A DNA stretch of 24,153 nt from an archaeon. Its GTDB lineage: Archaea > Asgardarchaeota > Thorarchaeia > Thorarchaeales > Thorarchaeaceae. Location: NCBI GenBank assembly GCA_024276825.1, contig JAJRWI010000076.1, positions 1-24,153 of the forward strand. The letters are read 5' to 3'. Below, in pieces: positions 1 to 24,153 of the stretch. The notes beneath the pieces were generated by a model that ran no database searches, was not told where the DNA came from, and saw only the letters and a program-made list of their open reading frames with translations. Numbering within the stretch: position 1 is the first letter of the stretch; the number at the start of each line of letters is the position of its first letter. Position numbers and translations under genes: made by a program.

Positions 1-200
1 CGTCAAGTCCAGAAACCAATAACTCTTCAAGATTGTAAGATGATTTATTAGAATTCAGTATTATTAGACAAATACACTTTGGGTCAAATCCTGTTGCATA
101 ATCAAACAGGTTGGAGCGGAATCATCAGCTATTAAATCTGAAGGCATGTGTCCTGTCAATTCTATGCTGAAGATTCTGTTCGAATTTGGAGTTGATATTA

Positions 201-2381
201 ATGAAAATGAACAATTTGGCCAGTCTTTTCATCATTATGATAATAATCTTGTCAATATTTTATTTGCCTAATCTGGCTGCAGGAATGGATGTCAATGGTA
301 AACCCGCAGATGCGAATCTGAAAGCAAAAGGACCCGTCCTAGATGGACCTTCTTTTGAAATGAATATGATGCGATTCTCTGAAGCCTCACAGTTTTCTGA
401 TGAGATTGAATTCATTTGCTGGCAGGGCACGAGTCCCATAGCATATTTTGGCATCTCAAGTGTCTTTTACATAGTTGATGATAGTATCATTAAACTAGAA
501 TTTCCCAACTGTAATCAGGTTGTTCCACAGGGAATTAATCCCACAGGATCTATCACAAATTACATAATTGGAAATGACCCTGATAAATGGTACACTGGAC
601 TGAATGATTATACCTCTATCTGCTTCTTCGATATGTATCCGGGTATCGATCTAGTTTATTCAGTATCAGGTGGTACTTTGAAATACGAGTTTAGAGTCAG
701 TCCTGGTGCTGATCCCAATCTAATTCAACTAAGATATTCAAATGTGGATGAACTTAATGTCGACGATCACAAGATGACCATGTGGAAAGATGGCCTTGAA
801 TTGACTGATTCAGGTCTGGTTGCGTTTCAGAATGCATTCCAGACCTCAACCATCGACTGTACATTTTATCATCATTCATCAGATACAATTCGATTTGTTC
901 TGGGTGAATATGATCCGTCCAAAGAACTTGTTATAGATCCATTTGTGCAGTATAGTACCTTCATTGGTGGAAGCAACGAGGACTTGGGTCATGCGATTGC
1001 TGTCGAAGATGGGTATGTCTATATTACCGGTGAAACAAATTCTCAAGACCTACCTATCGATACAACAATTAGCTTTGGCAATCTTGAGTCCTTTAATTGC
1101 TTTATTATGAAATTCTCCACTGATGGCTCTCAACTTGTCTATACCACGCTTCTTGGCGGAAGCCAAATGGATGCAGCTTATGGCATTGCTGTCGAAGATG
1201 GGTTTGCATTTGTGACTGGCATTACTAATTCGAATGACTTTCCCACTGCTAATGCCTTTGACTCATCGTATGGTTATGGCTACGATTGTTTCGTAACTAA
1301 ATTAGCAAAAAATGGATCAACTCTCATCTACAGTACATATCTGGGAGGATCTAATGACAATGATGTTGCATATGATATAGATGTTGAGGAAGGTCTCGCG
1401 TATATTACAGGATTCACACTATCTGAGGACTTTCCAAAAGTTAATGCACTTGATTCGACTATTGAGAGTGCTGATTGCTTTGTAACAAAGCTGGCAGCAA
1501 ATGGGTCTGCGCTCATTTACAGCACTTTTCTCGGAGGAGGCTCTTCAGACACTGGTTTGGGAATTACTGTTGAAGATGGCTATGCATATATTTCTGGAAG
1601 TACTCTATCAGATGACTTTGCTACAATAAATGCATTTGATTCTACTCTCAATGGAGGAAAGGATTGTTTTATTACAAAATTGTCTCCAGATGGTTCATCA
1701 ATAATCTATAGCACATTACTCGGTGGCAGTATGGATGATGAGGCTAGCAGTATAGATGTGGAGGACGGCTATGCATATCTCACTGGCATTACTTATTCGA
1801 CCGACTTTGCAATCAAGAATGCATTTGATTCTACTCATAATGGAAACTCCGACTGTTTTATCACAAAAGTTGAGATTGATGGCTTGTCACTTGTATATAG
1901 CACCTTTATTGGTGGAATCGCTGTTGATGAGGCGAATGATATTTCTGTTGAGAACGGGGAAGCTTACATCATAGGTAAGACTACATCACCTGACTTTGTG
2001 ACTATCAATTCTTATGACTCTGATTTCAATGGGCTAAGTGACTGCTTTGTATCCAAACTTGCATCCAATGGCACTGCTATGATATATAGCACATACTATG
2101 GGGCCAATTCTGCAGATGTGGGCCTTGGTATTGCGGTTGAGAATGGCTATGCTTATATAACTGGAAAAACAAGTTCTGAAGAATTCCCAGTTCAAGATGC
2201 ATATGACTCTTCATATAATATGAATGGTGACTGCTTTGTTGCCAAATTTGCAAAAGATCCACCAATTCAACCACCATCAACTGGCTTTGATCTTATGCCA
2301 GTAGTATACATTGGTGCAGGTGTCTTGGGAATTGGAATTGTAGCACTAGTTATAGTTTCAAAGAGAAAATCAAAGACATGA
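201..2381 (+). CDS. Secreted, C-terminally membrane-anchored SBBP-repeat (seven-bladed beta-propeller) surface protein
   Basis: ORF track starts at TTG 186, but ATG 201 follows the RBS-like GGAGTTGA (ATG 207 also possible). Hydrophobic signal peptide, then an N-terminal domain with NYIIGNDPDKW, YPGIDL, LKYEFRVSPGADP and LVIDP motifs typical of SBBP proteins. Seven ~63-aa repeats YST(F/Y/L)xGG..D....I.VE.G..Y.TG.T.S.DF...DCF..K. Pro-rich linker, TM helix and basic tail KRKSKT. Confidence 0.88.
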   Translation: MKMNNLASLFIIMIIILSIFYLPNLAAGMDVNGKPADANLKAKGPVLDGPSFEMNMMRFSEASQFSDEIEFICWQGTSPIAYFGISSVFYIVDDSIIKLEFPNCNQVVPQGINPTGSITNYIIGNDPDKWYTGLNDYTSICFFDMYPGIDLVYSVSGGTLKYEFRVSPGADPNLIQLRYSNVDELNVDDHKMTMWKDGLELTDSGLVAFQNAFQTSTIDCTFYHHSSDTIRFVLGEYDPSKELVIDPFVQYSTFIGGSNEDLGHAIAVEDGYVYITGETNSQDLPIDTTISFGNLESFNCFIMKFSTDGSQLVYTTLLGGSQMDAAYGIAVEDGFAFVTGITNSNDFPTANAFDSSYGYGYDCFVTKLAKNGSTLIYSTYLGGSNDNDVAYDIDVEEGLAYITGFTLSEDFPKVNALDSTIESADCFVTKLAANGSALIYSTFLGGGSSDTGLGITVEDGYAYISGSTLSDDFATINAFDSTLNGGKDCFITKLSPDGSSIIYSTLLGGSMDDEASSIDVEDGYAYLTGITYSTDFAIKNAFDSTHNGNSDCFITKVEIDGLSLVYSTFIGGIAVDEANDISVENGEAYIIGKTTSPDFVTINSYDSDFNGLSDCFVSKLASNGTAMIYSTYYGANSADVGLGIAVENGYAYITGKTSSEEFPVQDAYDSSYNMNGDCFVAKFAKDPPIQPPSTGFDLMPVVYIGAGVLGIGIVALVIVSKRKSKT
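951..2250 (+). repeat. Seven intragenic SBBP repeats, ~189-nt period
   Basis: Seven protein repeats. Exact 19-nt DNA duplications 189 nt apart: ATTGCTGTCGAAGATGGGT at 996-1014 and 1185-1203; AATGCATTTGATTCTACTC at 1629-1647 and 1818-1836. Confidence 0.85.
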
Positions 2382-2478
2382 ATGGTAAGGAATCATCATC
2401 CCTAAAGATAGCAAAGGATAAATGTAGCAATTTGAATTGTTAGACATTAGGTAATCATAAAGGAAGGATGGTATAAAA

Positions 2479-4149
2479 TTGGAACGTCCATGGTTAAAGC
2501 ATTATGTTGAAGGGACTCCGCACGACATCGAAATCCCTGATGGCCCATTATGGATATATCTAGAAAGAGCAATACAGAAATATCCCGATAATTTGGCATT
2601 ATGGTTCGAGGGTCGAGAGGTGACCTATCGTGAACTTGGTGAGCTTGTTGAACGAGCAGCCAATGGTTTTGTAAAACTAGGAGTGAAGAAAGGCGATGTA
2701 GTAGCACTAATGCTGCCCAACTGTCCTCAGTTTGTAATCGCCTATTATGGTGCACTAAAATGCGGTGCGACAGTCACTCCAATAAATCCCCTTGCAATGC
2801 CAAAGGAACTTAGAATCTATCTTCAGGATACAGGTGCAAAGACAATAGTTGTGCTCAACTTCTTCTATAAGATCGTAGAGGCGGTTCGCGAGGAGTCGAA
2901 CCTTGAGAATGTGATAGTATCTGCAGCATGGGATATGCTGAGCAAGATCAAGCAGATCCTCGCACCAAAGCTCGTGTACAAGAAGGAGATGAAGGAAGTT
3001 CCGCCGCTGCGTGAGGGCGACATCCTCTGGAATGACTTTATTGCAAACACGGAACCAAAGGCACCTGATGTGACCATTGATCCTGATAATGACATTGCAG
3101 TCTATCAGTTCACAGGTGGTACTACAGGCATTCCAAAGGCAGCCATGCTCAGCCATAATAATCTCAAGGCAAATGTAGAACAGTGTAGTGCTTGGATGTC
3201 TTCGATTGGAGAAGAAGGAAAAGAGATGTTCGTTGCCGCTCTGCCATTGCAACATATTTTTGGTCAGACGGTGTCGATGAACCTTGCAATTAGCTGGGCA
3301 TCTTCAATGCTATTGGTCGTCAATCCACGAGATATTGAGAAGCTACTCAAGTTGATTCACAAACAAAGGCCAACATTTTTCCCGATAGTCGCAACACTCG
3401 CTATTGGAATATACAGCCATCCAAGCGTACACAAATACGACATTACCTCACTCAAGATGGCAATTGCAGGAGCAATGGCTTTACCTGCTGAGGTCACCCG
3501 TAGGTTCGAAGAAGCCACACAATCAATAATCATCGAAGGCTATGGCCTGAGCGAAGCAAGCCCTGTGACTCACGCCAACCCCTTGGACAAAGAGCGCAGG
3601 AGAGTTGGTTCTATCGGTCTTCCATTCCCGAGTACATATTGTAAGATTGTGGACTTGGATGACCGCACTAAGGAACTGTCCCCTGGCGAGGTTGGGGAGC
3701 TTGCAGTGAAGGGGCCTCAAGTCATGAAGGGCTATCATAATAGACCTGATGAGACCGCTGATGTTCTGAAAGATGGCTGGCTGTTCACAGGCGATATTGC
3801 AAAGATGGATGAAGAAGGTTGGACTTACATTGTCGACCGAAAGAAGGATCTGATCAATGCATCAGGCTATAAGGTATGGCCCAATGAAGTGGAAGAAGTC
3901 ATTATTGAACATCCAAAGGTAAAGGAGGTCGCGGTGATCGGTGTTCCTGATGAGGTTCGTGGCGAAACTGTGAAAGCATTCATAGTCCTTGAACCCGGGG
4001 AAACCTCAAGCCTTAAAGAGATCCGTGCCTTCTGCAAGGAGCGCATGAGTCCTTACAAGGTGCCAACACTTGTGGAGTTTGTAGATGATCTTCCAAAGTC
4101 AGCCGTTGGAAAGATACTCCGACGTGAGCTACGCGAGAAGACAGAGTAA
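2479..4149 (+). CDS. Long-chain fatty-acid--CoA ligase (FadD/LcfA-like, ANL adenylate-forming superfamily)
   Basis: N-terminal RPWLKHY, AMP-binding loop FTGGTTGIPKAAMLSH, EGYGLSEASP, GELAVKGPQVMKGY, GWLFTGD, DRKKDLI, and catalytic Lys in PKSAVGKILRR. TTG start after AAGGAAGG. Confidence 0.93.
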   Translation: MERPWLKHYVEGTPHDIEIPDGPLWIYLERAIQKYPDNLALWFEGREVTYRELGELVERAANGFVKLGVKKGDVVALMLPNCPQFVIAYYGALKCGATVTPINPLAMPKELRIYLQDTGAKTIVVLNFFYKIVEAVREESNLENVIVSAAWDMLSKIKQILAPKLVYKKEMKEVPPLREGDILWNDFIANTEPKAPDVTIDPDNDIAVYQFTGGTTGIPKAAMLSHNNLKANVEQCSAWMSSIGEEGKEMFVAALPLQHIFGQTVSMNLAISWASSMLLVVNPRDIEKLLKLIHKQRPTFFPIVATLAIGIYSHPSVHKYDITSLKMAIAGAMALPAEVTRRFEEATQSIIIEGYGLSEASPVTHANPLDKERRRVGSIGLPFPSTYCKIVDLDDRTKELSPGEVGELAVKGPQVMKGYHNRPDETADVLKDGWLFTGDIAKMDEEGWTYIVDRKKDLINASGYKVWPNEVEEVIIEHPKVKEVAVIGVPDEVRGETVKAFIVLEPGETSSLKEIRAFCKERMSPYKVPTLVEFVDDLPKSAVGKILRRELREKTE

Positions 4150-4191
4150 AAACAAAGATGCCGGGAACAACCCGGCCTCTATCTCTTTTTG
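4148..4191. terminator. Probable bidirectional terminator between convergent genes
   Basis: GCCGGG-AACAA-CCCGGC hairpin (4160-4176) flanked by an A-tract on the left and TCTCTTTTT on the right, in the 42-nt gap between two convergent stop codons. Confidence 0.65.
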
Positions 4192-4752
4192 TTAATCGAT
4201 TGGTTGAATTGAGCCAAGATCAAGGTTTTCAATCAGGCTATGAATCTCAGGACGTCCCATCAATTTCCTGCGGGTTTCGGATAGATTGTTAATCACACAG
4301 GCAATGCCCACAACACTCGCACCCAATTTCTCAAGTGTCTTAAGGACTGCAAGGATAGTGGTTCCTTGGATTAACCAGTCATCGATAATAGCCACTCGAT
4401 CTCCAGGGTCTATTGAGTCTGCGACCAATGCTAGGCGGTTATCGGCAAATCTGCTTGTGGGCATCCATTCTACAGGTCTATGATAGTCCTCTGGAAGATA
4501 GGCAATGGACCTACAAGGGACTATGCCACATCCCAAATAGTAAGCAATTGCACTTCCAAGAGCCAGACCACGCTGCTCGATTCCGATGACCTTATTGGGC
4601 TGCAACTCAACAAGAGGTCTGGCAAGTGTAACAACAGCCTTATGGAAAATATCAGGGTGCTCCAAGAGCCGACTAATATCAAGCATAGCCTCACCAGGCT
4701 TTGGCCAATCGCGAATTACCTCTACGTACTCTCGGAAATCTATGTCTGTCAT
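4192..4752 (-). CDS. Type I phosphoribosyltransferase, adenine phosphoribosyltransferase-like but divergent
   Basis: APRT-like N-terminus IRDWPKPG..LDIS.LL, GIEQRG, and PRPP-binding region GDRVAIIDDWLIQGTT. RBS-like GGGAG upstream. Several canonical APRT residues are altered, so no symbol is given. Confidence 0.8.
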   Translation of the reverse strand: MTDIDFREYVEVIRDWPKPGEAMLDISRLLEHPDIFHKAVVTLARPLVELQPNKVIGIEQRGLALGSAIAYYLGCGIVPCRSIAYLPEDYHRPVEWMPTSRFADNRLALVADSIDPGDRVAIIDDWLIQGTTILAVLKTLEKLGASVVGIACVINNLSETRRKLMGRPEIHSLIENLDLGSIQPID

Positions 4753-4925
4753 TTTGCTCCCTATTCATATCAAAACGAACATAGGATATTTACCTTTCTG
4801 TAACTACATCTGTTCTTGATATTTGACTCGAAACAGTTAAGAAACATATTTGAATAAGTAAAGCTGGCACTAATTGATGCGAGGGTCTTAAACTGATCGT
4901 TCCAGGAACTACTATTGCAGTTAAT

Positions 4926-6248
4926 TTGCTTCCCGGATATATTGAAATCAGAGACAAGGGTACTATTAAGAAGAAAATTCTAACGAAGAACAAGTCATTT
5001 GACGATGTGCTTGCAGAAGTGAAGGCATTTTTCAAAATACAGGGGAAGATACTTCCGCCAACCCTTCTTCATGATGTGCTAATTAAAATTGGCCTGCCAA
5101 AGGTCAAATTGATAATTCAGGATAAAGATATCGAACTTGAGCAGATATCTTCCGTTCGCCCCGAATTGATGGAAGGTCCAACTAAGCCAGCTTCAACATC
5201 AGGGTCCACACGGCCTCCAATGAAAACTGAAACATCAAAACTCGAAACTAACCCTGAAGAATCAACAGATAGAGAGCTCGAGGTTCCTGTAAAGATTGGT
5301 GATGCTGAGGTTGTCGATATTGTTGAAGCTCTAAGCGTTGTCGAGTCCTTAAGTGATTCATTCATGACTCCGCAACAATCGGATAAGGATGAGTCCCCTA
5401 AGAAGGAAGCTCCTCCTATTAAAATTAGTTTACAAGGAGTGGAAGAGATTCAAGCAACAGAGAGCAGTCAAGCCACTGTTATTCCTTCAGAATCCTCATC
5501 TTCTACTGCCGAGACCGAGTCTATAATTGAGCAGGAAACCGAACCAGAGCAAAATGAAGAAACGGAAGAAATTATTCATGAAGTTCAGAGTGAACAGACG
5601 GATACTATGTCTGAAATCCATGTCCCTGTTGCTGAGCCCTCAATTATGACTGGGACCATGCCCATTAAAGAAACAAGTGCTGCAATGGTAAAACCTTTGA
5701 TTGAGAAGAAAGCAATAATTCTTGGCGAAGAAGAAGTTGGAAAGCTAAACCTGATTACAAAGGCCGGCTTCTTACCAATCCTTACTGAGGATCTTTCAAC
5801 TCCTTACATTTATGAAAAGACATTCGAAACTGATACGCATCGTGTCAAGCTTAGAGTGTGGTCATTTGATCAGGCCTCATTGCAGAGTATATCTAGAAGA
5901 GTGTTTTACGCGAATGTTGATGTTGCAATTATTGTCTATTCAGCTGTTGACCGATGGAGCTTTCAAAGCATTGATTTCTGGCTTAAGGAGGCTGGGGCAA
6001 GTTCTGATCATCTTCCCCCACTTGTTATAGTTGCGAATAAGATAGATTTGAGAGACATTGCAGGGCCTCAGGCAGTGACCCACGAAGAAGGATTTGCCTT
6101 GGCTGAGAATCTTGCGAAATCAAGTGGGGTTGAAGACTCACTGCATCCAACTGGTTTCATTGAAACATCATGCACCACTGGTGAAGGTGTTGATGCTCTA
6201 TTTCAACTAGCTGCCGAATTGGCGATGAAGACAACTTGCGATGAATAA
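4926..6248 (+). CDS. Large Ras/Rab-like small-GTPase-domain protein (N-terminal domain, acidic disordered linker, C-terminal G domain with degenerate G1/G3)
   Basis: The C-terminal ~180 aa match the Ras/Rab pattern: AIILGEEEVGKLNL, VKLRVWSFDQ, FYANVDVAIIVYS..DRWSFQSI..WLKE, LVIVANKIDL (G4), VTHEEG..LA, FIETSC.TGEGVDALF (G5). Middle ~190 aa are E/S/T/P-rich. TTG start, position uncertain. Confidence 0.82.
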   Translation: MLPGYIEIRDKGTIKKKILTKNKSFDDVLAEVKAFFKIQGKILPPTLLHDVLIKIGLPKVKLIIQDKDIELEQISSVRPELMEGPTKPASTSGSTRPPMKTETSKLETNPEESTDRELEVPVKIGDAEVVDIVEALSVVESLSDSFMTPQQSDKDESPKKEAPPIKISLQGVEEIQATESSQATVIPSESSSSTAETESIIEQETEPEQNEETEEIIHEVQSEQTDTMSEIHVPVAEPSIMTGTMPIKETSAAMVKPLIEKKAIILGEEEVGKLNLITKAGFLPILTEDLSTPYIYEKTFETDTHRVKLRVWSFDQASLQSISRRVFYANVDVAIIVYSAVDRWSFQSIDFWLKEAGASSDHLPPLVIVANKIDLRDIAGPQAVTHEEGFALAENLAKSSGVEDSLHPTGFIETSCTTGEGVDALFQLAAELAMKTTCDE

Positions 6249-6362
6249 TTATTCCGAACTCAATGAATTTTTATTGTCTTGCGATAATACTCGATAAAGA
6301 TATATTTCACGCTTAAGTGTAATAAATTTGAATATCAGGAATTATTGAAAAAAGGTGATTTA

Positions 6363-6668
6363 TTGGCAATATTTTGCGAGTCTTGTGGAAAGGAGGTCGA
6401 ACCCCCTGAGTCAGCTAAGACTCTGGAGAAGAGTTTTGCCAATGATGAGAGGATGCAGCGCAGCCTATGCATTGAATGTTTTTCGAAGCGCTTTAAAGTA
6501 ACCTCCAGAAAGAGTTCAGGCTATGGCGGCACAATTTACAAGCTTGAGCCCAAGCCTGCGCCACGATTTGGACTTGGAAGCAAGACATTTTCTTGTCTAA
6601 AATGTGAATGGGTGGCATGGACTGAAGAAGGCCTTGCAGCCCACATGAAACAAAAACACTCTACTTGA
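6363..6668 (+). CDS. Small zinc-finger protein (N-terminal C4 site plus C-terminal C2H2 finger)
   Basis: TTG 6363 follows RBS AAGGTGA. CESC...CIEC pair, and FSCLKCEWVAWTEEGLAAHMKQKH = F-x-C-x2-C-x12-H-x4-H. Confidence 0.8.
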   Translation: MAIFCESCGKEVEPPESAKTLEKSFANDERMQRSLCIECFSKRFKVTSRKSSGYGGTIYKLEPKPAPRFGLGSKTFSCLKCEWVAWTEEGLAAHMKQKHST

Positions 6669-7320
6669 ATTGAAAACTTGCATCCTTTACAATCTCATAT
6701 CCTTCTAGTCTTAAACCCTTGATCTTTGACACAGCATTTTCAAGCATGCCCATCCGATAAGCTGCAGTCCTTGGACCTAGACCATGAAGCCAAGTTAATG
6801 ATACAAGATCCAATCGCTCATGGTTCATGAAATACTCTTTCAAGTCTGAAGCAATTGCATTGGTTCTCTCATACATGGCCAGAGTGAGTCCGGCACTGGG
6901 AATAAGAAATGCAATAAGAATCCAGATTGGAATAAAGGGATCATTAGCAAAGTAGTCGTAGAACAGAATGAATCCTGATATCATCGGTTGCATTAATGCC
7001 AATACAGTCAAAATCAGAGCAACATGCTGAGATGCGTGATCACTGCCAAGTCCCGCTATTCCGATAACATCTTGAGCTGGTGGAAATAGATAGACTAGAA
7101 CGCCCCCTGAAGTTATTCCTACAATCATGGATGAGAATAGAATATAGAGAGTGAATGCGAATGGATGAACTGACCAGATGCTGGGGAAGCTGATTAATGA
7201 CTGCATGACCAGCAGCACACAGAGGAGTGATGCCCCCACTGTAAAGCCTTTCCAGCAAAAATCCTCATGTGGTTGAATCATGTCGCTGATCAATCGTCTG
7301 CCCTTCCTTCGCAACATCAT
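6661..7320 (-). CDS. Uncharacterised 4-TM membrane protein with a soluble C-terminal tail containing an HhH-like motif
   Basis: 219-aa ORF with four hydrophobic segments and a polar C-terminal ~70 aa containing LTWLHGLGPRTA. The true start may be 27-40 nt downstream of 7320, after GAAGGAAGGG. Stop overlaps the zinc-finger gene end by 8 nt. Confidence 0.72.
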   Translation of the reverse strand: MMLRRKGRRLISDMIQPHEDFCWKGFTVGASLLCVLLVMQSLISFPSIWSVHPFAFTLYILFSSMIVGITSGGVLVYLFPPAQDVIGIAGLGSDHASQHVALILTVLALMQPMISGFILFYDYFANDPFIPIWILIAFLIPSAGLTLAMYERTNAIASDLKEYFMNHERLDLVSLTWLHGLGPRTAAYRMGMLENAVSKIKGLRLEGYEIVKDASFQFK

Positions 7321-7326
7321 TGAATG

Positions 7327-7455
7327 ATTTTATACTCATAAAATACATACTTTGAAATAAGCCTTGTTATTCCGATGTTATTCATTCCTTGTATTTTATT
7401 CTAATTTTAGATTCTAGCATCACTACGTCATCGCTTTAAACGTTGAATTTATAAT
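7327..7455. promoter_or_regulatory. Divergent promoter region with a palindrome and TATA-like box
   Basis: AT-rich 179-nt intergenic region. Perfect inverted repeat ATTTTAT-ACTC-ATAAAAT (7327-7344), tandem TGTTATTC copies near 7365-7383, and TTTATAAT at ~7448-7455 upstream of the ABC operon. Confidence 0.4.
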
Positions 7456-7499
7456 GACAAGTTTGGGTGTGAAAACAAGTATTCATGGAGCGGGATTAA

Positions 7500-8198
7500 T
7501 TGAACACTGAATTCATTGTTGACGTAGATTCTGCAACAAAGATCTATTCAATGGGGACCGTTAAAGTTCATGCGCTCCGTGGCGTTTCTCTTAAAGTTAG
7601 GAAGGGCGAGGCAATCGGAATCATGGGCCCTTCTGGATCAGGAAAGACCACTTTGCTAAACATTATTGGTGCACTCGACAAGCCAACAAGCGGGAATGTG
7701 ATAATTGATGGCATTGACATAACTGAGATGCCTGAAAAAGAACTGACTGGAGTCCGAAGAGAAAAGATATCATTCGTCTTTCAGTTTTTCAACCTCCTTC
7801 CGGTTCTTACTGCATGGGAGAATGTTGAGCTTCCTTTGCTTATTGCTGGTGTGCCAGAGGATGAACGTAGAGAGCGAGTGGATCATCTGCTTCAACTGGT
7901 GGGTCTAGCTGAAAGGGCTGAACATCGGCCTGATGAGTTGAGCGGTGGCGAGCAGCAGAGAGTTGCTATTGCTAGAGCTCTTGCCAAGCCCCATGGATCT
8001 ACAGGATCCATAATTGTTCTTGCCGATGAACCGACAGGAGACCTTGACAGTACAACTGGTGAGGAAGTAATGAGAGTTCTAATAGACCTCACCAAAGGAG
8101 AAGGTGGCACATTATTAGTTGTCACTCATGACCCCGAAGTTGGAGAGAAAATGGACAAGGTCTATCGTATGGAAGACGGAATGATATTCGAACCATAA
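7500..8198 (+). CDS. ABC transporter ATP-binding protein, LolD/MacB family
   Basis: Walker A GPSGSGKTT, Q-loop FVFQFFNL, signature LSGGEQQRVAIARAL, Walker B/D-loop LADEPTGDLD, H-loop VTHD. TTG start after GGAGCGGG. Confidence 0.95.
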   Translation: MNTEFIVDVDSATKIYSMGTVKVHALRGVSLKVRKGEAIGIMGPSGSGKTTLLNIIGALDKPTSGNVIIDGIDITEMPEKELTGVRREKISFVFQFFNLLPVLTAWENVELPLLIAGVPEDERRERVDHLLQLVGLAERAEHRPDELSGGEQQRVAIARALAKPHGSTGSIIVLADEPTGDLDSTTGEEVMRVLIDLTKGEGGTLLVVTHDPEVGEKMDKVYRMEDGMIFEP

Positions 8199-8211
8199 TG
8201 AGGTGTAAGGA

Positions 8212-10980
8212 TTGTCCATCACTCCTGCAGGCTACGAAGCTTTTCACAGCAAGCGAAGAAGATCAATCACATTCCTCTGCTTTCTAATTTCAATCAGCCT
8301 GATCTCGGGACTACTCATCTATATCGATTCCTATTCCATACATAAATGGAATGAATTCACTGACATAGGTCCAGTTGCATTCTATGTGTCTGGTACAGGT
8401 GCATACCCCACATTTAGGCAGAATGTGAGAAATGTTCAAGGAGTCACTCATACTTGTGATGTGCCTATTGCATATGCTCATTTCAATAGATCGGACATTG
8501 AGTACGGGAATTATTATTCAGGCTACATCTTTGCTCCATCAGATGATGGCTTTGATTATTTTGCCTCGATTTACAAGTTCACCATGGGAAGATTCCCAAA
8601 GAATAACAGTGAGATTGCAGTTTCTTCCAGTCTAATCGATTACTTGAATCTCACTATAGGCGATACTGTTGAATTCGAAATCTCAGGTTTTACTGTAGAG
8701 CACCGCAAAATGACGATTGTAGGGATTTATGATATCAACACTGAAAGTAATGATGCCTACTCGCCAGTTGACTTTGAGTATCTTTATGGTGTTGCTCTGG
8801 TTAACAACTCATATGTTGATATTCGCTTCTCAGAATTTCGTATCTTTATTGATGTCGATAGATCATTCATTTCACCATCTTCTCCACAGAGCTCAATAGA
8901 CTACTTGAAGAGAATAAAACAAGACATCCAAGAATTGGACCCATTCTATTCGCCGAACTATTCTAGCACACAAATATATGTACAAACATTTCTCCTTGAC
9001 CAGATTTACTCGTTCATATATTGGAAGGACGCAACAAGCTCTTCTGAACTCTGGCGTTCTTCAGGAGTTTTGCTTCTAGCGGGTCTACTAATATTCTTGG
9101 CAGTAAGATATAATATGAATGATCGAAAATACGAGTCGCAGATGCTAATTTCAAGAGGGGCATCACTGGGAACGATCAATGGAATTGCCAACCGTGAATT
9201 CTTTGCTCTTTCAATTGCCGCGACTATTCTCTCATTTCTTGTGGGGTCCATATTTAGTAGAATTGCCATTGCTTCAACTGGTTTCTTAGAACTAGATCTT
9301 GAGATGATGATCACAGAACCACTCCTAATCTCAATTTCGACCCTCTATTATATCCCTATTATTGGGATAGTAATGACTATGATAATTGCATTGTTTCACC
9401 ACTCATTCTTCTCTGTGATAACCCCAAAGGAACGCAGAAGAGGAACCCTTTCAAAACTCACATGGTTTTTGCGACTCATAAAATGGGATGTCCTAGTCCT
9501 CATCCTTAGCATTGTATTAATCTGGTTTATTCTCTCTGCAGGACCCATCAGTTATACATACCCAATCCTTTCACTTGCTTTGAACTTGGCTCCATTAACA
9601 CTTTTTCTCTCAATGGCTTCATTATCAATAAAATTTCTGAGAAAGACTGCTGAGCTCATGTCAAAGCATTTGACCCGTTTCTTCGGAGCGGTACAATCAA
9701 GAGTAGGCATTCGCAGAATTGGCAAGAGTGCATCTTCTGCTGGCCCAGTTATCGTAGTACTTGTTCTATCCATAAGTACAGCATGGACATTCTCGGTAGT
9801 GAATTCCTCACTTCCCATAACAAAACTGAATCATGCGCGCTTCAGCCTTGGCGGTGATGTATCTCTTCAAATAGTTTCGGATAACTCATCAATGGATCAA
9901 ATGCTGCTAGAGAATCTCACATCGCATCCCCTAATTGAAGCTGCCACCATAGTGCAGATTCAGCAGATGCAGCTATCAACCTCAAGCTACACTGGATATG
10001 ATTTTGCGGCAATTGATCCAGTGCGATTTGCAAATGTTTCATATGATTTTCGGGGAAGACAACTTAACTCAACATCAGTTAATGACATATTAAAAGAACT
10101 TGCCATAAACCCAAGTGGTGCCATAATTACAGAGTCGATAGCTAGAGAATATGATCTTGCTAAGGGCGATATCTTGCGAAGTTTTGCAGATATAGATGGT
10201 ACACAGATAGCTGTTTCATTCAATATAATTGATATCGAATATGCACTTACCAACTGTAGAGCTCTATCCTCAGTCTTCGACTTCAGTCCATGGTATTATT
10301 ATGACAAAATAATTGGCACAGATGTTATTTGGGTGAACGGGCAGTATTTGCTAGAGCAGCTGAATCAGACTGAATTGGAGTTCAGAGTCCTTGTTTCAAG
10401 GGCAAAGGCCAATGCAAACAGTACAAGGATTGTAGAAGACTTTCTAAATTCAGGTGCTTGGCAATTCATAAACACGGATGAATTGAACTCCGTGGACAAT
10501 GAACTATCGCGCTATGTGAACAGTGTTGATTTCAGAATCAGTCGATCTGTTGACAGTATGTTGATGTTTGGAACAATACTGATCACTGCTGCTTCTTTCT
10601 TGGTCTATGCGACAGAGGGTGTATATTCAAGGCGGAGAGAGATAGCACTAATGCGGTCTCAAGGGGCAGACAGAATGATCATAATCAAGACTCAGATTGC
10701 TGAACTCTCAGTGATTTTGATACTTAGCACTGTATTTCTTCTGATCTATGGCCCTCTACTCTTTACCATTGCAATTAATATGACGCGAGTCACATTCTAT
10801 CAGTTTCCAATTCCAATATTTGTGGTCTATCCCATTCTCTCCATGATTGAGATATATCTGATTTTCGTAGTATCAATTCTCTTGTTTATTGTACTGATTT
10901 CAATTTGGAGTTCACGAATTAATTTGGCTGAATCTTTGAATGCTAATTGGGCCGAAGCCAGCCCATTTGGGGGTGAATGA
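8212..10980 (+). CDS. ABC transporter permease, FtsX/MacB-like with two large extracytoplasmic domains
   Basis: 922 aa. N-terminal TM, large soluble domain with GRFPKNNSEIAVS (MacB periplasmic-type motif), two TM blocks with DRKYESQMLISRGAS and RRREIALMRSQGA (FtsX motif). TTG start after GAGGTG. Confidence 0.88.
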   Translation: MSITPAGYEAFHSKRRRSITFLCFLISISLISGLLIYIDSYSIHKWNEFTDIGPVAFYVSGTGAYPTFRQNVRNVQGVTHTCDVPIAYAHFNRSDIEYGNYYSGYIFAPSDDGFDYFASIYKFTMGRFPKNNSEIAVSSSLIDYLNLTIGDTVEFEISGFTVEHRKMTIVGIYDINTESNDAYSPVDFEYLYGVALVNNSYVDIRFSEFRIFIDVDRSFISPSSPQSSIDYLKRIKQDIQELDPFYSPNYSSTQIYVQTFLLDQIYSFIYWKDATSSSELWRSSGVLLLAGLLIFLAVRYNMNDRKYESQMLISRGASLGTINGIANREFFALSIAATILSFLVGSIFSRIAIASTGFLELDLEMMITEPLLISISTLYYIPIIGIVMTMIIALFHHSFFSVITPKERRRGTLSKLTWFLRLIKWDVLVLILSIVLIWFILSAGPISYTYPILSLALNLAPLTLFLSMASLSIKFLRKTAELMSKHLTRFFGAVQSRVGIRRIGKSASSAGPVIVVLVLSISTAWTFSVVNSSLPITKLNHARFSLGGDVSLQIVSDNSSMDQMLLENLTSHPLIEAATIVQIQQMQLSTSSYTGYDFAAIDPVRFANVSYDFRGRQLNSTSVNDILKELAINPSGAIITESIAREYDLAKGDILRSFADIDGTQIAVSFNIIDIEYALTNCRALSSVFDFSPWYYYDKIIGTDVIWVNGQYLLEQLNQTELEFRVLVSRAKANANSTRIVEDFLNSGAWQFINTDELNSVDNELSRYVNSVDFRISRSVDSMLMFGTILITAASFLVYATEGVYSRRREIALMRSQGADRMIIIKTQIAELSVILILSTVFLLIYGPLLFTIAINMTRVTFYQFPIPIFVVYPILSMIEIYLIFVVSILLFIVLISIWSSRINLAESLNANWAEASPFGGE

Positions 10981-13817
10981 AAATGTTCACACTTTCGAGA
11001 CTAGCCTCACGCGCCCCTCATGTCCTTGCAACATTCTTAGTGTTCTCTCTGGCTTCTGGTGTGCTTGGAGGCATTCTGTTCTATATGGACAGTGTTAGTC
11101 CTCAGGTATATCACGAGTTCACAATGAAGACTAGTGTTGACATGCAAGTCGGTTTCATGAATTCTTTTTTCTCGCAAAATGAGACCACGCTTGAAGATAT
11201 AGTAAATGTTCTTGAAAGTTATGAAGAAGTCAATTTTACAAACACAGTTTTGAAGTTATCATTTTGGGAAGATGATGTTGATTTTATCTACAGGAACGCA
11301 GTCAGTCTCGGTGTCAATGAATCAGTTTTTGAGAATTTTCCAAATGCTTTTCAGATTAACTCAAATGTTTCAAAGCTGACTGACAATACTTGCTATCTAG
11401 AAACCAGCTTCATGGAAAGGTATAATCTTGCAATTGGTGATAACTACACATTAACCACCTATTTGAGGAAGGCCAATGGCAATTATCTTGAATATTCAAA
11501 AACTTACACCATAGTTGGATCCTTCACAACAACTCTATTCCCAGCATTTGAGTACTATTACTATGAAACTGCTACTGGCACTAGTAGATTACGCTTCATC
11601 ACAACTATTGGTGGAATTCTTGATACCTTTGGAAATGTAACGTATAATGATTATGAGGGGCTTGGCTATCGAGTCTTTGTAAAGCTCAACCACGACTTGC
11701 TTATATCTGAAGAGCCTTTTACCGCATATGACAACCTTGTAGCACTGAGAAAGAAGTTCGAGCAAGCAACACTTCCCTATGCTTTCGTTTCAACCAATGA
11801 TTATCTACTTCTCAAGGCTGTAAGTCAATACATGCTCTGGTCAATTATAATCAGGCTGGTGGGCATTACATTTTCAGTGCCAACACTTCTAATGGGCATA
11901 CTACTTGTATATTATAATAACAAACTTCTCGAGTCGCAGCAACGTCGCGATATTGGTACATTAAAGACCCGGGGTGCAACAGGTTGGCAGGCATTCAAAT
12001 GGGTAATGACTACTGCCATCATTGTGAGCATTTTGGGTTGTACTGGTGCAATTCTAATGGGAGTGGTTTCATCTCTTATGTCTGCTTCTGCAGCGCTATT
12101 CCTTGTTTTTGATCTATCATTGCTCTCCGAGTTCAGGCTGCTTTTATCAAGCCCTGCAATTATAAGTGTGATAGGGTTCTCATTTGTGATGGGCATTATT
12201 ATCTCGTTGCCATCAGCCATCAAGGCATTGATCATGACGCCTGCAGAAGCGCATGCGGAGATTGAGGAGGGCATTCTCAAAGGTGAAGAGACCCTTGGAA
12301 ATGTTGGCTATGATGTCATAGGTCTCGTCATTACTATTTACCTGATCATCCCAGTAATAATGATTGGATACATTGGATTTTCATACGAAGGTTTGCTGTC
12401 CTATATGATCGTGTTCACACCCTTCATGATAATCTTTGTACTCTCATTCACAAGACTGTTCTCTAGACAGGTGTCTTCATTCAAGTCGAGGGCCCATAAG
12501 ATATTTGAACGGACTTCATTCATCGTTGGCGCCCGGCTCTTGTCTAGAACAGCAAGAATGTTCAAGAAGAGTGAGTCGATTGGAGTGATATTCATATCAC
12601 TCGTGTTTGCTACTGGCGTTTTCTCATCAATTTCTGCAACCACTGGATACATGCACTCCTACGACCTCTATATGTTCAACTCTGGTGCTGACATCATTAT
12701 TGAGTTTAAGCAAGACTCTTTTGCCACTCTCGATTGGATTGACAACATCACAGCCATTAATGGTGTCGCTGATGCAACAGGTGTGCTGAGAATTGAGGGC
12801 CATAGAAACGAATTAACGCAATATAACCAATACAGCGGCCGGCGAAATATCACATCTAGGACCATGATCTATGGTGTTGATCCCGCCGCATGGAAGCGAA
12901 TAGGCTTCTGGCTTCCATACTTCACATATCATGGTGACCCATGGACCGCACTGGACAGCCTTGCTAGCTCAAACCATACTGTACTTACAAACAGAAAACC
13001 AATTGATTACTGGAACTTTCTGCCCAATGGCATGGCGATTCCTGTCTATCATGATGACCTGACTGTTGTTATGAAAAAGCAAGACGAAACCGAAGTGAGA
13101 AATCCCTGCACAATAGTTGATGTCTTGGCCAGTGATGATAGTGGACAGAAGACCTATTTTCCCGGCCAGCCGGATGTTAATGAATTCATTGTGATTAATT
13201 TGTCTTGGGTCCATGATGTTCTAAATACCACGGCCATTAATATGGTCTATATCGATCTTGCCGACAATGCTGACTATGACTATGTCCTAAGTGAGATAGA
13301 ACAACTGGGATTAGAGAATTTTATGAGGGTCAGTTGCGGGCTCAAAGATTTTGATGAGAGCAATGAGTCGAAGGCCAGTCGATCCATATATGGCATCTAC
13401 ACGATGGACATGTTATTCTCCCTGATTTATCTGATCGCTGGCATGGCAATAATTACTCTTATCCGTACACACAATATGTCAAAGCAATTGTCAGTCCTGC
13501 GCGCACTTGGTTCTAAAACCACTTCGTTACTTGTTCCACTTCTCATTGATGTCTTACTCAGTCTGGCCTATGCATTATTCATTGGCTTTCTATTAGGATC
13601 GGTGATCACGCTGATAATTGTCAATATGCCAATAGTGTTCATGGCGAATGTTTCTAGGACAATGTGGTTCAGGCTGCCCATGGTAGTTCAGGTTCCAATT
13701 GGACTACTGATCAGTCTAATTGGACTGGCCATTGCATCATCATTGTTCAGTTCGTTTCTTATCATCAGGAAACAGTTGCGCAAGAACATTGCAGATGATA
13801 TCAAATATATGGAGTGA
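10977..13817 (+). CDS. ABC transporter permease, FtsX/MacB-like (second, paralogous subunit)
   Basis: 946 aa with the same architecture. QRRDIGTLKTRGAT, GADII and KQLSVLRALGS motifs. ATGA overlap with the preceding permease. Confidence 0.88.
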   Translation: MKMFTLSRLASRAPHVLATFLVFSLASGVLGGILFYMDSVSPQVYHEFTMKTSVDMQVGFMNSFFSQNETTLEDIVNVLESYEEVNFTNTVLKLSFWEDDVDFIYRNAVSLGVNESVFENFPNAFQINSNVSKLTDNTCYLETSFMERYNLAIGDNYTLTTYLRKANGNYLEYSKTYTIVGSFTTTLFPAFEYYYYETATGTSRLRFITTIGGILDTFGNVTYNDYEGLGYRVFVKLNHDLLISEEPFTAYDNLVALRKKFEQATLPYAFVSTNDYLLLKAVSQYMLWSIIIRLVGITFSVPTLLMGILLVYYNNKLLESQQRRDIGTLKTRGATGWQAFKWVMTTAIIVSILGCTGAILMGVVSSLMSASAALFLVFDLSLLSEFRLLLSSPAIISVIGFSFVMGIIISLPSAIKALIMTPAEAHAEIEEGILKGEETLGNVGYDVIGLVITIYLIIPVIMIGYIGFSYEGLLSYMIVFTPFMIIFVLSFTRLFSRQVSSFKSRAHKIFERTSFIVGARLLSRTARMFKKSESIGVIFISLVFATGVFSSISATTGYMHSYDLYMFNSGADIIIEFKQDSFATLDWIDNITAINGVADATGVLRIEGHRNELTQYNQYSGRRNITSRTMIYGVDPAAWKRIGFWLPYFTYHGDPWTALDSLASSNHTVLTNRKPIDYWNFLPNGMAIPVYHDDLTVVMKKQDETEVRNPCTIVDVLASDDSGQKTYFPGQPDVNEFIVINLSWVHDVLNTTAINMVYIDLADNADYDYVLSEIEQLGLENFMRVSCGLKDFDESNESKASRSIYGIYTMDMLFSLIYLIAGMAIITLIRTHNMSKQLSVLRALGSKTTSLLVPLLIDVLLSLAYALFIGFLLGSVITLIIVNMPIVFMANVSRTMWFRLPMVVQVPIGLLISLIGLAIASSLFSSFLIIRKQLRKNIADDIKYME

Positions 13818-13822
13818 GTCAA

Positions 13823-14719
13823 ATGATTGAGGATCTTGAGGAGATTGCAAAAGAGTACAAGGTTATTGTCCGAGACCTGATGAAGGTCTATCGAAGAGGA
13901 CAGAAAGAAGTTATTGCATTAAGAGGAATGGACTTTGAAGTACGTCCCGGCGAGTTTCTTTCTATTGTTGGACCAAGTGGCTCAGGCAAGACAACTCTAC
14001 TAAAATTGATTGGGGCCCTTGACAGGCCAACGGGGGGTTCTGTACTCATAGACGGCTTTAATATTACACTACTTGACGACCGCAAGGCCATGATGTATCG
14101 TAGACTTAAGTGCGGCTTTGTATGGCAGATGGGCAATTTAGTTCCAGGCCTGACAGCCCTTGAGAATGTCAAGCTTCCCATGAAACTGGCCGGTGCTCGC
14201 AAGAAACCGACTGAGTTGCGTGCAAAGGCATTGCTTGAGAACATGGGTCTCGGTGACAGAATGAATCACAAACCCCATCAATTGAGTGGCGGTGAGAACC
14301 AAAGAGTTGCAATATGTGTTGCTCTTGCAAACAATCCTGAGCTTTTGCTTGCTGATGAGATAACTGGTGAGTTGGACTCGGAAACCACTGCCATGGTCAT
14401 GGATGAGCTGAGACGGATTAACAAGGAATTTGGAACTACTGTTATCAATGTGACTCATAATCCTAAAGTGGCCGAATACGCGGATCGTGTCCTAAGGATT
14501 CGCGATGGTCTCATCGAGGGTCAGAAACATACACTCTATGGAGATATCTCTGAGGTTGATGCGAAGGGACGAATAGTTATTCCTGAAACAATCAGACGTC
14601 TTGCAGGGATCGAAAAGCGTGTTGTATTGAAGGTCACTGATGAAGGTCTTCTAATCAGTCCTCTCAAGGATGAGAGTGAGTCGGGTTCACAAAAACAACA
14701 ACATAAGGAGCCTGACTAG
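13823..14719 (+). CDS. ABC transporter ATP-binding protein (LolD/MacB family) with a C-terminal AbrB/MraZ-like domain
   Basis: GPSGSGKTT, LSGGENQRVAI, LLADEITGELD, VTHN, followed by SEVDAKGRIVIPETIRRLAGIEKRVVLKVTDEGLLISPL. Start is ATG 13823 after GGAGTGA, or GTG 13814. Confidence 0.92.
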   Translation: MIEDLEEIAKEYKVIVRDLMKVYRRGQKEVIALRGMDFEVRPGEFLSIVGPSGSGKTTLLKLIGALDRPTGGSVLIDGFNITLLDDRKAMMYRRLKCGFVWQMGNLVPGLTALENVKLPMKLAGARKKPTELRAKALLENMGLGDRMNHKPHQLSGGENQRVAICVALANNPELLLADEITGELDSETTAMVMDELRRINKEFGTTVINVTHNPKVAEYADRVLRIRDGLIEGQKHTLYGDISEVDAKGRIVIPETIRRLAGIEKRVVLKVTDEGLLISPLKDESESGSQKQQHKEPD

Positions 14720-14769
14720 CTGTTTGGAAATCTTGAAATGTGACCTTAGTTTAGGTAATGTGAGCAAAG

Positions 14770-15003
14770 ATGACAGAACCAAGACTACCCTGGTCCTTCT
14801 ATGCAGTACTCGTTTCATTTGGCGTGTTCTTTGCATCGTTAAATATCTACATTCTTACAATATATCTAGACCACCCATTTGCAAGTCCACTCTGGCTAAT
14901 TGGCGTGTTTATTGGGCTTATGGCGCTTATCTGGTCGGTTAGAATGGTTCGCATACATCAGGCAATGCTGATTGATAAAAAGAGATTTCAGACCAGCGAA
15001 TGA
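14770..15003 (+). CDS. Small two-TM membrane protein
   Basis: 77 aa, ATG start, two clear hydrophobic helices with a basic C-terminus. Fills the gap between the ABC operon and the convergent frhB-like gene. Confidence 0.68.
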   Translation: MTEPRLPWSFYAVLVSFGVFFASLNIYILTIYLDHPFASPLWLIGVFIGLMALIWSVRMVRIHQAMLIDKKRFQTSE

Positions 15004-15016
15004 AAAACCAGACCGC

Positions 15017-16066
15017 CTATTTTGAATAGCGTCGCTTCATCTTCATACGAGCTATTTTTTCAATTACAAACACTGCTTTCTGTTCAAGCTTCTCATATTC
15101 TACGGTCTTCGACTCTAGCATGCGGTTAAACAGGTCTGCCCCTCTCTTAGTTCTAACAATCACTGTTGTCCAGTCGTCCTCTGAACCAATGTTGCCAAAA
15201 GACACGTCAGCATTCATACTAGTGAGATCATAGCAATAATGACATGACTTATTCATAAGATGCTCGAGATCTGCAATTGGCCACTCAAAACTGCCTGCAT
15301 CGGTTTCCGCACGAAGCTTACCCTTTGATATCTCAAAACGTTTCACACTGTCAATTTCAATACTGTTCTCTCTGAGGAAATCAACCAATTTTGAATAATT
15401 GAACGAGTCCATACAAAAGAGGCCCAGTCTTAAAACTTCGAGATCTTTACTTCGAGCCAGAACTCCTGCGGGCCTGGATTGAATTTTCTCTAAAGCATCA
15501 ATATTGCATGATGTGCCAACAATTGCGATTCTTTTGTGGCCCTTACTTATTGCCTCCATAAGCGATGTTGTCATGGGGATGTGGCTGTAGAATGTGCCTC
15601 CCTGAAGGTCGTCGGGTGATGTGATTATCGAAGACACTGGTCTCCACTTGTTATTGCCCGGTATTGCAACTATTGCGGCATCAATCAGTTTCTCCTGAAG
15701 TAGATATCTGAGGAATGAAGTCGCTGCGCCACCATTCTGTCGTCTAACATTCTCGAGCATTGAGCGGACTTGATATACATCTCTGACTCGACCAAGCAAT
15801 TCATCATCAAGTGAGAAGGTTCTTGGGCAGAATGCATAACAAAGACCACAAGCCACACAATCGCCTGTGAGTTTGGGAACATATCTCGCATCTTGCCATT
15901 CACCCGATATTGCATTGACTGGGCATACAGAAACACAGGTCCCACATTCAACACATATCTCCTTCTTGATTATCTCACGTTCGAGCTTTTTGAATGCAAA
16001 ACGCTTGGCGTTCTCCTTAAACCATTCACGAGTGCTTTGAATCATTTCATCCAGTTGATTAGTCAT
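15017..16066 (-). CDS. Coenzyme F420 hydrogenase/dehydrogenase beta-subunit family protein (FrhB/FdhB/FpoF-like) with N-terminal 2x[4Fe-4S] ferredoxin domain
   Basis: CVECGTCVSVCP and CVACGLCYAFCP. FrhB motifs QNGGAAT, VGTSC, LGLFCMDSF, CHYCYD, ADVSFGNIGS..WTTVIVRT.RG. Confidence 0.92.
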   Translation of the reverse strand: MTNQLDEMIQSTREWFKENAKRFAFKKLEREIIKKEICVECGTCVSVCPVNAISGEWQDARYVPKLTGDCVACGLCYAFCPRTFSLDDELLGRVRDVYQVRSMLENVRRQNGGAATSFLRYLLQEKLIDAAIVAIPGNNKWRPVSSIITSPDDLQGGTFYSHIPMTTSLMEAISKGHKRIAIVGTSCNIDALEKIQSRPAGVLARSKDLEVLRLGLFCMDSFNYSKLVDFLRENSIEIDSVKRFEISKGKLRAETDAGSFEWPIADLEHLMNKSCHYCYDLTSMNADVSFGNIGSEDDWTTVIVRTKRGADLFNRMLESKTVEYEKLEQKAVFVIEKIARMKMKRRYSK

Positions 16067-16163
16067 CAGAGTTCACTTTCTTTCATGAATGCATATCCTG
16101 CTTAAAGCAATAGCGACTCACATTTCAAGTGTCTGCTTGGTTCCGAGTCATGTCCAAGAGTCC

Positions 16164-17747
16164 CTAATAGCATACGGCCTGACCATCCTTTCTGTGGTCC
16201 GAACCAGCAATCCATGCATGGTCAAGTCTGATGATTGCTTGGCCTCCACCAAATGTTGAAGTGGTTTCATGGATCAGTCTGTGTCCAAGTCGTCTGAGTA
16301 TACCTTGCTCATATGCGAGAATTCCATTCTCAATTGCAACAGTGTTAGACTTCTGATCATGATGAAATCTTGGATGGTCCAATGCCTCTTGCGGTGTCAT
16401 CTGATAATCTACTAGGTTACTAACGAACTGTGCATGAGCCTGTGCTTGATGATCCCCGCCCATGATTCCAAACACCCCAAAGATACCCTCTCTATACAAC
16501 GCTCCTGGAATGATGGTATGAAATGGTCTCTTCCCTGGTGCATAGCTGTTGGGGTGGTCAGGATTAAGAACAAACAGATTGCCTCTGTTTTGAAGCTTAA
16601 TGCCAGTGCCTGGAACAACAAGGCCGCTGCCAAATCCACGATACAAGCTGTTGATGAATGAAACTGCCATTCCTTCGGCATCGGCTGTGCACAGATATAT
16701 TGTATCGCTGTGTCGTGGAATTCCTGTTGGTGGAGGTGTCATGACATTTGACTCGTCCACTAATGATGCGCGGGATTTTGCATATTTGTCGGAGAGTAAC
16801 TCCTCAATGGGAGTATCATAGAAGTCTGGATCTGCATTATGCTCCAGTAAGTCAGCATATGCAAGTTTTTTGGCCTCTATCATGAGGTGATATCTTCTCG
16901 CATCTCTTGATTGATATCTTGAAACTTCAAGTTCTTCCATAATCTGCAACATAATCAAAGCAGCAAAGCCCTGTCCATTGGGCGGATGTTCATAGACTTC
17001 GAAACCCTTGTAGTCCATGGATATTGGTCTTGTCTTTTCGGTTTCATGTTGTTTCATATCTTCAATTGTGAGAAATCCACCATGAGCCTGAACAGTGTCT
17101 ACAATCCTTTCAGCGATCTCCCCTGAATAGAAATCAGCAGCTCCTTCAGAAGCAATTCTCTCAAAAGTTTTGGCTAGATCAGCATTTTTCATCAGCTCGC
17201 CCATCACTGGTGCTCTTCCGTCTTTTGTAAAGACGCGTTTCGCCTCATCATTTTGAAATACTGAAACAAGCATGGCCCAGTATTGCGAGATTATTGGAGC
17301 AACTGGAAAACCATTGCGAGCATATCTAATTGCTGGCGTGAGCACCTCTGCAAACTCAAGATTTCCATATTGCTTCACTAAGGTTTCCCAAAGATGCATG
17401 GCACCGGGCACAGTGACTGATGCACCGCCTCGCAGAGGTATCTCAGTCCACCCTCTTGAGAGAAGTTCATCCAGCGAAATAAGTGATCCTGCACGACCCG
17501 AACCATTGAATGCAAGTGGCTTCTTTGCGTCAGGCAGATGCAGGAGCACAAATGCATCGCCGCCGCAGCCTGTTGAAAATGGTTCCGTCACATCTAGAAC
17601 CGCCGCAGTTGCCACAGCGGCATCGATCGCATTGCCCCCCTTTTGCATGATCTCAACTCCTGCCTGAGCCGCCAAGGGCTCCGAAGCTGCCACAACGCCA
17701 TTAGGAGCGAGAACATCAGAACGTCCTGTAAATCTTCGCCAAAACAT
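16164..17747 (-). CDS. ggt: Gamma-glutamyltransferase family Ntn-hydrolase (YwrD-like, cytoplasmic)
   Basis: GGNAIDAAVA, GCGGDAF, NGSGRA, VTVPGA, PPNGQG, nucleophile Thr in SDTIYLCTAD, GFGSG, LQNRG, PGKRPFHTIIP, GIMGG, SDHRKDG. ATG 17747 follows GAGGCTGA. No signal peptide. Confidence 0.93.
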   Translation of the reverse strand: MFWRRFTGRSDVLAPNGVVAASEPLAAQAGVEIMQKGGNAIDAAVATAAVLDVTEPFSTGCGGDAFVLLHLPDAKKPLAFNGSGRAGSLISLDELLSRGWTEIPLRGGASVTVPGAMHLWETLVKQYGNLEFAEVLTPAIRYARNGFPVAPIISQYWAMLVSVFQNDEAKRVFTKDGRAPVMGELMKNADLAKTFERIASEGAADFYSGEIAERIVDTVQAHGGFLTIEDMKQHETEKTRPISMDYKGFEVYEHPPNGQGFAALIMLQIMEELEVSRYQSRDARRYHLMIEAKKLAYADLLEHNADPDFYDTPIEELLSDKYAKSRASLVDESNVMTPPPTGIPRHSDTIYLCTADAEGMAVSFINSLYRGFGSGLVVPGTGIKLQNRGNLFVLNPDHPNSYAPGKRPFHTIIPGALYREGIFGVFGIMGGDHQAQAHAQFVSNLVDYQMTPQEALDHPRFHHDQKSNTVAIENGILAYEQGILRRLGHRLIHETTSTFGGGQAIIRLDHAWIAGSDHRKDGQAVCY

Positions 17748-17748
17748 A

Positions 17749-18204
17749 TCAATCAGCCTCACAAGCAAGATTGTTATATGCCCCAAAATGCTTTAGTTCC
17801 ACTAAAGGCCCCATATCCCTCTTCCTCTGTCCTATCTTCAATAGATCTTCATCATTGAAATCCATGTTCCTATAATTAAGTCTCGTCTGGTCTGAGTGTC
17901 CAATTAGTGTATTAGAGAAATATCTCTTTAATTCGATAGAACCAATCACATAATCTTTATTTCTATTCTTCTCTGGTATCATAGTGATGCGAGACCTTGT
18001 CTTCATTGCCAATTCTACATATACACTAACATCACGACATGGTTTAATAACAATGGCTTCCTCTCTGGATGCCACAAAACAAGAAATGTGTGCGGGCCCT
18101 TCTTGCTTTACTGGCACTACTCTCAAATAATCCACCAAGTCAGTGAAGAGAAACTCATTATTGAGGGATACGGTCTGTGTATTTTTCTCAAAGCAATGAT
18201 GCAA
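17749..18204 (-). CDS. Hypothetical protein (uncertain)
   Basis: 151-codon ORF filling an otherwise empty ~530-nt gap, with its stop separated by 1 nt from the ggt ATG. TTG start with no clear RBS and no recognisable motif. Confidence 0.3.
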   Translation of the reverse strand: MHHCFEKNTQTVSLNNEFLFTDLVDYLRVVPVKQEGPAHISCFVASREEAIVIKPCRDVSVYVELAMKTRSRITMIPEKNRNKDYVIGSIELKRYFSNTLIGHSDQTRLNYRNMDFNDEDLLKIGQRKRDMGPLVELKHFGAYNNLACEAD

Positions 18205-18328
18205 TTCAGACTTCTATGGAGTTGATGATCCTGCAAATCTGCAACTGCCCGACAATCATGAGTCTCATATGTCGCGACAAAACAAATAATATAGTGAAGA
18301 CTGGGCGAAGAACAAGGGAGCATTGGCA

Positions 18329-19021
18329 ATGAGCAATGGCCTTCAAAGAATCTTCAACAAGACTGCTTCAACATATGAGATGATTAACCATCTACTAACA
18401 TTAGGTCTTGACATGCTTTGGCGAAAGAAGGTCGCTGAACTAGTTATTGCCAATGGAGGTTCTAAATGGCTAGATGTCTGTAGTGGTACTGGTGAACTTG
18501 CAGCTTGTATGCAAAGAACCGCCTTGCCTGATACTCAAGTAGTGGCTGCAGATTTCTCATATGCAATGTTAAGGGAGGCTCAGAAAAAAAAAGAATTTCA
18601 GCATATACAGCAGGTTCTTGCTGAATCTGGAAGACTGCCCTTCAAAAATAACTCATTTGATATTGTGACCATTTCATATGCAACACGAAATCTTTGTCCA
18701 ACAGAGAAGCGACTCATGTCTTACCTCCAAGAATTTCATCGTGTTCTTAAGCCAGGTGGCGTTTTTGTCAACCTTGAAACAAGTCAACCAAGGTCACCTA
18801 CTATTCGAAGAATTTATCATCTATATGTGAAGCTTGCAGTGGCGAAATTGGGAAGCTTGATTTCTGGTTCAAAATCAGGATATAGATATCTTGCCTATTC
18901 AGTACAGAGGTTTTATGATCCTTTCAAGTTTGCTGCAGTACTTCGTGCTGTGGGGTTTAGAAAGGTCGGGTTCAAGTCATTTCTTTTTGGCGCTTTTGCC
19001 ATACATCAGGCTATTGCATGA
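18329..19021 (+). CDS. UbiE/MenG-family (ubiquinone/menaquinone biosynthesis) SAM-dependent methyltransferase
   Basis: IF...A.TYE.INHLLTLGLD.LWR, motif I LDVCSGTGE, ADFS..ML, LPF..NSFD.VTISY..RN, EFHRVLKPGG..V.LE, Y.YL..SV..F. Start is ATG 18329 or TTG 18323, after AAGGGAG. Confidence 0.88.
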   Translation: MSNGLQRIFNKTASTYEMINHLLTLGLDMLWRKKVAELVIANGGSKWLDVCSGTGELAACMQRTALPDTQVVAADFSYAMLREAQKKKEFQHIQQVLAESGRLPFKNNSFDIVTISYATRNLCPTEKRLMSYLQEFHRVLKPGGVFVNLETSQPRSPTIRRIYHLYVKLAVAKLGSLISGSKSGYRYLAYSVQRFYDPFKFAAVLRAVGFRKVGFKSFLFGAFAIHQAIA

Positions 19022-19098
19022 AATAAGGCGACTTGCAGCATTTTAAAATCGCACTGCATGTGCAACGTAAGAATCAAACAAAGTCAATGCTAGAGATT

Positions 19099-21219
19099 TC
19101 AGTGTTGTCTTGATTTTATTTCTTTATAACAAGCAACAGCGATTACTATTGCCGAAACTCCTACTATCGAGTATTGCGCAATAATCAGGGGGTGCGTCTG
19201 AATAGAGACCATGGTCGTCCATTTTGCAACATTTCCAGCCTCGTCATACACAACAATAGTAATGTTATGGACTCCTGGGTTCAATGAACTCAGGGGGATA
19301 ACAATGCTGCCTGAACGTGTGGATTCACTACTGTATAAAGTTCCATCAATATAGACCCAATATTCCATTGGATTTGAATCCCAGAGTTCAATGATCAGAT
19401 CAACTGTAAGTTCTCCCATTATTAGCGATATTTCTGCTGGAGCTATTATTCTGGGTGGCGTGATATCAGCATCTCCCAAAGCAAGGGGATAACGATCCAC
19501 ATTCTCACCATTGCCTGGAATATGATATACTCCTGTTCCATTATAATCACTCCAATGATTGCCCATGTCAACCCCATTGTCCCATTGTGCATTCACTGCA
19601 GTTGAATAGGCATTCCCCAATGCATTTGAGTCAAAGATATTCCCATGTATCTGATGCATGTCACCATCATTCAAGACTAGGCCATAACCCTGATTCATTA
19701 TGAACTCGTTTGATTTAATTGTCATTTTACCTGTAGTATTGCAACGAATTCCATCTCCCATGTTCTCTATGATTTTATTGTCACTCAAGAAGTCATTACT
19801 TGTGAAGCCAAAAAAGACCCCCGCTTCTGAAAATGAACTTATTCTATTAGAGATATAGTCACAATAATTATTAAAAACACCATAAATGCCATAGTGGCCA
19901 CCTCTTAATATATTGTTAGCGATTTTTGAATATGTTAGATCCAATCCATGAATTCCATAATAACTATTCATTATTTCATTATGAGAAACCTCGAGAGAAT
20001 TAGAACTACTTAAATCAAGGGCATTTGTCGAGTTGTCAAAATAATTATTGACAATTGTGATGGCACGGGACTCATAGATTTCAATACCATTTTGGCAATT
20101 CCAGAAAGTGCATTGTTGAATACTGCTTGACTCGGAGAACTCGATATAAACGCCAGAGACTAAGGCATTTTCGAATTGCACATTGGAAACCTCTATTTGG
20201 TTGGAAAATGCAATCTGCACAGGTTTAGTGGTCCCATACATGTTGCCCGAATTAAGCACTATGTTCTGACTGTTTGCAATAATAATCTGTCCCCACTGAG
20301 TTGCATTGATAACCAAATTGTTATCATTAAAGCAATACAACAATGGCTTTGATGATATATACACCTCATTGAAATCAATATCCCAATGAAAAACAGAACT
20401 GCCCATAATACTTACTCCAGTGTCGAGAAAGCAATTGGTTATGGTTGAGTTTGTTGATAAATATATTTGAATACTGGATAACTCTGTGCCAATTGTTGTA
20501 ATATTATTGATGACAACATTATCTGAAGTGTAAAGAGAGATTCCGTATGTGGCCCCGATTGATCTTGAATTCTCGATTGTACTATTATTTAGATATAAAC
20601 TCAACATTATTGATGATACATTGAAGAACTCGTTATTAGAAAAATGACAAGATGATGATGAAAACAGAATTATGGATGCATCAGAAGATGTGAAAGTTGA
20701 ATCAAAAATATTGCATGAGATGACATTAAAAACAACAACATCATTGTCATTTGAAATAAAAAGAGAATTCGAAATATTGCTATAATTCGAATATCTAATA
20801 CTTATGCCTGTATAAAGATTAATGAATACCGAATTATTGATCTGGCAATTGGCCGAGTTATTAAGACGTATTCCAGTATCATAATCAATTGAGGGGATGA
20901 ACAAGCAATCATTAATGAGGATATGTGCATTCACATTTGAGATTGATATTCCAAACCCTTCTGCGGTTATATTAAGTCCGCTAATTATGAATGGATCCGA
21001 CGGTGTTCCTTCTCCTGGCCAGCCTTGACTAATCAGGTCTTGAATTGATGATATACTAATTGGTTCATGTTGTATATATGTTTCAGAAAGCTTGGGTATA
21101 CTTTGATTTTCAAGATTATTTACTTGATCTGAAGTGGCCTGCGAGTTTAGATAGGTCATTGGTCTGATAAGTGATAGCGATAGCAGTGTCATAATCAGGC
21201 CATATATTCGCATCTTCAT
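19099..21219 (-). CDS. Secreted right-handed parallel beta-helix (NosD/CASH-like) surface protein with Ig-like domain and C-terminal TM anchor
   Basis: Signal peptide from ATG 21219. HEPISI...WPGEGTPSDPFIISGLNI cap, many N/I/S-rich GI.l..s.n..I.nN repeats, WDNG..GNHWSDY.G...Y.IPG....DRYPL, Ig-like DITPP...G.HNITIVVYDEAGN, TM helix and basic tail. Confidence 0.88.
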   Translation of the reverse strand: MKMRIYGLIMTLLSLSLIRPMTYLNSQATSDQVNNLENQSIPKLSETYIQHEPISISSIQDLISQGWPGEGTPSDPFIISGLNITAEGFGISISNVNAHILINDCLFIPSIDYDTGIRLNNSANCQINNSVFINLYTGISIRYSNYSNISNSLFISNDNDVVVFNVISCNIFDSTFTSSDASIILFSSSSCHFSNNEFFNVSSIMLSLYLNNSTIENSRSIGATYGISLYTSDNVVINNITTIGTELSSIQIYLSTNSTITNCFLDTGVSIMGSSVFHWDIDFNEVYISSKPLLYCFNDNNLVINATQWGQIIIANSQNIVLNSGNMYGTTKPVQIAFSNQIEVSNVQFENALVSGVYIEFSESSSIQQCTFWNCQNGIEIYESRAITIVNNYFDNSTNALDLSSSNSLEVSHNEIMNSYYGIHGLDLTYSKIANNILRGGHYGIYGVFNNYCDYISNRISSFSEAGVFFGFTSNDFLSDNKIIENMGDGIRCNTTGKMTIKSNEFIMNQGYGLVLNDGDMHQIHGNIFDSNALGNAYSTAVNAQWDNGVDMGNHWSDYNGTGVYHIPGNGENVDRYPLALGDADITPPRIIAPAEISLIMGELTVDLIIELWDSNPMEYWVYIDGTLYSSESTRSGSIVIPLSSLNPGVHNITIVVYDEAGNVAKWTTMVSIQTHPLIIAQYSIVGVSAIVIAVACYKEIKSRQH

Positions 21220-21265
21220 TCCAAGTTGCTTCTCCCTAGTTCTAACAAATGCAATTTTCAATCAA

Positions 21266-21280
21266 GTTTAATATATATAC
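21266..21280 (-). promoter_or_regulatory. Probable archaeal TATA box for the beta-helix gene
   Basis: Minus-strand GTATATATATTAAAC about 50 nt upstream of ATG 21219, leaving a short leader with an AGGGAG RBS. Confidence 0.45.
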
Positions 21281-21292
21281 TGAATTGAATAA

Positions 21293-23176
21293 TCATTGAC
21301 TGTCTAAGTTCTGCAAATCTATAAAATGTTTGATTACATCTTCCGAGTTATCTGCATCGATAAAAATCGGAACTGAATCAAGACCTGTTGCAATATAACT
21401 GGAAAGAAGCCATGAGCCTGGCGGAAACTCCAAAGTTTTATCGAGTATGCTGAGGTCAATCTGAAATGAACTGCTAACTACGGTTCTGTCGTATGGTCTT
21501 GGAAGTGTTCCTATAAAGAATGTATGAAGTTGTTGAAGCACATTTGTATTAAGATAAGCGATTCTCTGGGTAGCTATTGCTCCGCCAAGGCCATATTTTC
21601 TGCCCTGCCTTAGAAGTCGTTCAATAGCTTTACTACATCTCTCAGTTGTGCCACTCGCTCTTGATGGAATGAACTCTTGAGCCTCATCAAAGACAAACAG
21701 TATCTGGGGCTTAATTTCAAACTTCTTTTTTCGATACTTCAGTGCAGCACCAGTAAGACGAATAATAAGGTCTCTAAGCGTGTCAGGTTCGGACATGGAT
21801 ATACAGATTAATCTCTCTGGGCCACTCAGCATGTTTAGTATATCTTTAATTGTGCACCCTACCTGCTTTGCATCCCTTGCTCGTTTCAGTGCCCCAATCA
21901 GAGTACCACGAGTATTTGCCCATCCATAGATTGAGGCCCCTTTGTAGACAGAGAACTTTTCCATGGCTTCTGTAGCAACTCTGGCCAATTCATTTATGAA
22001 CTCCTCATCTAATGTGTGCTCTGGTTTCTTGCCATTTTGATCCATCCAATCCATCACAAAATACAGAATCTCCTCCATAGCTTGGATATAGGTTGGCCTA
22101 TCGGTCGAAATTCCTGCTAGTTGATCATTAATCTCTTGGATTACACCATCATAAGTTGGAGTCCTTGTAAGTGGCTGGTTGTAGAAGGTTACTATGTCCA
22201 AATCATAGATCTTCCTTAGGATTTCAGAAGCAGTTGGTTCATCCTCAAAATCTCTTGGCTTGACAATGGACCTTGCAAACTCTTCTGCATTAGTGGCCTC
22301 CTCCTCAAGGATGATTTTACTTGAAATCTTTGGATCAACGAACACATCGGACAATAGAAATGGGTATTCGGAGCTGATATCAAAAATAACGATCTTTGTG
22401 TCCTCTGTGTGATATAGAATTCGTCTAAACAGATTTGAGAGTAGGTTGCTCTTTCCGCCTCCCGTGAATGAGAAAACACCAAAGTGATAACGAACTAATT
22501 TGTATAGGTCAACATAAACTGGAATCTTCTTTTTGCTCTCCATAAACATTCGCAATGTGCCAACCCGTGGGTCTTTCCTTGGATCTGGCGATGTGAACTT
22601 TCTTGTGAACCCAATAGCCTCCTTGATTGAAGCATTATAGATTCTGTCTATTGTGTCAATATTGATGATGTGGACCTTATCGCCAACCAGTGGGTATGAG
22701 AATCCCTTTTTGAACTCGAGCTCACCCTCTGCATCAACAACCAAATCGTAGTTTATTGGAATCGCAGACATCTGAATCATCATTGTTGCACTGTCATTTG
22801 TGGCCCAGTCAGGGACTACTTGTTCTATGATCTCCATCTGAAATGGATAATAATGACTATCGCTGATCCCTCCGAGACCATAGTGCTGAGGCCATACCTT
22901 GCTAACAACCATTACAGTGAATCTCTGGATGCCATCTTCTTCAGCACGCCTTGATTGTCCCCTGAAATTTCTCACTGCAATCATCATGCCTTCTTCGAGA
23001 ACAGCCATCAGCTCTTTGTGGTATTTCACCTTGATTCTACAGTCATACCTCGCTGCAGAGCCTGCCCATTCTGATGTGTAATTTGCAGCAACTGGAACAA
23101 CTCTTGCAAGCACACCCTCAAATATGCCATCAAAATCAGTGAAGTATTTTTCAGCCAAATTTTCTTGTTCGCTCAA
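21293..23176 (-). CDS. HerA/FtsK-superfamily ATPase (HerA-like helicase/translocase, DUF87 type)
   Basis: Beta-rich N-terminal (HAS-barrel-like) region, HFGVFSFTGGGKSN (Walker A), IVIFDISSEY, Walker B ILFVFDEAQEF, arginine finger LRQGRKYGLG, ATQR. TTG 23176 follows GGAGGT. Confidence 0.9.
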   Translation of the reverse strand: MSEQENLAEKYFTDFDGIFEGVLARVVPVAANYTSEWAGSAARYDCRIKVKYHKELMAVLEEGMMIAVRNFRGQSRRAEEDGIQRFTVMVVSKVWPQHYGLGGISDSHYYPFQMEIIEQVVPDWATNDSATMMIQMSAIPINYDLVVDAEGELEFKKGFSYPLVGDKVHIINIDTIDRIYNASIKEAIGFTRKFTSPDPRKDPRVGTLRMFMESKKKIPVYVDLYKLVRYHFGVFSFTGGGKSNLLSNLFRRILYHTEDTKIVIFDISSEYPFLLSDVFVDPKISSKIILEEEATNAEEFARSIVKPRDFEDEPTASEILRKIYDLDIVTFYNQPLTRTPTYDGVIQEINDQLAGISTDRPTYIQAMEEILYFVMDWMDQNGKKPEHTLDEEFINELARVATEAMEKFSVYKGASIYGWANTRGTLIGALKRARDAKQVGCTIKDILNMLSGPERLICISMSEPDTLRDLIIRLTGAALKYRKKKFEIKPQILFVFDEAQEFIPSRASGTTERCSKAIERLLRQGRKYGLGGAIATQRIAYLNTNVLQQLHTFFIGTLPRPYDRTVVSSSFQIDLSILDKTLEFPPGSWLLSSYIATGLDSVPIFIDADNSEDVIKHFIDLQNLDSQ

Positions 23177-24153
23177 CTTCAGACCTCCTCTCACGAAATG
23201 TGCTTAGGTAAAACAGAAACTCTCTTAGCTCAGGATTACTTGTTAGCCATGATCCAGTACTCTCCACCATTGCTTTAAACTGTTTATAGTAGTATTTGGC
23301 AATTTTGTCTGCAAGGAACAGTGGCTTGATGTGACCAAACAACTCTGGGATGTTGTTGCTAGTAAATGCCTTCATAAGGTTCAACACAAAGGCCTGCATT
23401 GGGTTTGGCGTGTTTAGATAAATGATCAGTTCAAGAGGATCGCACTGATTTACATCATTGTAGTAATCGTGTTCCATAGATATTGTATGGCCACCATCAA
23501 GGTCGACCTCTGGAAACACAAGTCGATCATAGAGTAATACATTGCTCCTGAGTTTCTTATCGGAATGTGCCTGACAGAGCTGAAAGTAACTCTTTACAAA
23601 TGTCTTTTCTAGCGAGATCTGATTCCTTCTAGCTCCTGAGACCTTTCCCTTAACTCCACCAAAATGGGGCACTACAGTCTTGAATGCGGTATCATATTCT
23701 ATTGTTGCCCATGGAACTTCCAGACACAGGCGCTCCTTAAGCGAGACCCATTGTAGAATCATCCTGTCAGTGTCTGGAATGTCTTTAAGATGTTCTAGAT
23801 TCACATTCAGTGCGCCCACATGATTGAGGACTGGAATCAATTGCCGCTTGAGGTCTCGTGCTGATGAGTCCTTTGCTACTCCGATCAACAACGTTTTATT
23901 CTGCCACGCTTTATTCATGGCCAAGTACAGCGATACTAAGCTTAGAAATGAGATATCAGTAGTTGTGATCCAACGGTTTCCAACCTTATATCGTTCTTCG
24001 AATGTTATTGTGTCATCTTCTGCAAAAATCCTCTCGCAGACCTCAGTAACCAACCTTTCCATTCGACCAAAGATGTTCCTAAACTTGGGGTTAAGAACAT
24101 AATAGTCCTTCTTCCTTATCAGAATATTATCATGATCAGCAGATTTCTTAATC
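23151..24153 (-). CDS. NurA-like nuclease (5'-partial, continues beyond the window)
   Basis: The frame stays open from 24062 to the window edge. LLIGVAKDSSARDL and PELFGHIKPLFLADKIAK resemble the NurA GxxKxS and GYPxPLxxAD/H motifs. Overlaps the herA-like start by 26 nt. Confidence 0.75.
   Translation of the reverse strand, partial: IKKSADHDNILIRKKDYYVLNPKFRNIFGRMERLVTEVCERIFAEDDTITFEERYKVGNRWITTTDISFLSLVSLYLAMNKAWQNKTLLIGVAKDSSARDLKRQLIPVLNHVGALNVNLEHLKDIPDTDRMILQWVSLKERLCLEVPWATIEYDTAFKTVVPHFGGVKGKVSGARRNQISLEKTFVKSYFQLCQAHSDKKLRSNVLLYDRLVFPEVDLDGGHTISMEHDYYNDVNQCDPLELIIYLNTPNPMQAFVLNLMKAFTSNNIPELFGHIKPLFLADKIAKYYYKQFKAMVESTGSWLTSNPELREFLFYLSTFRERRSEVERTRKFG

Follow-up and report, generated by a model that had tools for sequence, protein, structure and literature searches.

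In the window analysed here, by which we mean the whole 24,153-nucleotide stretch of the thorarchaeal contig, we found a gene for a Ras/Rab-like protein that is probably a non-cycling pseudoGTPase adaptor, derived from a canonical RasL/Rab-like GTPase in an ancestor of the Thorarchaeia. The protein combines a G fold with a conserved loss of catalytic G motifs, which is the sequence definition of a pseudoGTPase, and its family is nearly universal in the class (taken to be Thorarchaeia because of the names of the homologues: almost every one with a label is called Candidatus Thorarchaeota, and a few carry a submitter's label of another Asgard group). An earlier note, made from the letters alone, had read the gene as a pseudoGTPase; that reading is supported here, and it is strengthened by a paralogue without the P-loop Lys and by a conserved non-catalytic surface patch. 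The scaffold or adaptor role that the note attached to it is what we infer from the sequences.

The Ras-like open reading frame given by that note, 4926-6248 (+), is present as annotated, with its motifs where they had been read; the source genome measures 2.9 Mb and is 98% complete. We place the true start, probably, at CTG 4893, 11 codons upstream of 4926, because across 34 loci this codon is variously ATG, CTG or TTG and the residues encoded by the 11 codons are conserved; an in-frame stop lies just 5' of the alternating codon at some of these loci. The product would then have 451 aa, and all residue numbers here count from CTG 4893 (Table 1). A non-ATG start (CTG or TTG) occurs in more than half of the 34 loci, and gene finders often mis-call it.

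Table 1. Features of the pseudoGTPase gene and its syntenic neighbours (positions in the window)
Feature	Positions	Strand	Basis
Whole gene, 451 aa (probable start)	4893..6248	+	start-codon alternation in 34 loci, homologue N-termini
Basic head domain, beta3-alpha2, residues 1-70	4893..5102	+	pLDDT >90 in two models, conservation 0.73
Linker 1, acidic, disordered, length-variable	5127..5297	+	pLDDT <50
Conserved acidic helix, residues 141-158	5313..5366	+	conservation 0.81; homologous helix in subfamily B
Second conserved island, residues 176-190, G182 invariant	5418..5462	+	conservation 0.67
Linker 2, acidic, disordered	5475..5669	+	conservation 0.28
Third conserved island, residues 261-268, immediately N-terminal of G domain	5673..5696	+	conservation 0.76
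Ras-like (RasL/Rab-like) pseudoGTPase domain, residues 269-447	5697..6233	+	Pfam, phmmer, Foldseek, wide structure search
G1, GEEEVGKL; Mg-binding S17 site = residue 285, free	5724..5750	+	alignment
Replaced G3 (WSFDQ), residues 323-328	5859..5876	+	ungapped register, DSSP
Alpha3 patch, residues 353-366	5949..5990	+	family-specific invariant W355, S359, F362
G4 NKxD (NKID here), intact	6036..6047	+	120-cluster alignment
G5 (ETSC here), Ser kept	6162..6173	+	120-cluster alignment
APRT-like phosphoribosyltransferase, divergent, syntenic	4192..4752	-	candidate link only
C4 plus C2H2 zinc-finger protein, syntenic	6345..6668	+	candidate link only
Membrane protein without Pfam match, syntenic	6661..7320	-	candidate link only

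The Rab-like scaffold claimed earlier is borne out: Pfam Ras matches the last 170 residues (E=4e-16; 59 bits against a cut-off of 21.6), the only Pfam families matched by the protein are Ras, Roc, Arf, EF-Tu and RsgA, and the predicted model is a Ras/Rab/Rho-type G domain. The top Foldseek match of this domain is Thor-Rab (E 2e-14; 25% identity), and in a wide structure search Rho, Ras, Gem and Rab were tied at Z 20-21.5 (RhoA: Z 21.5, rmsd 2.4, 154 aligned; Gem: Z 20.6, rmsd 2.5, 159 aligned), with LIC, CENP-M and AAGAB absent among the 50 structural matches listed. No COR domain, as in Roco (Roc-COR) proteins, is present, the protein ending about 12-17 residues past the last helix core, and the layout is not that of Arf or ArfR: the acidic helix lies 110 residues from the G domain, and the WDxGGQ G3 is replaced. 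The C-terminal tail (10-22 residues) lacks the conserved prenylation cysteines that eukaryotic Rab proteins carry on a hypervariable end, and we rejected a C-terminal Cys as a prenylation site because it is not conserved across the family.

Within this fold the guanine-recognition motifs persist, as the note had said, and the motifs for Mg2+ and the gamma-phosphate do not. Among 120 clusters at 90% identity (subfamily A), NKxD is nearly invariant (N in 120, K in 119, D in 120), the G5 Ser is kept in 118/120, and G278, E279, V282, G283 and K284 are invariant. The S17 site (residue 285) is free family-wide (Glu 42, Arg 23, Gly 15, Ser 11, Gln 9, His 9, Ala 5, Leu 3, Lys 3, Thr 0), so that the alteration of G1 stands, but the Leu that replaces the Ser or Thr of GK[ST] in the studied protein is lineage-specific (3/120); the acidic P-loop is likewise peculiar to this lineage and not a family trait, Gly occupying that site in 110/120. 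The 11 clusters that retain Ser are spread over several clades, and one sequence, P0021, has GKSS together with Asp57. Switch I (38-44 residues from Lys to Trp) has no conserved Thr, in keeping with the missing G2 Thr of the note, whereas 14 aligned canonical paralogues have T35 in 14/14 (S/T at the S17 site 14/14, D57 14/14, G60 13/14, Q61 13/14).

G3 is replaced: D57 has become Ser (97%), T58 Phe, A59 Asp, G60 a variable residue (Gly is absent) and Q61 Ala (100%), and the W, F, D and A of W-x-F-D-x-A are invariant. In the WSFDQ of the note, the Gln after WSFD is lineage-specific. The register is ungapped: the downstream aromatic follows after 15 residues in every group, canonical paralogues included, and this equal spacing ruled out a one-residue deletion in G3 suggested by a phmmer alignment. 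In the AlphaFold model switch II begins as a helix at F325 (DSSP), and its Arg, R335 (Ras R68), is invariant.

An intact GKT/DxxG pattern in the orthologues, which would have told against the note's reading, is not what the alignment shows, and the family forms one clade with a long stem (support 100/99) beside the canonical RasL proteins of the source genome. The G domain is under purifying selection, with dN/dS of 0.03-0.09 in five unsaturated orthologue pairs, which overlap, are non-independent and leave out the studied gene itself; the linkers reach about 0.2-0.35, and the invariant residues are encoded by differing synonymous codons. For comparison, GK[ST] is kept by all but one of the other Ras-like matches in the source genome (26 of 27), and the 27th is a broken gene. 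The same genome holds two Ras-like genes with in-frame stops (C76:30518-31027 and C52:11926-12408), probable true pseudogenes, and a canonical Rab-like domain inside a 787-aa open frame (C73:78511-78999).

A divergent locus (L035) led to a paralogous subfamily B of 120 further clusters, in which Val or Ile replaces the P-loop Lys in 120/120, Asn or Lys stands at the S17 site and G3 reads WTFx, with NKxD and G5 kept. Subfamily B is nested within the family clade, and the tree indicates that the P-loop Lys was lost twice. At L035, a very large secreted-type repeat protein (L035:2-5176 (-)) and a leucine-rich-repeat gene lie upstream of the subfamily B member. Wherever residue 284 is Lys or Arg (140 aligned sequences), residue 326 is Asp or Glu; of the 120 sequences without Lys or Arg at 284 none has Asp at 326 and 41 have Glu; the exception is the unaligned sequence L053, which has Lys with Arg. 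This pairing, based on two independent Lys losses only, weakly suggests that a K284-D326 pair occupies the Mg site.

What outlasts the Lys is a surface. W355, S359 and F362 on alpha3 are present in 100% of subfamilies A and B and in ≤20% of the 14 canonical paralogues, where alpha3 carries polar residues. F325 and P419 likewise occur at or close to 100% in A and B and at ≤20% in the canonical paralogues. We take the three alpha3 residues to correspond to Ras positions 88, 92 and 95, which lie on the exposed surface flanking the P-loop and switch II. The invariant alpha3 aromatics, persisting through the loss of the Lys, argue better than any other feature for a putative binding role.

The N-terminal arm was modelled by AlphaFold as a confident beta3-alpha2 head (1-70) and a helix at 143-158 (pLDDT about 80) between disordered linkers. 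The earlier description of a ~190-aa acidic linker holds for its charge (42 D/E vs 13 K/R), but the region contains three conserved islands, and in column conservation the helix is the highest segment of all (0.81, against 0.67 and 0.76 in the other islands, 0.73 in the head and 0.28-0.37 in the linkers). The helix had been called isolated and amphipathic; it is predicted and highly conserved, with A146, L147, E151, D155 and F157 invariant and a net charge of -4, but its hydrophobic moment is moderate (0.27). We regard this acidic helix as a probable partner-binding motif. Its distance from the head is 60-140 aa in subfamily A and about 12 aa in subfamily B, and we found no support for a role of the helix in completing the head fold: the pTM of 0.59 for a compact paralogue fits a confident head alone, and structural matches cover 1-70 and 75-122 separately.

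The head appears to be a unit of its own, because it also occurs in proteins of about 150 aa that join head and helix to an acidic, aromatic tail and lack a G domain (L045:1083-1628, L046:3356-3871, L059:1-414) and as a standalone 77-aa homologue (hhalign 96.8%; L047:2883-3116 (-) and L048:2848-3081 (+)), whose gene sits between those for a universal stress protein and glycyl-tRNA synthetase in a few genomes and is missing at the corresponding locus of the source genome. Neither the standalone head nor subfamily B had a match in the source genome. At one further locus (L050:1657-3483 (-)) the head opens a 548-aa frame whose far end encodes an ABC-2-like membrane region in place of a G domain, a putative fusion or frameshift. 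The head had no Pfam family, no PDB sequence match and no Foldseek match under E 0.001; its best structural match was a designed protein (Z 6.2, rmsd 2.2, 59 aligned), and atlas searches returned weak rows only, DUF5996 being the commonest. For a PB1/DCX beta-grasp or SAP-like head we found no support, and the failure to match does not amount to a new fold. The head was found in 78/87 Thorarchaeia genomes and 24/24 good ones (22/24 with a frame of 400+ aa), in 0/209 genomes of other Asgard families at the sensitivity used, and in just 46 of 1.84 billion representative sequences.

We reasoned that a non-cycling adaptor would work as follows. Without S17, T35, D57, G60 and Q61, and judging by Ras-family chemistry, the G domain would neither hold Mg, sense the gamma-phosphate nor hydrolyse GTP, and it would keep to a single conformation in which switch II is stiffened into a helix. 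Less firmly, the invariant D326 might pair with K284 and fill the Mg/gamma-phosphate site, and, by analogy, GDP or another guanine nucleotide might bind weakly, without Mg, as a stabiliser. The G domain would dock one partner via the alpha3 patch, the head and helix would bind another, and the linkers would serve as the tether. Subfamily A would best fit class ii of the published scheme (PMC5593906), and subfamily B may be drifting to class i.

That the whole family might already belong in class i, as a purely structural scaffold that binds no nucleotide and keeps NKxD and G5 for folding, strikes us as unlikely. The G4 Lys, whose main role is to stack on the base, is present in all complete B sequences as well as in 119/120 of A, and the alpha-phosphate site is Ser, Thr or Cys in 115/120 of A and 120/120 of B, although subfamily B thrives without the P-loop Lys, the guanine-stacking aromatic (Ras F28 equivalent) is aliphatic in most members, and the studied protein has Glu at the G13 site, then Asn. 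Known class i members have displaced G4/G5 (PMC12490416); on the other side, fungal LIC binds nothing though its G4/G5 loops are in place (PMC4359372).

Improbable, too, is an atypical active switch of class iii, RGK-like, with D326 replacing D57 as Mg ligand and a partner giving catalytic residues in trans. It would account for the invariance of K284 and D326 in subfamily A and of R335 in switch II, and Gem is among the closest folds, yet the Mg-ligand site tolerates Gly, Leu, Glu and (in 26/120 clusters) Arg or Lys, and switch I differs in length between members and shows no conserved Thr. RGK proteins (Gem, Rad, Rem) keep GKS and the G3 Asp, and neither GKS in G1 nor Asp as the first residue of G3 is conserved in the family. 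They resemble the family in an altered G2 and G3, in an aromatic and an acidic residue following the beta3 strand and in their close fold, and they diverge at several G motifs yet hydrolyse GTP (class iii, PMC5593906); because RGK proteins with odd G motifs can remain catalytic, we leave this alternative a small share.

The genes for an APRT-like protein, a zinc-finger protein and a membrane protein flank the pseudoGTPase gene in most loci, and the four could possibly form a functional module. A low-affinity guanine-nucleotide sensor in such a module, signalling the purine status to an output that binds DNA or RNA, would fit the adjacency, the presence of the zinc finger in 39/41 class genomes, the basic head and the joint absence of all four genes from one 97% complete genome (G025); we consider it more doubtful still, since at least ten unrelated genes share the synteny, the four genes are missing together in a single case that may be an assembly gap, the zinc-finger gene has its own conserved upstream box, and subfamily B and the deepest member occur without these neighbours. 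All three neighbours were also not found in genome G001, which retains a Lys-less member.

Several observations concern these genes in their own right. The APRT-like protein falls below all NCBIfam cut-offs, has an altered PRPP loop and shows 76% median identity across loci, and it is possibly a pseudoenzyme or a regulator. The zinc-finger gene probably starts about 9 codons later, and its upstream box is AT-rich, with GGTGAT in relatives; the membrane protein has a conserved soluble C-terminal motif. Syntenic 3' of the gene in most loci is a block that encodes an ABC ATPase, a pair of large permeases and another ATPase, this one extended slightly at its C-terminus (7500-14719 (+)), and the contig end holds a HerA-like ATPase and NurA-like gene pair (21293-24153 (-)).

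Gene decay or sequencing error, to which only the extra G1 departures of the studied copy might point, we exclude for practical purposes, because frames are open across the class, the losses and their replacements are conserved, dN/dS stays below 0.1 and the other Ras-like loci keep GK[ST]. The non-cycling adaptor, the nucleotide-free scaffold and the sensor would have in common that they do not switch, because Mg coordination, gamma-phosphate sensing and hydrolysis would all be missing, and this shared conclusion we hold to be very likely.

The nearest characterised relative is the Asgard RasL/Thor-Rab (PDB 7EZB, 7EZE), which is the sister group in the tree, shares the core, G4, G5 and the want of a C-terminal Cys motif, and binds GDP/Mg and hydrolyses GTP (PMC10933270); unlike it, the Thorarchaeia family lacks S17, T35 and DxxGQ and has an extra 270-aa N-terminal module. 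The closest working parallel would be the dynein LIC, from which we borrowed the idea of GDP as a stabiliser. Metazoan LIC1 likewise has a Ras fold without DxxG, a kept P-loop Lys and G4, a conserved aromatic patch and a disordered arm, which carries an amphipathic adaptor-binding helix; the LIC arm is C-terminal, whereas that of the Thorarchaeia family is N-terminal, and we know of no dynein motor in archaea. Human LIC, which also lacks DxxG, has a preference for GDP, and its partner docks on an aromatic patch that lies on beta2/beta3/alpha2 and not on alpha3 as here (PMC4359372). We see no sign of shared descent with LIC. Class i proteins (CENP-M, p190RhoGAP pG1/pG2, AAGAB, the last a precedent for a pseudoGTPase; PMC12490416) also use a non-catalytic Ras fold as an interaction module, but have lost nucleotide binding and the G4/G5 geometry, the motifs that are conserved in the Thorarchaeia family.

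Among Asgard proteins, Rup3 is another class-restricted novel Ras-superfamily group, though it is confined to Heimdallarchaeia, and insertions within its G domain define it; the survey of 2,922 Asgard Ras-superfamily sequences that reported it named only ArfR and Rup3 and left unannotated groups 'yet to be investigated' (bioRxiv 10.1101/2024.02.28.582541). Our literature search, whose coverage lay outside most subscription journals, returned no paper joining Asgard with pseudoGTPase or pseudoenzyme, and the family is undescribed in the literature so searched. The note's word 'parallel' for its relation to eukaryotic pseudoGTPases is apt: because the family is class-restricted, ancestry to any of them is not indicated, and this restriction limits its bearing on eukaryote ancestry.

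Nearly all known pseudoGTPase scaffolds belong to eukaryotic machines, namely the kinetochore, dynein and AP-complex assembly. If our reading is true, the duplication of a Ras-type switch and its conversion into a static adaptor happened also in the archaeal relatives of eukaryotes, and a GTPase network complex enough to need scaffolds would be possible without a eukaryotic cell. A bolder and rather doubtful extension, drawn by analogy, is that these proteins are self-plugged, GDP-stabilised adaptors linking a cytoskeletal or membrane-trafficking component to cargo, LIC-like and of independent origin in Thorarchaeia, and that living paralogues still show how the enzyme died, the Mg site going first and the P-loop Lys second. 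If the main reading holds, counts of Asgard 'Rab' proteins include non-switches, members being labelled 'Rab family GTPase' in databases. Small, apparently soluble and graded (some members with the Lys, others without it), the family would allow the order in which Mg, phosphate and base binding were lost to be measured.
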